A stretch of 64,000 bases of DNA, from the IMG/VR virus record IMGVR_UViG_3300012964_000002, positions 1-64,000 of that record. One strand, given 5' to 3'. Numbering within the stretch: position 1 is the first letter of the stretch; each line of letters starts with the position of its first letter. The notes under the pieces were generated by a model. It made no database searches. It was not told the origin of the DNA and worked only from the letters and a program-made list of their open reading frames with translations. The DNA comes from a virus. Below, in pieces: positions 1 through 64,000 of the stretch. Made by a program: the position numbers and the translations under genes.

Positions 1-32
1 CCGCGCGCGCGGCCGCCACGCCGTCCCTCACG

Positions 33-623
33 CTACACCTCCACGACGCCGGAGACGGGGCGCAGCACCTCGAACGACACGACCAACGGCTCGTCGACGC
101 GGCCGTTCCTGAATTCGACCCACAACTTGGCGACGCCGTGATCTCGCATCGCCTCGCGGAGCATTTTGAGGGCCGCGATCACGTCTTGGGACAGCTGCTC
201 GTGCGTCATCTCCCTGAGTCCTGACGTTCCAGCTGGGATGGCCATTGCAGGTTCCTCCGCGGTCTTGGGTTGGTTTCCCGTCGCGCCGACCGTGGGCACG
301 GAGGGATTCGCGGAGACGGCCGCGAAGCCGGCGTTGATGAGCTGCTGACGAGCCGTCGACCATTTTCGCGAGATGCGGGCGCACGGGACTCCGACGGCGC
401 GCGCGAGGGCCGCCGCCTTGTCGTGCGCGTCGTGCCCCATGATCTCGTAGAGGATCACCACGGAGTCGGCGTCGTGCGGCAGCACGCCGTTCACGTAGGA
501 GCGGGACCTTCCGGCCTCCCAGTGGCCGACGAGCTCCACGCCGAAGTCGCGTCGCAGCTTCTGAGCGATCTCCCGGGCGAGGTCCGCCGGCCCGCCCACG
601 AGCAGCGCCTTGTGGGGCGTCAC
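33..623 (-). CDS. DUF2325-like protein
   Basis: ALLVGG...ADSVVILYEIMGHD...AVGVPC pattern resembles DUF2325; GTG start overlaps the upstream stop. Confidence 0.55.
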   Translation of the reverse strand: MTPHKALLVGGPADLAREIAQKLRRDFGVELVGHWEAGRSRSYVNGVLPHDADSVVILYEIMGHDAHDKAAALARAVGVPCARISRKWSTARQQLINAGFAAVSANPSVPTVGATGNQPKTAEEPAMAIPAGTSGLREMTHEQLSQDVIAALKMLREAMRDHGVAKLWVEFRNGRVDEPLVVSFEVLRPVSGVVEV

Positions 624-919
624 GGCGCGCTCCTCTCGTAGCAGACCACCTTCGTCCGCGGAGGAACCCACGACGGGCCGCGTCCCCGGAGCGGGTCTCC
701 TCTGGCGCGCTCCCGCGCGTCGAGGATCGTCACCTCGAGCTGCCTGGTCACGCGGGCGGGGGCCGCCTCCGTGGCGGGGGGTTCTCCCGCCGCCCGGACG
801 GCGTGCGCGACGGCTCCCAGCGCCAAGAGAGACGCGCTCGCCGCGCCGGCGAGGAACCACAGAACCCGGGAGGGTTGCTCCGGCCCGGGCAGGTCCGGGT
901 ACGTCTCCCGGCGCGTCAC
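620..919 (-). CDS. hypothetical membrane protein
   Basis: Hydrophobic stretch VLWFLAGAASASLLALGAVA; 4-bp overlaps at both ends. Confidence 0.55.
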   Translation of the reverse strand: MTRRETYPDLPGPEQPSRVLWFLAGAASASLLALGAVAHAVRAAGEPPATEAAPARVTRQLEVTILDARERARGDPLRGRGPSWVPPRTKVVCYERSAP

Positions 920-1479
920 GGCGCCTCCGGAGGCGGGGGCGGCGGGAGATCCGCGGGCGAGGACGCCGGAACGGGGGCGGGCGGCTCGCCCGCCGGGCGC
1001 TCCCGAGCGGGAGGAGCCGGGGGGGTCTTCCGGCAAGGGGGCGGCCCGGCGCGAGGCTCTGCGGGCCTCCCAGGAGGTCGCCCGGGGGCCGGGCGGGACC
1101 TCCGACCCTTCCGGGGGCCGCCGGACCCGACTCGGAGGATCGAGGGGGCCGTCTTAGCCCAGGCGCGGAGGAGGTCCAGGCCGAGGTCCATTCGAACGGC
1201 CATCAGCGGGGGGCGGTTGTCCAGCTTGCAGAAGACGACGACGGGACGCCCGTCCGTTGCCGTCTCACCCTGCTCGAGCGCGGCGAACGGGTTCGCCTTG
1301 GACGTGGACGCCGCGTGCTTGCACTCCACCCAGAACGGCGTCCCCTCAACGTCCGTGACCTCCCCGCCGTCGCGGCTCTGGATGCCGCGCTTCACGAGTC
1401 CGCCGAAGATCGGACGCAGCACGCAGGCGACCTTCTGCTCCCACTTCTTGCCCTTCTCCCTGCTCCGCTTTCCCATCAC
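916..1479 (-). CDS. Holliday junction resolvase (PD-(D/E)XK, Hjc-like) with Pro-rich tail
   Basis: N-terminal SREKGKKWEQKVA, TDV...WVECK nuclease motif, RPVVVFC. Confidence 0.75.
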   Translation of the reverse strand: MMGKRSREKGKKWEQKVACVLRPIFGGLVKRGIQSRDGGEVTDVEGTPFWVECKHAASTSKANPFAALEQGETATDGRPVVVFCKLDNRPPLMAVRMDLGLDLLRAWAKTAPSILRVGSGGPRKGRRSRPAPGRPPGRPAEPRAGPPPCRKTPPAPPARERPAGEPPAPVPASSPADLPPPPPPEAP

Positions 1480-1760
1480 TCGCCTCCTCGATCAGTGAAG
1501 TGCTCCAGCCCGGCCATCGTTGTTCCGAGCTGGACCATCGACATCATCGCCCCGACCTCCTCCTCCGTGAACAGCGGCGAGCCGCAGTACCGACACGGCG
1601 CCTCCAGGCCGTCCGAGATCGGGATGTTCTTCGCGCACTTCCCGCACACGATGTCGGCCTCCAGCCAGAAGAAGGCGACGCGCGGGTCCAGCCGCCTGAA
1701 CTTGGCGGCGCTCCCGCCGCGCTCCGGGTAGAACCGGAGGCGCGCGCCGCTCGCGCTCAC
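1476..1760 (-). CDS. zinc-ribbon hypothetical protein
   Basis: CGKC...CRYC; translationally coupled overlaps. Confidence 0.55.
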   Translation of the reverse strand: MSASGARLRFYPERGGSAAKFRRLDPRVAFFWLEADIVCGKCAKNIPISDGLEAPCRYCGSPLFTEEEVGAMMSMVQLGTTMAGLEHFTDRGGE

Positions 1761-2092
1761 GAGTCGCGCTCCTGGACGAAGTCGCTGTCCTGCGGCGTGG
1801 CGAGCAGCGCCGCCGCGTCTCCGGCCGCGCGCATCTTCCCGCGTTCGGCGCCGGCGAGCGCGAGCCAGGTGTCCGGCCGCGGGTGGTGGATGCTCGGGTA
1901 CGCGGTGTCGTTCGGGTCTTGGAACTCGCGGCCGCAGATCGGGCAGCACTTCGCCGTCAGCTTCACGTAGAACGCGCGCTTGCCGTGATGACCCTCGACC
2001 TCCTTCAGCTTGTACCAGCCCGGACCCTTCGTCGCGGCGTCGCACCATCGGATCTTGTGCTCCATCCAGAGCACGGTCGGGTCACACGGCAC
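1757..2092 (-). CDS. hypothetical protein (Cys-containing)
   Basis: CPICG; GC3-biased codons; coupled to neighbours. Confidence 0.55.
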   Translation of the reverse strand: MPCDPTVLWMEHKIRWCDAATKGPGWYKLKEVEGHHGKRAFYVKLTAKCCPICGREFQDPNDTAYPSIHHPRPDTWLALAGAERGKMRAAGDAAALLATPQDSDFVQERDS

Positions 2093-2327
2093 GGCGCACC
2101 TCCTCCGTCTCCGGTCTTGCCTCCGGAGCCTCAGGGTTGGAGAGGCGGACCCGGAAGGATCCGCGCTGACGGTCCGCCTCCACGTCGAGCACGGCGCCGT
2201 GCGGGCGGCCGGCGGAGAGCCAGATCCGCCACGCCTCCTGCACGGCGTCATCGCCGTGCCACTCGAGGCCGGAGGCGACGACCTCGGCGCGCTCCCAAGC
2301 GTCGAACACCTCGACGCGCGTGGTCAC
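2082..2327 (-). CDS. hypothetical protein
   Basis: GTGA overlap with upstream gene; plausible composition. Confidence 0.5.
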   Translation of the reverse strand: MTTRVEVFDAWERAEVVASGLEWHGDDAVQEAWRIWLSAGRPHGAVLDVEADRQRGSFRVRLSNPEAPEARPETEEVRRAV

Positions 2328-2890
2328 AAGTCCCTCGGCAGGTTCTGCGGCGCATCGTAGTTGGAAGACAACCGCCCGCTCCGCGTGCCCTCGAGCCGCA
2401 TCGGCGACGGGCTCTCCGCCAGCATCTTCGCGGAGAGGATCGCGCGCTGCGCCGCCGCGTTCCCCTTCGCCTTCCTGAGCGCCCCGACCGCGCCCGCCGG
2501 GACGGCCACGACCCACCCCCGCACCCACAGGGAGCCGTTGGGTCCGCGCCGCACGCGCACGCCGGCCGCGGCGCAGTCCGCCACCGCGGAGGAGCCGGGG
2601 GCGACGTTCACCCAACCGGCCTCCCGCAGCTTCTTGATCCGCTCGTGCGGCGTCAGCTTCCGGCGCGCCGCGCGTCCGGCGACGTTCTCGACCTCGCGTT
2701 GGGACGAGATCCGCGGGAAGGAGTCGTCAACCGTCCGCCGCAGCTTGCGGATCGCCGCCGCGAGACGCGCCCGCGCGTTCCGCCGCGCGAGCCGTCCTTG
2801 CTCTGGATGCAGCTTCCGCGCGGCGCGCTCCAGCTCCCGGAGAGCCGCGCGAAGAACGATCTCCTGCTCCGTCACGATTCTGGCCGTCAT
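2324..2890 (-). CDS. basic hypothetical protein ending in a PolA-like GTRSGRLSS...QNLP motif
   Basis: GAGGAG RBS and ATG; C-terminus resembles PolA TGRLSSxxPNLQNIP. Confidence 0.6.
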   Translation of the reverse strand: MTARIVTEQEIVLRAALRELERAARKLHPEQGRLARRNARARLAAAIRKLRRTVDDSFPRISSQREVENVAGRAARRKLTPHERIKKLREAGWVNVAPGSSAVADCAAAGVRVRRGPNGSLWVRGWVVAVPAGAVGALRKAKGNAAAQRAILSAKMLAESPSPMRLEGTRSGRLSSNYDAPQNLPRDL

Positions 2891-2900
2891 GGCTGTCTCC

Positions 2901-3272
2901 TCAGAACGAGAATCTGAGCCCGCCGAGAACCACCGCGTTGGATGTCACGGCGCTGATCTCCACCACGATGGTCGCGTGCTGCCACCAGCGCCGCCACGGG
3001 TTCGGGAGGAGGAGCGACGCCGCGGCGTGCCCCACCACCGCGCCGGTCACCATCGCGTCGAGCCTGGCCTGTGACGGGTGCGGTCCGATCACGGGGTTCT
3101 GCTCGGCGGCACCGCGCTTCAGCGACCAGCGTGTCTGCTGCCAGTCCAGGAACACCAGCCCGACGAACGCCGCCTCCCGCGCCGTGTCCGCCGTGGTCCA
3201 CTCCTCCGCCGTTGCCGGGAACGGCGGGATCAGCAGCGTCGCCACCGTCAGAAGTAGGATCGTCGATCTCAC
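2901..3272 (-). CDS. exported/membrane protein, DUF5658-like
   Basis: Signal peptide (ILLLTVATLLIPPFPATA), DWQQT...GAAEQNP motif, terminal Phe. Confidence 0.55.
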   Translation of the reverse strand: MRSTILLLTVATLLIPPFPATAEEWTTADTAREAAFVGLVFLDWQQTRWSLKRGAAEQNPVIGPHPSQARLDAMVTGAVVGHAAASLLLPNPWRRWWQHATIVVEISAVTSNAVVLGGLRFSF

Positions 3273-3556
3273 GACCGCCCCCTCTCCGCGCGCCGGAGCG
3301 GCGCGCACGTCGAGCACACCTTCATGCCGTCGATTTCCTCGTCCGCCGAAGCCTTGTGGCAGCGTCCGCACATCGCCACCACCGGGAGCGGCGTCGGCGT
3401 CGTCCTCGCCGCCTCGACCGCGCGCTGGCAGCGGTCCGCGAGGCGCTGGAGGAACCGCGCGTGGCCCTTGTCGTCCTGCGCGTAGTTGTTCGCCTCGCGG
3501 GAGAGGGCCCAGCCCGCGTCGTTCAGGAGGGTGACGATGTGCTTGGGAACGGTCAT
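3269..3556 (-). CDS. hypothetical protein with C-terminal zinc finger
   Basis: CGRC...CSTC; GAGG RBS. Confidence 0.55.
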   Translation of the reverse strand: MTVPKHIVTLLNDAGWALSREANNYAQDDKGHARFLQRLADRCQRAVEAARTTPTPLPVVAMCGRCHKASADEEIDGMKVCSTCAPLRRAERGRS

Positions 3557-3567
3557 GACGATGATCC

Positions 3568-4941
3568 TCAGTCGTCCATCTCGAGCTGCTCGCCCCAGGA
3601 GCACGGGGCCCTGCGGTGCTTCCCGACCAGCAGCCAGATGACCCGGATCCCGACCGGCGGCCCCGCCGGGCAGGCGCCGTCGCCGTCCGTCACGAAGATG
3701 ATGACCTGCGGGCGCGGCTTGCGCGCGGAGGCCATCTCGAAGGCGGGCCGGAAGTCGGTGCCGCCTCCGCCCTTGAGCAGCGGGAGGATCTCCTGCCACG
3801 TCTTCACCGTCTTGACCTCGTGGACCGCCGCGTCGGCCGCGGCGAACGTGACGCGCGCGGAGGTGCGGTTCAGCACCCCCTTGATCTCACGCAGCCCCGC
3901 CGTGAGCTCGGAGGTCCCCATCGAGCCGGAGGTGTCGACCACGCACATCACGTCGGGCTTCGGCGCGACGAGCGCGGGGAGGACCGGGCGCCCGGGGCCG
4001 AACCCGACCCCGCCCTGGCGGCGGGACGGCGCCCGGTACTGGTAGTCGACCGCGCCGGACGCCCACTCGACGGCGCCGCGCGCGATCTTCGCCAGCTTCG
4101 TCTGCCACGGGATCTTCGGGGCCGCGAGCTGCGTCTCCGCCCAGCGCATCCAGCCGCCCGGCATGCTCCCGCGTCCCTTCGACGCCTCCGCCTTGATGGC
4201 CTCCGCGACGTCGCGGCGCACGCGCTCCAGCTCCGCCTGCGTGCGCCCCTTCCCGTCCGCCTCGGGCTCGTTCGGGAGCGGGCGGCCGGCCCCGGATCCG
4301 CACCACCCGGCGCCCGGCTTCTCGCCGGAGCCCCGATCCTCTCCCTCGCCATTCCCGCCGCCGTTCTGCGGGTCGTTGCCGCCCTTCCCCTTGCCCTTCC
4401 CGCCGCCGCGCTTCGGCGGCGGCTGCTTCTGCATCCGGTCCCGCAGGGCCTCCCAGTACGACTCGGCCATCTGGCCGTCCGGCATCCCGCCCGGCTCGTC
4501 GAAGATCCGGAACAGCGTCTTCGGGAAGACGGGCACGAACGGCCCGCCGGTCACGCCGACCTTGGGAAACTCCCAGACTCGCCCGTCGTCCGGGATGTCG
4601 TCGTTGATCTCGGCGTCCGCGGCGTGGTTCCACAGGAGGCGCTCGCCCGGGTCCTTGATGCCGTGGTGCTCGCAGCGCCCTCCGTGGCGGCGGAGGACGT
4701 GCCACGCCTCGTGGAAGAGGGCCGTCGCGCCCTGCTTCACGGTCCAGACGAGGCGGAGGTTCGGGTCGTAGACCATCTTGCCGTCGTCGGTGACGCCCAT
4801 CGTGCCGAGACCCTCCACCTCCCTCGGGACGAGGGAGAGGAGGACGGCCGTCATGCAGGAGGCGTTGCGCCGCGCGTAGAGACGGCAGGCCGCGAGCCAC
4901 TCGCGGCCGGTCTTGTAGGTGGTTGCCGGTGCGGTGCTCAT
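3568..4941 (-). CDS. metallopeptidase-VWA domain protein (DUF2201-like)
   Basis: HEAWH (HExxH), WNHAADAEIN, C-terminal MIDAS DTSGS...GGGGTDF...TDG; adjacent to MoxR. Confidence 0.85.
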   Translation of the reverse strand: MSTAPATTYKTGREWLAACRLYARRNASCMTAVLLSLVPREVEGLGTMGVTDDGKMVYDPNLRLVWTVKQGATALFHEAWHVLRRHGGRCEHHGIKDPGERLLWNHAADAEINDDIPDDGRVWEFPKVGVTGGPFVPVFPKTLFRIFDEPGGMPDGQMAESYWEALRDRMQKQPPPKRGGGKGKGKGGNDPQNGGGNGEGEDRGSGEKPGAGWCGSGAGRPLPNEPEADGKGRTQAELERVRRDVAEAIKAEASKGRGSMPGGWMRWAETQLAAPKIPWQTKLAKIARGAVEWASGAVDYQYRAPSRRQGGVGFGPGRPVLPALVAPKPDVMCVVDTSGSMGTSELTAGLREIKGVLNRTSARVTFAAADAAVHEVKTVKTWQEILPLLKGGGGTDFRPAFEMASARKPRPQVIIFVTDGDGACPAGPPVGIRVIWLLVGKHRRAPCSWGEQLEMDD

Positions 4942-4945
4942 CGCG

Positions 4946-6106
4946 CTACCCCTGCCGTCCGGAGCGGAGGACCGGGAACAGCTTGGCGAGCACCGGGATG
5001 GCCTCCTTGGTGGTGTGCAGCTTCGCGTCGACCAGGGCAGTCGCGGCCGGCTCCGTGATGTCCGGGGTGGTCTTGGCGACCTCGCCGACGATGCCCCAGA
5101 GGCGCGCCGTCCGGTCCTTGCGGCGCTCCGCCTGCGCGGGGGAGACGAGCGCGGCGCAGGCGCCGAGGACGGCCACCGTGCGGTCCAGGCGGTCCGGGTC
5201 GTGCTCGAAGCTGACCTTGCCGTCGAGGACGGCCACCGGGTCCGGGAGGTTCGCCTTGGCGAGCCAGTCGGCGTACTGCGACGCGGCCGCCTGCCCGACG
5301 AACGCGGCGAGGAGGAGGTCCGTGTCGTCCTCGGAGAGCCCGTGGACGACGGCGCCGGCGAGAGCGCGCAGGCCCAGCTCCCAGGAGCGCGGGGACGGCC
5401 AGGCGCGGCCGCGGGCGGGGTCGCCGTCCGGCGGCTGCTTGTAGAGCAGGGACGGGTACGCGCGGAGGAACGCCGTGACGCGCCCGCTAGCGACCGCGAG
5501 CGCCTCGGGCCACGCCTTCATGACGCGCGCCTCCTCCTTCGCCGCGTCGAGCGGCTCCTCGTCGGCCGCGCCGCCGTTGCAGCCGGAGAGCGCCCAGGAG
5601 GTCCACTCCTCGACGCTGGGGGCCGGCCACTCGAGGTGGCCCATCCGGTTCGCCTCCGCCGGGTCCATCTCGTACACGCCGGGCGCCGTCTCGACCGGGT
5701 TCGCGGCCGCGACGACCCGGACGTGCCCGCCCAGGTAGGAGGAGCCGATCTGCAGCTCGTTCACGAGGCCGAGGAGCGGGGGCTGGATGGCGGGCGCCGC
5801 GCGGTTGATCTCGTCCACGAAGACGATACCGCGCGTCCCGTCCTTGAAGTGCTCGATCCAGTCGGGCGGCGGGTAGAGGAGGCGCGAGCCGTCCGGCGTG
5901 GGCATCGGGACGACGCCGAACGCACCCTCCCCGCGGGAGCCTGGGGAGAGGGTCTCGACGTGCGCGAAGCCGAACTCCGCGGCCGCGTGCTCGATGACCG
6001 TGGTCTTGCCGACGCCCGGGCCCTGCCACCAGCACACCGGGAGTCCCCAGCGACCGCGACGACCGGGGGTGAACCAGAGGGCCTTGAGGATCTGCTTGGT
6101 GCTCAT
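4946..6106 (-). CDS. MoxR-family AAA+ ATPase
   Basis: Walker A GPGVGKT, Walker B FVDEINRA, AAANP sensor, PSPRSW. Confidence 0.88.
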   Translation of the reverse strand: MSTKQILKALWFTPGRRGRWGLPVCWWQGPGVGKTTVIEHAAAEFGFAHVETLSPGSRGEGAFGVVPMPTPDGSRLLYPPPDWIEHFKDGTRGIVFVDEINRAAPAIQPPLLGLVNELQIGSSYLGGHVRVVAAANPVETAPGVYEMDPAEANRMGHLEWPAPSVEEWTSWALSGCNGGAADEEPLDAAKEEARVMKAWPEALAVASGRVTAFLRAYPSLLYKQPPDGDPARGRAWPSPRSWELGLRALAGAVVHGLSEDDTDLLLAAFVGQAAASQYADWLAKANLPDPVAVLDGKVSFEHDPDRLDRTVAVLGACAALVSPAQAERRKDRTARLWGIVGEVAKTTPDITEPAATALVDAKLHTTKEAIPVLAKLFPVLRSGRQG

Positions 6107-6146
6107 GTGCGCTGCTCCTGTTGGGTTGGTGCTGCGTGGGTGAGAC

Positions 6147-6452
6147 TTACCGCGACTGCCTGATCTTTCCGTGGATCTCCGCGTACTCGCTCGCGACCTC
6201 GTGGTACAGCTGCGCCGTCTCCGGAGTCAGCGCGCTCGCCCAGGCGTGGAGCGCCTGGCCGTAGCGTTGCAGGATCTCCAGGGACGTCATCTTCGCCGCC
6301 GCCGCGCGGAGGAGCGCGCGCTGCTCGATGGTCATGCCGGGCGCGGCGGCGCACGCCTCGTGGACGACCTCTCCGCTCCGGAAGACGACCGGCGTGCGGT
6401 CGTAGTCGTCGGACGGGAGAGGCTCGCGGCAGATGTGGCAGGTGTCGGTCAT
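6147..6452 (-). CDS. hypothetical protein with N-terminal zinc finger
   Basis: CHIC...HEAC; AAGGAGGAG RBS. Confidence 0.6.
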   Translation of the reverse strand: MTDTCHICREPLPSDDYDRTPVVFRSGEVVHEACAAAPGMTIEQRALLRAAAAKMTSLEILQRYGQALHAWASALTPETAQLYHEVASEYAEIHGKIRQSR

Positions 6453-6466
6453 GTCAGTCTCCTCCT

Positions 6467-7030
6467 TCAGTGCGCCATGCCCGTTTCCCAGCACGACCCC
6501 TCGCCGGCGGTCACCCAGTCGCCGCACTCCTCACACTCGTAGCGCGTGCCGGGGCGGCGCTCGCCGTCATGCTCGCGCTGGTAGCGGTACTCCTCCGCGA
6601 GCCGGTCGAGCTTCGCGATCGAGAGCGGCTCCCGGTAGGTCTTGATGATCTGGACCTCGGGGCCGTCCGCCCAGAAGACCTTGCTTCCGTCGCGGAAGCA
6701 GAGCTTGGCGGCCGGGCCGCGCTTCGTCTCGCCAGACCACAGGAGCAGGTACGTCTTGCCCTTGTACGCGGCCTTCCCCCGGATCACGGCGGCGGACTTG
6801 TCCACGCCCTCCGTGCGCTCGCGCTCGTTCCGCTGCTCGATGGCCGTGTCAGCCGCGCCGATCGCCCCTTCCGCGACCTCACGCTTGGCGGTCCACCACG
6901 CTCGCTGCTCGGGGTCCCAGTGCGCCCCGGCGTTCCGGAGCCGGTCCTTGATCGGGTAGGTGTTCCCGCGCAGGTAGTGGCGGCGGCCCACGGTCTCGAT
7001 CGTCACGCTCGTCGTTGTCTTGATCGTCAT
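6467..7030 (-). CDS. hypothetical protein (DUF5710-like N-terminus, Cys-rich C-terminus)
   Basis: YPIKDRLRNAGAHWDPEQRAWW; CEECG; GAGGAGGAG RBS. Confidence 0.65.
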   Translation of the reverse strand: MTIKTTTSVTIETVGRRHYLRGNTYPIKDRLRNAGAHWDPEQRAWWTAKREVAEGAIGAADTAIEQRNERERTEGVDKSAAVIRGKAAYKGKTYLLLWSGETKRGPAAKLCFRDGSKVFWADGPEVQIIKTYREPLSIAKLDRLAEEYRYQREHDGERRPGTRYECEECGDWVTAGEGSCWETGMAH

Positions 7031-7034
7031 CGCG

Positions 7035-7199
7035 TCACTCCTCCTCGGCGTCTTCGGGCGCCCCGTCCCTGAAGTGGGGCATACGCGCCCCGTAGTGCTC
7101 TGCCTGCTCTGTCGCGTCGCTCGCGTAGGCGCGTGCCTCCTCCTCCGTGAGTCCCTCCTCGAGGGCTCCCTTGTGCGCCTCGAAGTACTCGGCGGTCAT
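7035..7199 (-). CDS. small acidic hypothetical protein, first gene of leftward block
   Basis: ATG downstream of the predicted leftward promoter. Confidence 0.5.
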   Translation of the reverse strand: MTAEYFEAHKGALEEGLTEEEARAYASDATEQAEHYGARMPHFRDGAPEDAEEE

Positions 7200-7248
7200 C
7201 GTCCCGTTCCGGGCCGCCGGTCCGTTCCGGCGCTCGCCCTTCCCCTTC

Positions 7249-7277
7249 CTTATACCGCCGTCCGGAACGGGAGGGAA
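7249..7277 (-). promoter_or_regulatory. putative leftward sigma70-type promoter
   Basis: TTCCCT-N17-TATAAG on minus strand in the divergent intergenic region. Confidence 0.5.
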
Positions 7278-7335
7278 GGGAGAAACGGGCGGGACGGGAG
7301 TAATACCCCCAAAGGGGTACAACGGGAGGGACGGG
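7266..7335. repeat. three 15-bp direct repeats AACGGG(A/C)GGGA(A/C)GGG around a TACCCC-N4-GGGGTA inverted repeat
   Basis: Copies at 7266-7280, 7284-7298, 7321-7335; inverted repeat 7304-7319. Confidence 0.8.
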
Positions 7336-7377
7336 CGGAACGGCCGTCACGGGGGGCTAGCGCCGGGACGGAGGTTC

Positions 7378-7398
7378 GTAGTAGTAGTAGTAGTAGTA
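7378..7398. repeat. (GTA)7 microsatellite
   Basis: Directly visible perfect trinucleotide tract. Confidence 0.95.
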
Positions 7399-7455
7399 GA
7401 GAAGGAGCCCCGTCGCGCGGCCATCCCGGCCCGGGGGCGAACAGGAGCAGCGCAC

Positions 7456-7962
7456 ATGGCCATCAAGACCAGCACGCAGCAGCAGCCGAAGCAGTCGTCC
7501 CTCGCCGCCGCCGCCGCGACCGCCGCGCCGTCGAAGCCGGAGGCCGCGAAGATCCCGCCCGCCAAGAAGGCGGCGATCAAGATCGCGAACGTCATCGTCC
7601 GCGCCGTCGGCCTGGAGGGCCGCTTCGGCGGCTACACGGAGGAGATGAAGACGGCGCTCCAGAACGCCCGGAAGTGGCTGGAGACGGCGAAGGGCCTCGC
7701 GGAGAAGCTGCCCGCCGACTTCCGCCCGGCGAAGCGGTCCGGCGGCGGCGCGGTGACCCTCGCGGTGGGCTCGAAGGTGACGCTGCGCGAGAAGCGCCGC
7801 GAGACCTACGCGGGCCTGCTCTCCGCGGAGGAGCAGAAGGCGGGCGTCGAGGTGGTCTCCCTCCACGGCCCGATGGTCGCCCTGAAGACCGAGAAGGGCA
7901 ACGTGTTCATCCCGAAGGCGCACCTCAAGATCGCCGGCGCGGACGCCCCCGCCTCGGCGTAG
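7456..7962 (+). CDS. Lys/Ala-rich protein with SH3/KOW-like C-terminus
   Basis: AGGAG RBS; strong codon bias; LAVGSKVTLR...VFIPKAHL beta-barrel pattern. Confidence 0.7.
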   Translation: MAIKTSTQQQPKQSSLAAAAATAAPSKPEAAKIPPAKKAAIKIANVIVRAVGLEGRFGGYTEEMKTALQNARKWLETAKGLAEKLPADFRPAKRSGGGAVTLAVGSKVTLREKRRETYAGLLSAEEQKAGVEVVSLHGPMVALKTEKGNVFIPKAHLKIAGADAPASA

Positions 7963-8098
7963 GCGGGAGGACGGGGCGGGAAGGAGAGGCGGCCCCGCGC
8001 CGCTTCCCCCTCCCGCCCCCGCCGCCCCGGGGCGCGAGCACGACTCGCGCCTCGCGGCGACGGGCATCCCGCCCGCTCAGAAGGAGGAGGTCACGCAC

Positions 8099-9010
8099 AT
8101 GACCCCAGCGCTCCAGGCAGGACAGATGCACGAGAGAGGCTCGACGATCAGCAAGGGCATCGTGGCGGTCACGGACGCATCGCTCGACGCGGCGGGCGCG
8201 ATGACGTACTGGAGCCTGTCCGGTGAGGTCAAGCACGACGCCCTCGCCGCCGCGTGGCGGGCGGAGGGGCTCGACGTGGAGAACCTCCCGGAGCTGGCCT
8301 CCCCGCGCGCCGCGCTCGGACGCGCCGTGAACGAGGTCCGCGCGCGGCACCGGCTGGGGCGCCGCGTCACCGGCGGCTGGGCCATCGTCGAGGAGACCGA
8401 GAAGGAGGCGGGGACGCTCAAGCACGAGCAGACCCTCCACGTCTCCCTCACGCTCACCGGCGGGCTGACCTTCGAGACGCCGACGCGCGGCTGGGACGAC
8501 GAGGCCCGGAAGCTGATCGAGGAGATCCGGCGCGCCTTCGAGCGCTCGCTGTGGAACCTCTCCACGGGGGACGTCGGCGGGTGGCTCTCCTCGCAGGTGT
8601 ACCGGCTCGGTGGGGTCTCGCTCCGCGACACCGGCGGGTTCTACTTCCTGCCCCACATCTCCGTCGAGGAGTGGCGGCAGGTCGTCCGCGCGCTCCGCGC
8701 CGTCTCCGCCGCGACGGTCTACGAGATCCCGGCGCTCCGGACCGAGAGCGTTCTCGACGCCGTGCTCGACGCCGTGGAGCGCGAGGCGGCGGCGGAGGCG
8801 GCGAAGATCGAGGCGGCCATGGAGGCGGGGGACCTCGGCGCGCGGGCGCTCCGCTCCCGCGAGGCCCTGACGTCCGCGATGGAGCAGAAGCTGTCCCGGT
8901 ACGAGAGCACGCTCGGGCGCGCGCTTCCCGCGCTCCAGTCCAGGCTCGAGACCCTCCGCGCCGGGCTCGCCTCGGCCATCCTCGCGGCCGAGGCAGAGGC
9001 GGCGCCGTGA
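8099..9010 (+). CDS. phage protein, possibly DUF6744-like
   Basis: AGGAGGAGG RBS; YWSLSG...GGFYFLP pattern, C-terminal coiled coil. Confidence 0.65.
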   Translation: MTPALQAGQMHERGSTISKGIVAVTDASLDAAGAMTYWSLSGEVKHDALAAAWRAEGLDVENLPELASPRAALGRAVNEVRARHRLGRRVTGGWAIVEETEKEAGTLKHEQTLHVSLTLTGGLTFETPTRGWDDEARKLIEEIRRAFERSLWNLSTGDVGGWLSSQVYRLGGVSLRDTGGFYFLPHISVEEWRQVVRALRAVSAATVYEIPALRTESVLDAVLDAVEREAAAEAAKIEAAMEAGDLGARALRSREALTSAMEQKLSRYESTLGRALPALQSRLETLRAGLASAILAAEAEAAP

Positions 9011-9390
9011 AGATCGACCCGCTCGCGGCGCTGGCGGACCAGGCCCGGCGCCGCGAGACGCTCCAGACGCTCCAGACGCTCGTGCTCGACTGCGACGGGT
9101 CCGACCTCTCCGCCCTCTCCAGGATGATCCGCAAGCGTCGCAAGACGCTCAACATGCTCGACGACTACCGGGCGCTCGCGGAGCAGGAGTTCGAGGTGGG
9201 AGACCACGTGCGGGTCGTGAAGTGGCACGGGAAGCCGGCCGGCGTCGTGACGCACGTGGGCGAGCGCGTCGTGGCCGTGAGGCTGGACGACGGCTTAGAA
9301 GCGCGCTTCGACGCGCGCTTCGTGCAGCACGCGGATCGTCTGATCAAGGCGGCGCAGAAGGCCCATCATCAGGCGAGGGCGGGAGGCTAG
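9007..9390 (+). CDS. hypothetical protein with SH3/KOW-like domain
   Basis: FEVGDHVRV...GVVTHVG...VAVRLD; GTGA overlap. Confidence 0.6.
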   Translation: MKIDPLAALADQARRRETLQTLQTLVLDCDGSDLSALSRMIRKRRKTLNMLDDYRALAEQEFEVGDHVRVVKWHGKPAGVVTHVGERVVAVRLDDGLEARFDARFVQHADRLIKAAQKAHHQARAGG

Positions 9391-9391
9391 G

Positions 9392-9982
9392 GTGTCCGTC
9401 GCGCGGCCGAGAGGCGGGAGGCGCCCCGGGGAGAACCTGCCCGGGGACGCCGTGGCGTTCCGGGAGACGGAGACCTGCGCGCGGTGCGGCGCTCCCGTCC
9501 GGAAGCTGGGGATGGAGGCGCACCTGCGGGGCGCGCCGTGCAAGCTCCGCGCGACGCGCCTCCGCATGCGCGAGAAGGGTTGGGCTCCCGTTCCGGAAGG
9601 CGAGACGCTTCGAGAGCACAAGCAAGCGCTCCGTGTGCTGGAGGCGGCGGACGTTCCCTTCGAGGTCGCGCCCTCCCACGAGGGGTTCGGGAACACGGTG
9701 ACGGAGTCCTTCTGGGCTCCGGAGTGGGCGTGCGTCGTGCTCCACGTGGCGCGGCGCTTCGTCGCCTCGACGTTCTCGCCCGGGCCCGAGCACGGCGGGG
9801 TGCCGCACGACGTCGTTCTTCTGCTGCGGGTCGTGGCGGAGGACGAGGAGCTGCGCGGGGCCGTCATGGCGGCGACGGAGCTGTCGTCGGAGAACGAGGA
9901 CGCGGTGCTCGCGCTGCTGGGAATCCCGCGCGAGGAGTTCAAGGGCATCGACTTCACCAAGCTGAGGAGGCACGGACGATGA
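9392..9982 (+). CDS. zinc-finger WAPEWA-motif protein (paralog of 22102-22662)
   Basis: CARC...HL...C, WAPEWA, DEELRGA. Confidence 0.65.
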   Translation: MSVARPRGGRRPGENLPGDAVAFRETETCARCGAPVRKLGMEAHLRGAPCKLRATRLRMREKGWAPVPEGETLREHKQALRVLEAADVPFEVAPSHEGFGNTVTESFWAPEWACVVLHVARRFVASTFSPGPEHGGVPHDVVLLLRVVAEDEELRGAVMAATELSSENEDAVLALLGIPREEFKGIDFTKLRRHGR

Positions 9983-10548
9983 GCGACGAGGAGAAGGTTC
10001 CGCCGATGTGGACGCCACCGCGGAAGCGCCGACGCAACGAGCGTGTGCTCCCGCCGCTCCCGGAGTCGGCGACGCGGCTCGCGCAGGAGATCCACGAGCG
10101 GGCGCAGCGCGCCCTGGCCGAAAAGCTTGCGACCGTTGAAGCTCAGGTGCGCTCCTGCGTCGACCAGGCGATCCAGAAGGCGGTCGGCGCCGCCATCGGA
10201 ATGAGCGACCCCTGGGGGCGGCTAGATCCGAACGGAAAAGTCGGGAAGGCCATTCAGGCGGCCGCGGAGGGGCGCATCTCGTCGGCCGTGAGCGCCGCCG
10301 TCGAGGTCTACTTCGCGGGGGCTCCCCTCGGCGAGCTTCTCGGCAAGGACGAGCTGGACAAGATTCGAGCGCGGATCCGCGCTGAAATGGCCAACGCCGT
10401 CGAGGTGCAGGCCAGGAAGCTGGCCGAGCAGCTCGTCGCCCCGGCGGCGGAGCGCCTCGCGCAAGAAGCGCTCGAGCAGCTGCAGGCGTACTACGGCGCG
10501 GCGAAGCTCGTCGCGGCGGAGGGGAAGGGAAACGGCGATGCCGAGTGA
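9979..10548 (+). CDS. helical hypothetical protein
   Basis: GAGGAGG RBS, ATGA overlap. Confidence 0.6.
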   Translation: MSDEEKVPPMWTPPRKRRRNERVLPPLPESATRLAQEIHERAQRALAEKLATVEAQVRSCVDQAIQKAVGAAIGMSDPWGRLDPNGKVGKAIQAAAEGRISSAVSAAVEVYFAGAPLGELLGKDELDKIRARIRAEMANAVEVQARKLAEQLVAPAAERLAQEALEQLQAYYGAAKLVAAEGKGNGDAE

Positions 10549-11164
10549 CATCCCCCCCGAGGACGTGATGGACATGGCGCTGGCCGCCGCGCTTCGATAC
10601 CGCAGGCGGTGCTGGTGGGCCGACGTGAGGGACCTCCAGGCGGAGGCGGCGCTGGCGATGTGCAGCGCGCTCCGCTGGGCCAGGCCGGAGGGGGACATGC
10701 GGGGCTACCTCTGGCGCGTGGCGGTGGTCGCCTGCCGGAACGCTCTCCTGCGCGCGAGCGCGCCCGTCTCCGCCGGCAAGAACAACCTCGACGCGCTCCG
10801 CGGGCTGCGCCGCGCGCCCGTGGGGGAGGCCGAGGCGGACCGTCACGTCGTCGTGCGCGGGGACGCGGGGGGCGACGTTCGCATCAGGGCCCGCCCGCGG
10901 CGCGCCGCGGCCCCCCCGGCGGACGAGACGCTCGACCGCGCGGCCTGGGAGGAGCGGGTCAGGAGCAGGCTTCGCGTCGTCCTTCAGACCGTGCCCGACG
11001 CGGACGCGGCGCGCGCGGTGCTGCTGGAGGACCGAAAGCCGAGGGAGGTCGCGGAGGAGGCCGGCGTGCCCGTGCGAAGCGTGTACCACGCGACGCGCAA
11101 GGCGCGAGAGGTCATAGCGCAGGATCTCGAGCTGTACGAGCTCATCGTTGCGGCGCGGGGCTGA
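10538..11164 (+). CDS. RNA polymerase sigma factor (sigma70/ECF-like)
   Basis: Region 2-like DLQAEAALA...GYLWRVAVVACRNAL; region 4 HTH PREVAEEAGVPVRSVYHATRKA. Confidence 0.75.
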   Translation: MPSDIPPEDVMDMALAAALRYRRRCWWADVRDLQAEAALAMCSALRWARPEGDMRGYLWRVAVVACRNALLRASAPVSAGKNNLDALRGLRRAPVGEAEADRHVVVRGDAGGDVRIRARPRRAAAPPADETLDRAAWEERVRSRLRVVLQTVPDADAARAVLLEDRKPREVAEEAGVPVRSVYHATRKAREVIAQDLELYELIVAARG

Positions 11165-11229
11165 GAAGGGGGCCGCCGGAACGTCCGAGACGTGATACAA
11201 GCGACGGAAACGGAGGAGGAGGAGCAAAC

Positions 11230-11865
11230 GTGCAGAGACTGACGCTGGACCCGGCCACGCTCGTCGAGATGCCCGGCAACGAGAACGTGATGGACCCGAG
11301 CGTGTACCGGAGCCTCGTGCGGTTCATCCGCGAGAGGGGGTTCAAGGAGCCGATCCTCGTGCGTCTCCTCCCCGACGGGCGGCACGGCATCGTCGGCGGC
11401 GTGCACCGGCGCAGGGCGGCGGTGGAGTTAGGCCTGCCGCTCGTCCCGTGCGACCTCGACGAGACCATCAAGACGGACGAGGAGGCCAAGATCGTCCGCA
11501 TCGGCATGAACAGGCACCGCGGCGACCTCGACCTCTCCGCGGTCGGACGCACGCTGGCGGAGATCATCGCGGAGGGGGTTCCGATCAACGAGGCGACGCT
11601 CTCCGGCTACTCCGAGGAGGAGGTCCGCGCGCTCGTGGAGTCGGCGCGCGGTGGCCCCTCCCCGGACGAGCTCATGGCGGGGGCGCCACCCCCGCCTCCG
11701 CCCCAGGAGCGCGAAGACGACGGAGGCGCGGGCAAGACCGTCGTCGTGCTCGAGGTGCCGTTCTCGCAGAAGCAGGACCACGACCGGGCGCGCCGCGCGC
11801 TCCGGCGAGCGGGAGGCGGAGACCTCGCGCGCGGGCTTCTGTCGCTGATCGACGGAGAGGACTAG
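11230..11865 (+). CDS. ParB/Srx-domain protein
   Basis: NENVM...GFKEPILVR...IVGGVHRRRAAVELG; strong RBS. Confidence 0.8.
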   Translation: MQRLTLDPATLVEMPGNENVMDPSVYRSLVRFIRERGFKEPILVRLLPDGRHGIVGGVHRRRAAVELGLPLVPCDLDETIKTDEEAKIVRIGMNRHRGDLDLSAVGRTLAEIIAEGVPINEATLSGYSEEEVRALVESARGGPSPDELMAGAPPPPPPQEREDDGGAGKTVVVLEVPFSQKQDHDRARRALRRAGGGDLARGLLSLIDGED

Positions 11866-11868
11866 GTC

Positions 11869-12111
11869 ATGAACCAGCAGGAGATGATGGCGGCGAGGGG
11901 CTACCTTACCATCAACGAGGCGGCCCGCCGCTGCGGGCTCTCCCCCGACGGCACGTACAAGCTCGTCGTGTCGGGCAAGGTCAAGAGCGTGAAGGTCGGC
12001 AAGTTCAGGTACGTGCTCAAGAGCAGCCTCGCGGAGCACTTCGGGCCGGAGGCGGCCGAGATCATGGGGCTCGCCGATCCGCCGCCTCCCCCGCGCCGGA
12101 GGACGCAGTGA
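11869..12111 (+). CDS. excisionase-like HTH DNA-binding protein
   Basis: YLTINEAARRCGLS...YKLVVSGKVKSVKVG...YVLKSSL. Confidence 0.8.
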   Translation: MNQQEMMAARGYLTINEAARRCGLSPDGTYKLVVSGKVKSVKVGKFRYVLKSSLAEHFGPEAAEIMGLADPPPPPRRRTQ

Positions 12112-13505
12112 TCGTCGAGGTCGGCAACCTCAACGCGCGAGTCACGGCAGGCACCGACGCCGAGAAGCGCTGGGCGCGCGAGTACCTGTCGTTCGACGAC
12201 GTCGGCTTCAAGAGGCGCGGCGGGCGCGTCGACATGTACAACGTGATGAACGACTCGTTCCCCGCCGGCTTCCTGGGGATGGTCGAGAAGGCCGCGCGGG
12301 CGGCGCGCGTCTCGCTGAGCGTGGTGGACCGCCGCTCCGCCCCCGCCGCGCTCGACCCGGCGGCGGACCTCTCCTGGCTGCGCAAGGATCAGGTGGACGG
12401 CGTCGAGCTCGCCGCGACGCGGACGCGGGGGCTGCTCTGGCTCCCAACGGGCGCCGGAAAGACGGAGATCGCGGTCGGCCTGACCCGGCGCGTCCCGTGC
12501 CGCTGGCTGTTCCTCGTGCACCGCGCCGGCCTGATGGACCAGGCGGCCGAGAGGTACGAGAAGCGCACGGGACTCCCCGCCGGGCGCATCGGCGAGGGGA
12601 TGTGGACGGAGGAGCGGTTCACGGCGGCGACGTTCCAGACCGTGAGTCGCGCGCTCGAGGGCGGGGATCCGCGCGCGCTCGCCTTGCTGGAGAGGTCCGG
12701 CGGCCTGATGGTGGACGAGGCGCATGTTCTGCCCGCCGAGTCGTTCTGGGCCGTCGCCATGAAGTGCCGCGCCCACTGGCGGATCGGGCTCTCCGGAACG
12801 CCGCTCGCGCGGGGCGACCGTCGCTCGCTCCTCACGGTGGCGGCGCTCGGGCCGGTCATCTACCGGATCCGGCCGGACGTGCTCATCAAGGCCGGGATCC
12901 TCTCCCGCCCGAAGATCCGGCTCAGGAAGATCGCGCACCACGACATCAAGGGGAACCTGTGGCCCGCGGTGTACAGGGAGTGCATCGTCGGCTCCGCCGC
13001 GCGCAACCGCGCGGTCGTGGAGGACGTCAGGCGCGCGCGCAAGCCGTGCCTGGTCTTCGTGAAGGAGATCGATCACGGGAGGCTGCTCGAGAAGCTGATC
13101 CTGCGCGCCGGCCTCCGCGCGGAGTTCGTCTGGGGCACCGACTCAACGGAGGAGCGGAAGGCGGCGATCCGGCGGCTCGCGCGCGGAGACGCCGACGTGC
13201 TCGTCGCGAGCGTCGTCTTCAACGAGGGGGTGGACATCCCCGAGCTGCGGTCCGTGGTGGTGGCCTCCGGCGGCAAGAGCGTCATCGCGGCGCTGCAGCG
13301 GATCGGGCGCGGCATGCGAGTTCAGAAGGACGCGGCCGGGAACGTCGTCAAGGACGAGTTCCAGGTCTTCGACTACTTCGACGAGGGCGACAGGTGGCTG
13401 CGCCGCCACTCGAAGGCGCGCGTCAAGGCGTACACGAGCGAGGGGCACGAGACGGTGGTCGAGGACTTCCCGCAGAACCTGCCGAGCCTCGGAGGAGCGC
13501 CGTGA
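12108..13505 (+). CDS. SF2 DNA helicase (UvsW/ResIII-like)
   Basis: PTGAGKT, DEAH, SGT, EGVDIP, QRIGRGMR. Confidence 0.92.
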   Translation: MIVEVGNLNARVTAGTDAEKRWAREYLSFDDVGFKRRGGRVDMYNVMNDSFPAGFLGMVEKAARAARVSLSVVDRRSAPAALDPAADLSWLRKDQVDGVELAATRTRGLLWLPTGAGKTEIAVGLTRRVPCRWLFLVHRAGLMDQAAERYEKRTGLPAGRIGEGMWTEERFTAATFQTVSRALEGGDPRALALLERSGGLMVDEAHVLPAESFWAVAMKCRAHWRIGLSGTPLARGDRRSLLTVAALGPVIYRIRPDVLIKAGILSRPKIRLRKIAHHDIKGNLWPAVYRECIVGSAARNRAVVEDVRRARKPCLVFVKEIDHGRLLEKLILRAGLRAEFVWGTDSTEERKAAIRRLARGDADVLVASVVFNEGVDIPELRSVVVASGGKSVIAALQRIGRGMRVQKDAAGNVVKDEFQVFDYFDEGDRWLRRHSKARVKAYTSEGHETVVEDFPQNLPSLGGAP

Positions 13506-13726
13506 CGGAGGAGCAGCAGGCCAGGGCCGCGGCCGCGCTCCTGGGTGGCAACGGGTGCGTCGTCTGCGAGGGGTGCGGGGAATGGCTCTCCGACCGCGAC
13601 GCCCGATTCTTCAAGGACGGGCGCTGGTGGAGGTGCCGCAACTGCACGCCGTTCATGGACCGCCTGATGCCCTGGTGGCTGCTTCTTCTCGCGCTCGTCG
13701 GCGCCTCGGCCGAGCTCGCTCGATGA
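13502..13726 (+). CDS. small zinc-finger membrane protein
   Basis: CEGC...CRNC plus hydrophobic C-terminus; GGAGGAG RBS. Confidence 0.55.
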   Translation: MTEEQQARAAAALLGGNGCVVCEGCGEWLSDRDARFFKDGRWWRCRNCTPFMDRLMPWWLLLLALVGASAELAR

Positions 13727-14028
13727 GACCGGGAGCCTGGGAGAGGCGCGAGAAGGAGCGCCACCTCGAGCGGGTTGCCACGCGCGCCACGTTCGGCCGG
13801 CGCACTCTGGAGAAGGCGGCCAACGCGGCCGCGGACGAGCTGAGACCCCGCGCCGTCGTCGACTGGGCGTCTCCGACCGTGCGGCAGCTGCACAAGGCGG
13901 CCACCTTCGCCGCGATCTACGGGAGCGACGGGAGCGTCATGTGCATCGACGAGGTGGCGAGCTTCGACTTCGCCGACTTGGAGCGCAAGGTGGTGTCGAC
14001 CCTAAAGAAGATGCGCGCGGGCAAGTAG
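13723..14028 (+). CDS. small protein carrying PolA motif B- and motif A-like segments
   Basis: RQLHKAATFAAIYG and FDFADLERKV; ATGA overlap. Confidence 0.6.
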   Translation: MRPGAWERREKERHLERVATRATFGRRTLEKAANAAADELRPRAVVDWASPTVRQLHKAATFAAIYGSDGSVMCIDEVASFDFADLERKVVSTLKKMRAGK

Positions 14029-14035
14029 GATCAAC

Positions 14036-15571
14036 GTGTCGCTGGCCCGCCGCCTGTGGAAGGTGAGCGCGAACGCCTCACGCCGCTGCTCCGGCGCGAG
14101 CTCGCTGCCGTTCGAGACGTTCCGAAGGAAGCTCGGCGAGCCGGCGCTCCTCGTCTGGGAGGCTCTGGTCAGGCACCGGGGGGAGGAGGGGTTGTGCTGG
14201 CCGTCGACCGCGCGCGTCGTGCAGTCGGTGGTCGAGTGCGGCGGCGCGGTGGTGACACGCCGCGTCGTGAAGCGCGCGCTGCTGCGGCTCCGGCGCCTCC
14301 GGCTGCTCGAGGACCACGGCTGGAGCGCGCGGCCCGACCGGCGCCCGGGCGACGTCTACCTCCGGACCGTGCGAGGATCTGTGCACCCGGACGGGGATGG
14401 TGGCTGGGCGGCGCGGATCCCGGGAGAGGCAGCGCGGGCGCTCCGCGCGGCCGCCTCCCGCGGCGGGAGGAGGAAGGGAACGGGGCGCCGCGCCGCAGGC
14501 ACCACGAGTCGAAATCAAAGGGGTCCCACTTCCCCGGAAAACGCACTCCCGGTGCGCGCAATCAAAGGGGTCCCCGGAATAGGATCTATGTCCTCTGAGA
14601 AGCTAGGTACTTCAGCGGTTCCTCCGGAACCGCGCGCCGCGCTCGCGGCGCCGCCCTGTCAGGGAGGAGGGGGACCGCCCGAGCCGGTCGCGGTCGAGTC
14701 CGCCCTCGCCGACCTCCTCCGCGGATCCCGCCCGCCGCCCGCCGCCGTCTGGGAGGCGTGGCCCGGGCGCGGCCCCGTTCCCGTGCGACCCTTCCGGGCC
14801 ATCTTCTACGAACCTGACGCGGAGGGGATCCCGCGGCGCGTGCTCGAGCACGTGCGCATCCCGGCCGCGCGCGCCCTGACCGCGGAGGAGCTCAGGGACG
14901 AGAATCGCGTGATCGACCGCATGTGGTCGGCGTTCAACGGCGCGGTGCGGGCCGTGGCCGGCCTGCCGTGGAGCGCGAGCCGCACGCCGCCGAAGGTCAG
15001 GAACCGCGGGTCCTCGAGGGAGCGCATGCTGGAGATGGCGCGGTGGCTCTCCGACCTGGGGCCGAAGTGCGACCGGTGCGACGGCGACGGGGAGGACGAC
15101 GCGGGCACCTGCGATCGCTGCCGGGGGCGCGGCATCCTCGCCGGCGTCGCCCCGGAGGCGTGGTTCGTCTTCTGGGCGAACAGGTGGGTGGTCTCCACGG
15201 GGCGGCGCCCGACGTCGATGCCGCTCCACTACGCGCTGTCGGAGCAGCACATGGCGAAGGCCAGCTGGTTCCTGCACGAGAAGGACGGATTCGTGGGCGG
15301 GCGCGAGATCCGCACGGCGACGCACGTCGCGATGGACGAGCGGCACGACCAGATGATGTGGTCGCTGCACGAGGAGGCCCCAAAGACGGAGGAGGAGGCC
15401 AAGGCCATCGTGGGCCGCTGCTGGCCGGACGGGCTCTGGAGGCGCATGGTGGCCCGCGCCCGCCGAGAGGTGCACGACGACCAGCTGAGGATCAACGACA
15501 TGGTGAGGCGCGGGGAGTGGGTCTGGTCGGTCGGCAGGGCCAAGAAGCAGCGCAAGGCGGGGGAGGTCTAG
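14036..15571 (+). CDS. putative replication initiator (N-terminal winged HTH)
   Basis: ALLVWEAL...CWPSTARV...VKRALLRLRRLRLLE wHTH; internal repeats; directly upstream of DnaB. Confidence 0.65.
   Translation: MSLARRLWKVSANASRRCSGASSLPFETFRRKLGEPALLVWEALVRHRGEEGLCWPSTARVVQSVVECGGAVVTRRVVKRALLRLRRLRLLEDHGWSARPDRRPGDVYLRTVRGSVHPDGDGGWAARIPGEAARALRAAASRGGRRKGTGRRAAGTTSRNQRGPTSPENALPVRAIKGVPGIGSMSSEKLGTSAVPPEPRAALAAPPCQGGGGPPEPVAVESALADLLRGSRPPPAAVWEAWPGRGPVPVRPFRAIFYEPDAEGIPRRVLEHVRIPAARALTAEELRDENRVIDRMWSAFNGAVRAVAGLPWSASRTPPKVRNRGSSRERMLEMARWLSDLGPKCDRCDGDGEDDAGTCDRCRGRGILAGVAPEAWFVFWANRWVVSTGRRPTSMPLHYALSEQHMAKASWFLHEKDGFVGGREIRTATHVAMDERHDQMMWSLHEEAPKTEEEAKAIVGRCWPDGLWRRMVARARREVHDDQLRINDMVRRGEWVWSVGRAKKQRKAGEV
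14513..14579. repeat. iteron-like direct repeats, candidate replication origin
   Basis: AATCAAAGGGGTCCC at 14513-14527 and 14560-14574; TCCCCGGAA at 14531 and 14571; locally lower GC. Confidence 0.65.
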
Positions 15572-15572
15572 G

Positions 15573-16961
15573 GTGGCCAAGGAGACAAAGGTCAACCCGT
15601 ACAGCTTCGAGCCTTCCCTGGAGCGCGCCCTCGCGCTGTTCTCGTGCTCTCGGCAGCGCTTCTGGGGGCGCGTCGGCCGCGTGCTCGACCCGGACGCGAT
15701 GGGGACGGAGGCGGCGAAGCTCGCGCTCCGCGCCGCCCGGGAAATCTTCGCGGAGACGGGGAACGGTCCCGAGTCGTGCGCGCAGGTTGAGCAGCGGCTC
15801 CGCTCCTGGGTGACGCTGGGTCGCGTCACCCAGGAGAGCGTTCACGACGTGGGCTCTCTCCTGCTCGACACGGAGGATGAGATCGACGCCGGGCGCTGGA
15901 CGGAGGAGTCGGCAGTCGCGGAGGCGGTGAAGATCCTCCGGCCTCGCCTCGAGCAGCAGGCGCTCGTCAAGGGCATGAGCGAGTGGTCGGCGCGTGGCGA
16001 CCTCGTGGCCGTGGCGGAGGAGCTGATCGCCGTCTCGCGCGTGGGAGACGCCGACTCGTCCGCTGGGCAGGTCTTCGGCCCCACGTCCATCGTTCCGTCG
16101 ACCGGGAACAGCGGGCTCAAGACGGGGATCGGCCCGCTCGACGACGCGCTCGGCGGCGGAACGCAGCGCGGCGAGCTCTGCGTGGTGGCCGGCGGCTCCG
16201 GAGACGGCAAGAGCATGTTCCTGAATCAGGTGCAGGCGCAGGCCATGCTCCAGGGCAAGTTCGTCGGCTACGCCACGCTGGAGGTCTCCCCCACCGTCCT
16301 CGACAGGCGCCTCGCCGCGAACCTCACGGCGATCCAGATCGACGTGATCAAGGACGGCACCGCGATCGAGAAGGTGCGCCGCTCGGTGGGGAAGATGCGG
16401 CTCGGGACCCGCTACGTGAAGGAGTTCACGGCGCACGCGACCACCGTGTCGGATCTGCGCGAGTGGGTTCGCACGCTGGAGCAGCAGGAGCGGCGCCGAC
16501 TCGACGTCCTCATCGTCGACTACGCCGACCTGCTCATCGCGCCGAAGCGCCACGACGACGGCTACCATGACATGAAGGAGGTGTTCACCGCGCTGCGCGC
16601 CTACGCGCGCGACAGGGACATCTGGCTGTGGACGGCCGCCCAAACGCAGCGCAAGAAGGACAAGCAGAAGAAGGTGACGGGGGAGAACGTGGCCGACTCG
16701 CTGCACAAGCTGCGCATCCCGGACACCATGGTCACCCTCAACTACGACGAGGAGACGAAGGACATCGAGCTGTACCTGGCGAAGGGCCGCGACATCGAGG
16801 GCAAGAAGACGGTCTGCACGCTGCCCGCCGCGTTCGACACCGGGATGGTGGTGCCCGTCTCCAGGCACGGGGCGAACGCTCCGCCGGAGCTGGGCGACGA
16901 AGAGGCGGACGCGAACCTCGCGGCGGGCGAGTCGCGGGACGGCGGCGTGTCCTTTCCATGA
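15573..16961 (+). CDS. dnaB: replicative DNA helicase, DnaB/SF4
   Basis: GGSGDGKS, TLE, LIVDYAD, WTAAQTQR, LAKGR. Confidence 0.88.
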   Translation: MAKETKVNPYSFEPSLERALALFSCSRQRFWGRVGRVLDPDAMGTEAAKLALRAAREIFAETGNGPESCAQVEQRLRSWVTLGRVTQESVHDVGSLLLDTEDEIDAGRWTEESAVAEAVKILRPRLEQQALVKGMSEWSARGDLVAVAEELIAVSRVGDADSSAGQVFGPTSIVPSTGNSGLKTGIGPLDDALGGGTQRGELCVVAGGSGDGKSMFLNQVQAQAMLQGKFVGYATLEVSPTVLDRRLAANLTAIQIDVIKDGTAIEKVRRSVGKMRLGTRYVKEFTAHATTVSDLREWVRTLEQQERRRLDVLIVDYADLLIAPKRHDDGYHDMKEVFTALRAYARDRDIWLWTAAQTQRKKDKQKKVTGENVADSLHKLRIPDTMVTLNYDEETKDIELYLAKGRDIEGKKTVCTLPAAFDTGMVVPVSRHGANAPPELGDEEADANLAAGESRDGGVSFP

Positions 16962-16976
16962 CGGACGGGGGTTGAG

Positions 16977-17246
16977 TTGGGCGACGAGCACGACGACGTG
17001 GCGCGGCGGATAGTGGACGAGACGCGCATGCTGGTCCGCGAGGCGATGCGGGGGCCGCGCCCGCGCGCTCCGCTGTTCCTGTTCGGGACGATCCCGGCGC
17101 GCGCGCTCGTGCTCTGGGAGGTGATGGACGCCGTGCGGAAGATCGACGACGGGGACCCCGTCGCGCGCGAGAGGTTCCCCCGCATGATGCAGGCGTTCGT
17201 GAAGGTCGTCATGGCGGTGGTCGAGGACGAGGTCCCGTTCCGGTGA
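16977..17246 (+). CDS. hypothetical protein
   Basis: Fills the gap between helicase and primase; GTGA overlap. Confidence 0.55.
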   Translation: MGDEHDDVARRIVDETRMLVREAMRGPRPRAPLFLFGTIPARALVLWEVMDAVRKIDDGDPVARERFPRMMQAFVKVVMAVVEDEVPFR

Positions 17247-18085
17247 GCGATCGGGACGCCCTGGTCGTTCGCACCCTGCGCGGCGCGCGCCCGTCCGGCG
17301 ACGGGTGGATGCGCGCGAACTGCCCGTTCTGCGAGTCGCGGATCGGGAAGGCGGACCGCAAGGCGTCGTTCGGGGCTCACACGTCGACGGGGTGGTGGCA
17401 CTGCTTCCGGTGCGGCGCGCGCGGGAAGGCGGATCTCGCGGTGATGCCGGCGCCGCCGGAGACGGAGGACGGGCCGCGCGAGCTCGAGATGCCGTCGTCG
17501 TACCTTCCGCTCTGGGAGGGGCCAGGAGGCGACGCCATTGTCACGCGCGAGGCGAGGTTCTACCTCGTCGGTCGCGGCATCGGTCCGAGCTTGTGGAAGC
17601 TGGCGCGGATCGGCGCGGCGGTGGACGGCAGGCACTTCGGGCGGGTGATCGTGCCGATGCTCGCGGACGGGCGCTGGGTGGGCTGGGTCGGGCGCGCGTG
17701 GACGCGGCGCGCCGAGATGCCGTACCTCTACCCGCGTGGGATGGAGCGCGCCGGGCTGCTCTACAACCGCGAGGCGCTGCTCCGGGAGACGGGCGATCCC
17801 GTCGCGGTGGTCGAGGGGGTCTTCGACACGTTCCCGTTGCTTCCGGACGCGGTGGCCGTGCTCGGGAAGCCGAGCCACCTGCAGGTGGCCGCGCTCGCCG
17901 AGGCGCGCCGTCCCGTGGCCGTGGTGCTCGACGGCGACGCCTGGATGGAGGGCTGGTCGCTTGCGATGCAGCTCCGGCTGGCCGGCCGCCGCGCCGGGGC
18001 CGTGCGGCTGCCGCCACGCACGGACCCGGACGAGGTGGACGTGGGGTGGCTCAGGGAGGAGATGCGACGATGCCTGGACGCGTGA
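17243..18085 (+). CDS. dnaG: DNA primase (zinc finger plus TOPRIM)
   Basis: CPFC...HCFRC, VVEGVFD, LDGD, TDPDE. Confidence 0.9.
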   Translation: MSDRDALVVRTLRGARPSGDGWMRANCPFCESRIGKADRKASFGAHTSTGWWHCFRCGARGKADLAVMPAPPETEDGPRELEMPSSYLPLWEGPGGDAIVTREARFYLVGRGIGPSLWKLARIGAAVDGRHFGRVIVPMLADGRWVGWVGRAWTRRAEMPYLYPRGMERAGLLYNREALLRETGDPVAVVEGVFDTFPLLPDAVAVLGKPSHLQVAALAEARRPVAVVLDGDAWMEGWSLAMQLRLAGRRAGAVRLPPRTDPDEVDVGWLREEMRRCLDA

Positions 18086-18357
18086 CGAAGAAGCTTCCGA
18101 AGATCAAGGCTCCGCTCGTCGAGTGCTACGCCTGCGACGAGGTGGGGGACGCCTCGGTGCTGTTCACGGTCGGGGGGTCCGCGTTCGCGCCGACGTTCGC
18201 GCTCCCCCTGGGCTGGACGTTCCGCTTCGGCGCGCCGATCTGCCCGCTTCACCCCGCGTCGTGCTACCCTCGCGCGCTCCGGCCGCTCGTTCGCCTGGTG
18301 AAGGAGGCGCGGGAAAAGGCGCAGCGCGCGGGCAAGGCGCGGCGCAGGAGGTCGTGA
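18082..18357 (+). CDS. hypothetical protein
   Basis: CYAC...LPLGW...CPLH; coupled. Confidence 0.55.
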   Translation: MTKKLPKIKAPLVECYACDEVGDASVLFTVGGSAFAPTFALPLGWTFRFGAPICPLHPASCYPRALRPLVRLVKEAREKAQRAGKARRRRS

Positions 18358-18445
18358 TGGAAACCGTCCGTCCTGACGAAGTCGTGGCTGTGCTGTGGGG
18401 CGTGGTGCTGTTCTCGCTTCTCCTCGTGGCAAGGATGCTCGCGCC

Positions 18446-18655
18446 GTGAGCGCCGCGCTCGTCGCGTGCCTGGAGTGCGAGGGCGGGACGGCGCGCTCGA
18501 GCTGCTCCCGCTGCGGGGGAGCGGGCGCCGTTCCGGCGTGCGCCGTCTGCGAGAAGCACGCGCAGGAGCCGGGCCTCGCCCCGTGCTGCTCGCGCGAGTG
18601 CCGGGAGGTCTGGGAGGCGCGAAACCCGGACCTGACCAGCGGAAAGGCGACATGA
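18446..18655 (+). CDS. Cys-rich zinc-finger protein
   Basis: CLEC, CSRC, CAVC, CCSREC. Confidence 0.55.
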   Translation: MSAALVACLECEGGTARSSCSRCGGAGAVPACAVCEKHAQEPGLAPCCSRECREVWEARNPDLTSGKAT

Positions 18656-20379
18656 GCCAGATCGTCCTGTCGAAGGGCCTCAGGCTGCCGGCGGAGGTGG
18701 TCACCCAGACCATCGGCATCCTCGGGCGGCGGGGCTCCGGGAAGACCACGACCGCGAGCGTGCTCGTGGAGGAGCTGCTGCGCGCGAAGCTGCCGTTCGT
18801 GATCATCGACCCGACCGACGCGTGGTGGGGGCTCAAGGCGTCGAAGGACGGCAAGGACGAGGGGTTCCCCGTCACGGTGCTCGGCGGCGACCACGCCGAC
18901 GAGGTGCTCGAGGAGACGGCCGGCAAGATCGTCGCGGACCTCGTGGCGGAGGCGGCGCCGCCTCTCGTCCTCTCCCTGTCGGCCCTCTCCGGAGCGGCGC
19001 AGCGCCGCTTCGTGCGCGACTTCTGCGAGCGGCTCTACGAGAAGAACAGGACGGCGCTCCACGTCGTGATCGACGAGGCCGACGAGTTCGTTCCGCAGCG
19101 TCTGTTCCGGGACGCGCTCGCGGTCTTCGGCGCGGTCGACAAGCTCGTCCGGCGCGGGCGCAAGAACGGCATCGGCGTGACCCTGATCTCGCAGCGCTCG
19201 GCGGCCATCAACAAGGACGTCCTGAGCCAGTGCGAGGTGCTGATCGCCCACCGCGCCTCCCACCCGACCGACATCGAGCCGGTCCTGAAGTGGATGGAGG
19301 TGCACGCGCGGAGCCGCACGGAGGAGGTTCACGGGTCGATCGCGCACCTGGCGGACGGCGAGGCGTGGGTGATGAGTCCGGAGTGGCTCGGCGTCTTCGC
19401 GCGCGTCCAGATGAACGACCGCACGACGTTCAACTCCAGCGCGACGCCGAAGCCCGGCGTCAGGCTGGTCGAGCCCAAGAAGCTGGCGAAGCCGGACCTC
19501 GCCGTGCTCCGGGCGCGCATGCGGGACTCCATCGAGCGCGCGCGGGCGAACGACCCGAACGCGCTCAGGACGCGCATCGCGGAGCTGGAGCGCGCGGCCG
19601 CCGAGAAGGCGCCGCCCCCGCCTCCGGAGGTGAGGACCGTCGAGGTTCCGGCCCTCCCCGCGGCGGACCTGGCGCACCTCGACAAGCTGGCGGATCGGCT
19701 GATCGTGGCGCAGGACCGGCTGGCCCAGGCGCAGCAGGTCGTGGCGACCGAGCTCGGCAACCTCTCGAGCCGCGTCCTGTCGCTGAAGACCGCTCTCCAG
19801 GGCGCGCCGCGCAACGGCGCTCCGATTCCCCCCGCGCGGCCGCCGCCCGCTCCCCGCCTCGTGGCGTCGCGGCTCGGGACGCGCCGGGAGCGGGCGGCGG
19901 AGTCGGAGGAGGCGGGGGAGCTCAAGAAGGGGCAGCGTGTGATGGTCGCCGCCCTCGCCGGCGCGGGCGGGTCGCTCGATCGGCAGACGCTGGCGGTCTG
20001 GTCGTGCATGCGGCAGTCGGGCACCTTCACCGACTACCTCTCCAACCTCCACACGCGCGGGCTCGTCGAGAAGGGGGAAGACGGGCGGGAGCACCTGACG
20101 GAGGCGGGGCGCGCGTCCGGGATCTCCCCGTGGCGTCCGACCCCGGGCGAGATCGTCGCGGCTTGGAAGGAGCGCCACCTCAAGGGCGGGCAGGGCGCGA
20201 TGCTCGACGCGCTGATGAGGTTCGCTGGCGAGGGTGGGCTCGCGCGTCCCGCTCTTGCCGCCGAGGTGGAGATGGCCGAGAGCGGCACCTTCACTGACTA
20301 CCTCAGCTTCCTGCGGACCTCCGGCCTGGTCGAGAAGAGGGACGGGCGCGAGGCGCTGTCGCGGAGCGTTCTCGGGTGA
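18652..20379 (+). CDS. HerA/FtsK-superfamily ATPase (DUF87-like) with tandem C-terminal wHTH repeats
   Basis: GRRGSGKT, IIDPT, VIDEADEF, RRGRKNG, SQR; duplicated SGTFTDYLSxLxTxGLVEK. Confidence 0.85.
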   Translation: MSQIVLSKGLRLPAEVVTQTIGILGRRGSGKTTTASVLVEELLRAKLPFVIIDPTDAWWGLKASKDGKDEGFPVTVLGGDHADEVLEETAGKIVADLVAEAAPPLVLSLSALSGAAQRRFVRDFCERLYEKNRTALHVVIDEADEFVPQRLFRDALAVFGAVDKLVRRGRKNGIGVTLISQRSAAINKDVLSQCEVLIAHRASHPTDIEPVLKWMEVHARSRTEEVHGSIAHLADGEAWVMSPEWLGVFARVQMNDRTTFNSSATPKPGVRLVEPKKLAKPDLAVLRARMRDSIERARANDPNALRTRIAELERAAAEKAPPPPPEVRTVEVPALPAADLAHLDKLADRLIVAQDRLAQAQQVVATELGNLSSRVLSLKTALQGAPRNGAPIPPARPPPAPRLVASRLGTRRERAAESEEAGELKKGQRVMVAALAGAGGSLDRQTLAVWSCMRQSGTFTDYLSNLHTRGLVEKGEDGREHLTEAGRASGISPWRPTPGEIVAAWKERHLKGGQGAMLDALMRFAGEGGLARPALAAEVEMAESGTFTDYLSFLRTSGLVEKRDGREALSRSVLG

Positions 20380-20582
20380 GCGACTGGGGCGGAGACGGGG
20401 GGAGTGCCGTCAAGCCCAGGTGGCTCACGCGGGCGGAATCCGTGGCGTGGCACGGCGTGGACCCGGACGCGCTCCCGCACGGCGTCGCCATGAGCAAGCT
20501 GGTGCCGTGCGGCGTGTGGTGGGAGCGGGTGTGGCTCGCGGACGACGTGCTGGCGGAGGCGGAGAGGAGACGCAAGAGATGA
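20376..20582 (+). CDS. small hypothetical protein (possible distant member of the wHTH paralog family)
   Basis: WLTRAESVA...VWLADDVLAEAERR; coupled on both sides. Confidence 0.5.
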   Translation: MSDWGGDGGSAVKPRWLTRAESVAWHGVDPDALPHGVAMSKLVPCGVWWERVWLADDVLAEAERRRKR

Positions 20583-22105
20583 GACCCCCGGTGCTGAGGA
20601 TCGGGCTCGACGAGATCGTGGCGGACAACTTCGCCGGCGGCGGCGGGGCCTCCGCCGGAATCGAGATGGCTCTGGGGCGCGGTCCCGACATCGCGATCAA
20701 CCACGACCCGGAGGCCATCGCGATGCACCGCGCCAACCACCCGGGGACGCGGCACTTCTGCGAGAGCGTCTGGAAGGTGGACCCGGAGGAGGTCTGCGGA
20801 GGAAAGCGCGTCGCGCTCGCGTGGTTCTCGCCCGACTGCAAGCACTTCTCCAAGGCCAAGGGAGGGAAGCCGGTCGAGAAGAACGTGCGGGGCCTCGCCT
20901 GGGTCGTGATCCGCTGGGCGCGCGCGGTGAGGCCCCGCGTCATCGTCCTCGAGAACGTCGAGGAGTTTCAGGACTGGGGACCGTTGACGGAGGACGGGCG
21001 GCCGGACGCGCTCCGGCGCGGGCTCACGTTCCGGCGGTGGCTCGGGTCCCTCCGCAACGCGGGGTACGAGGTCGACATGCGCGAGCTCCGCGCCTGCGAC
21101 TACGGCGCGCCGACCACGCGCAAGAGGCTGTTCGTGATCGCGCGCTCGGACGGGCTGCCGATTGTGTGGCCGGACCCGACGCACGGTCCGCCGCTGACGG
21201 GGCTGCCGCCCTACCGCACGGCGGCCGAGTGCATCACCTGGGAGCTGCCCTGCCCGTCCATCTTCGAGCGCGAGAGACCGCTCGCCGAGAACACCCTCCG
21301 CCGGATCGCGCGCGGCCTCCGGCGGTACGTCATCGAGAGCCCGGACCCGTTCATCGTCTCGAACATGACGAACAACGTGCCGCGCCCGGTGAGCGAACCC
21401 ATCACGACGGTCCTGACCGGCAACCACAAGTTCCTAGTCGCGCCAGCGCTCGTTCAGCAGAGCTGGGGCGAACGGGAGGGACAAGCCCCGCGCGCTCTCG
21501 ACCTTCACAAGCCGCTCGGCACGATCATGGCCGGAGGTGTCAAGCACGCGCTCGTCGCCGCGTTCCTGGCGAAGCACTACGGGGGGCACGGGGCGACCGG
21601 CTCCAGGCTGGCCGACCCGATTGACACGGTGACTGCGGTCGACCACCACAGCCTCGTGGCGTCCCACCTCCTGAAGCTGCGCGGCGGGCTCGAGGACCAC
21701 CAGGTGACGGCGCAGGACCTTCGCGGCCCGGCGCCGGCGATCACGGCCGGCGGGACGCACCTGGCCGAGGTCCGCGCGTTCCTGCTCTCCTACTACGGCA
21801 GCCCGGTCGACGCGCGGCTCCGGTCGCCGCTTCACACCGTCACGTCCAAGGACCGCTTCGGGCTCGTGACGGTGCGCGGCGACGAGTACGTGATCGCGGA
21901 CATCGGGATGCGGATGCTCGTCCCGCGCGAGCTGTTCCGCGCCCAGGGATTCCCCGAGTCGTACCTGATCGACGTCGAGCTGGACGGACGGCCGCTCTCC
22001 AAGAGCGCGCAGGTGCGGATGGTGGGGAACAGCGTCTGCCCGCCGCTCGCGGCCGAGATCGTCCGCGCGCAGTTCCGGGCGCGAGGCGCTGCCGAGGTCG
22101 CGTGA
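20579..22105 (+). CDS. DNA (cytosine-5)-methyltransferase
   Basis: FAGGGG motif I, SPDC motif IV variant, LENV motif VI, RKRLF motif VIII, RAQGFP, VGNSV motif X. Confidence 0.93.
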   Translation: MRPPVLRIGLDEIVADNFAGGGGASAGIEMALGRGPDIAINHDPEAIAMHRANHPGTRHFCESVWKVDPEEVCGGKRVALAWFSPDCKHFSKAKGGKPVEKNVRGLAWVVIRWARAVRPRVIVLENVEEFQDWGPLTEDGRPDALRRGLTFRRWLGSLRNAGYEVDMRELRACDYGAPTTRKRLFVIARSDGLPIVWPDPTHGPPLTGLPPYRTAAECITWELPCPSIFERERPLAENTLRRIARGLRRYVIESPDPFIVSNMTNNVPRPVSEPITTVLTGNHKFLVAPALVQQSWGEREGQAPRALDLHKPLGTIMAGGVKHALVAAFLAKHYGGHGATGSRLADPIDTVTAVDHHSLVASHLLKLRGGLEDHQVTAQDLRGPAPAITAGGTHLAEVRAFLLSYYGSPVDARLRSPLHTVTSKDRFGLVTVRGDEYVIADIGMRMLVPRELFRAQGFPESYLIDVELDGRPLSKSAQVRMVGNSVCPPLAAEIVRAQFRARGAAEVA

Positions 22106-22662
22106 GGCCCGCCTTCGAGGAGCGTCGCGTGCTTCGCGTGAAGACCGCGGGGCATGGTCCGTGCCCGGCGTGCGGCGGGATCTACCGCATGACCCTGGCG
22201 CAGCACCTGCGGCGCCGCTGCCGAGGGGAGGGCGGGAAGAACGACATGCGGTTGGTGGAGCGCGCCCGCGCGCTCGGGGAGACGATGATCCGCCGGGGGT
22301 GGCGAGAGGAGGGGGCCGCCGCCCCGCTGCTCTCCCGGATGCGGAAGGAGATCCGGCAGCACAGGCGGCCGTCCGCTGATCAGTGCGGGCAGTCGGTCGC
22401 GTGGCGGTGGTGGGCGCCGGAGTGGGCCGTCGTGCTCGGCAGGCACAGCAAGAGCGCGGTCGTCCGGGCCATCAAGCGCGACAACAGCAGCACGCGGCAG
22501 GAGAAGGAGCACCTGTTCCAGCGCAGGATGATGCTGCTGGCGGCGCGTGACGACGAGGAGCTGAGGGGTGCGATGATGACGGCGCACCTGCTTGGGAAGC
22601 ACGAGATGGCGTGGGAGCTGTTCCTGGCGCGGCCGCGAACGGTAACGGAGAGCACAACATGA
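22102..22662 (+). CDS. zinc-finger WAPEWA-motif protein (paralog of 9392-9982)
   Basis: CPAC...HL...C, WAPEWA, DEELRGA. Confidence 0.65.
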   Translation: MRPAFEERRVLRVKTAGHGPCPACGGIYRMTLAQHLRRRCRGEGGKNDMRLVERARALGETMIRRGWREEGAAAPLLSRMRKEIRQHRRPSADQCGQSVAWRWWAPEWAVVLGRHSKSAVVRAIKRDNSSTRQEKEHLFQRRMMLLAARDDEELRGAMMTAHLLGKHEMAWELFLARPRTVTESTT

Positions 22663-22853
22663 GCAGGAGAACGGTGGAGTTCGAGGGCAAGGCTGTCAAG
22701 GAGACGGATGCCGCGCTGCTCGTCGAGATCGACGGGAAGGAGTGGTGGATCCCCAAGTCCCAGATCGACGAGTCGAGCGAGGTGCGGGCGGAGGACGACG
22801 AGGGGACCCTCGTCATCACGGAGTGGATCGCGACGGAGAAAGGGCTGATCTGA
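22659..22853 (+). CDS. small phage protein
   Basis: ETDAALLV...WIPKSQI...ITEWIATEKGL, a pattern recurrent in phage hypotheticals. Confidence 0.7.
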   Translation: MSRRTVEFEGKAVKETDAALLVEIDGKEWWIPKSQIDESSEVRAEDDEGTLVITEWIATEKGLI

Positions 22854-23131
22854 TGGCCACGAACGGGAGACGGGCGGACGGCTGGAAGACGTGGAAAACG
22901 GCGTGGGACGCGCTCCGCCGTCAGGTGGAGGCGGAGCTCAGGCGGGAGAAGCTGCGCACGGCCCCGCGGGGGCGGCAGCGGCACCCGCGGCGCGTCGCGC
23001 GCCTGAAGGCGGTCGTGTCGGTGCTGTACGCGCTCCGGGCGGCGGTTCGCGCGCACGGGCGCCTCGCCGCGCTGGACGCGGCGGCCACCGCGGCGGAAGT
23101 CGAGCGCCAGAAGGAGGAGGTGCGGTCGTGA
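22853..23131 (+). CDS. basic hypothetical protein
   Basis: TGATG overlap. Confidence 0.5.
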   Translation: MATNGRRADGWKTWKTAWDALRRQVEAELRREKLRTAPRGRQRHPRRVARLKAVVSVLYALRAAVRAHGRLAALDAAATAAEVERQKEEVRS

Positions 23132-23694
23132 TCACGGAGCTGACGGGGTTCAGGGCGCTGGCGGAGGTCATGGGGGAGATCCACGTCGTCGAGTACAAGG
23201 AGGGGGCGCTGCTGATCGCCGACCTGACGCTCGAGGACGTGGGTCGGATCCTCGACCTCGTGAGCGCTGGCAAGGTCGTGGGGGTGCGCGCGGTGGGAGG
23301 TGTTCCGCTCCCCGGAGGCGCCCCGGCGCCGCGCCGGCTGGAGGCCGCGCCGTCGCCCCCGTCGGAGGCGGCGGAGGCGCCTTCCGACGTTCCGCCCGCT
23401 CCTCCGGCGGATCCCCCGCCCGCCGCCCGGGCCGCGCCCGCGGAGGCGCCGCGCGACGCTTCCCCTCCCGCCGCGCCTCCGGCTCCCCCGTCCGGGAACG
23501 GCACGGCCCCGCCGGAGATCGTCGGCGCGCCTAACTTCCGCGCCATCGTGGCCCACATGCGGGACGCGATGGGGCTCAAGACGGTGGACGAGATCGTCGC
23601 CGCCTGCGAGGGGTTCCGCACCGCGAGCCCGATCCTCGGGCGCGTTCGCGACATGCGCGACCGCGTGCAGAGGACGATGGACACCCTGGTGTGA
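23128..23694 (+). CDS. two-domain protein with Pro/Ala linker
   Basis: AGGAGGAGG RBS; coupled to the polymerase gene. Confidence 0.65.
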   Translation: MITELTGFRALAEVMGEIHVVEYKEGALLIADLTLEDVGRILDLVSAGKVVGVRAVGGVPLPGGAPAPRRLEAAPSPPSEAAEAPSDVPPAPPADPPPAARAAPAEAPRDASPPAAPPAPPSGNGTAPPEIVGAPNFRAIVAHMRDAMGLKTVDEIVAACEGFRTASPILGRVRDMRDRVQRTMDTLV

Positions 23695-26282
23695 GAGCGC
23701 GCCGCCTCTACCCTGATCCGTCCGCGCCGCTCGCGGCCGGGGGCCTCGCGCTCCCGGTCGCGGGCGGGCCGCGTCTGGACGTGGACCCCGGGTGCACGAG
23801 GTGCCCTCTCTCGAGGGCGGCGCGGAACCCGTGCGTGCCGGCGGAGGGGGAGCCGGGCGGCGTCGTGCTCGTGGGGGAGCACCCGGGCAAGGCGGAGGAC
23901 GCGGCGCGTCGTCCCTTCGTCGGGGGCTCGGGGAAGTACCTGCGTGAGCTCGTCGCCCGGTGGTGGAAGGGTCCCGTGGTGCTGGAGAACGCGGTGAAGT
24001 GCTTCGCCGCCGCCACGGCCCCGGAGCATGTTGCGGCCTGCCGCCCGTTCCTGGCGGCGACGCTCGACGAGGCGAAGCCGTCCCGGATCGTGGCGCTGGG
24101 CGCCGCGGCGTGGCTCTCGCTGACCGGGCGCTCGACGGCGCCGCTCACGCAGAGGCGCGCCTTCTGCTGGCACGGGGATGTTCCGGTCTTCTTGACCGTC
24201 AACCCGGCGGCGGCGCAGCGCAACCGCTTCGTGGCGCGGGACTTCGAGGAGGATCTGGAGTGGGCGCTGACGGCGGCCCCGCCGTTCCCGAGCCCGCGGG
24301 ATCTCGAGTGGCGGGAGGTGGAGACGGAGGCGGACGCGCTCCGGGCCGCCGCGGAGCTCAGGGCCGCGCCGTGGGTGTCCGTGGACGCCGAGACGAGCGG
24401 GCAGCAGTGGACGCCCGGGTTCCGCGTCGCGAGCGTCGCGGCCTGCTCGCCATCCGGCGATCCGTGCTGGGTGTGGGGGAAGGAGCAGATCGACGACGCG
24501 CGCGTCCGCGCGCCGCTCGCTTTGCTCCTCGGAGACCCGGCGGTCGGGAAGGTCGGGGCGAACATCAAGAGCGACCTCTCGTTCCTCGGAGAGAGGATCG
24601 GCCCGGTGCGGAACGTCCACGGAGACGTGCGGCTCTGGCGGAAGCTGGAGTCGCCGGAGGCGTCCGGCTACCTGGAGGACATCGCCGAGCTCGTCGGGAT
24701 GGGGGGCCACAAGGACGAGATGATGGCCGGCGTCACCCTGGCGGAGGAGGCGTTCAGGAGGCGGACGCGCGGGGGCGGCAAGGCGCAGATGTCGCTCGTC
24801 GCGGACGGCGCGCCGCGTCCGGTTCACGAGCCGGAAGACCTCGCCGAGCAGCTCAAGTCCGGTGCCGAGATGAAGAAGTTCTCGTACGCGCTCGTCCACC
24901 GCGACCTGCTCCTCCGCTACAACGCGCGCGACGCGGTGGCCGCCGCGTGGGCCGCCCGCCTCCTCGGGCCCCGGGTGCGCGCGCGGGACGGACTGGACCG
25001 CGTCTGGACCCGGGTCGTGCGCCCCATGAGCGAGGCGCTCGCCGGGATGGAGGCGGTAGGCGTCCCTGTGAGCGTGGACGCCATCGACGTCTTCGACGCG
25101 CACCTGTCCACGAAGATGACGGACGTGCGTCGCCGCCTCGACCAGTACGGCAAGGAGTTCAACCCGGACAGCCCGAAGCAGGTGCGCGAGCTCCTCTTCG
25201 ACAAGCTCAAGCTGCGGCCTCCGGAAGACACGGAGACCCCGAGCGGGCTTCAGAGCACCGCCGAGGAGGTGCTGGAGGAGCTCAAGGGCCATCACTCGGC
25301 GCCCAAGGACATCCTCGACTGGCGCGCGCTCGCCAAGCTCAAGGGCACGTACTGCGACGGAATGCGGCCGCACCTCCGCCCCGACGCCGCGGGTCTCCCG
25401 AGGATCCACCCGAGCATCCTTCCGGACGGCGCGCGCACCGGGCGCTGCTCCTGCGTCGAGCCGAACCTCCAGAACATCCCGCGGACCTCCACCGACGAGG
25501 GGAAGATGGCGCGCAACATCTTCGCCGCGCGCCCGGGCTGGGTGATGGTCCACTGCGACTTCGCGCAGCTCGAGTACCGCATCGCCGCCATGCTCTCCGG
25601 AGATCCGGAGATGCGCGCCATCCTGGACAAGGGGATCGACTTCCACACCGGCACCGCGATGGTGATCGCGCCCTACCTCTGGCACGTCACGTACACGGAC
25701 CCGGGCCAGGTCGCGAAGGCGCACAGGGACGACGCGAAGACCATCAACTTCGCGCTGCTCTACGGGCAGGGGGACGGGAGCACGGCGCGAAAGCTGCACA
25801 CGTCGCTCGCGGAGGCGGAGCGGGTGCGACTGGCGGTGCTCGGCAAGTTCCGCCTGCTCGCCCAGTGGATCAACCGCACGACGCGCGAGAGCAAGCTGTC
25901 GGGCTTCTCGCGGACGTGGTGGGACGGGGCTCCCGCGCGCTGGCGCCCGATCTACTCCCTCGGAGACCCGGACGAGGGGCGGCGCGCGGACGGGGAGCGG
26001 CGCGCCGTGAACAGCCCGATTCAGGGAACGGCGGCCGACTTCCTGAACGCCTCGATCGCGCTGGTCTCGGATTGGATCCGGGACAACGCGGCGCCGGCCG
26101 AGCTCTGCCTCGCCATCCACGACGCGCTCCTCCTCCACGTCCGCGAGGACGCCGTCGAGGAGGTGGCGTGGAACGTGCGCCGTCTCATGCTCTCGCACCC
26201 GAGCAGCGGGATCCCGCTCGACGTGGACGTGGAGGTCGGTCGGGCGTGGGGAAGCCTCTCGAAGATCAAGCTGGCGGCGTGA
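23691..26282 (+). CDS. polA: family A DNA polymerase with N-terminal family-4 UDG domain and 3'-5' exonuclease (SPO1-type architecture)
   Basis: CTRCPLS...VGEHPG...RPFVG (UDG4); DAETSG (Exo I), YNARD (Exo III); TGRCSCVEPNLQNIP; DFAQLEYR; KTINFALLYG; NSPIQG; IHDA. Confidence 0.95.
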   Translation: MRARRLYPDPSAPLAAGGLALPVAGGPRLDVDPGCTRCPLSRAARNPCVPAEGEPGGVVLVGEHPGKAEDAARRPFVGGSGKYLRELVARWWKGPVVLENAVKCFAAATAPEHVAACRPFLAATLDEAKPSRIVALGAAAWLSLTGRSTAPLTQRRAFCWHGDVPVFLTVNPAAAQRNRFVARDFEEDLEWALTAAPPFPSPRDLEWREVETEADALRAAAELRAAPWVSVDAETSGQQWTPGFRVASVAACSPSGDPCWVWGKEQIDDARVRAPLALLLGDPAVGKVGANIKSDLSFLGERIGPVRNVHGDVRLWRKLESPEASGYLEDIAELVGMGGHKDEMMAGVTLAEEAFRRRTRGGGKAQMSLVADGAPRPVHEPEDLAEQLKSGAEMKKFSYALVHRDLLLRYNARDAVAAAWAARLLGPRVRARDGLDRVWTRVVRPMSEALAGMEAVGVPVSVDAIDVFDAHLSTKMTDVRRRLDQYGKEFNPDSPKQVRELLFDKLKLRPPEDTETPSGLQSTAEEVLEELKGHHSAPKDILDWRALAKLKGTYCDGMRPHLRPDAAGLPRIHPSILPDGARTGRCSCVEPNLQNIPRTSTDEGKMARNIFAARPGWVMVHCDFAQLEYRIAAMLSGDPEMRAILDKGIDFHTGTAMVIAPYLWHVTYTDPGQVAKAHRDDAKTINFALLYGQGDGSTARKLHTSLAEAERVRLAVLGKFRLLAQWINRTTRESKLSGFSRTWWDGAPARWRPIYSLGDPDEGRRADGERRAVNSPIQGTAADFLNASIALVSDWIRDNAAPAELCLAIHDALLLHVREDAVEEVAWNVRRLMLSHPSSGIPLDVDVEVGRAWGSLSKIKLAA

Positions 26283-26332
26283 CCGCCAAAACGCGGCCGG
26301 CGCGGGCAAGCCCGGTAAGGAGGAGGAACACC

Positions 26333-26815
26333 ATGGTGGAGCAGAGGCAGATGACGCTTCCGGCGGACGACCCGGAGAAGTACCTGAGCGAGTGCACGAA
26401 GATCGAGCCGGTCGCCATCGACGAGGAGTTCATTCGGACGCCGTCGGACGTGGCGTTCTGGAACGCGCGGTTCGCGGACGCGCTCGAGGTCTACCTCAAG
26501 GCCAAGGCGCACATGGAGACGGAGTGGGCTCGCCTGCGCCTCCTCACGCGCGAGGAGCTGCTCGCCAAGGGAGAGAAGGCCACCGAGTCGGCCATCGACA
26601 ACAACACGGAGGTCCGGCCGGAGTGGGCGGCGGCGCGCCTGACCTTCATCGAGGCGGAGGTTCAGAAGGCGCGGATCGCTGGCTCGTGCGAGGCGGTTCG
26701 CACCAAGAAGGAGATGCTCCAGAGCCTCGGCGCGAAGCTCCGCATCGAGATGGGGAGCGACCCGATGGTGCGCGCGGAGCAGGCGGCGGCCAGCGGCGCG
26801 GCGCGCGGGAGGTAG
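26333..26815 (+). CDS. UvsY-like recombination mediator
   Basis: Helical, KATESAID...KKEMLQSLGAKLR pattern; precedes SSB and RecA; strong RBS. Confidence 0.6.
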   Translation: MVEQRQMTLPADDPEKYLSECTKIEPVAIDEEFIRTPSDVAFWNARFADALEVYLKAKAHMETEWARLRLLTREELLAKGEKATESAIDNNTEVRPEWAAARLTFIEAEVQKARIAGSCEAVRTKKEMLQSLGAKLRIEMGSDPMVRAEQAAASGAARGR

Positions 26816-26920
26816 GGCGTCAGACGTCCGCGGGAAAATGCGCGGAGGAAAGGCAAGTCAGGAACGGAAGCGAGAGGCCAGAAGCCAGACCACAGACCCT
26901 AGACGAGAGCGAGAGACGAG

Positions 26921-27685
26921 ATGGCGAACATCGTGAAGCACGGGACGTTCACGGCCGAGGCGGCGGAGAAGGAGGAGCAGGAGATCCAGACCTCCGGCGC
27001 CTTCCTGAAGTTGGGCGTCGGGAAGACGACGATCCGGGTCCTCCCGCCGCCCGCGGGGCAGAACCTCCCCTGGGTGAAGACTCAGGAGCACTTCATCAAG
27101 ACGCCGGGGGCGCAGCGCGCGGCGATCTTCGCCTGCCCGCGGGTGCTGGCGAAGCAGCCCTGCCCGGCGTGCGCGATCGCGGACAAGCTGAACAGCTCGG
27201 GCAACCCGGTGGACCGCGACCGCGCCTGGGAGTACCGCCCCAAGATGCGCGCGTACATGAACGTGATCGCGCGGAAGGAGCCCGAGAAGGGCGTGCAGGT
27301 GCTCGCGGTCGGCAAGACCATCCTCGAGAAGATGATCAAGATCCGGAAGGACGAGGACGCGGGCGGCGACTTCACCGACGTCGTCAACGGCTTCGACCTC
27401 ATCATCGACCGCACGGGGACCGGGAAGAACGACACCGAGTACGAGGTGATGGCGTCCCGCAAGATCACGCCGCTCGGGGACGACAGCTGGCTGGACCAGG
27501 CCCACGACCTCACGCGGCACACGAAGGTCCGGACGGCCGCCGAGATCCAGGCCGAGCTCTCGGGCGAGGAGGAGAACGTCGCCGCCTCCGGGGCCCGCGA
27601 CGTGGGCCGCGGCAGCACCGGCGGCGGGCAGCAGCGGCGCCGCACGGCGCAGGACGACATCGAGGATCCCGTCGACGCGACGTAG
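26921..27685 (+). CDS. single-stranded DNA-binding protein (T4 gp32-like)
   Basis: IRVLPP, H...CP...CPAC zinc site, GFDLIIDRTG...TEY, acidic tail. Confidence 0.8.
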   Translation: MANIVKHGTFTAEAAEKEEQEIQTSGAFLKLGVGKTTIRVLPPPAGQNLPWVKTQEHFIKTPGAQRAAIFACPRVLAKQPCPACAIADKLNSSGNPVDRDRAWEYRPKMRAYMNVIARKEPEKGVQVLAVGKTILEKMIKIRKDEDAGGDFTDVVNGFDLIIDRTGTGKNDTEYEVMASRKITPLGDDSWLDQAHDLTRHTKVRTAAEIQAELSGEEENVAASGARDVGRGSTGGGQQRRRTAQDDIEDPVDAT

Positions 27686-27790
27686 TCGCGTCTCGGGCAG
27701 GGGTGCGCGGCCTCCCGCGCGCGTGGACAGTGTGCGCTGCTCCGCGCGCGGGAGGCCCGCCCCGTTCTCTCAACCGCAAGGGAGGCATCC

Positions 27791-28834
27791 GTGGCCGGTC
27801 GTTCCGCTGGCGCGAAGGCGTTGAAGGACATCGCCGCCGCGATCAACAAGGCGTTCGGGAAGGGCGCCGCCCAGGTGCTCGGGGACGACGCGGAGGTCCG
27901 CGGCGAGGTGACGGACGTCATCCCTCTCGGCATCGGCGTTCTCGACAACTACGTGATCGGCGTGGGCGGGTTGCCCTGCGGGCGCGTCGTGGAGGTCTAC
28001 TCGGAGGAGGGCGGGGGCAAGACGTCGCTGCTGCTCGCCGCGCTCGCCGGCGCGCAGCGGGAGGGCGGGCTCGCCGCGCTGGAGGAGACCGAGAACGCGC
28101 TCCAGACCGACCGCCTCGTCGTCTTCGGCGTGGACAAGGAGCAGCTCCTCGTGGCCCAGCCGGACTCGATGGAGGAGGTGCTTCAGGAGATGCAGCTCAT
28201 CCTCGAGCACGCGCCGAAGGGCGGCGGGCCGATCCTGATCGGCTGGGACTCCGTGGCGGCCACGCCGACCGCGGCCGAGGTCGAGGGCGGGATCGCTCCC
28301 GACAAGGGGATGGACGTCCGCGCGAAGATCCTCTCCGCGGCGTTCCGCCAGCTCGTGCCGCTCGCCGCGGAGAAGCGGGCGTGCATCCTCGTCGTGAACC
28401 AGACGCGCGAGAAGATCGGCGTCATGTTCGGAGACAAGACGACGACGCCGGGCGGGAAGGCCATCAAGTTCGCGGCGAGCGTCCGCCTCCAGATCCTAGG
28501 CGGCAAGGCGGTGAAGCGCGGCGAGGGGCACGTCGGCAAGGACGTGACCATCATCGCGTCGAAGAACAAGCTCGCCCCGCCGTGGCGGAAGGCGCGCGTC
28601 CGGCTCTCCTACGACTCCGGCTGGGACGACGAGTGGTCGACGCTCGAGTTCGCCAAGGACTTGCAGATCATCGAGCAGGACGCGAGGGGGGAGCAGGCGC
28701 TCGCGGAGGCGCGCGAGAAGCTCGCCGCGTGCGGCTGGAGCCCCTCGCGCGTGACGCAGGAGATGCTCGTCGACCCGTCCGCGTCGCGGAAAAAGAAGGA
28801 CGACGAGGGCAAGAACACGGGACAGGAGGATTGA
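27791..28834 (+). CDS. recA: RecA/UvsX recombinase
   Basis: GGLPCGRVVEVY, GGGKT, DSVAA, NQTREKIGVMFG...TPGGKAIKF, KNK. Confidence 0.95.
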   Translation: MAGRSAGAKALKDIAAAINKAFGKGAAQVLGDDAEVRGEVTDVIPLGIGVLDNYVIGVGGLPCGRVVEVYSEEGGGKTSLLLAALAGAQREGGLAALEETENALQTDRLVVFGVDKEQLLVAQPDSMEEVLQEMQLILEHAPKGGGPILIGWDSVAATPTAAEVEGGIAPDKGMDVRAKILSAAFRQLVPLAAEKRACILVVNQTREKIGVMFGDKTTTPGGKAIKFAASVRLQILGGKAVKRGEGHVGKDVTIIASKNKLAPPWRKARVRLSYDSGWDDEWSTLEFAKDLQIIEQDARGEQALAEAREKLAACGWSPSRVTQEMLVDPSASRKKKDDEGKNTGQED

Positions 28835-28835
28835 C

Positions 28836-29708
28836 ATGGCGGCGAACGGACCTGGTTGGAAGATCGAGTGGGTGAAGTTCACGAAGGCCGACGCGCAGCA
28901 GGCGTTGGCGAAGTTCAAGGAAGATCGCGGCGTCGACGCGGCATGGGTTGACGCGCTCTCTCGCACGATGGACGCCGGGCTGTGGGAGGTCTACAGCCCG
29001 TCGCAGACGCCGATCGCGTTCGACCGTGGCGGCAACAGGCTGAACGGCAAGCACCGCCTCCTCGCGTTCATCAAGTCGAAGCTCGACGAGATCATCTTCC
29101 CCGTCGTTCGCAACCTCGACCCGGACGAGTTCCGCAACTTCGACCAGAACGTGAAGCTGCGGAAGCATACCAACGCCCACCCTGGGCACATCAACCTTTT
29201 CCGCGACGAGGCGCGCGTCGGCTGGCTCGAGGTGATCGTTTCGGCGGACAAGAGCGTCAAGATGACCACTCAGCTGTTCGACCACCTGTGCGGTGGGAAG
29301 TGGAAGCGTCAGGTCAGGTGGGCCACGGACAAGCTTCAGTCCCAGTCCAGGCAGGGCAAGGCTCCCTACGCCGCGGCCTTCATGTACGTTCATCGGCTGG
29401 ATCCGGTGTTCGCTGACAAGGTCGTCGAGATGTGGCGCGACGGTCCGGACGGGAGCAAGCATCCGCACCTTCGTCGGATCCGCGACCGCGCGATGTCCGT
29501 GACGAAGAACGGTCACGGGGGGCGCGGGGAGCGCGAGGTGGACATGCTTCGTCTTCTTGGTGTGCTCGCGTACATGCATCAGGACAGGCCGCTTCCTAAC
29601 AGGCTGTCGAACATTCTGGTCGGGATCCGCTACTTCTCCGAGAAGCTGCGGGACGGGGCTGCCGCCCGCTGGGAAAAGCGGACGATTGTCGGGGCGGATG
29701 AGGTGTGA
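28836..29708 (+). CDS. ParB/DGQHR-like domain protein
   Basis: IAFDRGGNRLNGKHRLLA; lower GC than flanks. Confidence 0.6.
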   Translation: MAANGPGWKIEWVKFTKADAQQALAKFKEDRGVDAAWVDALSRTMDAGLWEVYSPSQTPIAFDRGGNRLNGKHRLLAFIKSKLDEIIFPVVRNLDPDEFRNFDQNVKLRKHTNAHPGHINLFRDEARVGWLEVIVSADKSVKMTTQLFDHLCGGKWKRQVRWATDKLQSQSRQGKAPYAAAFMYVHRLDPVFADKVVEMWRDGPDGSKHPHLRRIRDRAMSVTKNGHGGRGEREVDMLRLLGVLAYMHQDRPLPNRLSNILVGIRYFSEKLRDGAAARWEKRTIVGADEV

Positions 29709-30463
29709 TCGTGGACTCCGGGCTCATCAGGATCGGGAACATCGAGGTTCATCCGGCGGCGCGCCTGTTTCCGGAGATGGGGGAGGATGACCTTCGCGAG
29801 CTGTACGAGAGCGTCAAGGTCAACGGTGTGCGGTCTCCCCTCCAATTCTTTGAGGGGAAGCTTCTCGACGGGCGAAACCGTGTCCGCGCGGCGCTCATGG
29901 CGGGTCTCGACGTCGCGAATCTGCCGCGTCGCAACCTCAGTCCTGACACGGATCCGTTTCAGTATGCGTGGGACGCGAACTGCGAGCGGCTCAACTACGC
30001 CCCGAAGACGAAGGCGGACATCGCCGTCAAGATCGCCGAGGCCTCCGGAGAGCTCGCGCGCCTGCGCGCCGGGGCGGCGGCGAGGGCGAACGCCTCCCGG
30101 TCGGAGAAGGCGAAGGCGCAGATCGCGGAGCAGCCGCGGGACGGCGCGGGGAAGGTGAGGCCGGGTGGAGCGCCACGTGACGCTCGACCCGGCCTGCCTC
30201 CCCCGCCGCGGAAGATCGCCAAGGAGATCGCGGAGAAGGCGGGCGTGAGCACGCGGACGGCGGAGCGCGCGCTGCGGCGGCGGAGGGAGGGCCCGGAGGC
30301 CCTCGACGGCGTCGCCGACGGGCCCCCCGCGCGCACCAAGCGGCGCCCCTCGAAGTGGAGCGTCCCGCGCGACGTCGGCGACATGGCGAAGTTTCTGCGC
30401 GAGCGGCTCACGCTGGCTGAGATCACGCGGCTCGTCAAGCTCCTGACGGAGAGCAAGTTATGA
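29705..30463 (+). CDS. ParB-like protein with C-terminal HTH
   Basis: HPAARLFPEM...LLDGRNRVRA; IAEKAGVSTRTAERA. Confidence 0.8.
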   Translation: MIVDSGLIRIGNIEVHPAARLFPEMGEDDLRELYESVKVNGVRSPLQFFEGKLLDGRNRVRAALMAGLDVANLPRRNLSPDTDPFQYAWDANCERLNYAPKTKADIAVKIAEASGELARLRAGAAARANASRSEKAKAQIAEQPRDGAGKVRPGGAPRDARPGLPPPPRKIAKEIAEKAGVSTRTAERALRRRREGPEALDGVADGPPARTKRRPSKWSVPRDVGDMAKFLRERLTLAEITRLVKLLTESKL

Positions 30464-31584
30464 GAGTGGGTCTGATCGCTGACGTACACCTCGGGAACCA
30501 CCGCCGGTTCGGCGGCCCGCTCGAGGCCGGCCTGAACCGCAGGTGCCGGCAGGCGGTGGCGGCGCTCCGGAACGCCGCGGAGGAGGCGGGCCGCCAGAAG
30601 TGCGACGCGCTCGTGGTCGCCGGCGACCTCTTCGACTCGGCGCGTCCGGAGCCGCAGGTGATCGCCGCCGCGATGCGAGCGCTCCGCGCCGGCCCGCCCG
30701 CTCTCGTCCTCAAGGGCAACCACGACAGCGTCAGCGACGCGCCCGGGGACAACGCGCTCGGCCCGCTGACGCAGGGGATGTTCGACGTCTTTGAGCGGCC
30801 GGCGCGCGTTCCGGGAGCGGGCGTGGACCTCCTCCTCGTGCCCTTCCGCGCGGGGGACGCGCGGGAGTGGCTGCCGTCCGCGGTCGACGAGGCGCTGGGG
30901 AAGATCAAGGTGCCGAGGCGGCGCGTCGAGCTGGCCCTGTTCGTCCACCTCGGGATCGCTGACGACGACACGCCGGAGTGGCTGCGCGGCTCCCGCGACT
31001 CCGTGGACGTCTCGACGCTGGAGAAGTTGTGCGCGGAACGCGGGATCTCCTTCGTCGGCGCCGGCAACTGGCACAACCCCGAGAGCTGGCAGATGGACGG
31101 GGGTGGTCAGATCGTGCAGGTCGGCGCGCTCTGCCCCACCGGGTTCGACAACGAGGGGCTCGACTGCGGGAGCCTGGCGGTCTGGGACTCCGAGACGGGG
31201 GAGGTCGCGCGGCACGAGATCCCCGGGCCGCGCTTTCTTCGTCTGAACGTTGGCTGGGCGAGCGCAGAGGCCGCGCGCCTGGCGACCAAGGCGGGGCACG
31301 GAGTCTACGCGGAGATCGTGCACTCTCCGGACCTCGCCGCCGAGGCGGCAACGCGCCTGCGGACGCTGATCGACGAGGGTTCGCTGATCGACGGCGAGCT
31401 CCGTCCGGACGGCGACGTGGCGGAGGCGGCCGCGCGGAGCGCCGCGGCCGCCGTGCGCGGGGCGGACACGCTCGACGCCGCGCTCGCCGGCTACGTGGGC
31501 GAGATGCAGCTCGAGGACGGCGTCGTGCGGACCGCCGTCTTGGAGCGCGCCAAGAAGTACCTGGCCGCCGCGGAGGAGCGATGA
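30460..31584 (+). CDS. sbcD: Mre11/SbcD-like metallophosphoesterase nuclease
   Basis: ADVH, AGDLFD, GNHD, GNWH. Confidence 0.88.
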   Translation: MRVGLIADVHLGNHRRFGGPLEAGLNRRCRQAVAALRNAAEEAGRQKCDALVVAGDLFDSARPEPQVIAAAMRALRAGPPALVLKGNHDSVSDAPGDNALGPLTQGMFDVFERPARVPGAGVDLLLVPFRAGDAREWLPSAVDEALGKIKVPRRRVELALFVHLGIADDDTPEWLRGSRDSVDVSTLEKLCAERGISFVGAGNWHNPESWQMDGGGQIVQVGALCPTGFDNEGLDCGSLAVWDSETGEVARHEIPGPRFLRLNVGWASAEAARLATKAGHGVYAEIVHSPDLAAEAATRLRTLIDEGSLIDGELRPDGDVAEAAARSAAAAVRGADTLDAALAGYVGEMQLEDGVVRTAVLERAKKYLAAAEER

Positions 31585-32450
31585 GCGGACGAAGGGGGTT
31601 TGGAGTCCTGCTGCTGGGAGACGGGGTGCCCGGCTTCCTCGCGCCCGACTTGCTCGCGGCAGGTGGGGAGGTCTTCGCAAGCGAGGCGGTCGCGGAGCGG
31701 TGGATTCTGGCCTCCGCCGACGCGCTGCGCAAGCTTCGCCTGAGCGCCCGCGTCGTGGCGGTGGCCCGGTGCGGGGAGTGCGGGCACGTCAGGCGCGTGC
31801 CGGAAGGGGGTGGATGATGGAGCGCGGCGGCGACTTCGGCCACAGCAGCGCGTGCAGGTGCGGAGCGCAGGGCAAGTCCGTTCACGAGATGGGGAAGTGC
31901 CCGCACCTGTTCCACGCCTGCGCGGAGGCGTGCGGGAGGCAGTACGCGGCCGCGGCCAAGACCGGCTTCGCGGCGCGTGAGCTCGGCAAGGAGTGTTCGT
32001 GATGCGTGTTCCGTTCGCGTTCGTGGTGACGGTGGACGACGGTGGCGTGTGGAGCGCCGCGCAGATCGAGGGTCCGGCTCTGTCGATGGGGACCGGCAGC
32101 AACATCCCGGGGCCGTGGCTGCACGAGCAGCCGCTCAACCTCAACTGCAACGGCTTGTCGATCCACTACCGCAACCGCCTCAACTCCTTCGAGGACGCGA
32201 TCGCGTTTCTGCGGGAGCGGGTCGCCGGCGAGGCCGCGAAGCTGCTCGGCACGAAGGGAGGTCAGGGGTGAGCTACGTGATTCAGCGGGAGGACGGGATG
32301 TTCGTGGCGCCGTCTGGCATGGCCAGGTCGTACACGTCGATGCTTCAGCGCGCGCGCCTGTTCCCGTCCAGGGAGGCGGCCCAGAGCGAGGCGTGCGGGA
32401 ACGAGCGGGTGCTCTCGCTGGAGGAGGCGGCCGCGGGGAGGCTTCCGTGA
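31581..32450 (+). CDS. four small hypothetical ORFs (31581-31817, 31814-32002, about 32002-32271, 32268-32450)
   Basis: Chain of stop/start overlaps between sbcD and sbcC. Confidence 0.55.
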
Positions 32451-34120
32451 ACGTCCGCCGCCTCGAGCTCGTGAACGTGCTCGGCCACAAGAGGACCGAG
32501 CTGAACCTCCCGGAGCGCGGCGTGGTTCTCGTGACGGGCCCGAACGGCGCCGGGAAGTCGGCGCTGCCCGAGGCCGCCTCGTACGCGGTCTGGGGAAAGA
32601 CCCTGCGCGGCACGCCGCCCTGGCGCAAGGACGGGTCTCCCGGGACCGTGGCGTGCGCGGCGGACTCCGTGGACGTCACGCGGGAGCGCTCCGGCTCCCG
32701 CGTCGGCCTGAGCTGGAAGGTTCCGGGCGACGAGGACCCGGCCGAGTTCGACACGACCACCAAGGCGCAGGAGGCGCTGGAGCACGTCGTCGGCTCGTGG
32801 GACGTCTGGCGGCGAACGTGCGTGTTCTCCTCCGCGGACGCCTCCCACTTCTCCGGGGCGACCGACGGGGAGCGGAAGCGCTTGCTCGAGGAGATCCTGG
32901 GGCTGGGTCGCTTCGACGTCGCGCTCGCCGCGTGCCGCGCGGACCTCAGGGCGGTGGAGACGCGCCGCTCGGCGGCCGACGGTGACGCGCGGGTCTTGCG
33001 GGAGCGGGTTCAGCGGATGAAGGACAGCCTGGGGCAGGCCCGCGCCTCGCTGCGCGCGCTTCCGGCGGCCCCGCCGCTCCCGACTTCCGCGTCCGCGGAC
33101 CTCCTCCGGCTGAAGCTGGACAAGCTCAGGCAGAGCCGCGCCACCTGCGACCGCGAGCTCGCCACGGCGCAGGCGGCGCTTCGGTCCGCGGAGGCGCGCC
33201 GCGGGGCCGCCGAGAGCACGGTCGCCGCCCTGGAGCGGCAGGCGGCACGCACGAAGGAGAGCGTCTGCCACACCTGCGGGCAGACTATCAACGCGGGGCA
33301 GCGCGCGAAGATCGAGGCGGAGCTGGGCGCCGCGCGCGGGGAGGCGGCGAAGGCCGGAGGAGTCGCCACCGCCGCCGCGGACGAGGTGGCGGAGTCGGTC
33401 AAGGATCTGGAGGCGGAGCGTCAGGACATCGACGAGGCCCTCCACCGCGTCCAGAAGGAGCAGAGCGCCGCGGAGGAGGCGGCCCGCTCCGCGCGGGCGC
33501 GCGAGACCCTGACCGCGCAGGCGGACCAGGCGGAGAAGCACCTCAAGGGCGGGGAAGAGGAGCTGTTCAAGGCCGAGGCCGCGCTTGCCGTCGCCGTCTC
33601 CGAGGCGGCCGTCCTCGGCGCCGTCGAGCAGGTCTTGGGACTGCGCGGCGTGCGGGCGTCCATCCTCGGGCGCGCTCTCTCCGGGCTCGAGGTGGCGGTC
33701 AACGCGCGGGTCGCGCGCCTCTTCCGGGGTGGGGGCGTCGCGGTCGAGCTCAAGGCGTGGTCGGAGAAGAAGACGGGCGGGATCTCCGACGCCATCAGCA
33801 TGGCCGTCTCGGGAGTGGGGGACGGGCACGGGTACAAGGCGGCGAGCCAGGGGCAGCGGCGCCGCCTCGACGTGGCGATGCTCCTCGCTCTCGCGGACGT
33901 CGCGGCCGCGGCGCACGGCGCGCGCGCCGGAACCATCTGGATGGACGAGGTCTTCGACGCGCTGGACCCGGAGGGAGAGGACGCCGTCTGCGGGCTGCTG
34001 CCGGAGATCGCGGCGGAGCGCTGCGTGGTGGTGATCACCCACTCCCCCTCCCTCGTTCAGCGGCTCCCTGCTACGATGCGAGTTCAGGTGGCGGACGGCG
34101 GCAAGCTGTCCGTCTCGTGA
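32447..34120 (+). CDS. sbcC: Rad50/SbcC-like SMC ATPase
   Basis: GPNGAGKS, coiled coil with CHTC zinc hook, ASQGQRRR signature, MDEVFDALD, ITH. Confidence 0.92.
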   Translation: MNVRRLELVNVLGHKRTELNLPERGVVLVTGPNGAGKSALPEAASYAVWGKTLRGTPPWRKDGSPGTVACAADSVDVTRERSGSRVGLSWKVPGDEDPAEFDTTTKAQEALEHVVGSWDVWRRTCVFSSADASHFSGATDGERKRLLEEILGLGRFDVALAACRADLRAVETRRSAADGDARVLRERVQRMKDSLGQARASLRALPAAPPLPTSASADLLRLKLDKLRQSRATCDRELATAQAALRSAEARRGAAESTVAALERQAARTKESVCHTCGQTINAGQRAKIEAELGAARGEAAKAGGVATAAADEVAESVKDLEAERQDIDEALHRVQKEQSAAEEAARSARARETLTAQADQAEKHLKGGEEELFKAEAALAVAVSEAAVLGAVEQVLGLRGVRASILGRALSGLEVAVNARVARLFRGGGVAVELKAWSEKKTGGISDAISMAVSGVGDGHGYKAASQGQRRRLDVAMLLALADVAAAAHGARAGTIWMDEVFDALDPEGEDAVCGLLPEIAAERCVVVITHSPSLVQRLPATMRVQVADGGKLSVS

Positions 34121-34131
34121 GGAGGTCCGAC

Positions 34132-34323
34132 GTGGACCAGCGCCCCGGCTTCTGCAAGCACGTCAAGGTGTGCCCCGGAGATCCCGAGGAGCGCGTCGTC
34201 AAGTTGCCGTGCGGGAACCACGCGCGGGATGGGGCGGACTTCTGCTACGTGCACGACCCGAAGACGAAGAGGCGGCGCGATGAGAGCGCGGCCCGCGTCT
34301 CGGTGCTGATGCGGGCGCGCTGA
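34132..34323 (+). CDS. small Cys/His zinc-binding protein
   Basis: C...C...FCYVH; GAGGAGG RBS. Confidence 0.55.
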   Translation: MDQRPGFCKHVKVCPGDPEERVVKLPCGNHARDGADFCYVHDPKTKRRRDESAARVSVLMRAR

Positions 34324-34334
34324 GGAGGTGCATC

Positions 34335-35033
34335 GTGGAGCAGCCGAAGGTTCACTGGGTCCCGATCGAGCAGACGCGGCCCCACCCTCGCAACTACCGC
34401 AAGCACCCGGAGGACCAGCTCGAGCACATCGTCGCGTCGCTCCGTCAGCACGGGTTCTACCGCAACGTCGTGCTCGCCCGCGACGGGACGGTCCTCGCCG
34501 GGCACGGCGTGCGCGAGGCGACGGAGAGGATGAAGGGCACGCACCTTCCCGCCATCGTCCTCGACCTCGACCCGAACGACCCCCGCGCGCTGAAGGTGCT
34601 CGCGGGCGATAACGAGATCGGGAAGCTGGCCGAGACGGACGACCGCGCCCTGACCGAGCTCCTGAAGGAGGTTCTCCGGTCCGACGACGCGTTCGGGAAG
34701 CTCTCCGGGACCGGGTTCAACGAGGAGCAGCTCGCGGCGCTCGTCTTCACGACGCGGCCGGCCAGCGAGGTTCAGAGCATGGACGAGGCGGCCGCCTGGG
34801 TCGGGATGCCTGAGTACGAGGAGGGCGGCAGCACGATCAAGCTGGTCATCTCCTTCAAGTCGGACGAGGACCGCGCGCGCTTCCTCGCGGAGACGGGCAT
34901 CCGCATCGACAAGAGCGCCATCAAGGGCAGCACGTGGTCGACGCGCTGGCCGTGGACCGACCGCGAGGACTCCGCGTCCGTGCGCTTCGAGACGAAGGAG
35001 GAGCCCCCGCCCGCGCCTCCCGAGGCGGCGTGA
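34335..35033 (+). CDS. ParB/Srx-domain protein linked to glycosyltransferases
   Basis: PHPRNYRKH...GF...VLAGHG...DNEI; C-terminal WVGMPEY. Confidence 0.85.
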   Translation: MEQPKVHWVPIEQTRPHPRNYRKHPEDQLEHIVASLRQHGFYRNVVLARDGTVLAGHGVREATERMKGTHLPAIVLDLDPNDPRALKVLAGDNEIGKLAETDDRALTELLKEVLRSDDAFGKLSGTGFNEEQLAALVFTTRPASEVQSMDEAAAWVGMPEYEEGGSTIKLVISFKSDEDRARFLAETGIRIDKSAIKGSTWSTRWPWTDREDSASVRFETKEEPPPAPPEAA

Positions 35034-35803
35034 CCGGGGCTCTCCCGCGCTACCCCGTGTACGTGCTCTCCAAGGGCAGGAGCGACCGCTGCCTGACGGC
35101 GAGGTTCCTGCTCCGCGACGGGGTGCCGTTCATCATCGCCGTGGAGCCGCACGAGGCCGACCTGTACGCCGCGGAGTTCGGGCGCGAGCGCCTGCTGATT
35201 CTCCCCTTCCGCGACGCCGGGACCGCCACGCCCGCGAGGAACGCCGTCAAGGAGCGCTCCGTCGCGGCTGGCGACGCGAGGCACTGGCAGCTCGACGACA
35301 ACATCCGAGGAATCCGAGGCTACGTCGACGGCAAGCGCGTCCGGGTGAGGGGCGGGCCGGCGCTCCGCGAGGTCGAGGAGCTGGTGGACGGCTACGAGAA
35401 CGTGGGCATCGCGGGCCTTCAGCACACCGTCTTCCAGGACCGCTCGCGGCCGTTCCTCGTGAACCGTCAGGTCTACTCGTGCGTGCTGGTGGACAACCGT
35501 CTGCCGTTCCGCTGGCGCGGGGTGGCGCACCACGACACCGACTACTCTCTTCAGGTGCTCGTGGCCGGCCACTGCACGATCCTCGTCTGCGCCTTCGGCA
35601 TCGAGAAGGCACAGACCATGTCGATGAAGGGCGGGATGACCGACGCCTACCTGGGCGACGGGAAGCTGCGGAAGGCCCACGAGATCCAGCGGCGGTGGCC
35701 CGGGCGCGGCATCAAGATCGTGCGGCGCAACGGCGTCCCAAGCGCCAGCATGGGGCGCGTCTGGTCGAAGTTCACCACCCCGCTGCGCCCGAGGTCCCCG
35801 TGA
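35030..35803 (+). CDS. GREB1-like/TET-associated glycosyltransferase 1 (GT-A fold)
   Basis: YPVYVLSKGR, VEP, HWQLDDNI, VYSCVL, WRG, DTDYSLQVL, TMSMKGG. Confidence 0.8.
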   Translation: MTGALPRYPVYVLSKGRSDRCLTARFLLRDGVPFIIAVEPHEADLYAAEFGRERLLILPFRDAGTATPARNAVKERSVAAGDARHWQLDDNIRGIRGYVDGKRVRVRGGPALREVEELVDGYENVGIAGLQHTVFQDRSRPFLVNRQVYSCVLVDNRLPFRWRGVAHHDTDYSLQVLVAGHCTILVCAFGIEKAQTMSMKGGMTDAYLGDGKLRKAHEIQRRWPGRGIKIVRRNGVPSASMGRVWSKFTTPLRPRSP

Positions 35804-36687
35804 CGCTCCCGCGCTACCCGGTGTACGTGATCTCGAAGGGGCGGCATGACTGCTGCCTGACCGCCCGCGCGTTCGTGAAGGATGGGGTGCCCTTCCGCCT
35901 GGTGGTGGAGCCGCAGGAGCGGGAGCTGTACGCGCGGGAGTTCGGGGGCGGCCCGCTGCTGGTGACGCCCTTCTCGAACCTCGGCCTGGGCTCGATCCCC
36001 GTCCGCAACTTTGTCTGGGAGCACGCGAAGGCTTCCGGCGCGGAGCGGCACTGGATCTTCGACGACAACATCTCCGGCATCTGGCGCCGCTGGAAGGCGC
36101 GGAAGATCCGGTGCGAGGCCGGCGTCGCGCTCGCCGCCTCCGAAGACTTCGTCGACCGCTACGAGAACGTCGCGATCGCGGGCCTCAACTACTACATGTT
36201 CTCGGTGAACAAGACGAAGCAGCCGCCCTTCTACCTGAACGTCCACGTCTACTCGGCGCTGCTGATCCTGAACGACCTGCCGTTCCGCTGGCGCGGCCGC
36301 TACAACGAGGACACCGACCTCTGCCTCCAGGTGCTCTCCGCCGGCTGGTGCACGGTCCTCTTCAACGCCTTCCTCGCGTGGAAGATGACGACCATGACGA
36401 TGAAGGGCGGGAACGCGGCCGAGCTCTACAAGGGCGACGGGCGCCTCAAGATGGCGCGGTCGCTCGAGCGGGCGTGGCCGGGCGTCGTCACGACGCGGCG
36501 CCGCTTCCGCCGCCCGCAGCACGTCGTGAAGGGAGCGTGGCGCGGGTTCGACACGCCGCTCAAGCTCAGGCCGGGCGTGGACCTTTCCGCGCTTCCGAAG
36601 GTGGACGAGCGGGGGATGGAGATCGTCCGCGTGAAGGAGATCCGGAGCGCGGAGCTCAGGCAGATGGTCGAGGAGCGGGAGAGGTGA
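35800..36687 (+). CDS. GREB1-like/TET-associated glycosyltransferase 2
   Basis: YPVYVISKGR, HWIFDDNI, WRGRYNEDTDLCLQVL, TMTMKGGN. Confidence 0.85.
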   Translation: MTLPRYPVYVISKGRHDCCLTARAFVKDGVPFRLVVEPQERELYAREFGGGPLLVTPFSNLGLGSIPVRNFVWEHAKASGAERHWIFDDNISGIWRRWKARKIRCEAGVALAASEDFVDRYENVAIAGLNYYMFSVNKTKQPPFYLNVHVYSALLILNDLPFRWRGRYNEDTDLCLQVLSAGWCTVLFNAFLAWKMTTMTMKGGNAAELYKGDGRLKMARSLERAWPGVVTTRRRFRRPQHVVKGAWRGFDTPLKLRPGVDLSALPKVDERGMEIVRVKEIRSAELRQMVEERER

Positions 36688-36920
36688 GCTGGATTTCGCT
36701 GAGCGACGCGGCCGACCGCCTGGGGCTGCTCCCCGACGAGCTTTCCAAGATGATGCTCGTCACGCACCGGAACGGCACGTCCTTGGTGATGCATCCTCCG
36801 CGCAAGTGCTTCAGCGGCAAGATCCGGGTGACGCACGGGCCGCGCGTGTGGGAACCAGACTTGGAGCCGTGGGCCGCGGAAAGGGCGGCGGGGCTGATCC
36901 CGTGGGGAACAATCTCGTGA
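36684..36920 (+). CDS. wHTH paralog family member
   Basis: WISLSDAADRLGL...VWEPDLEPWAAERAAGL. Confidence 0.65.
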   Translation: MSWISLSDAADRLGLLPDELSKMMLVTHRNGTSLVMHPPRKCFSGKIRVTHGPRVWEPDLEPWAAERAAGLIPWGTIS

Positions 36921-37420
36921 GCGGGCTCCGTCCTCTTCGTCCTGTGCTGGTCGGGCAGGCGCCCGGGCCGGGCGGCGCCCCGCTCGGCCCGCTGCGGGGC
37001 GGGCGCGTCGGGCGCCGCCTCGCGGACGCGGCGGGGCTTCCGGAGGAGCGGCTCGCGGAGGTCTTCGAGCTGTGGAACCTCCTCGGCGCCTGGCCGGGCC
37101 GCGCCGGCGAGAAGGGGGACCGCTTCCCGCTCCCGGCCGCCCGCGCGGCCGCGGCGCGCCTGCTGCCTCTCCTTGACGGGCACCACGTCGTCCTGCTGGG
37201 GTGGAACGTCGAGCGTGCGTTCGGGCTGGGAATCGAGGCGCCGCTCCGCTGGCTGCAGCACGAGTGGGCGGAGGGCGAGATGCTGGTCGCCGTTCTGCCC
37301 CACCCGTCGGGCGTGAACCTCTGGTGGAACCGGGCGGAGAACGTCGCGGCGGCGCGCGTGTTCATGCGCGGGCTCGTCGAGCACGCCGCCGACCTGCGCG
37401 AGGGCGCGCCCCGTGCTTGA
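36917..37420 (+). CDS. uracil-DNA glycosylase-superfamily protein
   Basis: LVGQAPG, WNL, VVLLG, LPHPSG motifs. Confidence 0.75.
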   Translation: MSGLRPLRPVLVGQAPGPGGAPLGPLRGGRVGRRLADAAGLPEERLAEVFELWNLLGAWPGRAGEKGDRFPLPAARAAAARLLPLLDGHHVVLLGWNVERAFGLGIEAPLRWLQHEWAEGEMLVAVLPHPSGVNLWWNRAENVAAARVFMRGLVEHAADLREGAPRA

Positions 37421-38201
37421 CGTCCTGCTCGACGCGGGGAAGGGGCAGGGAGCCGTCGTTGTCCACGGCGACGGGATGGAGCTGCTCCGCGCGCGCCCCG
37501 ACCGATCCGCCGGCCTCGTCCTGACCGACCCTCCCTACGACCCGCGGACGCACGAGGGGGCGCGCACGAACCGGGAGGGGGCGGGCGACAAGTCGCCCAT
37601 CCTGTTCGCGCCGTTCTCCGAGGAGCAGGTGCGCGAGCTGGCGCGCGAGGCGTGCCGCGTCACCCGCGCCTGGGTGGTGATGACGCTGGAGTACAGGATG
37701 GCCGTCCACTTGGAGGACGACCCGCCGCCGGGCGTGCGGTTCGTGCGCCTGGGGATCTGGGACAAGCTCCGCACCGGCGCGCCCCAGAAGTCGGGTGACC
37801 GCCCCGGGATGGGGTACGAGGCGGTCGCGATCCTCCACCGCGACGACGTCGGTCGGATGCGCTGGAACGGGCACGGGCGTGACGCGGTCTTCCGCCACGC
37901 CGTCGTGCGCGGCGGGCACCCCACGGAGAAGCCGGTCGGCCTGGGCGTCGAGCTCGTGCGGCTGTTCTCCGACCCGGGCGACGAGGTGATCGATCCCTTC
38001 TGCGGCTCCGGCGCGTTCTTGGAGGCCGCGAAGGTGGAGGGACGTCGCGCGGTCGGCGTCGAGCTCGACCTGGCGTGGGCCAGGAGGGCGGCGCGCCGGC
38101 TCTCCCAGGCGGTCATCGCCGCGCCCGCGGCGCCCCGCGCTGAGCAGCCCGATCTCCTCGTGGTGCCTCGGACGAGGCGCCCCCGTGCCGCCCTTCCTTG
38201 A
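37413..38201 (+). CDS. DNA N6-adenine/N4-cytosine methyltransferase (beta class)
   Basis: TDPPY, HPTEKP, DPFCGSG, GVELD. Confidence 0.92.
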   Translation: MLDVLLDAGKGQGAVVVHGDGMELLRARPDRSAGLVLTDPPYDPRTHEGARTNREGAGDKSPILFAPFSEEQVRELAREACRVTRAWVVMTLEYRMAVHLEDDPPPGVRFVRLGIWDKLRTGAPQKSGDRPGMGYEAVAILHRDDVGRMRWNGHGRDAVFRHAVVRGGHPTEKPVGLGVELVRLFSDPGDEVIDPFCGSGAFLEAAKVEGRRAVGVELDLAWARRAARRLSQAVIAAPAAPRAEQPDLLVVPRTRRPRAALP

Positions 38202-38225
38202 CTTGTCAGAGGTCTCGGCTATGTT
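38198..38225 (+). promoter_or_regulatory. putative sigma70-type promoter
   Basis: TTGACT-N16-TATGTT upstream of the HNH gene and paralog array. Confidence 0.55.
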
Positions 38226-38240
38226 GGTGATGTGCTCGCC

Positions 38241-38432
38241 ATGGGTGCCACCGTCTCCAGCTCCGCGCTTCCGCGCCTCCGCCTCGTGCCGAACGATCTC
38301 GAGGCGCGCCCGCACAACCCGCTGGCGCCGCTCGCGCACGTCGCGTTCTGCTACCGCTGCGCCCTCTTCTGCGTCCCGCTCGGGACGAAGGAGCGCTGCC
38401 CGGAGTGCCAGATGGTGTACCCGCGGGAATAG
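38241..38432 (+). CDS. small zinc-ribbon protein
   Basis: CYRC...CPEC. Confidence 0.5.
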   Translation: MGATVSSSALPRLRLVPNDLEARPHNPLAPLAHVAFCYRCALFCVPLGTKERCPECQMVYPRE

Positions 38433-38459
38433 CGGCACGTTCCGGGCAAGTCTCAGTCC

Positions 38460-38942
38460 ATGAGCCTGCGTCGGAAGCACGGGCACTCTTACGGTTCTGA
38501 CGGCAAGCCGTCCCGCACGTACAAGAGCTGGCAGGCCATGATCGAGCGGTGCACGCGGCCGGCGCACCACGCGTGGTCTAACTACGGGGGGCGCGGAATC
38601 GAGGTCTGCGAGCGATGGCGCTCCTTCGAGGCGTTCCTCGCCGACATGGGCGAACGTCCCGTCGGGAAGACGCTGGACCGCTACCCCAACCGTGACGGAA
38701 ACTACGAGCCCGGCAACTGCCGGTGGGCGACGTGGGCTGAGCAGCGTAGCAACTCCAGGCAGAACCACATGCTGACGTTCCGGGGTGAGGAGTGCACGCT
38801 TACGGAGTGGTCTCGGCGCGTCGACATTGGCAAGTCCACAATACGGCAGCGCTTGCTGAAGGGGTGGAGCGTGGAGGCCGCGCTGACGACGGCACCGTTG
38901 CCGCACGAGCACTGCGGTAGCATCAGAAAGCGGACGTCGTGA
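38460..38942 (+). CDS. free-standing HNH homing-type endonuclease
   Basis: SWQAMIERC...YGGRGIEVCERW...TLDR...GNYEPGNCRWAT...Q..N; lower GC. Confidence 0.85.
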   Translation: MSLRRKHGHSYGSDGKPSRTYKSWQAMIERCTRPAHHAWSNYGGRGIEVCERWRSFEAFLADMGERPVGKTLDRYPNRDGNYEPGNCRWATWAEQRSNSRQNHMLTFRGEECTLTEWSRRVDIGKSTIRQRLLKGWSVEAALTTAPLPHEHCGSIRKRTS

Positions 38943-39268
38943 GGCAGCGCGGGGCCGTCGTCGGGCGTCTCCCGCGCGGGTGGGTATCGTTGGACGCAGC
39001 GGCCGCGCTCCTCTGCATGGAGCCGTGGCAGTTCTATAAGTGCCTGAGCGACCGCGAGATTTCATTTTACCCGCGGGGGGTTTCGCACTACCGCTGGGGC
39101 GCCGCCAACCTGCTCAACCGCCTGCCCGCGCTCGAGCTCGTAGGCTGGCGCGGCAGCAGGCACCTGTACGACTGGAACACGCGCGAGCACCGCGCGACGC
39201 ACGTGCGGAGGCGCGCCGTCGTGGAGTGGATCGCGCTGCGCGCAGCGCGGCTGCTCTCAGCCGGCTGA
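38939..39268 (+). CDS. wHTH paralog family member
   Basis: WVSLDAAAALL...THVRRRAVVEWIALRAARLL. Confidence 0.65.
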   Translation: MRQRGAVVGRLPRGWVSLDAAAALLCMEPWQFYKCLSDREISFYPRGVSHYRWGAANLLNRLPALELVGWRGSRHLYDWNTREHRATHVRRRAVVEWIALRAARLLSAG

Positions 39269-39270
39269 GA

Positions 39271-39522
39271 ATGCGCGGCGCGGAGGGCAAGACCTCGGGC
39301 GTGACCGACGACGGATGGATCCCGCTCGAGGAGGCCGCGGAGCGCGCCGGGTTTGCCGACAAGAACGACCTCCTGCGTTCGCTCCCGTCCGTCCTCTTCG
39401 ACGACGCCAGCATGGACCAGGGGCCGACGGAGATCCTCGCAAGCTACCTGGAAAACTGGATGGCGCGCCGCGTCGTCCTGATGCTAGAAGTCGACGCTCC
39501 GGCGGTGAGGTCCCGTGGCTGA
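39271..39522 (+). CDS. wHTH paralog family member
   Basis: WIPLEEAAERAG...LENWMARRVVLML. Confidence 0.6.
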   Translation: MRGAEGKTSGVTDDGWIPLEEAAERAGFADKNDLLRSLPSVLFDDASMDQGPTEILASYLENWMARRVVLMLEVDAPAVRSRG

Positions 39523-39931
39523 CGAGTGGATCACGCTGGAGGAGGCGGCCGACGTCCTCCGGACCACGGTCGGGGACCTGGCAACGGAGCTGTCTCGCTC
39601 TGGATCCCTGCTGTCGAGTGGGCAGCTTCCGCCGTCTGTCGAGCTCACGCCGGCGTGGCCGAACGTGCGTGTGTGGCACATCTGGACGCCCAAAGGGATC
39701 GGTGCGCAGGGCAACCGGTTCGACGAGGTCAGCCTGCGGTCGCGCTCGCTCGGCGCGTTCAAGGCCACGCACGTCCACTCCGGGGACCTCGAGGTGTGGG
39801 CCGCCGACCGCGCCGCGCGCCTCGTGAGCACGTGCAAGGTGTGCTTCGGAAAGGGGTTCGTTCCGTCGAAGCCGCCGATGCGAGCGGTGGTTCCGTGCCC
39901 GATGTGCGGCGGATCGGCCAGGCGACCGTGA
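39515..39931 (+). CDS. wHTH paralog family member with CxxC tail
   Basis: WITLEEAADVL...THVHSGDLEVWAADRAARLV; CKVC...CPMC. Confidence 0.7.
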   Translation: MADEWITLEEAADVLRTTVGDLATELSRSGSLLSSGQLPPSVELTPAWPNVRVWHIWTPKGIGAQGNRFDEVSLRSRSLGAFKATHVHSGDLEVWAADRAARLVSTCKVCFGKGFVPSKPPMRAVVPCPMCGGSARRP

Positions 39932-40281
39932 GCGAGTGGCTCACCGTGAAGGCGGCCGCGCGGGAGGCCGGGTACATCGACTGGGTAGACCTCGTGTTCG
40001 ACCTGGAGAGCTCGCTCGCGCCGCCGGGCATGATCTTCGACGTCTCGCTGGTGAAGACGGAGCTGCGCCGCGGGGTGGAGCAGTTCACCGGCACGTACCG
40101 GTGGAGCCCTTATGGGCCCAAGACGTTCATGTTCTCGCACCTGCACGCGGAGGACTTCAGCGCGTGGGTGGCGCGTCGCGCGGAGCGCATGCTGTCGAGC
40201 CGGTGCCGCCGATGCGGGGGAACTGGCCAGGTTGTCAACCAGGGGATCCGGGAGAGGTGCGAGTGCCGCGGCCTTCGATGA
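39928..40281 (+). CDS. wHTH paralog family member with CxxC tail
   Basis: WLTVKAAAREAG...SHLHAEDFSAWVARRAERML; CRRCGGTG. Confidence 0.7.
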   Translation: MSEWLTVKAAAREAGYIDWVDLVFDLESSLAPPGMIFDVSLVKTELRRGVEQFTGTYRWSPYGPKTFMFSHLHAEDFSAWVARRAERMLSSRCRRCGGTGQVVNQGIRERCECRGLR

Positions 40282-40700
40282 TCTTCTCGTTCGACGAGGG
40301 AATGTGGCTGCGCTGCGTGTCGCCGAAGACGCCGTGGCACCGCCACGACGAGGGGATGTGGCTGTCGGAAGCGCGCGCGGCCGAGCTGCTCGACCTCGGC
40401 GACTGCGGGTGCCGAGGTGAGTGGAGGTGCGGGCCGTGGCCGAGGCACGCGCGGATGGCGGAGACGAGTCCCTTCAACGGGCGAGAGCTGGCCTTCCCGA
40501 AGGGGGTTGGCGGACCTCCGGAGCTGCGGTTCGCCTGGCAGCGCCGCGACGCTCTCGGACGCTGGAAGCCGCCCGGAGACGACTCCTACTTTTGGCGTCC
40601 GGACGTCGAGCGGTTCGTCGCGTGGTACGTGGAGCACCTGGCGGAGCAGTCGGCGCGGTTGCTGTCGAACGGCGGATCGGAAGAGGAGCTGGCCGGGTGA
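40278..40700 (+). CDS. wHTH paralog family member
   Basis: WLSEARAAELL...FWRPDVERFVA...SARLL; duplicated DEGMWL. Confidence 0.6.
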   Translation: MIFSFDEGMWLRCVSPKTPWHRHDEGMWLSEARAAELLDLGDCGCRGEWRCGPWPRHARMAETSPFNGRELAFPKGVGGPPELRFAWQRRDALGRWKPPGDDSYFWRPDVERFVAWYVEHLAEQSARLLSNGGSEEELAG

Positions 40701-40963
40701 GCGCGAGCCACGAGCACGCCGGGACGTTGATGCTTCGCGTCGTTCTCGCCACCGCCAGAGGTTCCACGGAGCGTTGGCCGTCCGACACCTTCGTGGAGGA
40801 GATGACGGTGTGTGCGGAGTGCGGCGCGCTGTTCGTGCCGCCGGACCAGATCGAGGAGGTCGCCGCGCGCGCGTCGGAGCGCATCCTGCGCGACCGTCAG
40901 CAGCAGGTTCCCCGGACGGAGCACGAATCGACCGCGTCCGTCGGCCCTTGGAAGCGGCGATGA
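40697..40963 (+). CDS. hypothetical protein within array
   Basis: CAEC; VAARASERIL tail similar to the family; lacks the N-terminal W motif. Confidence 0.5.
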   Translation: MSASHEHAGTLMLRVVLATARGSTERWPSDTFVEEMTVCAECGALFVPPDQIEEVAARASERILRDRQQQVPRTEHESTASVGPWKRR

Positions 40964-41280
40964 CCGGCTGGCTGACCGTCAGGAAGGCGGCGGAGCGCGC
41001 GGGGCTTTCCCCAGAGGCGATGGCCGGCCTGCTGCTGGGGTACGCACCACTGCTTGAGCTCAGGGGGCCGGAGGGGAAGCCGCTGTTCTCCGACGTCGAC
41101 CGCTTCCTCGTGCGCGAGCGGGACGTGGATCGCGTGCTCGCCGACGGCGCCGCGCGAATGATGTCGTCGTGCAGGGTGTGCAGCGACACGGGGTCCGTCA
41201 CGGTGGAGGACATGAACGGGCCGCCCTACTCGGTGCTGTGCCCGAGCTGCCGTCCTGACAGGGGGTCGGCGTGGCGGTGA
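40960..41280 (+). CDS. wHTH paralog family member with CxxC tail
   Basis: WLTVRKAAERAGLS...VRERDVDRVLADGAARMM; CRVC...CPSC. Confidence 0.7.
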   Translation: MTGWLTVRKAAERAGLSPEAMAGLLLGYAPLLELRGPEGKPLFSDVDRFLVRERDVDRVLADGAARMMSSCRVCSDTGSVTVEDMNGPPYSVLCPSCRPDRGSAWR

Positions 41281-41771
41281 ACGTCGATCTCGAGCTCTGG
41301 GTGCCACTCGACGAGGCGAGCGAGCTTCTCGCCTTGGACCTGGCGCGGGAGCTGGGGGACTCGCTGAACGGTTGGGTGTGGTTCGCGCGGCACTTCGTTC
41401 TCGGGACGACGCCGCCGGACATGCGGAGGCCGGACGGGATGACGCTTCTGCTGGCCAACGTGCCTGGCGTGTCCGCCTGGCCGGTTCGCGTCAGAAAGGG
41501 GAACGTGCGACCCACGCCTTCGTGGGGCGGCGACGTGCTGGTCTGCATGGTCAGCCACGTGTGGAGAGGCGACGTCGACGTGTTCCTCGCGGAGCGCGCC
41601 GCCGCGCTGCTCGGGACGGGGGGCGTCGCGGTGAGGAGGGGGCGAACGCACTACTTCTGCCCGGTGTGCCAGACGAACGTGATGCCGGTCCTGATTGGAA
41701 TAACCAGGGTGAACCTGCCGCCCGCGTGCTTTCGGTGCGGCGCGCGGTTCATCGGGGCGGAGCGCGGGTGA
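41271..41771 (+). CDS. wHTH paralog family member with zinc ribbon
   Basis: WVPLDEASELL...SHVWRGDVDVFLAERAAALL; CPVC...CFRC. Confidence 0.7.
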   Translation: MAVNVDLELWVPLDEASELLALDLARELGDSLNGWVWFARHFVLGTTPPDMRRPDGMTLLLANVPGVSAWPVRVRKGNVRPTPSWGGDVLVCMVSHVWRGDVDVFLAERAAALLGTGGVAVRRGRTHYFCPVCQTNVMPVLIGITRVNLPPACFRCGARFIGAERG

Positions 41772-42115
41772 GCTGGGTGCCGATCGAGGAGGCGGCCGCC
41801 GCGCGCGGCCTGTCCGGCGGAGACCTCGCCGACGTGCTTCAGCATCGGGTGGTGGTCAGGAACAGAAGGAACGCCAGGCTTCGCGGCGAGACGTGGGCGC
41901 GCGGGATCGTCGCGGTGAAGGAGGGCAGGCTTGGCGTGCCGTGGTGGGCCGTCAAGACCGGCGACGACGTGGCCTTCGTGTCGCACGTCTGGGGCCCGGA
42001 CGTGGACGGCGCCCTCGCCGCCGCGGCGGCCGAGCACCTCGAGGTGGACGCGCATCGCGCGCGCCTGGCCAAGGAGCTGAAGATGCTCCGCGAGAGCAAG
42101 ACGAGGCGGCGGTGA
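41768..42115 (+). CDS. wHTH paralog family member
   Basis: WVPIEEAAAARGL...SHVWGPDVDGALAAAAAEHL. Confidence 0.7.
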   Translation: MSWVPIEEAAAARGLSGGDLADVLQHRVVVRNRRNARLRGETWARGIVAVKEGRLGVPWWAVKTGDDVAFVSHVWGPDVDGALAAAAAEHLEVDAHRARLAKELKMLRESKTRRR

Positions 42116-42492
42116 GCTGGATCTCCTGGGACGAGGCGGCCGCGCGCGCCGGCGTGCCCGTCCTCGAGTTCGCGCGCTCCGTCGCGCGCACTTCCTGGAC
42201 GGTCTCGTGGTCGATCTTTTCTCCGCAGGACCGGGCGTTCAAGCAGGCGACGTCGTACAGCTGCTGGACGCAGGACACGGTGCGCGCCGTCGTCGTGCGG
42301 GTGGTGTCGTTCGACGGCGACACCTCGCTCGAGGCCGTCGCCAGAAGGGAGCGCGACTCCGGGGTGTGGCGCGGGGCGGACGGGTGGGCCGGGTCCCTGC
42401 TCGACTCGACGCACCTGTGGGACGAGGACGTGAACAGGCTGGCGGCCATGCTCGCCGCCGAGCTCGTCGAGGACGGGGCGAGGGCGCGATGA
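42112..42492 (+). CDS. wHTH paralog family member
   Basis: WISWDEAAARAGV...THLWDEDVNRLAAMLAAELV. Confidence 0.7.
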   Translation: MSWISWDEAAARAGVPVLEFARSVARTSWTVSWSIFSPQDRAFKQATSYSCWTQDTVRAVVVRVVSFDGDTSLEAVARRERDSGVWRGADGWAGSLLDSTHLWDEDVNRLAAMLAAELVEDGARAR

Positions 42493-42948
42493 GCTGGGTG
42501 ACCTTGGAAGAGGCGGCGGAGCGCCTCGGGCTGTCGAAGGAGGACTTCGCGCTGGAGCTGGCCGAGTCCGGCGCCGCCGAGCGCTGGTGGGCCAAGAGCG
42601 ATCCGAAGAATCCGAATCTGTTCCGCGGGGCGCTGCGCGTGACGACCCGGCAGGGGCCGACCGTTTCCCTGAGGAAGGGGATGCACAGGGGCACGCGCCT
42701 CGGGGCGATCGCCGCCTCGCACGTCTGGGAGCCGGACCTCGAGCCCTGGGCCGCCTGGTGGGCCGCCGAGCAGCTCCGGGACCGCTCGCTCGACTACGTG
42801 GCCGACTTCGCCGACGGCGACCGGCTCGACAGGGTGGCGCGCGACTGGGGGGTTCCTGCGCCACCCCGGGGAGGACGACGTCGCCTTCCGCGGCCGCCTC
42901 GCCGCCGCCTCGGCCCTCTTCGCCGGAAAGGGGCCCGACGTCCCCTAG
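42489..42948 (+). CDS. wHTH paralog family member with apparent frameshift at G6 (42847-42852)
   Basis: WVTLEEAAERLGL...SHVWEPDLEPWAA; removing one G gives DWGFLRHPGEDDVAFRGRL...stop at 42948. Confidence 0.6.
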
Positions 42949-43117
42949 CCCGGGCCGGCCGCCCCCGGAGGTTCCCGGCACCTCCCCGGCGCCCCGGGGA
43001 GCCTCGCGCCGCCCCGCCCCCCTCCTCCCGCCCCTCCCCGGGGAGGAAAGGCGCCCGCGCGGCCCGCCGGAACCTCCCCCTTGACCGCCGCCGCCCCTCG
43101 GAGGGAGAGTTTCCCGC

Positions 43118-43906
43118 ATGGGCTCAGGCCGCGTCCCCTACACCCGCGAGCTGTACGACATCCTCGTCGCCGCCTTCCGGGAGGCCCCCGGCAACTACGC
43201 GCACGCCCTCCGCAGGTCCGGCATGTCCGACAGGAAGGCCATGCGCCGCGTCTGGGAGAAGGGCTGGAAGAATCTCCCGTGGGCGCGCCCGATTCGGCTC
43301 GTGCTGGAGGAGGAGCAGAGGGACGCCCTGCTCGAGGTGGCGCGCCTGAAGGAGCGGGAGCGCGAGGAGCAGGAGAGGCGGCGCGAGGAGGTCAGGGCGG
43401 AGGCCATCAAGTCGCGCGTGGAGGAGGGGCAGGCGGCCGACCTCGCGCGGCGGAACAGCATCGCGGCCATGGCGTCGATGCGCCCGCTGCTCGTCGGCAT
43501 CCACAAGCTCGCGCCTCGGCTCGAGGCGGTGCTCTCGGACCCGCAGCTAAAGGTGGACCCGGAGAAGGCGGCGAAGCTCATCCTCGACATCTCGCGGGCG
43601 TCGAAGTTCGCGGGGGAGACGGCCCACCGCGCCATCGTGATGAGCCGCCTCATCCTCGGGAAGCCTACCGACATCCTCGGCATCGGCGGCGCGGCCGACG
43701 ACGTGGACGACATGTCCATGGAGCAGTGCCTGGAGGAGCTCAAGGTCATCGAGCAGGAGGCGCGCGAGGCGCTCACGACCGCGGCCGCCCCGCGCGAGCT
43801 CACCGTCATCCAGGGCGGGAAGCAGGCGGCGGACGGCACCCCGCCGCCCGACGACGACGGCAAGGGCCGCGGCGGTTCCGGGTCTCCGCCTCCGCCCGCA
43901 CCGTGA
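43118..43906 (+). CDS. putative terminase small subunit
   Basis: N-terminal HTH-like region, coiled coil, DDMSMEQCLEEL tail; upstream of TerL (position-based inference). Confidence 0.5.
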   Translation: MGSGRVPYTRELYDILVAAFREAPGNYAHALRRSGMSDRKAMRRVWEKGWKNLPWARPIRLVLEEEQRDALLEVARLKEREREEQERRREEVRAEAIKSRVEEGQAADLARRNSIAAMASMRPLLVGIHKLAPRLEAVLSDPQLKVDPEKAAKLILDISRASKFAGETAHRAIVMSRLILGKPTDILGIGGAADDVDDMSMEQCLEELKVIEQEAREALTTAAAPRELTVIQGGKQAADGTPPPDDDGKGRGGSGSPPPPAP

Positions 43907-43917
43907 AGGGAGAGGTC

Positions 43918-44184
43918 ATGACGCGGCTCAAGGCGTGGTTCAAGCGGCTTCGCGCGGCGCTCGCTCGATGGCAGGAGCGCCGCGAGCGCGCTCGCGCGGT
44001 GGAGCGGTGGGACGGGGAGCGGTGCTGGATGTGCCGCGCCAGGAAGGACGCGCACGTCGGGCGCATGGGTGAGACCTGCCCCGACGGCAGCGGGGGGTTC
44101 GTCGGGCAGCACATCAGGCGGCGGCCGGGCGCGGAGATCGAGCGGGCACTCGCTGCCCATCCCGTGCGGGGCGCGTGCCTGTGA
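43918..44184 (+). CDS. hypothetical protein
   Basis: GGAGAGG RBS; CWMC...H...C. Confidence 0.5.
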   Translation: MTRLKAWFKRLRAALARWQERRERARAVERWDGERCWMCRARKDAHVGRMGETCPDGSGGFVGQHIRRRPGAEIERALAAHPVRGACL

Positions 44185-44543
44185 GCCCCTGCGTGAGGGC
44201 GATCACCGTCAGGTTCGAGGTCGTGCAACAGAACGGTCTCGAGATCGAGTTCGACGAGACCTTCGCGACGGACTCGGTGGAGAGGGCGCTCGAGCTAGCG
44301 GAAGAGTACCGCCACGTTCCGCCGCTTCCGCTGGCCATGGCCGCCCGGGTCGTGGCTGACGACCTGTACGAGAACGGGAGGACGTACCCCAGGAAGAACT
44401 GGTGCGTCACGCACCAGCGACCGATGCCAGCTCACGACGTGACGTCGGCGTGCCGCACCCAGAAGCTGACCGAGGCGATGTTCGCCTCCGCCTCGGCGTC
44501 CATGCTGGAGGAGGACGCGCGTCGCCGCGCGCGCCGCTCGTGA
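44181..44543 (+). CDS. hypothetical protein
   Basis: GTGA overlaps on both sides. Confidence 0.55.
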   Translation: MSPCVRAITVRFEVVQQNGLEIEFDETFATDSVERALELAEEYRHVPPLPLAMAARVVADDLYENGRTYPRKNWCVTHQRPMPAHDVTSACRTQKLTEAMFASASASMLEEDARRRARRS

Positions 44544-46039
44544 ACCCCTCTGGCTTCGCCGCCACGGCCGTTCGCCGGAAGCTGCGCCACGCGCGGCAGC
44601 TGCGCGCCCGCGTCGCGCGGGACGACGTCAACGCCTTCATGCAGTTCGTGATGCGGGACGAGAAGACGAACGTCCCGATCCGCCAGGCACCCGTTCACAA
44701 GGCGTGGCAGTGGGAGGTGTCGCACCACAACCGGGTGCTGATCTGGTCCCACCCCGAGAGCGGGAAGACGCAGCAGCTGTCGATCGGCCGCGTGCTCTGG
44801 GAGCTGGGGAGGAACACCGCGCTGCGCGTCGCCGTCATCTCCAGGACGGACAACCTCGCCACGAAGATCGTGACGACCGTCGGGAACCTCGTCCTCAAGA
44901 GCGAGGAGCTCAGGGCCGTCTTCCCCCACCTCCGCAAGAGCACGACCGCGCGCGACTCGTGGACCACGCACGCCATCACCGTCGAGCGCAACAACCCCGG
45001 CATGAAGGAGCCCAGCGTCCAGGCGTTCGGCGCGAGCTCGCGGTCCCTCATCGGCAACCGCCTCGACCTCCTCGTCATCGACGACATCCTCGACGACCAG
45101 AACACCAACTCCGCAAAGCAGATGGAGGACATGTGGGTCTGGTACAACTCCCTGGTCGAGGGGCGTCTCGACACGAACGGGCGCGTCATCGTCGTGGGGA
45201 ACGCCTGGCACCCGCAGGACTTCCTCCACCGCCTCGCGCGCCAGCCGGGGTGGAAGGCGCTCCGCTACCCGGTGGTGGACGACGAGACGGGAGAGCCGCG
45301 CTGGCCGGAGCGCTGGCCCACGAAGCGCATCCTCGAGACGAAGACCAAGCTCGACTCCGCGCGCGCCGGCGAGTTCGCCCGCACGATGCTCTGCCTCGCG
45401 CGCGACGACGCGCAGAGCCGCTTCCACCAAAAGAGCATCGACGCCTGCAAGGCGCTCGGCGCCGGCATGCGTCTCTGGGGTGGCCTGCGAGAGGTTCCGG
45501 CGGGTCACCGCGTCTACACCGGGGTCGACCTGGCCGTGAAGCGCGACGCCAGCGCGGACTTCACCTGCCTGTTCACCATCATCGTGCACCCGGACGGCTC
45601 GCGACAGGTGCTCAACATCCAGACCGGGCGCTGGCGCAAGAGCGAGATCGTCAACCGCATCATCCACGTCCACGCCCGCTTCAACGGCATCGTCATGGTC
45701 GAGGACAACGCCGCCCAAGACTACATCTTGCAGGACGTCGTCGACCGCTCCTCCGTGCCGGTCAAGCCGTTCACGACGGGGCGCAACAAGATGAACATCG
45801 AGTACGGCGTCGAGTCCCTCTCCGCCGAGATGGACAACGGAAAGTGGATAATCCCGTCCGAGGGGGGCAAGTCTCATCCCGAGGTGGAAGCGTGGATCCT
45901 CGAGATGCTCTACTACGACCCGCGGAAGCACACGGGGGACCGCCTGATGGCCTCGTGGATCGCGCGGGAGGCGGCGCGGACCGGGGGCGGAGAGGGCGTG
46001 CGCGCGTGGGCCGGGTCTCTGGACACGATGGCTCGCTGA
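44540..46039 (+). CDS. terL: terminase large subunit
   Basis: PESGKT Walker A, GNRLDLLVIDD Walker B, GNAWH, nuclease GVDLA...ADFT, VEDNAAQ, GDRLMA. Confidence 0.9.
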   Translation: MNPSGFAATAVRRKLRHARQLRARVARDDVNAFMQFVMRDEKTNVPIRQAPVHKAWQWEVSHHNRVLIWSHPESGKTQQLSIGRVLWELGRNTALRVAVISRTDNLATKIVTTVGNLVLKSEELRAVFPHLRKSTTARDSWTTHAITVERNNPGMKEPSVQAFGASSRSLIGNRLDLLVIDDILDDQNTNSAKQMEDMWVWYNSLVEGRLDTNGRVIVVGNAWHPQDFLHRLARQPGWKALRYPVVDDETGEPRWPERWPTKRILETKTKLDSARAGEFARTMLCLARDDAQSRFHQKSIDACKALGAGMRLWGGLREVPAGHRVYTGVDLAVKRDASADFTCLFTIIVHPDGSRQVLNIQTGRWRKSEIVNRIIHVHARFNGIVMVEDNAAQDYILQDVVDRSSVPVKPFTTGRNKMNIEYGVESLSAEMDNGKWIIPSEGGKSHPEVEAWILEMLYYDPRKHTGDRLMASWIAREAARTGGGEGVRAWAGSLDTMAR

Positions 46040-46278
46040 CGTCGGAGGAGCTCGACGCGCGGCTGGCCGTCTTCGAGCTGCGCGAGGAAGCCGTCCTCCA
46101 TCACGCCTCTCGAGCAGGGTGGAGGTGCGAGTGGTGCGGCGTCGGGTTCGACCACCTGATCCGCGTCGGCAGCTCGCGCTTCGTGGACGAGGCGCGGACG
46201 GCGCGGGAGGTCGCAAAGGAGAATCACGGCAGCGTTCCCTGCTGGGAGCTCGTCGGAAGGGACGGCCCCCGTGGCTGA
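46036..46278 (+). CDS. CxWC...CWE family protein 1 (start uncertain)
   Basis: WRCEWCG...PCWELV. Confidence 0.5.
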   Translation: MTSEELDARLAVFELREEAVLHHASRAGWRCEWCGVGFDHLIRVGSSRFVDEARTAREVAKENHGSVPCWELVGRDGPRG

Positions 46279-46296
46279 CGCGCCCGAGGAGGCGGC

Positions 46297-46563
46297 TTGA
46301 GGATCGTCACGCGGAAGGAGGAGCGGGACCGCGCGTTTCGCGCCGCCGCGCTTCTCTCGCGCGTCGTCGTGGTGCACCAGCAGCCGGACCCGCCCACGCT
46401 CGAGGGGTGGTTCCGCTGTGGCTGGTGCGAGCGCATCGTGCCGATGAAGGAGATGCGGTCGCACGGCGGAACCGCGGTGTGGTCCGATCAGCCGAAGGAG
46501 AGGGTCGACGACCTCGGGCCCGGCGTCGTCGGCTGCTGGGAGATGTACCCGTCGGAGGCGTGA
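46297..46563 (+). CDS. CxWC...CWE family protein 2
   Basis: FRCGWC...EMRSHGG..VWS...GCWEM; GAGGAGG RBS with TTG start. Confidence 0.65.
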   Translation: MRIVTRKEERDRAFRAAALLSRVVVVHQQPDPPTLEGWFRCGWCERIVPMKEMRSHGGTAVWSDQPKERVDDLGPGVVGCWEMYPSEA

Positions 46564-46847
46564 TGGGGTGTCACGTCGAGGTCGAGGAGCTGCGTCTGGC
46601 GCGGGAGGCCGCGGCGCTTCTGGTCGACAGGGATGTCGTTCACCAGCGGCCGCCCGGCGCGGCCGAGCTGCTGGCCGACTCACCCGACTCCTACTTCCAG
46701 TGTGACTGGTGCGGCCGCCTGGTCTTCATGCGCGAGATGCGGAGTCACGGCGGCAAAGGCGTGTGGTCGGAGATCACGCGCGAACGCCGGGAGACGGTGC
46801 TCGTCAATATGCGCGAGATCGGCTGCTGGGAGCTCGCGCCGCCGTGA
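46563..46847 (+). CDS. CxWC...CWE family protein 3
   Basis: FQCDWC...EMRSHGG..VWS...GCWEL. Confidence 0.65.
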   Translation: MGCHVEVEELRLAREAAALLVDRDVVHQRPPGAAELLADSPDSYFQCDWCGRLVFMREMRSHGGKGVWSEITRERRETVLVNMREIGCWELAPP

Positions 46848-48748
46848 GGATCACTCGCGACCATCCCGACTTCGAGCACATCTCCGTGCTCCTGCGCGGA
46901 GAGGAGCTGGGCTTCGAGGATGTCGCGGCCCTGCTCGAGGCGGACACCGGCGGCGGGTACGTGGTCGTCGAGGTGGAGCTCAAGCCACGCAACCCGCTCC
47001 TCGGTCCCATGCCGCGGATGCGCGGCGGCGACAGGCGCGTGCTGCGCGGCGAGGTTCGTCTCATCGACCGGCGCACGGGCGGTCCGTACGACCCGCTGCT
47101 CCAGGCCGCGGAGGAGGCGGCGAAGGAGGAGGCCCTGTCGTTCAACGGGAACAGGGGCTGGAAGTGATCGCGCTCGCCGTCATCGTGGTCTGCGTCGCCG
47201 CCGCCGCCGCGACGCGCTGGGCGTACCGCCTGGGCAAGCGGATCGGGGAGTGGGACAGCGACGCCGCGGCGTCCGGCCACATCCTGTCGGAGCGCGCCGC
47301 GATGCTGGCCGAGCTCGAGACGGTCGTCGGGATCGCCGAGTGGCTGTCCGGCTCCGAAGACTTCGGTCCGGGGGGCAAGGCGGAGGAGGGTTGGGAGACG
47401 GCGCGACAGAAGCTGGACGAGACGCGCGCGCTGATCGTGTTCTGGAGGCATCATGGCTGACGAGGTGTGCATGGCCTGGGTAACCCCGATCCAAGAGCGC
47501 CGAGCCCGCGCCTGCGGGCGGCCGGCGACGCACATCGTGGGGTTCCAGCGGGTGCCGCGCTGCTCGAGGCACGCCATGATCGCTCGGAAGCGCGGCGAGC
47601 TCGTCGCGAAGATCCGGGACGGAAGGAAGGAGTCCGTCGGTGTCTGACTGGCGCGTCGTCTTCGACGGGGTTCACCCCGTTCTGTTCGTCGTCGTCGCGA
47701 GCTGGCTGCTGGGCGTGGCGTGCCGGCACGGCGAGAAGAGGGGCGCCTTCGAGGAGCGGCAGCGGATCTGCTCGGAGGGCGCGGAGGCGGCGGCCGTCGC
47801 GTACATGCTCGACGAGCGGCACGCCATCCTGAGGGTCGCGGAGGAGATGTCGTCGCTCGCGCAGTCCCAGCTTGTGATGCTACCGTCTGTCCTGTCTAGC
47901 ACCATCGCCATCGCCGACCTGCCCAGCATCATCGCCGACCAGCAGGAGCGCGTCTTCGACGCGCAGCTCAAGATTCGCGCGTGGAGGTCCCGTGGCTGAC
48001 CTCGCCGCCGCGCTCGGCAGGAAGCGGGCGCCCCCGCGCTCGCGCGCTCCGCGCCCGCCGCGCGTCTTCGACGCCGACGGGAACGAGGTCTTCATCACGA
48101 TGCTCTGCCCGCGCTGCCGGAAGCTGCGGCCGCTGTGTCAGTTCGGGCTTCGGCGGATGGCCGGCGGGCAGATCCGCAACTGCCCGTGGTGCAAGACGTG
48201 CCGGAGCGGGCCGGCCAGGAGGCAAGCGTGACCGTCGACTTCTCGCAGGCCGTCCACGCGCGGGACGGAGCCTGGGCGCTCTGCCGCGCCTACAGGCCGT
48301 GCATGGGGACCGAGACCCTGACGCTCCAGAAGCCAAAGCGCGGCCCGCGCACCGTCACCTGCCCGGCCTGCCTGAAGAAGCTGCGGCGGCGCGCGCTCCG
48401 CGGCGTGCTCGACGTCTCGTGGCAGGAGCGGCTCCGGGAGTTCCACTCCGTCACGACGAGGGAACCATGATGACGCCCGCGCGTGTCTTCGCTCTCTGCG
48501 TCGCTGGGATGGTGCTCTGCGTCCTGCTGGCCGTCGCGCTCGTCCCGCAGCCCGCTCCGGAGCGTCCGCCGCTCCCGGACGTGCTCGAGGACGCCGCCTT
48601 TCTCTCCCTGCGCGTGGACCGCCTCGCGGACGAGCTCGTCCGCTCCCGCCGGATCCTGAACGCGCAGCGGGAGTTCATGCTCGCCAGGACCAAGCGGGAG
48701 AGACGGGAGGCCGCGCGGGCGGCCATGGTGGCGTGGAGCGAGCCGTGA
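46844..48748 (+). CDS. run of seven small coupled ORFs (46844-47167, 47164-47460 TM, 47453-47647, 47640-47999 TM, 47992-48231 Zn finger, 48228-48470, 48467-48748 TM)
   Basis: Stop/start overlaps; N-terminal hydrophobic helices or CxxC motifs. Confidence 0.55.
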
Positions 48749-48806
48749 GCGCGGAGCGACGACGCGCCAGCGCCAAGATCGCCGCGGCGCGGGCAAGGGA
48801 GTAATC

Positions 48807-49904
48807 ATGCGCAGAGAATTCGAGATGACCGAGGACGAGGAAAAGGAGATCCTCTGGGCCGCCTGGAAGCCGGTCCCGTACATGGTGGTCGGGGGGCTCG
48901 AGCCCGAGTCGCCGCAGGAGCGCGCGAACCGTGCCTGGCAGGCTCTGGGGCGGAAGCGTGGCTTCGACGGCACGACGGCCGAGCCCGTGCCTGGGAAGGG
49001 GCAACGCTTCTTCTCGGCTGAAGTGGTCCCTAGTTGTCCGGAAGGCTGCCGAGGCGTCGAGATTGCGCCGGACGACTGGAGCGGCTGCGCTTGCCCGGGC
49101 ACCGCGACCTGCGACTGTCCTCAGCATCCGCGCGCGGAGGCGGCCCCGGACTCCCGTCTCACCTGTGGTGTGCCGAGGCGGGCCTGCGTGGACCTGTTCT
49201 CCCCGGCGGAGCGCGCCATCTACGACGCGATGGGATCGGTCGAGGCCGCGGGCGCCGACCTCGCCCTGACCGACGCCGTGGTGCTCCTCCAGGCGGCGCG
49301 CGAGCGCGTGGCCGACTTCGTGGACGGCGTGCCGGGGAAGCGGACGCTGCCCCGCGAGTACCTCGAGCCCGCCCCCTCCGCCATCGAACCCCCAGCGCAG
49401 CAACGAGGAGGTGATGCGTCTGAACACCGGACCGATCCCGCAACGGAGCCCGCTGGGCTACGACTGGAACCCGCCGGTCGTGCCTCAGTGACGATGGGGG
49501 CGGCGGAGTCGCCGGCCGTCGCCCCCTCCCCTGCGGAGGCGCCCGCGCGAGCCTGCAACGAAGACGGACACGGCGAGTACGGCAAGACGTGCTTCCACCA
49601 CGCCGCCAAGCCTGACGGCGCCGCGCCCCCTGCGGACGCGGGACCGAGCGACGAGGCGCTGATCAAGGCCCTGATCGCGACGGCGGCTCGGAACGGTCCC
49701 CAGGGGCCGCTCGTGGCCGCGGATCAACATGCCCTCCTCACCCGCCTGCGCGAGTACCGGGAGGCGCTCGACGCGCAGGCGAAGCGCGTGCTGCCGGACG
49801 GGACGCGGTGCTGGTGCCAAGAACCGCGCCTGCCGGTCGGTGGCGAACCCGCACACTGGCATCACTGCGAGAGCGCCCGCGCCCTCTCCCGGAGGAATCG
49901 ATGA
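48807..49904 (+). CDS. mosaic multidomain hypothetical protein
   Basis: GGGAG RBS; several short Cys-rich and helical modules joined by Pro/Ala linkers. Confidence 0.6.
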   Translation: MRREFEMTEDEEKEILWAAWKPVPYMVVGGLEPESPQERANRAWQALGRKRGFDGTTAEPVPGKGQRFFSAEVVPSCPEGCRGVEIAPDDWSGCACPGTATCDCPQHPRAEAAPDSRLTCGVPRRACVDLFSPAERAIYDAMGSVEAAGADLALTDAVVLLQAARERVADFVDGVPGKRTLPREYLEPAPSAIEPPAQQRGGDASEHRTDPATEPAGLRLEPAGRASVTMGAAESPAVAPSPAEAPARACNEDGHGEYGKTCFHHAAKPDGAAPPADAGPSDEALIKALIATAARNGPQGPLVAADQHALLTRLREYREALDAQAKRVLPDGTRCWCQEPRLPVGGEPAHWHHCESARALSRRNR

Positions 49905-51043
49905 ACGACTACCTCGTGACGTGCGAGCACAACGCCTTCCCGCACTTGGTGGGCTCGTGTTCCCCCGCGTGCTTGAATCCGCACGGCCCTGTAGCGCCCG
50001 CCCCCGCCGCGTCGCAGGTGTCCGCGTTCGCCGCTCTCGTGGACGCCGTTCGGGAGGAGGGCCGCGAGTTGGGAATGGCGCAAGCTAAGGGGCACGCGCT
50101 TCTCTTCAAGGACTCGCGTCCCGCTCTCCTCGCCGCCCACCGGGCCGTCGAGGCGGAGCGGGACCGGGCGCGCCGGCACGAGCTCGCGTTCAGCCGGATG
50201 TACGACAGCATGCAGAAGGAGCGGGACGAGGCCCGGGCCGCCATCGCCGCGGCGACGAGGCGGGCGGAGGCCGCCGAGCGGTTCGTGAAGGACGCCGAGC
50301 TGGCCTACGTCGGAAGCGAGGTCATGACGGACGTGCTCGTCTTCTTCGAGGCCGCGGGCTGCGGCCGACCGGGCACGCCGAACACGCTGTGGTCGATGAC
50401 GCAGGAGATCATCGCGCGCGAGGCCGCGTCCCGTGCCGAGGCGGAGGAATTGCGGCGCCGGCTGGGTCCGGTTCCCGAGCGACGCGCGGTCCTGCGGTAC
50501 GTCTCGTGGGGGGACGCGCAGGACATCCACGCGCTGGCGCAGCCGCTCGTGGACCACGTCGAGGCGGGGAAGCTGGCGAAGCGCGTCTGCGACTTCCTGA
50601 CTCCGGGCGCCGTCCTCGACCTCGTTGCGCCCGCCGCCCCGGATGACGATGCTCCGGTCTGCGATCCGGAGCCGCGCTGCGGGGAGTGCGGCTCGCCGAT
50701 GGAGCTGCGGCTCTCCCGCTACGGGCGGTTCTGGGGCTGCGTCCGCTTCCCGACGTGCCGTGGGACGCACGGCGCGCACCAGAGCACCGGCGCCCCACTT
50801 GGCGTTCCGGCGGACAAGGCCACCCGGGAGGCGCGGGTCATGGCGCACGCCTCGCTCGACGCGCTGTGGAAGAAGGGCCTGATGAGCCGCCGCGCGGCCT
50901 ACCGCTGGCTGCAGGAGGCGATGGGTCTCTCCGTGGAGGAGGCGCACATCGGAAAGTTCACCACCGAGCAGTGCAACCGCCTGATCGAGTTGGCGCGCGG
51001 GCGTCAGCCGCGGGTCGCGCCGCTCAAGCCGAAGAAGTCGTGA
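49901..51043 (+). CDS. protein with C-terminal zinc-ribbon/DUF3268-like domain
   Basis: CGECG...FWGC..FPTC...H...PLG..AD...AH...D.LW...R..AY.WL...HIG.F...C. Confidence 0.65.
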   Translation: MNDYLVTCEHNAFPHLVGSCSPACLNPHGPVAPAPAASQVSAFAALVDAVREEGRELGMAQAKGHALLFKDSRPALLAAHRAVEAERDRARRHELAFSRMYDSMQKERDEARAAIAAATRRAEAAERFVKDAELAYVGSEVMTDVLVFFEAAGCGRPGTPNTLWSMTQEIIAREAASRAEAEELRRRLGPVPERRAVLRYVSWGDAQDIHALAQPLVDHVEAGKLAKRVCDFLTPGAVLDLVAPAAPDDDAPVCDPEPRCGECGSPMELRLSRYGRFWGCVRFPTCRGTHGAHQSTGAPLGVPADKATREARVMAHASLDALWKKGLMSRRAAYRWLQEAMGLSVEEAHIGKFTTEQCNRLIELARGRQPRVAPLKPKKS

Positions 51044-51606
51044 GCGCGCTTGGCGAGCTCGCTTGGCAGTTCCGCGTCGCGTTCTCTCGGCGGTGGAACT
51101 GGGACGAGCTTCCGGAGGGCCTGCCGCCCGGCTGGCCGGACGGGGACCCGGCGCGTCGAGAGCGGCACGAGGCGCTGTCGGCCGCCGTCATGCTGGCGGG
51201 CTTCAGCCCGGGGCCCGTGCTCGAGGCGATGCGGATGATCGAGCGAGGGCGGTTCGTGCTCGTGGGGACCGCCGCGCTCCGCCTCCGCGGGCACGACGTC
51301 GCCGCGAGCGACCTCGACTTCCTCTGCGAGCACGCGCCGGGAGGGCTCGAGGACGGGACGGGCAGCGGCGGCTCCACGGTGCGGGAGGTCGTGCTTCCGC
51401 AGCTTCGCGGATTCGTCTCGCACTCGCGCGTCAAGGTCGACTTCATCTACGCGGACAGGCCGCGGCGTCCGTTCCTGACGCGGTTCCCGGACGTCATCCT
51501 TGGCGTGCCAGTGGCGAGCGAGGAGGACGTGATCGGCCTCAAGGCGTGGGCGAACAGGGACAAGGATCGTTGGTTCCTCGCCAGGTGGAGGGCCGGGTGT
51601 GCCTGA
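51040..51606 (+). CDS. polymerase-beta-superfamily nucleotidyltransferase
   Basis: VLVGTAAL...SDLDFL...KVDFI...LK...RDKD. Confidence 0.7.
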   Translation: MSALGELAWQFRVAFSRRWNWDELPEGLPPGWPDGDPARRERHEALSAAVMLAGFSPGPVLEAMRMIERGRFVLVGTAALRLRGHDVAASDLDFLCEHAPGGLEDGTGSGGSTVREVVLPQLRGFVSHSRVKVDFIYADRPRRPFLTRFPDVILGVPVASEEDVIGLKAWANRDKDRWFLARWRAGCA

Positions 51607-51949
51607 CGAGTGGATCTCCAGCGTGGAGTTCGAGCGGGACCTCCGCTCCGAGCTCCTGCCTCCTCTTCAGGTGGCTCACGGGACTCCGACGCCGGCGAGA
51701 GGCCCGAACGTCAAGGGGGAGCCCGTGATCCGCTTCCGCCTGCGGCCCGGCGCGAAGAAGATGTCGAGCAAGCTGGACTTCGAGTACAACGTCGCGGACT
51801 TCGAGCGCTGGAAGGCGTGGCGCGCGGCGCGGATGCTCCGCGAGGACATCGTGTCGATCACCCTGACGTGCGAGCACGGCGTCGCCTCGTCGCGCCCCTG
51901 CGACGAGTGCGTCTACACGTGGCTGCGCAAGCTGCGACCGACCCCTTGA
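51599..51949 (+). CDS. dispersed wHTH paralog family member
   Basis: EWISSVE...YNVADFERWKAWRAARML; CEH...CDEC. Confidence 0.55.
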   Translation: MPDEWISSVEFERDLRSELLPPLQVAHGTPTPARGPNVKGEPVIRFRLRPGAKKMSSKLDFEYNVADFERWKAWRAARMLREDIVSITLTCEHGVASSRPCDECVYTWLRKLRPTP

Positions 51950-51999
51950 CTCCGCGCTCGCGGAGCGCGACGAGTAGGTCTTCCCACCAGGAGGAGCAC

Positions 52000-53521
52000 A
52001 TGGCCAAGCCGCCCGTCGTCAACGTCCCGCCTCCCCCGCCCGTTCCGGGTGACCCCCTCCCCGCGACCGAGGCGCGGGTTCCGGAGCGTCCGCAGCTCTC
52101 CCCGGGCGGCGTCGTGGCCGCTCAGGTGTCCGGGCACGCCGCGGAGGTCACGCGGCTCTCCGCCGAGGTCGGCCGCCGCCACACGGACGTCGTCGCTCTC
52201 CGCCGCGCGCTCGAGGCGTGGATGACCACGCACGGCGCCGCCTGCGCCTGCGACCGCTGCGTCGCGACTCGTGGGGTCCTCGCGGAGACCCGCCTGTGAC
52301 GGTGATCGGTCCGGACGGGAAGGTGGTAGCCGGCGCCTACCCGGAGATGGCGTCGATGTACAACGGCACGGCGACGTGCTGCCTCAAGGAATGCACGAAC
52401 CCGACGCGCTGGATGCCCGTCGTGGAGATCCGCCCGCGCGCTCCGCTCGAGGGCGTGATGCCGATGGGGCTTCTGGGGCTCGGCCTCTGCGACGAGCACA
52501 AGGCCACGTTCGGGCTCCCCGACGTGGAGGACGGCTCCGACCGCGGGATCTTGGCGCACGCGCGGAGAATCCTCGCGGCGCAGGGCAAGGCGGAGCCGGA
52601 CCCGGAGAGGACGACGGTGGTGTTCTGCCAGGTCGCCAAGGAGGCGTGACGTGACGAACGGACAGGCGTCGGTGCACCTGCAGAAGCACCCCGTGGCCGT
52701 GGACGGCTGCCTGGAGTGCCTGGAGCTGGCGATCGTCCACGACGAGGCGCGGAAGGCGGCGGGGCGAGTGGCCGCGCCCGGTTGCGCGCACGCCCGCCCC
52801 ATGTTCGGGTGCATCCCCTGCTTCGAGCGACTGCTGCGCGAGCTCGCGTCCGACACGGCGCAGCGCGCGGTCGGGGACCCGCCCCCGGACCCGTTCCGTT
52901 CCCACATCGCCGGCGTGCTCGAGGCGCAGCGGCGTCCCCGCGATCCCGAGCCCGTCATCCTGTCGCAGGAGATCGAGATGGCGCAGGCGGCCAAGGAGGC
53001 GGCGCGCTCCTGCGCGGAGGCGGCCGCCGCCGCCGCGGCGAAGCTCACCACGGACCCGACGCAGGAGGGGGCGGGGCGGCTCGCCGACATCGTCACGCGG
53101 GCGTCGGAGGCGGCCCAGCGCCTCGACCACGTCGGCGACAAGATGCTCTCGCGGTGAGCCGCTCCAACCGAAAGCGCCGCCTCCGGAGGCGGGAGAGGAC
53201 CCGCGCCGAGCGCGAGGAGCGCGCGTCGGCTGAGGCGGCCGCCGCTCTCCTGAAGGGCCCGAGGTTCCCGGACGGGATCATCGACCCGGCGAACGTGTGG
53301 CAGGCGCAGGTCAAGATCAGAACCCCGTGAGCATCCGCTCCCGCAAGCGCAGGCGCTGGCTCCGCACCGAGCGCGGGCGTGCGGAGGCCGCGGTATTTAT
53401 TCTGCGCCCGCCGGGGACTATTTCCACGAGCATGCAAGGCGTCGACTGTTCAGAGTGCGAAGACGGCACGCCGCACCAACATGCTTCACCGTGGACAGGT
53501 GAGGTCTGGAAGTCGGTGTGA
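52000..53521 (+). CDS. five small ORFs (52000-52299, 52296-52649, 52651-53157, 53154-53330, 53327-53521)
   Basis: AGGAGGAG RBS before the first; coupled overlaps; several Cys motifs. Confidence 0.55.
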
Positions 53522-53725
53522 AGGTGAAGTCGTAGGCGTTCACGCGGGCGAGCTGCGGCGGAACGCGGGGCGGCCGACCGGAGCCCGCCGGGATCGGTAG
53601 CGGGCGGAGACCAGCCGAAGCGGCGGGAGGTCTCCGGCGGCGCCGGGAGGGTGGGGCCCGGCGCGGGACGCGCTGGCGGCGCGCCCCCGGTTCGTGGCAG
53701 AGTGCGGGGCGGAGGACCACCCCGC

Positions 53726-55402
53726 ATGAGCAGCGCGACGAAGGTCGAACCCTACGCCGCGAGGAAGCTCGCCGGCGCGGCCGGGCGCCAGGTGATGGAC
53801 GGCATCGCCCGCCTCGGCCTCTCCCCCCGGCAGCAGGCCCTGAACGACCTCTGGGCCTGGTACCGCTGCCAGCACTACGACGCGCGCGCGACCGACTGGG
53901 ACGGCTCGAAGAGGAGCGAGGGGCTCGACCGCGAGGTCATCGCGACGGCGGGGTTCATCCCGCCCGGCTTCTACGACGCCTCGAGCGCGATGCTGCCGCT
54001 GAAGTTCCGGCGGCCGAGCGCGCCCTACGCGCTCGCCAAGGTCATCGTCGACCGCTTCACCGGGCTGCTGTTCTCCGAGCGGCACCACCCGGAGGTTCGC
54101 GTCGAGGGGGACCCGAAGACCGAAGACTACATGCGCGCGCTCGCGGAGGAGGGGCGGCTCTGGCCGTCGATGGTCCAGGCGCGCACCTACGGGGGCGCGA
54201 TGGGCTCCGTCGCGCTCGGCTTCCAGCTCGTGGACGGCCGCCCGCGCTTCGAGGTTCACGACGCCCGTTGGTGCATCCCCGACTTCGCCGACCGCTCGAC
54301 GCTCCGTCTCCGCTCCATCGAGAAGCGCTACCAGTACCCGGTCGAGCGGCGCGACGAGTACACCGGGAAGTGGGAGGAGGTGCCTCACTGGTACCGCCGC
54401 GTCATCGACGAGGAGAACGACACGCTGTACGAGCCTGCCGAGGTTCCGGAGGACGGGTCCGAGCCGGAGTGGGTGGTGCAGGAAGAGGTCAAGCACGGGC
54501 TCGGCTTCTGCCCGGTGGTCTGGCTCCAGAACCTTCCGGTGCAGGACTCCGTAGACGGCGACCCCGACTGCCACGGGATCTACGACCTCATCGAGAGCAT
54601 CGACGCGCTCGTCGCGCAGGCGAACGTCGGCGTCATCGCGAACTGCGACCCGACCACCGTCATCACGACGGACGCCCAGATGCCGGAGGTCCAGAAGGGC
54701 TCGCGCCACGCCATCAAGCTTCCCGCCAACTCGAACGCGAAGTACCTCGAGCTCACCGGCTCCGGACCGGAGTCGGCGTTCAAGGCGGCGGACAAGCTCA
54801 GGGCCTACGCGCTCGAGGTCGCGCAGTGCGTCCTCGACAACCCCGACGACGCCGTCCAGAAGACGGCCACGGAGATCGAGCGCGTCTACTCCTCGATGCT
54901 CTCGAAGGCCGACGTGCTCCGCGAGCAGTACGGGCAGAAGGGCGTGCTGCCCGTGCTCGACATCGCGGTTCGCGCGGTCAAGCGGATCTCCAAGCCTCGC
55001 CCGGTGGCGGCGCCCGCGGACGGCGAGAAGCCGTCCGTCGTCGTGCAGACGGTCGCGCTCCCGCCGAAGCTGGAGCCCCAGCCGGACGGCACGGTCAAGA
55101 CCGTGAAGCGCGAGCTCGGGCCGGGCGGGAACCCGCAGCTCCAGTGGGGCCCCTACTTCCCGCCGTCGCTCACCGACGTCCAGAACGCCGTCACGGCGGC
55201 CGGCAAGGCGAAGGACTCCGGGCTCATCGACAGGGAGCACGCGAGCGGGTACGTCGCCTCGATGTTCCACATCGAGGACGTGCCCCAGATGCTCGAGAAG
55301 ATCCGGACGGAGAAGGAGGAGGAGGAGCGCCGCGTGATGGAGCAGATGCTGCCTCCCGGCGGCGGAGACTTCGGCGGCGGGCCCGAGGGAGGCAACGTGT
55401 GA
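53726..55402 (+). CDS. portal protein (SPP1 gp6-like)
   Basis: 558 aa; AKVIVDRFTGLLF, HGLGFCPVVW.QN, ATEIE, LQWGPYF; lies between TerL and the gpF-like gene; GGAGG RBS. Confidence 0.8.
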   Translation: MSSATKVEPYAARKLAGAAGRQVMDGIARLGLSPRQQALNDLWAWYRCQHYDARATDWDGSKRSEGLDREVIATAGFIPPGFYDASSAMLPLKFRRPSAPYALAKVIVDRFTGLLFSERHHPEVRVEGDPKTEDYMRALAEEGRLWPSMVQARTYGGAMGSVALGFQLVDGRPRFEVHDARWCIPDFADRSTLRLRSIEKRYQYPVERRDEYTGKWEEVPHWYRRVIDEENDTLYEPAEVPEDGSEPEWVVQEEVKHGLGFCPVVWLQNLPVQDSVDGDPDCHGIYDLIESIDALVAQANVGVIANCDPTTVITTDAQMPEVQKGSRHAIKLPANSNAKYLELTGSGPESAFKAADKLRAYALEVAQCVLDNPDDAVQKTATEIERVYSSMLSKADVLREQYGQKGVLPVLDIAVRAVKRISKPRPVAAPADGEKPSVVVQTVALPPKLEPQPDGTVKTVKRELGPGGNPQLQWGPYFPPSLTDVQNAVTAAGKAKDSGLIDREHASGYVASMFHIEDVPQMLEKIRTEKEEEERRVMEQMLPPGGGDFGGGPEGGNV

Positions 55403-55659
55403 CGCGCACCGCGTTTCCCAACAGGGACGCGATCCCCACGGTCATCCATCGGCCGCCCTACGGCCAGGGCTGGGGCAGGGAGGCGGAGGTCTACCTCGCG
55501 CACCCGACCGTCACGCCGGACGACGTCGCCCGCCTGCTCCACACCGGCAAGCTCCTCGTCTGGCGGGAGGAGCCCGCCGGCGTGATCTGGGTTCGCGCCT
55601 CCGTGTCCTGGGAAGAGGTCGAGGCAGAGCTCGCGCGCTCTCCGGGGCGCGCGCCGTGA
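55399..55659 (+). CDS. hypothetical protein
   Basis: Coupled to portal. Confidence 0.5.
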   Translation: MTRTAFPNRDAIPTVIHRPPYGQGWGREAEVYLAHPTVTPDDVARLLHTGKLLVWREEPAGVIWVRASVSWEEVEAELARSPGRAP

Positions 55660-55880
55660 CGGATCCGACCGCCGGGTGGCTCACGGCGGCGGAGGCCGCG
55701 GCCGCGTTCCCCGGGCTGACCCCGGAGCGGCTCGCCGCCTTCGCCGCGCTCGGGGCGCTCCGGCAGAAGCTGCTGCACCTCGAGCCCGGGCGCCCGACCG
55801 TGCCGCTCTACGACCGGGACGAGCTCGAGGTGCTGGCGGCGGCGGACGCCGCCTCGCTCCTCGCGGGCCCGCGCGCCTGA
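55656..55880 (+). CDS. MerR/Xis-like wHTH, dispersed family member
   Basis: WLTAAEAAAAFPGLT...LYDRDELEVLAAADAASLL. Confidence 0.65.
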   Translation: MTDPTAGWLTAAEAAAAFPGLTPERLAAFAALGALRQKLLHLEPGRPTVPLYDRDELEVLAAADAASLLAGPRA

Positions 55881-55886
55881 CCCGGC

Positions 55887-55915
55887 TTGCCGGTCCCCGC
55901 GCGGGCTGGTACTGA
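55887..55915 (+). promoter_or_regulatory. putative sigma70-type promoter
   Basis: TTGCCG-N17-TACTGA with TG extended -10. Confidence 0.4.
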
Positions 55916-55947
55916 TCTTGTTCCGAACCCAACGGAGGAACACGCAC

Positions 55948-56310
55948 ATGATCAAGAGGATCCTGCTCGCGGCCGCGTCCTTGCTTCTTCTCGTCGGGAT
56001 CGTTCTCGCCGCGGACCCGTCGCAGTTCGCGTACCCGATCCAGGGGCCGCCCGTCGCGGGCGTCTCCGTCTCGGTCGTGAGCGCGAGCACGCCCACGCTC
56101 TCGGGCGGAACGTGCTACCGCGTCGCCTGCACCACCACGGTCTTCTGGCGCGTCGGGACCCTGCCGCTCACCGCGCTCATCACCGACAACCCGATGTTCG
56201 GGCCCGCCGTCGAGCTGATCTGCCTGCGCAACGGGTACAACGGCGTCGCCTTCATCACCGCCGCCGGCACCGGCACCTGCACGCTCAACTCCTACGCCCC
56301 GTCGCCGTAG
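55948..56310 (+). CDS. exported beta-rich protein
   Basis: Sec signal MIKRILLAAASLLLLVGIVLA; GGAGG RBS; four Cys. Confidence 0.75.
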   Translation: MIKRILLAAASLLLLVGIVLAADPSQFAYPIQGPPVAGVSVSVVSASTPTLSGGTCYRVACTTTVFWRVGTLPLTALITDNPMFGPAVELICLRNGYNGVAFITAAGTGTCTLNSYAPSP

Positions 56311-56337
56311 GCTCGCCGTCCGGGAGGAGGTTCCATC

Positions 56338-58317
56338 ATGCGCGCGAAGCTTCTGCTTCTCGTCACCCTGCTCGTCCCGGCTCTCGTCTCGGCGCGCGCG
56401 TACCACGCGCTCCAGCCGCAGCCTGCCAGCCAGCTCCGCGGTTCCGCGTCGCTCGGCGGTGACACGCCCGTCGTCGTCAGTCTGCCGTTCTCCACGACGG
56501 GACGGATCCCCGACGACGCGAACGTTGTTTCACACGTCATCTTCGATGGAGCCAAGCTCGTCCCCATCATCGGTCCCGACTGGACGCAGAACGGCACCGT
56601 GCCGCAGAACGTCGCGTCGCCGTTCTACCCGAGCGGCTTCTCCGGAGCGCAGCAAAAGGGATCTGGTCCATATTCGACGCTCAACTACTACTCGATTCCG
56701 GCGACGAACCCGTTGCAGTTCACGGGCGACTACTCCTGCCACGCGGTGGTGATCCCGGCCACATTCGCCGCCGCGCCCACCATCGCCGCGAACTCGAACG
56801 CGACGCCCAACCTCGGGTGGATCGCGCAGTTCAGCGGGACGGGCGCGGCCAGGATCTGGAGCAACGGAGTTTTCACCGACACCGCCAACTCCGCGGTCGC
56901 GAATGCTCCGGCGGTCGTGTCGTGGGGCCGTTCCGGCACTTCGCACTTCATCAAGCTGAACCTCGGGACGACGGCGACGGCAGTCACGCCGATCACGGCG
57001 GCCGTCGCGAACCCCGCGACCATCGGTGTCTTCGGCGGGATCGGTGCGCCCTTCACCGGAACGATTGTGGAGGTGGCGTGCTCTACCACGCCGTTCGTGG
57101 AAGTGACCGCGGGGACGGTTCAGCAGCGCGTCTTCGGCATGCTCGCGACGAGCGGCGCGTCGATCTCCGTCGCGCGCGCCATGACGGGCACGTACACGAC
57201 GCCGGACGGGAACCTCTGGACCGCTCCTGCGGGCATCCTGCGCGTCGGTTGTGAGGACACCGCGGTGACGAAGTGCGGTGGGCTCGGAGAGCCCACGAGA
57301 ACGAACCTTGCGCTTCAGTCCGAGGCGCTAGACAACGTCGCGTGGACGACGTCCGGAACTTGCACCGTCACGGCGAATCAAGGAACGATTCCGGGCTGGA
57401 CTCCGGGCACGCTGGACAAGGTGCAGTGCACCGGGGCCGCGACGGACATTCGCTTTCAGACGGTGACGGTCGCGTCTTCCACCGGTCCGTTCACGTTCTC
57501 GTCGTGGGTGGCGGCCGACGCCGGGTCCAAGGTCGAGTCGATCAGGATGGGGGGGCTCACGGGAGGTGCCACTGGCTGTTCCTGCGCTCGCTCCGACGGT
57601 GGGGTCTGCACGACGGCCACGGCCACGACGGACGGATGGGCCTACGGAACGTTCGGCACGACGCCTGCGCGTTTGATGCTCACCTGCTCCTCGACGGCGG
57701 CGACGGTTTCTGTCACGCCGTCCGTTCACGACGGGCAGTTCACTGTTACGTTCAACGTCGGAGGAATCTTCGGAGGCGCGCAGTTCGAGGTTGGTTCCTA
57801 CGCCACGAGCTACGTCCCGACGACGACCGTCGCCGTCGCGCGCAACGCCGATGGTGTGACGGTCGCGAACCCCGCTACGGTACAAAGCGCCTTGTGCGGG
57901 GACGGCACGTTCACGCCAGAGAACGGTGGATCGTGGATTGTACTTCCTAGCGGAGATCACTGGCCTTGGATGATCGGAACGTATGGCGTGACTGGTGGTT
58001 CTGGTCTTTCGGCCTCTAGTTCGGGAAGCATTTTCGCAGCGGGGACAAACGCACCAAACAGTGTGTTTTTCTCTTCTGTGGTTACACCGTTCGCGGCGGG
58101 GACGCCGCACAGGATCGCGGCTGGTTTCGCGGTCGGTGCAGCACCGACCTTGGCATTCGACGGTGTGAGTCAGACGGTGCTTCCTGGAGGTTCAGTGCCA
58201 GAGGTCTCGCCGCCGTCTGGCACCATCACGCTCGGCGCGAGTGGCGCAGGCGCCAACGTGGGGAACTTCCCCGGGTACATCCGGAACCTCAAGATCCTGC
58301 GGAGCGTTTGCCGGTGA
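56338..58317 (+). CDS. signal-peptide-bearing LamG/lectin- and phage fiber-like protein
   Basis: MRAKLLLLVTLLVPALVSA signal; EPTRTNLALQSE..W and GAQFEVGSYATSYVPT...VARNAD motifs of phage spike/fiber proteins; Thr/Gly-rich. Confidence 0.7.
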   Translation: MRAKLLLLVTLLVPALVSARAYHALQPQPASQLRGSASLGGDTPVVVSLPFSTTGRIPDDANVVSHVIFDGAKLVPIIGPDWTQNGTVPQNVASPFYPSGFSGAQQKGSGPYSTLNYYSIPATNPLQFTGDYSCHAVVIPATFAAAPTIAANSNATPNLGWIAQFSGTGAARIWSNGVFTDTANSAVANAPAVVSWGRSGTSHFIKLNLGTTATAVTPITAAVANPATIGVFGGIGAPFTGTIVEVACSTTPFVEVTAGTVQQRVFGMLATSGASISVARAMTGTYTTPDGNLWTAPAGILRVGCEDTAVTKCGGLGEPTRTNLALQSEALDNVAWTTSGTCTVTANQGTIPGWTPGTLDKVQCTGAATDIRFQTVTVASSTGPFTFSSWVAADAGSKVESIRMGGLTGGATGCSCARSDGGVCTTATATTDGWAYGTFGTTPARLMLTCSSTAATVSVTPSVHDGQFTVTFNVGGIFGGAQFEVGSYATSYVPTTTVAVARNADGVTVANPATVQSALCGDGTFTPENGGSWIVLPSGDHWPWMIGTYGVTGGSGLSASSSGSIFAAGTNAPNSVFFSSVVTPFAAGTPHRIAAGFAVGAAPTLAFDGVSQTVLPGGSVPEVSPPSGTITLGASGAGANVGNFPGYIRNLKILRSVCR

Positions 58318-58706
58318 GGTTCCTGATCGTCATCCTGGCGCTCGCCGCCTGCGCGCCCTGCCCTTCCCAGGGGGCGGGCCCGGTCACCCACGTCGGCGCG
58401 CCTCCGCCCGGCGCCGACGTGGTGGTCGCGGTCGCGCGCGAGCGATGCGCCTTCTCCGGCACGGTGACGTGGCAGGCCGGCCTCTTCGTCTGCGACTACT
58501 CGGGCATTCCCTACTGCTCCGGATGGCAGCGCGCGTACCCAGCTTGCGCGCCGCTCGACGCCTGGGTGGCCTACGCCGAGCCCGTCACGAGAAGCGCGCT
58601 CGCGTGGGAGGTCGGGAATTACTGCCTCGACAACGAGGATGGCCCACGGGTGGCGGAGTGGTCCGAGGCGGTCAACGCGGAAGCGTCGAGGAGGATGGCC
58701 CCGTGA
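58314..58706 (+). CDS. lipoprotein
   Basis: RFLIVILALAAC lipobox. Confidence 0.7.
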   Translation: MRFLIVILALAACAPCPSQGAGPVTHVGAPPPGADVVVAVARERCAFSGTVTWQAGLFVCDYSGIPYCSGWQRAYPACAPLDAWVAYAEPVTRSALAWEVGNYCLDNEDGPRVAEWSEAVNAEASRRMAP

Positions 58707-59161
58707 TCTTCGCGGTGGACTTCGACGGCACGATCGTCTCGATGGACCGCCGCTACGACGACGTGACGTCCCCGCTCCGCTTCCTCCCCGGGGCGAGGGC
58801 GGGCCTCCTCGCGCTCCGGCGCGCCGGGCACCACCTGCTGCTCTGGTCCGCCCGGGCCTCGCCGGCCCTCCTCGACTCCCCGGAGCTCGACCCGCTCGTG
58901 CGCGCCGGCGTGACTTCGCGCGGCGCCTGGGAGAAGATGCTGGCTGTGAACCGCGCCCGCCACCGTCAGATGCTCGAGTTCGTGGAGCGGGAGCTGCCTG
59001 GCGTCTTCGCCGCGGTCGACGACGGGCGCGGCGGGAAGCCGGTGAACGTGGACGTGTTCCTGGACGACAGGGCGGTTCGTCTCGGGCGCGGGGCCGGCGC
59101 CTTCTCCTGGCGCGAGGTCGCGCGAAGCTGGGGAGAGCCGGCGCAGAGGAGGAGCGCATGA
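58703..59161 (+). CDS. HAD-superfamily phosphatase (capless)
   Basis: AVDFDGTI, WSAR, KP...DVFLDDRA. Confidence 0.85.
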   Translation: MIFAVDFDGTIVSMDRRYDDVTSPLRFLPGARAGLLALRRAGHHLLLWSARASPALLDSPELDPLVRAGVTSRGAWEKMLAVNRARHRQMLEFVERELPGVFAAVDDGRGGKPVNVDVFLDDRAVRLGRGAGAFSWREVARSWGEPAQRRSA

Positions 59162-59367
59162 CGACGATGAACGTGCACAAGGTCCCGGCGAAGCAGTGGC
59201 GTCGCTGGGGAGATCGCGCGCGGCGGGTCTTCAACGCCGTGTACTCCAGCATGTCGGACCAGCAGCTGTTCGCCCACCCGAAGGCGGAGAAGATCAGGCC
59301 CGCGTTCTGGAAGACGACGCGCTGGAACGCGGCGTGGATCGCCGCGGACGCGGCGGAAGGCGCGTGA
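59158..59367 (+). CDS. small phage protein
   Basis: GAGGAGGAG RBS, ATGA overlap. Confidence 0.6.
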   Translation: MTTMNVHKVPAKQWRRWGDRARRVFNAVYSSMSDQQLFAHPKAEKIRPAFWKTTRWNAAWIAADAAEGA

Positions 59368-59527
59368 CGGGCGCCCGCCGCTCTCGCGCGCGCCCGCCCC
59401 GGAGGCGCTGGCTCGCCTGGCGCGAGGCGGCCGCGCCGCGCCCGGGGAGCCCCGCCGAGATGGAGAAGTTCAAGCGGTACAGGCGGATGTCCGGAACCGG
59501 AATCTCGTTCGGCTTCTGGTGGGAGCC

Positions 59528-59929
59528 GTGAGGGTGACGATGAGCGACGGCAAGATCATCCACGTCAAGAAGTTCGCGGGCGGGCGGGAGACGCCGCAGG
59601 AGATGCACGCGCGCGTCGCGTGGGCGGGGCGGCGCTGCGCCGCCTGCAAGGGGCCGCCGGCCATCCGCATCAAGGTCTTCGCGCCCGTCGCCGAGCTCGT
59701 GCAGCGAAGCCCCCAGCTGATGGGCGTGCTCGCCGCGCGGGCCGGCGGGAACCTTCCGGTCGTCCCGACGACGGCCGGGAACATGCTCAAGACCTCCGAT
59801 CTCTGCTTCTGCGCGCTCTGCGCGCCGACGGCGGAGCGCGTTGCCGCGAAGGGTCCGAGCTGGGCCATCGTCGAGATCGACCGCGGGCCCGACCCCACGA
59901 ACCGGGTCGCGACCGGGTACAGGGGCTGA
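59528..59929 (+). CDS. zinc-binding hypothetical protein
   Basis: CAAC...CALC. Confidence 0.6.
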   Translation: MRVTMSDGKIIHVKKFAGGRETPQEMHARVAWAGRRCAACKGPPAIRIKVFAPVAELVQRSPQLMGVLAARAGGNLPVVPTTAGNMLKTSDLCFCALCAPTAERVAAKGPSWAIVEIDRGPDPTNRVATGYRG

Positions 59930-59931
59930 GC

Positions 59932-60387
59932 GTGGGCGAGGCCGCCGTCAGGTACGAGAAGGCCCGGCGGCGCGCCGGGGACGGAGAGAAGCGTCCGAAG
60001 CGTTCTCCCGCGGACCGCAAGGCGCTCGACACCATGCGGCGGGAGGCGGACGAGCACGGCGTGGAGCTCGAGAACGACGGCGAGGGCGGGCTCCCTTCCT
60101 CGCTCGTGCTCGAGGTGATGCGGCGTGACAAGTACCGCTGCAAGCGGCACGGCGGGCGCGACAAGCCGATCACCGTCCACCACAAGGGCGGAATCGTCGA
60201 GTCGGAGTGGCTCTCGAAGAAGGGGCACAAGAACGAGGCGAACAACCTCGTCACCCTCTGCGCGGACTGCCACGACGACGTGCACGACGAGGCGCGCGAG
60301 GACGGGGTGGACTCCTCGCAGAAGACGGCGAAGGGCGACCGGGGCGATCCGAAGCACGACCCGGGCGCGCGGAAGGGAAAGGACTGA
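59932..60387 (+). CDS. HNH endonuclease (possibly packaging-associated)
   Basis: RRDKYRC...VHH...NLVTLCADCHDDVH. Confidence 0.85.
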   Translation: MGEAAVRYEKARRRAGDGEKRPKRSPADRKALDTMRREADEHGVELENDGEGGLPSSLVLEVMRRDKYRCKRHGGRDKPITVHHKGGIVESEWLSKKGHKNEANNLVTLCADCHDDVHDEAREDGVDSSQKTAKGDRGDPKHDPGARKGKD

Positions 60388-60391
60388 GGTC

Positions 60392-60913
60392 ATGGCCGAC
60401 GCGAGGAAGCTGAAGGCGATGCTCGACACGATGAACCCGGTGCCCGGCGGAAGCGCCGACTACGGCGGCGCGGTGCTCGACCTCATGCACGAGGCCCGGG
60501 AGGAGGAGCACGGGGGCGAGGGGGCCGTGCCCGACGAGACGTCCGAGGAGGCGATCATCGTCCGGAAGATCGGCGTCGGGTACATGGAGATCGACGCCGA
60601 CGCGGGCGGGTTCTCCTGCGGGACCTGCCGCTATGTCGCGCCCGGTCCGAGCGAGGACGAGGGCAGCTGCATGCACATCCAGGTGCGCGCGCCCGTCTCC
60701 GCGACCCACGGCTGCTGCAACCTCTTCTGGCCGGACGAGGGCGAGGTCGTCTTCCCGGTCGGCGCGCTCGACCCCGACGGAGAGCCCCGGGAGCCTCGCG
60801 GCGAGCCCGGGGAGGGCGGGGAAGGGCGGGAGGGTCCGGAGGGGGGCGGGGACGCGGACGACGGCGGAGGGGGCGGCCCCGACGAGGACGATGGCGGCGG
60901 CAACCCGTACTAG
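60392..60913 (+). CDS. Cys-cluster protein with acidic Gly-rich tail
   Basis: CGTCRY...C...GCCNLF. Confidence 0.6.
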   Translation: MADARKLKAMLDTMNPVPGGSADYGGAVLDLMHEAREEEHGGEGAVPDETSEEAIIVRKIGVGYMEIDADAGGFSCGTCRYVAPGPSEDEGSCMHIQVRAPVSATHGCCNLFWPDEGEVVFPVGALDPDGEPREPRGEPGEGGEGREGPEGGGDADDGGGGGPDEDDGGGNPY

Positions 60914-60916
60914 GAC

Positions 60917-61873
60917 GTGCCCGCGGCGCGCAAGAGCCTGGTTCCGTTCTACGAGGCGCTGGCCGAGCACCGGCGGCGCCTCGCGCGCGTGGCGGACCGC
61001 CGCGCCCTCCCCCGCCTGAAGCGCCTCTACGACGAGGCCCACGACGCCCTGGCGCGCGCGCTCCGCACGCGGCTCCGCGCCGGCCTGGGGGACACGTTCA
61101 CGACCCACCAGCAGCGCATCGTCCTGGCGCAGCTCCGCCTCGGGCAGCGGGGTCTCGCCGCCGGGATGGCCGGCGAGCTCGCGGACGTGACCTCGGAGGC
61201 GAGCGTCGACTCGGTCCGCGCGCTCGCGCGCGGCATCGCCAGGCTCGAGAAGCACTTCACGGGCGCCGAGGTGACGGTTCCCATCGACTCGGCCTGGAAG
61301 CTGCGCGAGCTGGTCACGAAGCGGCGCGCCTCGCTCGACACGATGCACCGGAGGAGCATGGCGCGCTGGGGCGCGCGCCTCTTCACCAAGGTCCACGAGC
61401 AGACCTCGCTCGCCCTGGCGATGGAGAAGACGACGGCGCAGGCCATCGAGATGATCCCCGAGGCGGCCGCGGCGGAGTGGTGGCAGGGCGAGCGCATCGT
61501 TCGGACCGAGACCTCCTGGGCCATCAACTCCACGAACGCGGACGGCATCAAGGAGGCGGCGGACGTCCTGCCGGACATCAAGAAGCGCTGGTCGGAGCAC
61601 GTGGACGACGACACCCTCCAGCCCCTGGACGACCGCGTGGCGCCCGACTCGCTCGCCATGCACGGGCAGGTCGTGGACGCAGACGGCGAGTTCCGGTTCC
61701 CCGACGCGGACCCGGGCGAGGTCGGCGAGAAGGAGGCGGCGCGGCTCTCCGCGGCCGGACCGTGGTTCGCGCCGCCCAACCGCCCGAACGACCGCGCGAC
61801 CATCCAGCCGTGGCGGCGGGAGTGGGGAATCTCCGCCTGGATCTGGGACGGCGGCCGGAAGGTGTGGCTGTGA
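60917..61873 (+). CDS. minor head/head morphogenesis protein (Mu gpF/SPP1 gp7-like)
   Basis: ERIVRTET...N, KKRW, DDRV..DS..MHGQ, PPNRPNDR. Confidence 0.8.
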   Translation: MPAARKSLVPFYEALAEHRRRLARVADRRALPRLKRLYDEAHDALARALRTRLRAGLGDTFTTHQQRIVLAQLRLGQRGLAAGMAGELADVTSEASVDSVRALARGIARLEKHFTGAEVTVPIDSAWKLRELVTKRRASLDTMHRRSMARWGARLFTKVHEQTSLALAMEKTTAQAIEMIPEAAAAEWWQGERIVRTETSWAINSTNADGIKEAADVLPDIKKRWSEHVDDDTLQPLDDRVAPDSLAMHGQVVDADGEFRFPDADPGEVGEKEAARLSAAGPWFAPPNRPNDRATIQPWRREWGISAWIWDGGRKVWL

Positions 61874-62157
61874 GGCGCCGCGGCCCGCTGACGGAGATCC
61901 CGGAGCTCGACGCGCGGGCGGCGCCGGAGCGCCTCGAGGCGGCGTTTCGCGTCGGGGACCTCGCCGCCGTCAGGACGCACCGGAACGTCCACTGCCCGCT
62001 CTACGACCGATGTCTCGACCACGTCGTCGCCGCCGACTGGACGAACTTCTCCTGCCGGAGCTGCGCGCTGTTCACCTTCTTGCCGGCAGGCGACGCGCGC
62101 GGTAGCCTCGACGCACCTCAGGAGGTCACATGTCTCGCATCCCCCCGAAGAAGCTGA
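61870..62157 (+). CDS. Cys-rich hypothetical protein
   Basis: CPLYDRCL...FSCRSC. Confidence 0.55.
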   Translation: MRRRGPLTEIPELDARAAPERLEAAFRVGDLAAVRTHRNVHCPLYDRCLDHVVAADWTNFSCRSCALFTFLPAGDARGSLDAPQEVTCLASPRRS

Positions 62158-62618
62158 AGGCGTTCGCCGAGCAGGGCAAGAAGGGCAAGAAGGGCAAGCG
62201 CCCGGACGAGGAGGACGAGCGCGAGGAGGACGAGGACGACGAGGAGCGTGAGGAGCGCGACGAGAAGGGCGAGGACGAGGGCGGCGGGGAGGACGGCGCG
62301 GAGGAGGACGAGACCGACGACGAGGACGAGGAGGAGGACGAGGACGACGCGGCCGTCGCGAAGTTCGTCCACGAGGAGGGGAAGCGGGTCAACGACGGGA
62401 AGCACGACGGTCAGCTCAAGAAGCTGATGGCCGGGTTCGACCCCGAGGAGAACCCGCCCGCCTGGGTCGGCGACGAGGCGAAGTGGGATCGCGCGAAGGA
62501 GGCGGTCGACCCCGAGGGCGACGGCGAGGAGAAGTACGACGACCCCTGGGCCGTCGTCGCGCACGTCTACAAGCGGATGGGCGGGAAGATCAAGGGCGGC
62601 GGGAAGGGGAAGGGGTAG
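62130..62618 (+). CDS. highly acidic protein with basic termini
   Basis: AGGAGG RBS; long Asp/Glu tract; WDRAKEAV...WAVVAHVYKRMGG. Confidence 0.7.
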   Translation: MSRIPPKKLKAFAEQGKKGKKGKRPDEEDEREEDEDDEEREERDEKGEDEGGGEDGAEEDETDDEDEEEDEDDAAVAKFVHEEGKRVNDGKHDGQLKKLMAGFDPEENPPAWVGDEAKWDRAKEAVDPEGDGEEKYDDPWAVVAHVYKRMGGKIKGGGKGKG

Positions 62619-62621
62619 GTC

Positions 62622-63011
62622 ATGGCCGGCCGACGCTACGATCCTCCCGGAAGCTCCTTCCGCCCGTTCGGCGGGACCCCGCGGGTGAAGATGCCGGAGT
62701 CGGGTCCGCGCATCTACGAGGCGAGGCAGCAGAGCGCTCGCGCGCAGTCGCGCACGTCGCACGTCTCCGGCGGCATGTTCAAGCCGCCGGGGGAGAGCCA
62801 TCACCATCCCGACTCGCAGGTCGCGAGCATGCACGAGGCGAGCACGCACATGGCCGCGTCAGCGAGCCGCGCCGCGCGGGAGGGGTTCCCGAAGCTGGCC
62901 AGCGCGATGGCCGCGAAGTCGCGCGAGTACGGACGCGCGGCCCAGCAGCAGTCCGGTCCCCGTGGTGGCAGGTACGTGCTTCTGCCCGGCGGAGGCAAGA
63001 AGTACCTCTGA
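62622..63011 (+). CDS. hypothetical protein, possibly virion-associated
   Basis: C-terminal GPRGGRY...GGKKY motif. Confidence 0.6.
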   Translation: MAGRRYDPPGSSFRPFGGTPRVKMPESGPRIYEARQQSARAQSRTSHVSGGMFKPPGESHHHPDSQVASMHEASTHMAASASRAAREGFPKLASAMAAKSREYGRAAQQQSGPRGGRYVLLPGGGKKYL

Positions 63012-63031
63012 CCCCCTCCTCCAGCCGAATC

Positions 63032-63060
63032 TTGCGCGCGCGCGCGTCTCCGCGTAGTCT
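63032..63060 (+). promoter_or_regulatory. putative sigma70-type promoter
   Basis: TTGCGC-N17-TAGTCT in intergenic gap. Confidence 0.45.
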
Positions 63061-63081
63061 TCCCTGGCAGAGAGGCGCGCG

Positions 63082-63321
63082 ATGGCCACCAAGCAGCTCT
63101 GGAACACCAGCATCCCCCACGACGAGCCGGTCCTCATCCGGCCCGGCGTGACGCACCGCGAGGCGGACTTCCACGGCAGCATGAAGCAGATCGCGCTCGA
63201 GCCGGAGCACCCGGAGCGCGCGGCCAAGGGTGACGTCGGGTTCGCCAGCATGAAGCCCTCCGACTACTCGTTCGAGTCCGAGGCGCCGTTCCCCTTCGCC
63301 AACCTCAAGAAGCAGCGGTAG
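63082..63321 (+). CDS. microprotein with C-terminal PF motif
   Basis: Ends EAPFPFANLKKQR. Confidence 0.6.
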   Translation: MATKQLWNTSIPHDEPVLIRPGVTHREADFHGSMKQIALEPEHPERAAKGDVGFASMKPSDYSFESEAPFPFANLKKQR

Positions 63322-63330
63322 GAGGAGCTC

Positions 63331-63555
63331 ATGCACAAGGCCACCCCCGGCGTCCACCGCTCCCTCCGCCAGATCGCGGAGAAGCACGTTCAGCCGTCGA
63401 ACGTCCAGCCGCTCGAGGGGTACGACGTCGCGGCCGGCGTCCCGACCCCCGTCGCCGGTGGCACGTACAGCACCGCGGTCGCCGACCAGGCGCACGCGCG
63501 CAACGGCGCCCCCGCCCCCGCCACGAAGTCGCCGTTCAAGCTCGGAGGGAAGTGA
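63331..63555 (+). CDS. microprotein with C-terminal PF motif
   Basis: AGGAGGAG RBS; ends KSPFKLGGK. Confidence 0.65.
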   Translation: MHKATPGVHRSLRQIAEKHVQPSNVQPLEGYDVAAGVPTPVAGGTYSTAVADQAHARNGAPAPATKSPFKLGGK

Positions 63556-63558
63556 GCC

Positions 63559-63732
63559 ATGCCGGACCAGCCCAACTGGAAGGAGCTCGGCCAGAAGGCC
63601 GGGCAGGGCCCGCAGAAGGACGTCACGCAGGTGTACGACGACAGGTACGGCCGGTACCAGGACCGCGCCGAGCACGAGAAGGGCACGAAGCCGCCCCCGG
63701 AGACGATCCCCCACCCCTTCGCCGCGAAGTAG
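63559..63732 (+). CDS. microprotein with C-terminal PF motif (not in ORF track, 57 aa)
   Basis: GGAGG RBS; MPDQPNWKELG...IPHPFAAK. Confidence 0.6.
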   Translation: MPDQPNWKELGQKAGQGPQKDVTQVYDDRYGRYQDRAEHEKGTKPPPETIPHPFAAK

Positions 63733-63760
63733 GCGAGCGAAGAGATCGAGGAGAAGCAAG

Positions 63761-63973
63761 ATGAGCACGAAGAACAGCGAGCTCGCCTCCGGCGTCGGCG
63801 AGGGCAGCACCCCGGACGTCGTGACCAAGTACGACCGCGAGAACGGCTCGTACAAGGACGAGGTCGTGGCGATCCCGGAGGAGCAGCGGCTCCCGACGGT
63901 GAACATGCCGAAGGCGCCGGACCCCTCGCCCTTCACCCTCGGCTCGATGACCCCGGGCGGCCGCTCCGAGTAG
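63761..63973 (+). CDS. microprotein with C-terminal PF motif
   Basis: GAGGAG RBS; ends PDPSPFTLGSMTPGGRSE. Confidence 0.65.
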   Translation: MSTKNSELASGVGEGSTPDVVTKYDRENGSYKDEVVAIPEEQRLPTVNMPKAPDPSPFTLGSMTPGGRSE

Positions 63974-64000
63974 CGCGTGAGCGACGCGTTCACGCTTCAG

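What the first reader, a model, noticed from the sequence alone, without database searches (positions are those of the whole stretch)
13723..14028. 101-aa protein with PolA motifs B and A in permuted order
Seen: RQLHKAATFAAIYG aligns with motif B (the window's polymerase: RDDAKTINFALLYG), and is followed by FDFADLERKV aligning with motif A (CDFAQLEYRI). This is the reverse of the order in polymerases, and there is no motif C. With the fragment at 2324, three hallmark PolA motifs lie scattered in small genes beside an intact polymerase. Inference: polymerase-mimic miniproteins acting as dNTP binders, inhibitors or decoys for defence systems that sense phage polymerases.
Basis: partly seen in the sequence, partly recalled or inferred. 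Interest (0 to 1): 0.72.

Follow-up and report, generated by a model that had tools for sequence, protein, structure and literature searches.

The report
Phage miniprotein copying polymerase pocket motifs
A tiny, rare phage protein in the DNA-replication gene block carries the nucleotide-contacting signature residues of a family A DNA polymerase in shuffled order and without the catalytic parts, so it looks like a mimic of the polymerase's substrate pocket; its job is untested.

Summary
The ORF at 13723-14028 is a real gene. Its codon GC pattern matches its neighbours', and two homologs of 107-108 aa share its start and end. It is very rare: only three sequences turned up in billions searched.

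RxxxKxxxFxxxYG (polymerase motif B) is invariant in all 3, although the protein is only 37-47% conserved overall. Profile comparison places this helix on motif B of family A polymerases far above shuffled controls. The reverse search hits polymerase genes at motif B.

The motif-A-like piece that follows is weaker. It appears in 2 of 3 members, 3 of 100 shuffles reach its score, and the catalytic Asp is kept in only 1 of 3. There is no motif C and no Pfam match, so this is not a polymerase.

A probable distant relative, gp025 of the cultured roseophage R5C (78 aa), strings TGR motif, motif B and motif A together in the same non-native order. Its TGR piece matches R5C's own polymerase in residues, not codons. 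The PolA-like tail of the ORF at 2324 is absent from its one homolog.

Best reading: a self-derived mimic of polymerase substrate-contact motifs (decoy or competitor), function untested. Earlier notes of this scan describe polymerase-fragment miniproteins in huge phages.

The parts
13723..14028 (+). Gene for the 101-aa miniprotein (P0001)
   Evidence: ORF and translation. GC3 is 0.93. Two homologs of 107-108 aa share the same MRPG start and GK end.
13723..13800 (+). Residues 1-26, the nearly invariant N-terminal segment (MRPGxWERxExxRHLERxAxRAxxGR). No PolA likeness was shown for it.
   Evidence: 18 of the first 26 columns are invariant in 3 sequences. AF2 predicts a helix over residues 5-40 at pLDDT 70-81. 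The best PolA alignment of this half is not significant (hhalign score 8.6, E 0.9). No paralog was found in the phage's own genome.
13882..13923 (+). Residues 54-67, the motif-B-like (O-helix-like) segment R-x3-K-x3-F-x3-Y-G
   Evidence: Invariant in 3 of 3 members. hhalign against 39 PolAs places it on motif B: probability 74%, score 36.5, versus shuffles at 14.1 +/- 2.4 with a maximum of 23.1. The PolA HMM picks motif B in 3 of 3 members. The miniprotein profile hits PolA motif B in 5 of 30 related phage records and nothing else there. AF2 predicts a helix at 51-66.
13963..14004 (+). Residues 81-94, the motif-A-like segment (FDFADLERKVVSTL), with invariant Glu87 at the position of the motif A Glu
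   Evidence: Second hhalign hit, to PolA 621-635 (score 16.6, E 0.17). 3 of 100 shuffles reach the score. Fixed-register PSSM test: P0001 p<5e-5, P0005 p=1e-4, P0007 p=0.36. The Asp is kept in 1 of 3 members.
13502..13726 (+). Upstream 74-aa ORF (P0002) with a CxxC...CxxC zinc-ribbon-like pattern and a hydrophobic tail. Its stop overlaps the miniprotein's start (ATGA). This is context, not shown to be a partner.
   Evidence: Sequence. Only weak zinc-ribbon Pfam hits, E 0.02-0.1. GC3 is 0.89.
23691..26282 (+). The phage's intact family A DNA polymerase, a UDG-exonuclease-PolA fusion. It carries the native motifs A (DFAQLE) and B (RDDAKTINFALLYG).
   Evidence: Pfam DNA_pol_A 3.2e-85, UDG 5.8e-18, exonuclease 4.1e-6. 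Translation.
2333..2398 (-). C-terminal tail of the 188-aa ORF at 2324-2890 (P0129), which resembles the PolA TGRLSSxxPNLQNIP motif
   Evidence: The PolA HMM aligns it to positions 565-586 at 5.6 bits. It is the best non-PolA hit in the genome's six-frame scan, E 0.34. The one homolog found (147 aa, L091) ends before the tail.

Best explanation
P0001 is an expressed-looking, fast-evolving accessory protein of the phage's replication gene block. It has two parts. The first is a nearly invariant N-terminal helix of unknown partner. The second is a C-terminal half that reproduces, as short linear pieces in non-native order, the substrate-contacting motifs of a family A DNA polymerase.

Those pieces are the O-helix signature R, K, F, Y-G (motif B) and then a motif-A-like helix that keeps the Glu. 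The catalytic carboxylates are not dependably present, and motif C, the palm and the thumb are absent. It therefore cannot polymerise.

The most likely mechanism (inferred, not shown) is molecular mimicry of the phage's own polymerase. The protein would present these conserved peptides to a factor that would otherwise engage the polymerase active-site region, such as a host defence sensor, a modifying enzyme or an inhibitor, and so act as a decoy or competitor.

Shown: the gene is real, the motif B residues are under selection, the likeness to PolA motif B is specific, and a cultured-phage protein has the same design.

Inferred: descent from PolA, and the decoy role.
For: - The gene is real: GC3 is 0.93, and two homologs share its length, start and end.
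- It evolves fast but selectively. P0007 is 37% identical to P0001. The PolA P0010, apparently on the same 89,064-bp contig, is 81-87% identical to the window's PolA. Even so, R54, K58, F62, Y66, G67 and E87 are invariant (p about 5e-5).
- The likeness to PolA motif B is specific:
  - hhalign score 36.5, with 0 of 200 shuffles above 23.1;
  - the PolA HMM picks motif B in 3 of 3 members, and the two homologs score higher than P0001;
  - the miniprotein profile, searched in six frames over 30 related phage records, matched 5 records, all inside PolA ORFs at motif B;
  - 20 of its top 40 hits among 11,195 six-frame ORFs are PolA, against 0-2 of 40 in 15 shuffled controls.
- A motif-A-like segment is the second alignment to PolA.
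- P0001 shares rare quirks with its own PolA lineage: DFA in motif A (3 of 105 PolAs), DGS after YG (3 of 107) and FA (24 of 107).
- R5C gp025 (78 aa) aligns to the miniprotein profile across both segments at 17.7 bits. Its three parts each pick a PolA motif: TGR, B plus O1, and A.
- Its tblastn hits other than itself are S-ESS1 plus 9 records, 7 of them annotated as DNA polymerase.
- Its TGR piece matches R5C's own PolA in 11 of 16 residues, with 8 of those 11 encoded by different codons. The likeness is therefore held at protein level.
- Full PolA genes sit elsewhere in 3 of 3 near-complete records that hold such small ORFs.
Against: - No Pfam or PHROG hit for any of the three members.
- BLASTP against the phage's own PolA finds nothing at the motifs.
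- A PDB profile search finds no polymerase, and the protein atlas gives no polymerase clusters.
- With the five signature residues held fixed, the rest of the motif B window is not clearly PolA-like: p = 0.35, 0.05 and 0.07.
- The motif A likeness is marginal: 3 of 100 shuffles reach it. It is absent in P0007, and the catalytic Asp is kept in 1 of 3 members.
- The phage's own PolA is not the best-scoring PolA for any member. Its ranks among 92 are 25 and 12 for P0001, 10 and 56 for P0005, and 82 and 5 for P0007. A self-copy origin is therefore not shown here.
- The link to R5C gp025 rests on a tblastn E of 6 and on a score from a 4-sequence search.
- The family has 3 members, and 0 of 30 related phage records hold a homolog.
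- The AF2 model is poor, with mean pLDDT 62.
- Nothing shows a target, binding or expression.
- KxxxFxxxYG also occurs in RecA, so part of the pattern can arise outside polymerases.
Confidence: 0.4

Rival explanations
1. Non-catalytic nucleotide or primer-terminus binder. The O-helix-like helix (R and K for the triphosphate, F and Y for sugar and base stacking) and the motif-A-like helix (Glu) pack into a small pocket. That pocket would bind dNTPs or a modified nucleotide without catalysis, buffering or sensing the pool for replication.
For: The invariant residues are the ones that contact the incoming nucleotide in family A polymerases. Reviewed passages give the O-helix Phe and Tyr and the motif A 'steric gate' Glu (PMC10520511); the roles of the Arg and Lys are recalled from memory. 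The metal-binding Asp is dispensable in the family, kept in 1 of 3 members. The gene lies among replication genes. AF2 predicts helices at both segments.
Against: In the polymerase these residues are held in place by a 400-residue fold, and a 50-residue hairpin is unlikely to rebuild that pocket. The shuffled and variable motif order seen in other phages (TGR-B-A in R5C, B-TGR-A in L107) fits recognition of linear pieces better than a fixed pocket. The model is low in confidence, and there is no structural match. No binding test was possible.
Confidence: 0.2
2. Chance or convergent resemblance. The protein is an unrelated small replication-module factor, such as an adaptor or regulator, whose amphipathic helix happens to place R, K, F and Y one turn apart and end in Gly.
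For: All standard family searches are negative. The non-signature residues are not significantly PolA-like. The motif A likeness is marginal. A reader scanning many windows will meet chance matches. By my estimate, a few thousand chance regex hits scan-wide times 5e-5 gives about 0.2 such conserved cases expected. The most conserved part is the N-terminal helix, which has no PolA likeness.
Against:
- The three members keep different PolA-like residues around the signature: RxDAK in P0005, KTIxFG in P0007, and FAxxYGxDGS in P0001.
- The second-best alignment is again a hallmark motif.
- R5C gp025 repeats the design and adds a TGR piece close to its own PolA.
Confidence: 0.22
3. Replisome adaptor or regulator. 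The PolA-like helix docks onto the polymerase, the helicase or the DNA at the fork, for example by competing with the fingers for the template strand, and so tunes replication rather than countering defence.
For: The gene sits between an SF2 helicase and the initiator-like and DnaB genes and is translationally coupled to its neighbour. The invariant N-terminal helix suggests a conserved phage-encoded partner. In SP6-like phages, a 240-aa family containing a fingers-like stretch lies between the primase/helicase and DNA polymerase genes.
Against: Core replisome parts rarely diverge to 37% while the polymerase stays at 81-87%. 0 of 30 related phages with the same PolA type have a homolog.
Confidence: 0.12
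4. Decaying remnant of a former or duplicated polymerase gene with no function of its own.
For: Polymerase genes are exchanged among phages (PMC11348598, abstract and passages), so leftovers could exist. The similarity is confined to short pieces.
Against: The three homologs keep the same start, stop and length and a full codon-position GC signature. The order of the pieces is not that of a polymerase. The N-terminal half is not polymerase-like, yet it is the most conserved part.
Confidence: 0.04

Closest known systems
Family A DNA polymerase (Pfam PF00476; Klenow/Bst/T7 type): fingers O helix (motif B) and motif A
   Same: The R-x3-K-x3-F-x3-Y-G signature is invariant and profile-aligns with motif B. 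A following segment aligns with motif A and its helix, and keeps the Glu.
   Different: Only 101 aa. The motifs are in the order B then A. There is no motif C, palm or thumb. The catalytic Asp is kept in 1 of 3 members. No Pfam hit at E<=1 for P0001 or E<=10 for the two homologs. It is not a polymerase.
Dinoroseobacter phage vB_DshS-R5C gp025 (YP_009600149.1, 'hypothetical protein', 78 aa)
   Same: A small protein with motif B followed by a motif-A-like DFAAIEARV. It aligns with the miniprotein profile over both segments at 17.7 bits. All of R, K, F, Y, G and E are shared. A full PolA is encoded elsewhere in the genome.
   Different: It lacks the N-terminal MRPGxWER helix and instead starts with a TGR-motif piece close to its own PolA. 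It lies among small genes near the terminase gene, not in a replication block. The database-wide similarity is not significant (tblastn E 6).
phrog_6703-type 240-aa proteins of SP6-like (Molineuxvirinae) phages, e.g. UNA05448.1 of Klebsiella phage vB_KvaP_F5M1D
   Same: They carry RQxxKxxTFAxRYG, found by tblastn with P0005 and scoring 11.1 bits with the miniprotein profile. The gene lies between the primase/helicase and DNA polymerase genes. The function is unknown.
   Different: They are much longer, with other domains. In one member the PolA-like stretch is collinear with PolA from the DIHxxTA region through motif B. P0001 gives no PHROG hit.
[quoted passage not shown] 2018, PMC5871332)
   Same: A virus-encoded protein that carries pieces of its own essential enzymes, DNA polymerase included. 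The authors propose a decoy role (passages read).
   Different: That is a eukaryotic giant virus. The fragments are fused to ankyrin repeats, and there is no shuffled motif order. The decoy role is a suggestion there too.
Tagged polymerase-fragment miniproteins of huge phages
   Same: Small phage genes that keep signature pieces of the phage's own polymerase.
   Different: Those share a common C-terminal helix tag across many small genes. P0001 has no paralog or shared tag in its genome. I did not check those notes.

Membership tests
Family A DNA polymerase (PF00476) | Match to the DNA_pol_A profile above the gathering score | tested here: not met
   No hit for P0001 at E<=1, and none for P0005 or P0007 at E<=10. 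My own PolA HMM gives only 0.9-5.6 bits at motif B.
Family A DNA polymerase (PF00476) | Motif B, R-x3-K-x3-F-x3-Y-G on the O helix | tested here: met
   Invariant in 3 of 3 members. Profile-profile alignment to motif B scores 36.5, versus a shuffle maximum of 23.1.
Family A DNA polymerase (PF00476) | Motif A with the catalytic Asp (D-[YF]-S-Q-I-E-L-R) | tested here: not met
   The Asp is present in 1 of 3 members (Ser in P0005, none aligned in P0007). Only the Glu is invariant. The likeness is marginal.
Family A DNA polymerase (PF00476) | Motif C (HDE) and a palm, thumb and fingers domain of about 400 residues | tested here: not met
   The protein is 101 aa. There is no HDE match and no third hhalign hit.
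Provisional class: PolA-motif mosaic miniproteins (R5C gp025-like) | Small protein with a motif-B-like K-x-x-T-F-A-x-x-Y-G helix followed by a motif-A-like F/D-x-x-[IL]-E-x-[RK]-V segment | tested here: met
   P0001 and P0005 have both segments. P0007 has only the first. R5C gp025 has both.
Provisional class: PolA-motif mosaic miniproteins (R5C gp025-like) | Statistically significant sequence relationship to R5C gp025 | tested here: inconclusive
   tblastn of P0005 against 2.3 Gb of phage DNA gives E 6. The miniprotein profile scores 17.7 bits in a 4-sequence search.
Provisional class: PolA-motif mosaic miniproteins (R5C gp025-like) | A complete PolA gene elsewhere in the same genome | tested here: met
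   The window's PolA. R5C, the L107 record and the L102 record each have a PF00476 match above the cut-off.
phrog_6703 (SP6-like phage proteins of unknown function) | Match to the PHROG profile | tested here: not met
   P0001 gives no PHROG hit at E<=1, whereas P0130 matches at 5.5e-60.
Bodo saltans virus-type decoy fusions | Ankyrin-repeat body fused to the enzyme fragment | tested here: not met
   No Pfam domain of any kind in P0001.

The most novel reading that the evidence does not exclude
Tailed phages of many sizes may encode an undescribed class of miniproteins that are mosaics of the substrate-contacting motifs of their own family A polymerase (TGR/PNLQNIP, motif A, motif B), joined in shuffled orders.

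Orders seen so far:
- B-A in this window;
- TGR-B-A in roseophage R5C gp025;
- B-TGR-A in a 175-kb phage contig;
- a fingers-like stretch in a 240-aa family beside the polymerase gene of SP6-like phages.

The motifs would be kept by selection at the protein level. The miniproteins would serve as decoys that soak up a host or rival factor aimed at the polymerase active-site region. This would be a new counter-defence principle, and it can be tested in a culturable phage-host pair (R5C and Dinoroseobacter shibae).
Probability: 0.28. Interest if true: 0.85.

Novelty: categorically new. Interest (0 to 1): 0.68.

Why it matters
If the reading holds, phages copy the most invariant peptides of their own replicative polymerase into tiny separate proteins. 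That would point to an unknown host or rival activity that attacks or senses the polymerase active-site region, and to a new kind of counter-measure.

It would also give a natural minimal scaffold that displays O-helix residues, which is of interest for how nucleotide pockets can be pared down.

The family here is too small to settle this. However, the R5C protein and the SP6-like family sit in cultured phages, so ordinary genetics and biochemistry can test the idea.

My five full-text searches found no paper describing stand-alone or permuted PolA-motif miniproteins in phages. The nearest published idea is the Bodo saltans virus decoy suggestion (PMC5871332).

Tried and rejected
- Collinear reading. 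I first thought the FDFADLE part was simply the region after motif B in PolA. HMMER alignments do run on into that region. But hhalign stops at column 83 and gives motif A as the separate second hit, and the C-terminal segments alone pick motif A. I dropped the collinear reading for P0001. In R5C gp025 the stretch just after YG does align collinearly with PolA's O1 region.
- Self-copy of the window's own PolA. This was suggested by DFA, DGS and FA, but alignment-score ranks do not support it. The longest shared DNA word is 10 bases.
- A TGR-like element at G25-R26. MAFFT lines it up with R5C's TGR, but the N-terminal half has no significant PolA alignment. Left as a weak lead.
- L004 and L005 from genome contigs are off-frame matches inside other genes, not homologs.
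- P0006 and P0008 are repeat proteins whose many small matches add up.
- Structure. The AF2 model has mean pLDDT 62. Foldseek against the PDB found nothing at E<=0.001. VIA wide returned only generic helical hairpins, Z<=6.8. The PDB sequence profile search returned RecA concatemers and troponin. The protein atlas gave no polymerase clusters.
- Complex prediction of the miniprotein with PolA residues 430-863 gave no answer (score 0.01). This is no evidence either way.
- Expression. No RNA holder is listed for this DNA, and the three holders are wetland DNA runs that may be the source.
- Relatives in collections. None was found in viral contigs or metagenome contigs with the protein or the alignment. 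The DnaB gene found no close relatives. The 511-aa neighbour has almost no relatives in 5 related records, so synteny could not extend the family.
- tblastn of P0007 against phages found no match. For P0001, the best hits were motif B of the phage HMO-2011 PolA (E 7) and a primase (E 3), neither significant.
- The motif-pattern scan of viral contigs selects TFAxRYG by design. Of its 11 stretches, several are short or start-less frames that may be chance (L098, L101, L103, L104, L106). I rely only on R5C, L107 and the two 240-aa proteins.
Full report
WHAT IS THERE. The window is the first 64 kb of an 89,426-bp IMG/VR phage record with direct terminal repeats and about 72% G+C. Sequencing runs that hold it are wetland metagenomes. 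The ORF runs from ATG at 13723 to TAG at 14026-14028 and encodes 101 aa, named P0001 here. Its start overlaps the stop of a 74-aa zinc-ribbon-like ORF in an ATGA. GC by codon position is 0.64/0.51/0.93, the same signature as the flanking helicase genes and the polymerase.

The neighbourhood is a replication block: a ParB-like gene, an excisionase-type HTH, an SF2 DNA helicase, the two small ORFs, a 511-aa protein with a CxxCxGxG-like finger, and a DnaB-like helicase. Ten kb further on lies a UDG-exonuclease-PolA fusion at 23691-26282.

THE OBSERVATION. Pairwise BLASTP against the phage's own PolA does not find them. Neither Pfam nor PHROGs gives any hit for the protein.

HOMOLOGS. A full phmmer pass over 1.84 billion cluster representatives returned five proteins at E<=0.001:
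- the query itself;
- P0005 (108 aa, 6.6e-12);
- P0007 (107 aa, 1.9e-4);
- two long repeat proteins whose many tiny matches add up and which I discard.

Word-index searches with the protein and then with the three-sequence profile found nothing more. Each of the three is a single-member cluster. P0005 sits on a 946-base NCBI contig. P0007 sits on an 89,064-base ENA/Logan contig. That length is also listed for P0010, a PolA that is 87% identical to the window's over the polymerase domain and 81% overall. I infer that this contig is a sister phage.

In contrast, P0007 is 37% and P0005 47% identical to P0001. The three share the start MRPG, the end GK, and 30 invariant columns. Eighteen of those lie in the first 26 residues. 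Of the 12 invariant columns in the remaining 75 residues, five are R54, K58, F62, Y66 and G67. The hypergeometric chance of that is about 5e-5. In the DFxxLE piece, only E87 is invariant.

IS THE LIKENESS TO MOTIF B MORE THAN CHANCE?
- Regex counts. R...K...F...YG occurs twice in the six-frame ORFs of the whole genome (PolA and this ORF), where about 0.025 hits are expected. It never occurs in 1.27 million residues of non-PolA six-frame ORFs from 80 related phage loci. All 65 of its matches there lie in the 81 PolA ORFs.
- Profile against profile. hhalign of the three-sequence alignment against 39 PolAs gives one hit, on motif B, with probability 74% and E 2.7e-5. Run locally it scores 36.5, against 14.1 +/- 2.4 (maximum 23.1) for 200 column shuffles.
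- PolA HMM against each member. A PolA HMM built from those 39 sequences places its best local alignment on motif B in all three members.
- Reverse search. The miniprotein profile, searched in six frames over 30 related virus records, matched 5 records, every time inside a 795-895-aa PolA frame at motif B. It found no miniprotein homolog in any of the 30.
- Enrichment. Locally, 20 of its 40 best hits among 11,195 six-frame ORFs are PolA ORFs, which make up 81 ORFs and 5% of residues. Fifteen shuffled profiles gave 0-2 of 40.

AGAINST THE LIKENESS.
- With the five signature residues fixed, the other residues of the window are not clearly PolA-like: p = 0.35, 0.05 and 0.07.
- The Pfam model, the PDB profile search and the protein atlas do not see a polymerase.
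- RecA carries KxxxFxxxYG too.

THE SECOND PIECE. I first suspected that FDFADLE was the stretch that follows motif B in polymerases, which would remove the permutation. The tests do not bear that out.
- hhalign's second, separate alignment puts residues 80-94 on PolA 621-635, that is, motif A and its helix (score 16.6, E 0.17).
- The C-terminal segment alone does the same, and 3 of 100 shuffles reach its score.
- The PolA HMM picks motif A for the C-terminal segments of P0001 and P0005, with negative bit scores, and reports nothing for P0007.
- In the register fixed by the invariant Glu, P0001 and P0005 match a motif A weight matrix far better than their own shuffles do (p<5e-5 and 1e-4). P0007 does not (0.36).

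So the motif A likeness is real in two members but marginal once the freedom of placement is counted. The catalytic Asp is kept in only one of three.

P0001 also shares three rare quirks with the PolA of its own lineage: DFA in motif A (3 of 105 PolAs), DGS just after YG (3 of 107) and FA (24 of 107). Yet its own PolA ranks only 25th and 12th of 92 by local alignment score. A copy from its own gene is therefore not shown.

A RELATIVE IN A CULTURED PHAGE. tblastn of P0005 against 50,697 phage records gave only weak hits, E 2-8. Two of them turned out to be small proteins with the same motif.
- Dinoroseobacter phage R5C gp025 is 78 aa and annotated hypothetical.
  - The miniprotein profile aligns with it from motif B through the motif-A-like part at 17.7 bits.
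  - The PolA HMM places its three parts on the TGR/PNLQNIP motif (4.3 bits), on motif B plus the following O1 region (8.2 bits), and on motif A (-1.8 bits).
  - Pfam and PHROGs see it weakly as DNA polymerase (E 0.052 and 0.0019).
  - Its tblastn hits other than itself are S-ESS1 and nine records, seven of them annotated as DNA polymerase.
  - R5C has a full PolA elsewhere.
  - The TGR piece of gp025 matches that PolA in 11 of 16 residues but only 26 of 48 bases, and 8 of the 11 identical residues use different codons. The likeness is thus kept at the protein level and is not a recent DNA copy.
  - Its order is TGR-B-A, where polymerases have TGR-A-B.
- A 242-aa protein of Klebsiella phage F5M1D belongs to phrog_6703, of unknown function. 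It lies between the primase/helicase and polymerase genes and also carries RQxxKxxTFAxRYG.

A pattern scan of IMG/VR for this motif variant found 11 stretches, none in a full polymerase. They include R5C itself and two more 240-aa proteins. In one of those two, the PolA-like stretch is collinear with PolA from DIHxxTA through motif B. They also include a 188-aa ORF on a 175-kb phage contig, in which motif B is followed by a TGR/PLQNIP stretch that the HMM aligns with PolA 569-599 at 0.1 bits. By eye, a DY-containing motif-A-like end follows. That contig and another hit also encode a full PolA. Several of the 11 are short frames that may be chance.

THE 2324 FRAGMENT. The 188-aa minus-strand ORF ends in a TGR-motif-like tail. 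It is the best non-PolA hit of the PolA HMM in the genome (E 0.34; 5.6 bits). Its one detected homolog, 147 aa in a related record, stops before the tail. That piece is therefore not shown to be conserved.

STRUCTURE, PARTNERS AND EXPRESSION. AF2 with the three-row alignment gives mean pLDDT 62 and helices at 5-40, 51-66, 75-78 and 83-98. The motif B segment is thus predicted to be helical. Fold searches give nothing specific.

READING. What is shown:
- a real, very rare, fast-diverging small protein in a replication block;
- selection on exactly the motif B signature residues and one Glu;
- a specific two-way profile likeness to PolA motif B;
- a weaker likeness to motif A, in non-native order;
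- the same design in a cultured roseophage, with one piece tracking that phage's own polymerase.

What is inferred: descent from, or mimicry of, the polymerase's substrate-contact motifs, and the function.

I favour a decoy or competitor role, for three reasons. The pieces are short and linear. Their order varies between phages. The protein diverges like a host-interaction gene. A rebuilt nucleotide pocket seems less likely without the 400-residue scaffold. The roles of the O-helix Phe and Tyr and of the motif A Glu come from passages of a review (PMC10520511). The roles of the Arg and Lys are recalled from memory. Chance or convergence remains a serious rival at about one in five.

COMPARISON AND NOVELTY. 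The protein fails membership of family A polymerases on every feature except motif B. My five full-text searches found no description of stand-alone or permuted PolA-motif miniproteins in phages. The nearest published idea is the decoy suggestion for Bodo saltans virus ankyrin ORFs that carry fragments of polymerase and other essential genes (PMC5871332, passages). Earlier unchecked notes of this scan report tagged polymerase-fragment miniproteins in huge phages. P0001 has no such shared tag or paralog.

Noticed in passing
window 23691-26282 (+): The phage's polymerase is a UDG-3'-5' exonuclease-PolA fusion. More than 100 similar UDG-PolA proteins turned up in metagenomes, some with intein or HNH insertions. 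[quoted passage not shown] An earlier scan note places a DNA hypermodification cluster at 34335-38201.
   Followed up: partly
window 2324-2890 (-), tail at 2333-2398: A 188-aa ORF ends in a PolA TGRLSS..PNLQNIP-like tail. Its single homolog (L091:1462-1905, 147 aa) lacks the tail.
   Followed up: partly
L096:4001-4234 (= Dinoroseobacter phage R5C gp025, YP_009600149.1): A 78-aa 'hypothetical protein' that strings together TGR-motif, motif B/O1 and motif-A-like pieces. The TGR piece is 11 of 16 residues identical to R5C's own PolA, with mostly different codons.
   Followed up: partly
L093:1285-2013 (Klebsiella phage vB_KvaP_F5M1D, UNA05448.1); L097:9114-9836; L100:8633-9355: 240-aa proteins of unknown function (the Klebsiella phage one matches phrog_6703; the two IMG/VR ones are alike by eye, not scanned). 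The Klebsiella gene lies between the primase/helicase and DNA polymerase genes. All carry RQxxKxxTFAxRYG. In L097 the stretch is collinear with PolA from DIHxxTA to motif B. In the Klebsiella phage protein a VHDE motif-C-like stretch follows motif B.
   Followed up: partly
L107:11918-12481 (-), 175-kb IMG/VR contig: A 188-aa ORF in which a motif-B-like stretch is followed by SGR...PLQNIP, which the PolA HMM aligns with positions 569-599 at 0.1 bits. By eye, a DY-containing motif-A-like end follows. This is another shuffled order. The contig also encodes a full PolA.
   Followed up: partly
L095:2312-2782 (+), Synechococcus virus S-ESS1: An unannotated 156-aa ORF with a TVTGRF stretch and a DLDYAKVEARI motif-A-like stretch. 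It is similar to R5C gp025 (tblastn E 0.01). The PolA HMM aligns it at motif A with 0.7 bits.
   Followed up: partly
window 14036-15571 (+): The 511-aa protein after the miniprotein has a winged-helix-like N-terminus and a DnaJ-type CxxCxGxG-like finger (Pfam E 0.006, below cut-off). An earlier scan note reads it as a lambda O-style initiator. It has almost no relatives in 5 related phage records.
   Followed up: no
L002:1028-3070 (Puniceispirillum phage HMO-2011 PolA): The record's own annotation notes a DnaJ_CXXCXGXG zinc finger inside this PolA, and the translation shows CxxC...CxxC. The same kind of finger occurs here in a separate gene next to the miniprotein.
   Followed up: no

Follow-up and report, generated by a model that had tools for sequence, protein, structure and literature searches.

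A tandem family of small phage proteins with conserved ends and paralogue-specific middles

The array and its surroundings

The window, a stretch of 64,000 nucleotides from the 89-kb genome of an uncultured wetland phage whose DNA is 72% GC, holds eleven small ORFs that run head-to-tail on the + strand from 38939 to ~42948, with a separate ORF of the same set at 36684-36920. The array lies between an HNH gene and the terminase genes, and the packaging and head genes follow immediately downstream. As had been proposed, a promoter-like site and the HNH gene stand in front of the array, and a modification cluster, here a twin-TAGT/methyltransferase cluster, adjoins it. The separate ORF has the second TAGT gene on one side and a UDG-like gene on the other.

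Membership was assessed with two kinds of profile HMM: an external-only model built from 18 non-window homologues, and twelve leave-one-out models, one for each ORF of the array set. Both were run on the full set of 985 six-frame ORFs from the phage. The external-only and leave-one-out E-values below are from these searches.

11869-12108: the sole true HTH_17 protein of the phage (38 bits), clearly distinct from the family
36684-36920, + strand: M00, 78 aa, apart from the array; external-only E 2.1e-9, leave-one-out E 2.5e-8
38198-38225, + strand: sigma-70-like promoter candidate, TTGACT-16-TATGTT, a consensus match only
38232-38432, + strand: Cys-rich ORF, 66 aa, GC3 0.94, the first gene past the promoter-like site
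38460-38942, + strand: HNH endonuclease gene (phrog_3377, E 8.8e-51), its stop overlapping the M01 start
38939-39268, + strand: M01, 109 aa; external-only E 1.7e-9, leave-one-out E 2.5e-6
39271-39522, + strand: M02, 83 aa, short core; external-only E 1.1e-8; orthologue P0039, 62% identity
39515-39931, + strand: M03, 138 aa, CxxCxGxG...CPxC tail; external-only E 1.3e-26; orthologue P0049, 64% identity
39928-40281, + strand: M04, 117 aa, Cys tail; external-only E 1.1e-15; orthologue P0014, 47% identity
40278-40700, + strand: M05, array ORF, 140 aa, GC3 0.88; motifs seen by eye, membership statistically unsupported
40697-40963, + strand: M06, array ORF, 88 aa; C-terminal-like motif only, membership unsupported
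40960-41280, + strand: M07, 106 aa, CxxC...CxxC tail; external-only E 3.3e-7, leave-one-out E 1.1e-4
41271-41771, + strand: M08, 166 aa, zinc-ribbon tail; external-only E 2.5e-19; orthologue P0028, 44% identity
41768-42115, + strand: M09, 115 aa; external-only E 2.7e-13; orthologue P0011, 55% identity
42112-42492, + strand: M10, 126 aa; external-only E 6.7e-11; orthologue P0018, 42% identity
42489-42948, + strand: M11, 3' end uncertain; external-only E 1.1e-20; orthologue P0012, 42% identity
51599-51949, + strand: probable distant member outside the array, 116 aa, partial Cys tail; external-only E 1.4e-4

From the HNH gene through the last member, ten of eleven junctions overlap by 4-10 nt, 39268/39271 being the sole one that does not, and these overlapping stops and starts suggest that the array ORFs are translationally coupled. 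All eleven stops read there are TGA, the end of M11 being uncertain, and GC3 in the called frames of the eleven ORFs and M00 is 0.86-0.96. The promoter-like site at 38198 is the only match between 36000 and 44600, where shuffled sequences lead one to expect 0.1. At the DNA level the HNH gene is 75-76% identical to HNH genes in phages of Burkholderia and Ralstonia. For the Cys-rich ORF at 38232, a Pfam zinc-finger match was weak and below cut-off (E 0.002), and no PHROG was matched.

The ORF starting at 42489 stays open through 43349, and the GC3 signal shifts to the +1 frame at ~42820, just ahead of a G6 run near 42845; the +1 frame then stops at 42948. The end of M11 at 42948 depends on this frame change and is uncertain. 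A public run yielded an 89,333-bp contig with the identical sequence there, though the sample may be the same one.

Membership and architecture of the family

The array holds a real family of predicted paralogous proteins with fixed ends and paralogue-specific middles. The external-only HMM, which contains no window sequence, recovered ten window genes (M00 to M04 and M07 to M11) at E 1.3e-26 to 3.3e-7, followed by 51599 at E 1.4e-4, and the next best, an unrelated ORF, scored E 0.46. With the leave-one-out models, 10/12 left-out members outranked every ORF outside the training set (E 1.5e-15 to 3.8e-4), and 51599 was the top ORF outside the array set in 12/12 runs (E 2.5e-4 to 0.029). The signal is thus above chance level. 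Ten predicted proteins are certain members and 51599 is a probable one; nine of the certain ones lie inside the eleven-ORF array. About ten coupled ORFs had been noticed between 38939 and 42948, and there is indeed a run of eleven with nine supported, the exceptions being M05 (leave-one-out E 0.051; external-only E 0.3-1.6) and M06 (leave-one-out E 6.7, rank 32; external-only E 0.5-1.8). The four outliers named alongside them fared unequally: 36684 and 51599 belong with the family, whereas 55656 and 20376 are unsupported (external-only E 1.1 and 6.4, respectively).

High-GC DNA keeps long frames open in all six phases, and the array ORFs might on that account be chance open frames and not genes. 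This is very improbable, given the GC3 of the called frames, the orthologues conserved on other contigs, the purely synonymous differences beneath a common peptide, and the fact that an HMM made without window sequences picks exactly these frames. It is refuted for the ten (plus one) supported members and conceivable only for M06.

Members are 74-190 aa long. As first described, common blocks at both ends surround unrelated centres: an N-terminal block, W-[IVL]-x-x-x-EAA..LG, in a module of ~30 residues, and a C-terminal block, SHVW..D..W.A.RAA..LL, of ~25 residues, with middles of about 8-70 residues that do not align between paralogues. M00 and M11 share the peptide VWEPDLEPWAA, with differences at 7/33 nucleotides, all of them synonymous since the peptides are identical. 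C-terminal CxxC-type tails were read in four array members, the number first noted (M03, M04, M07 and M08), and in part in 51599, and a CxxCxGxG-type zinc-ribbon tail is present in about a third of members. Compositionally, pI ranges from 4.4 to 11.2 (in the array set, 6/12 below 7 and 6/12 at least 8), Arg makes up 10.7% of residues, and Trp is enriched at 4.2% versus 1.8% across the remaining 104 called proteins (odds ratio 2.4, P 9e-8).

Relatives and resemblance to known proteins

One-to-one orthologues of seven members, with 42-64% identity, are found on apparently one 89,064-bp sister contig, where the best matches score 55-163 bits versus 22-43 bits for the next paralogue. By sequence comparison the paralogues are shown to predate the split from the sister phage, each having been kept as an orthologue. 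Because the TerL of this contig is 78% identical to that of the phage, the family is changing more quickly than the terminase, though it is kept. The end blocks of orthologues are 63-64% identical versus 40% for the cores (121/305 positions). The cores had been called hypervariable, which is misleading given this conservation between orthologues, and wrong in the sense of ongoing diversification, because seven members have one-to-one orthologues.

Searches over 1.84 billion representatives turned up 17 homologues outside the window. No family member was found in 160 terminase-related loci and five whole related genomes, so the family is dispensable for this terminase type, and none lies less than 10 kb from TAGT in 80 further viral loci that carry TAGT (0.92 Mb), which argues against any general link to glycosylated DNA. 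As far as its detected sequences reach, the family is very narrow and lineage-specific. It also appears, as foreseen, to be undescribed: every member stays below the cut-offs of all Pfam families, matches in PHROGs, NCBIfam, PADLOC and PDB sequences are weak (E 0.007 or worse) or lacking, and no member matches PADLOC or anti-defence-related models. Judged by these predicted proteins, the family is absent from all databases searched.

Among the closest known systems is HTH_17/excisionase (Pfam PF12728), the small winged helices of Xis, TorI and AlpA type. Like these proteins, family members are small products of phage genes whose C-terminal helix is rich in aromatic residues, and their N-terminus has the same succession of an aromatic/aliphatic strand, EAA..LG, a turn and a helix 2 ending in Gly. 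The likeness is confined to the first 23-33 residues (strand, helix 1, turn, helix 2), which align to HTH_17 from position 1 to about 27-33. Hhalign matched the N-terminal module to HTH_17 with 94% probability (E 1e-7, 27 columns) in a domain set that had been selected by the family profile, and in a further comparison with 93% probability, the confident columns numbering 27-33 between the two; the unbiased comparison, with the phage's own canonical HTH_17 protein, gave P 0.001 and a probability of 21%. The family profile had 48 matches, of which 20 were non-family, and the ten of these tested were all HTH_17 repeat proteins. In 11/12 leave-one-out runs the top three ORFs outside the array set include the HTH_17 gene of the phage itself, which ranks second in nine (E 0.016-0.28). 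The Pfam HTH_17 cut-off is reached by 0/29 members (best E 0.005).

Unlike HTH_17, where helix 2 is polar or basic, the family has an acidic helix-2 consensus, [DE]-L-[AC]-x-E-L, followed by the paralogue-specific insert of 8-70 residues and, in some members, an added zinc ribbon. The C-terminal block, once likened to the final strand-helix of the fold, does not match the HTH_17 domain end significantly (score 9.5, a value that 2/100 column shuffles also reached), and its best local HTH_17 match is to helix 1. The label Xis/MerR-like therefore stands for the N-terminal residues as regards HTH_17, but no MerR match was found in the family comparisons.

The CxxCxGxG...CxxC tails of M03, M04 and M07, shared by homologues P0010, P0014, P0015 and P0017, resemble the DnaJ central zinc domain and anti-TRAP, but the family has a single zinc unit, in part of its members, and scores below the Pfam cut-offs (E 5e-4 and 0.02; Anti-TRAP 20.4 bits with a cut-off of 32 and DnaJ_CXXCXGXG 15.6 with a cut-off of 32.7). 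M03 is a member with such weak Anti-TRAP and DnaJ zinc-motif matches. M08 is the only member with an Atlas model; the predicted structure of residues 115-163 has zinc ribbons as neighbours, in a poor model (pLDDT 0.40).

In other phages of this clade, whose TerL is 46-53% identical, small-ORF sets with a C-terminal '[ED]AAxRL(x)G' peptide occupy the same genome neighbourhood around TerS and TerL (loci L016, L047, L071, L088 and L107). They too are variable small proteins with a common terminal peptide, which resembles family helix 1 (EAAxRLG) but sits at the opposite end. HMMs run in both directions between the two found nothing above reversed-sequence decoys, and the strict tag ends none of the 985 ORFs of the phage.

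What the family may do

The members could be packaged internal or ejection proteins like those of T-even phages, in which a conserved terminal block would serve as a capsid-targeting or docking signal and diverse bodies, injected with the DNA, would inhibit host nucleases, type IV enzymes directed at glycosylated DNA among them. The position immediately upstream of the packaging and head genes suits this, as does the T4 logic of diverse bodies joined to a common terminal peptide, which is an analogy of logic only with IPI, IPII, IPIII and the variable IP loci. PMC3012670 describes IPI* as a protein whose beta sheets lie between N- and C-terminal helices and which counters a type IV nuclease specific for glucosyl-hmC DNA; the window's phage encodes two TAGT glycosyltransferases. 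The tagged small ORFs around TerL in relatives (39 matches versus 5 in reversed sequences) also favour the idea. However, in T4 internal proteins the conserved block is a single short N-terminal leader, removed by cleavage, whereas both ends are conserved here over ~30 and ~25 residues, and the tag of the relatives has no detectable relation to the family. We consider this explanation quite unlikely. Only slightly less doubtful is that the HTH likeness is convergent or vestigial and that the proteins have another role, for example a chaperone-like or packaging accessory one with the adjacent HNH and terminase. HNH-terminase pairs cooperate in packaging, and the array lies between the HNH and terminase genes; the tails have a DnaJ-type zinc motif, and the HTH_17 likeness spans just 23-33 residues with an unbiased P-value of only 0.001. 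A single accessory function is nevertheless hard to square with eleven diverged paralogues, and the family is missing from the 160 terminase-related loci and five related genomes.

That the members bind DNA, as regulators or architectural factors built on an Xis/HTH_17 winged helix with an enlarged paralogue-specific wing, is a more serious possibility, though still a rather unlikely one. Each would have a separate site in host or phage DNA, perhaps in glycosylated DNA of the phage itself. The alignment of the N-terminal residues to the HTH_17 strand-helix-turn-helix and the recovery of HTH_17 repeat proteins by the profile speak for it, as do neighbours that are DNA enzymes (twin TAGT, N6/N4 methylase, HNH, terminase), one member inside the modification cluster, and a pI of at least 8 in half of the array set. 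Zinc ribbons like those of the tails are common among nucleic-acid binders. Yet the presumed recognition helix is acidic and differs little from paralogue to paralogue, unlike a specificity element, the other half of the set has a pI below 7, the Pfam HTH_17 cut-off goes unreached, and the other TAGT loci have no family member nearby. The acidic helix and the pI spread of the predicted proteins argue against a uniform canonical DNA-binding role.

The explanation we tentatively, and with low confidence, put ahead of these is that the members form a set of binding proteins, each specific for its target, built on a degenerate Xis-like scaffold, with proteins likelier targets than DNA. Both conserved ends would pack into the small scaffold, and may also form a common docking surface, while the middle, with or without a zinc ribbon, would be the specificity element. 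One burst of expression could then deliver a set of binders, each with another target, more probably proteins such as host takeover or counter-defence factors than DNA. The acidic helix 2, the pI range, the Trp enrichment and the DnaJ/anti-TRAP-type zinc motif are the reasons for preferring protein over DNA binding; the zinc ribbon, the Arg content and the DNA-acting neighbours fit DNA binding equally well. A precedent is TorI, an excisionase for which PMC3509656 describes a second action, on the response regulator TorR.

Genomic setting and membership of the array

Upstream of the terminase genes lies a retained set of small paralogues that looks co-transcribed, each member having two conserved end blocks and a specific middle. 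The phage that carries it is an IMG/VR virus record of 89,426 bp, rated 100% complete and carrying direct terminal repeats, of which the window covers bases 1-64,000. Its GC content is ~72%, and its terminase has only distant relatives (22-25%) among GenBank phages. Matching stretches were found in contigs of wetland metagenome runs, and none of the datasets listed as holding the stretch is an RNA dataset. The terminase relatives in genome collections belong to MAGs from unrelated phyla and are hence uninformative on the host. A GC3-based gene call and the ORF list place 11 consecutive ORFs in the array proper (M01-M11), with one further member (M00) upstream, in the following neighbourhood:

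Upstream of the array: ParB-like gene
35030-36687, upstream of the array: two TAGT glycosyltransferase paralogues (PF20691, E 7e-32 and 8e-46)
36684-36920, + strand: array-set member M00, after the TAGT pair and before the UDG-like gene
After M00: UDG-like gene (Pfam UDG E 0.002, under the cut-off; phrog_12275, function unknown)
After the UDG-like gene, upstream of the array: N6/N4 methyltransferase
Ahead of the array: sigma-70-like site, candidate promoter, the sole such site in 8.6 kb
Between the sigma-70-like site and the HNH gene: 66-aa Cys-rich ORF
Directly ahead of the array: HNH endonuclease
38939 to ~42948, + strand: array members M01-M11
Downstream of the array: 262-aa gene, kept in front of the large terminase gene (TerL) in relatives too
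Downstream of the array: large terminase (phrog_38)

Both the promoter and the HNH gene that the original prediction placed ahead of the array are present, the former as a candidate site, and the TAGT pair and the methyltransferase agree with the modification cluster that it described next to them. The tandem TAGT paralogues are 50% identical to one another. GC3 is 0.86-0.96 in each array-set ORF, and the stop codon is TGA in 11 of the 11 cases read, the end of M11 being uncertain. From the HNH gene through M11, 10 of 11 junctions overlap by 4-10 nt, the sole exception being 39268/39271.

The alignment of the members has both end blocks around middles that cannot be aligned, as predicted. As a chance test we searched the phage's full set of 985 six-frame ORFs with HMMs. 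When each protein was left out in turn, 10 of the 12 outranked all ORFs that had not been used for training, with E between 1.5e-15 and 3.8e-4, and with M05 (40278-40700) marginal at E 0.051 and M06 (40697-40963) failing at E 6.7 (rank 32). A stricter HMM, made from 18 homologues of which none came from the window, recovered ten window genes with E between 1.3e-26 and 3.3e-7 and the ORF at 51599 at E 1.4e-4, and the next-best of the 985 ORFs stood at E 0.46; the ORFs at 40278, 40697, 55656 and 20376 lay in its noise (E 0.3 to 6.4). The ten genes and 51599 are separated from the other ORFs, so their match is better than that of GC-rich ORFs in general. The peptide VWEPDLEPWAA is common to the ORFs at 36684 and 42489, with 7 of 33 nucleotides different and all differences synonymous, as had been noticed. 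From the two HMM analyses and this comparison we take ten members as certain and 51599 as probable, whereas 55656 and 20376, also proposed originally, are unsupported, and M05 and M06 are without statistical support. In M05 the peptide DEGMWL occurs twice at the N-terminus (40278-40400), 19 residues apart, a sign that the family's N-terminal motif may have undergone a small duplication within this ORF. The ORF at 55656-55880 encodes 74 aa with an HTH-like start, an Ala-rich end and a weak DUF6397 match (E 0.029), and was rejected as a member at an HMM E of 1.1.

Distribution and divergence of the family

The search of large sequence sets that the original prediction had called for covered 1.84 billion representative proteins, among which the family profile had 48 matches at E <=1e-3. 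Eleven belong to this phage itself or to a near-identical 89,444-bp copy, 17 are genuine members from elsewhere that have the architecture of the window family, and the other 20 are longer proteins aligned solely to the N-terminal part of the profile, all ten of those tested being HTH_17 repeat proteins. With 17 outside homologues in so large a set, the family is very rare and its practical value modest. Cluster look-ups put seven of the outside members (P0011, P0012, P0014, P0018, P0028, P0039 and P0049) on an 89,064-bp contig, three (P0017, P0036 and P0047) on a 120,613-bp contig and two (P0015 and P0022) on a 19.5-kb contig, a single shared contig being deduced in each case from the identical lengths reported. 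The terminases of the first two contigs are 78% and 58% identical to that of the window, respectively.

Each of the seven members on the 89,064-bp contig is a clear orthologue of one window paralogue (42-64% identity), scoring 55-163 bits as opposed to 22-43 bits for the second-best paralogue. Across these pairs, identity is 63% in the N block (127/203), 64% in the C block (107/168), 40% in the core (121/305) and 37% in the tail (60/163). The paralogues are therefore older than the split of these phages, and each has been retained. The cores change more quickly than both the ends and the terminase, without being the hypervariable regions first proposed, given their 40% identity between orthologues. 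Core variation within the population was not seen in a comparison with an 89,333-bp contig, which may come from the source sample. Because the cores of orthologues are conserved and no variant reads turned up, we dropped a diversity-generating mechanism.

The family was sought in more distant relatives as well. No match at E <0.05 was found in 81 viral-contig loci (80 with terminases 40-54% identical); in 80 terminase-related metagenome loci the best had an E of 0.03 over 24 N-terminal residues, which we read as noise; and none of five whole related genomes (four of them >=90% complete) has the family. Searches of related loci with M11 and P0012 (viral contigs), P0017 (genome contigs) and P0010 (metagenome contigs) gave no result, and GenBank phages searched by tblastn with P0017 and P0012 as queries likewise had no match. 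TAGT homologues 55-73% identical to the window pair abound in IMG/VR, with 545 matches confirmed. TAGT is absent from all five whole related genomes. A family member within 10 kb of TAGT was found in none of 80 other TAGT-bearing viral loci (0.92 Mb), where the best family match had an E of 0.021, and the array family has no general tie to TAGT.

Five related loci with terminases 46-53% identical to that of the window (L016, L047, L071, L088 and L107) have many small + strand ORFs on both sides of TerL whose C-termini share the tag [ED]-A-A-x-R-L-(x)-G, 0-6 residues before the stop codon. Across 20,482 unique six-frame ORFs the tag was matched 39 times (35 on the + strand), compared to 5 times in reversed sequences. 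We take the tag to be reminiscent of ubiquitin-like ...RLRGG tails. It has no detectable relationship to the window family, and kinship was rejected on present evidence. In L088 (5325-8756) and L016 (5455-8461), a run of small + strand genes lies directly upstream of a conserved TerS-like gene of 262-335 aa, and these runs include Cys-rich proteins and CxxCxGxG-type proteins from families other than the window's. The position upstream of the TerS-like gene looks like a clade-wide hotspot for small accessory genes.

Resemblance to known domains and possible targets

All of the 12 window proteins and of the 29 family members fall short of the cut-off for every Pfam family. Nothing significant was found in PHROGs for 13 proteins (best E 0.0071), or in NCBIfam (best E 0.041) and PADLOC (best E 0.025) for the 29 members. 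One profile search of PDB sequences had no match at E up to 10, and another returned solely ribosomal protein L33-type zinc ribbons at E ~1. Within the terms and collection searched, the literature does not describe such a family either, so prior characterization, which would have undercut the original prediction, was not encountered in any of these sources. The ESM Atlas had no usable model match for M03 (39515-39931) and a poor model for M08 (41271-41771; pLDDT 0.40), whose sole recognisable neighbours are zinc ribbons that match the tail only.

The members were originally described as Xis/MerR-like. No MerR match (PF00376 or PF13411) at E up to 1 was obtained with the 12 array-set proteins, and MerR does not occur among the families listed for the 29 members at an E of 0.1 or better. 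None of the 12 window members, nor any of the 29 family members, reaches the HTH_17 (PF12728) gathering cut-off of 27 bits; two of the 29 match at E <0.1 (best 0.0052), over profile positions 1-16 alone. The phage's one canonical HTH_17 protein (11869-12108, 38 bits) was among the top three non-array ORFs in 11 of 12 leave-one-out runs and second in nine of them (E 0.016-0.28). We also compared the family using hhalign with 77 HTH_17-type domains taken from the repeat proteins. The family profile aligns to the first 27 positions of these domains with 94% probability (E 1e-7), and the more homogeneous M03 subfamily with 93% over ~30 confident columns, from the N-terminal strand and helix 1 over the turn through helix 2 and the next Gly, although this comparison is circular because it was the family profile that had picked out the domains. 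Against the phage's own HTH_17 protein, one sequence that had not been so chosen, the family has a P of 0.001, a probability of 21% and 23 aligned columns. The C-terminal block alone scores 9.5 (P 0.067), a value reached by 2 of 100 column shuffles, and in this low-power test it aligned to helix 1 with no match to the end of the HTH_17 domain, which is weak evidence of absence since the alignment used for comparison is of low quality towards its C-terminus. The family proteins thus appear to start in an HTH_17-like manner, in line with that part of the original description; HTH_17 membership is not established. The mapping of the C-terminal block onto the final (wing) strand and helix, as first proposed, is a structural hypothesis. 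Under the leading reading given below, the members would count as a new protein family, one that begins like HTH_17 and closes with an unrelated block under strong conservation.

In most members the putative helix 2 has the sequence [DE]-L-[AC]-x-E-L, with acidic residues in place of the polar or basic ones of HTH_17 domains. The pI of members spans 4.4 to 11.2. Trp makes up 4.2% of their residues, as opposed to 1.8% in the remaining 104 called proteins (odds ratio 2.4, P 9e-8), and Cys 1.9% as opposed to 1.0%. The four Cys tails first noticed proved to be a CxxCxGxG...CxxC unit, which ends four array members and is also present in 51599 and several outside members. The zinc motif of DnaJ_CXXCXGXG and Anti-TRAP can be read in the M03 sequence, although its Pfam scores (15.6 and 20.4 bits) are under the cut-offs (32.7 and 32, respectively).

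The N- and C-terminal ends may together form one small scaffold, on which the middles, with or without a zinc ribbon, would give each paralogue its own target. Our leading reading, tentative and short of probable, is that these targets would be proteins, in host takeover or counter-defence. DNA targets, likewise short of probable, come only slightly behind protein targets because of the conserved acidic helix 2, the wide pI range, the Trp enrichment, the DnaJ/anti-TRAP-type zinc motif and an evolution that outpaces the terminase. The members could also, though improbably, be packaged internal proteins as in T-even phages, a class marked by presence in the virion and by an N-terminal capsid-targeting sequence that the prohead protease cleaves, in keeping with an array that adjoins head genes in a phage that encodes DNA glycosyltransferases. 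PMC3012670 gives a targeting sequence as the sole common feature of the T-even proteins and describes shielding of glucosylated DNA by IPI* from a type IV nuclease; the likeness drawn from it is only an analogy, and any link of our array to counter-defence of glycosylated DNA is speculative.

Improbable in our estimate is a phage-encoded adaptor repertoire, in which the ends would dock a common partner (e.g. procapsid, protease or host RNA polymerase), the middles would capture different host targets, and the relatives' [ED]AAxRL(x)G tag would be an equivalent. Such a repertoire would resemble T-even internal proteins or adaptor families of eukaryotic viruses, but built on a degenerate Xis-like fold. 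If our leading reading holds, a small uncultured phage clade would have expanded one tiny scaffold into at least ten maintained specificities, and the array would offer a small natural model of the way in which phages diversify their binding proteins.

The 3' end of M11

The ORF of the last member, M11, is open from 42489 until 43349 and would overlap the next gene (43118) by ~230 nt. Its GC3 signal shifts to the +1 frame at ~42820, just ahead of a G6 run near 42845, with a +1-frame stop at 42948. GC content is very high over 42820-43118, and GC3 is high in each of the three frames; a frameshift, an assembly error or a non-coding spacer ahead of the terminase genes could account for the frame change. 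The 89,333-bp contig, from a public wetland run that may be the same sample, has no indel at this point. Over 36600-43200 a single difference separates the record from this contig, whose run may be the source: T>C at 42253, a Ser/Pro change in M10 (42112-42492) that is also present in protein P0005.
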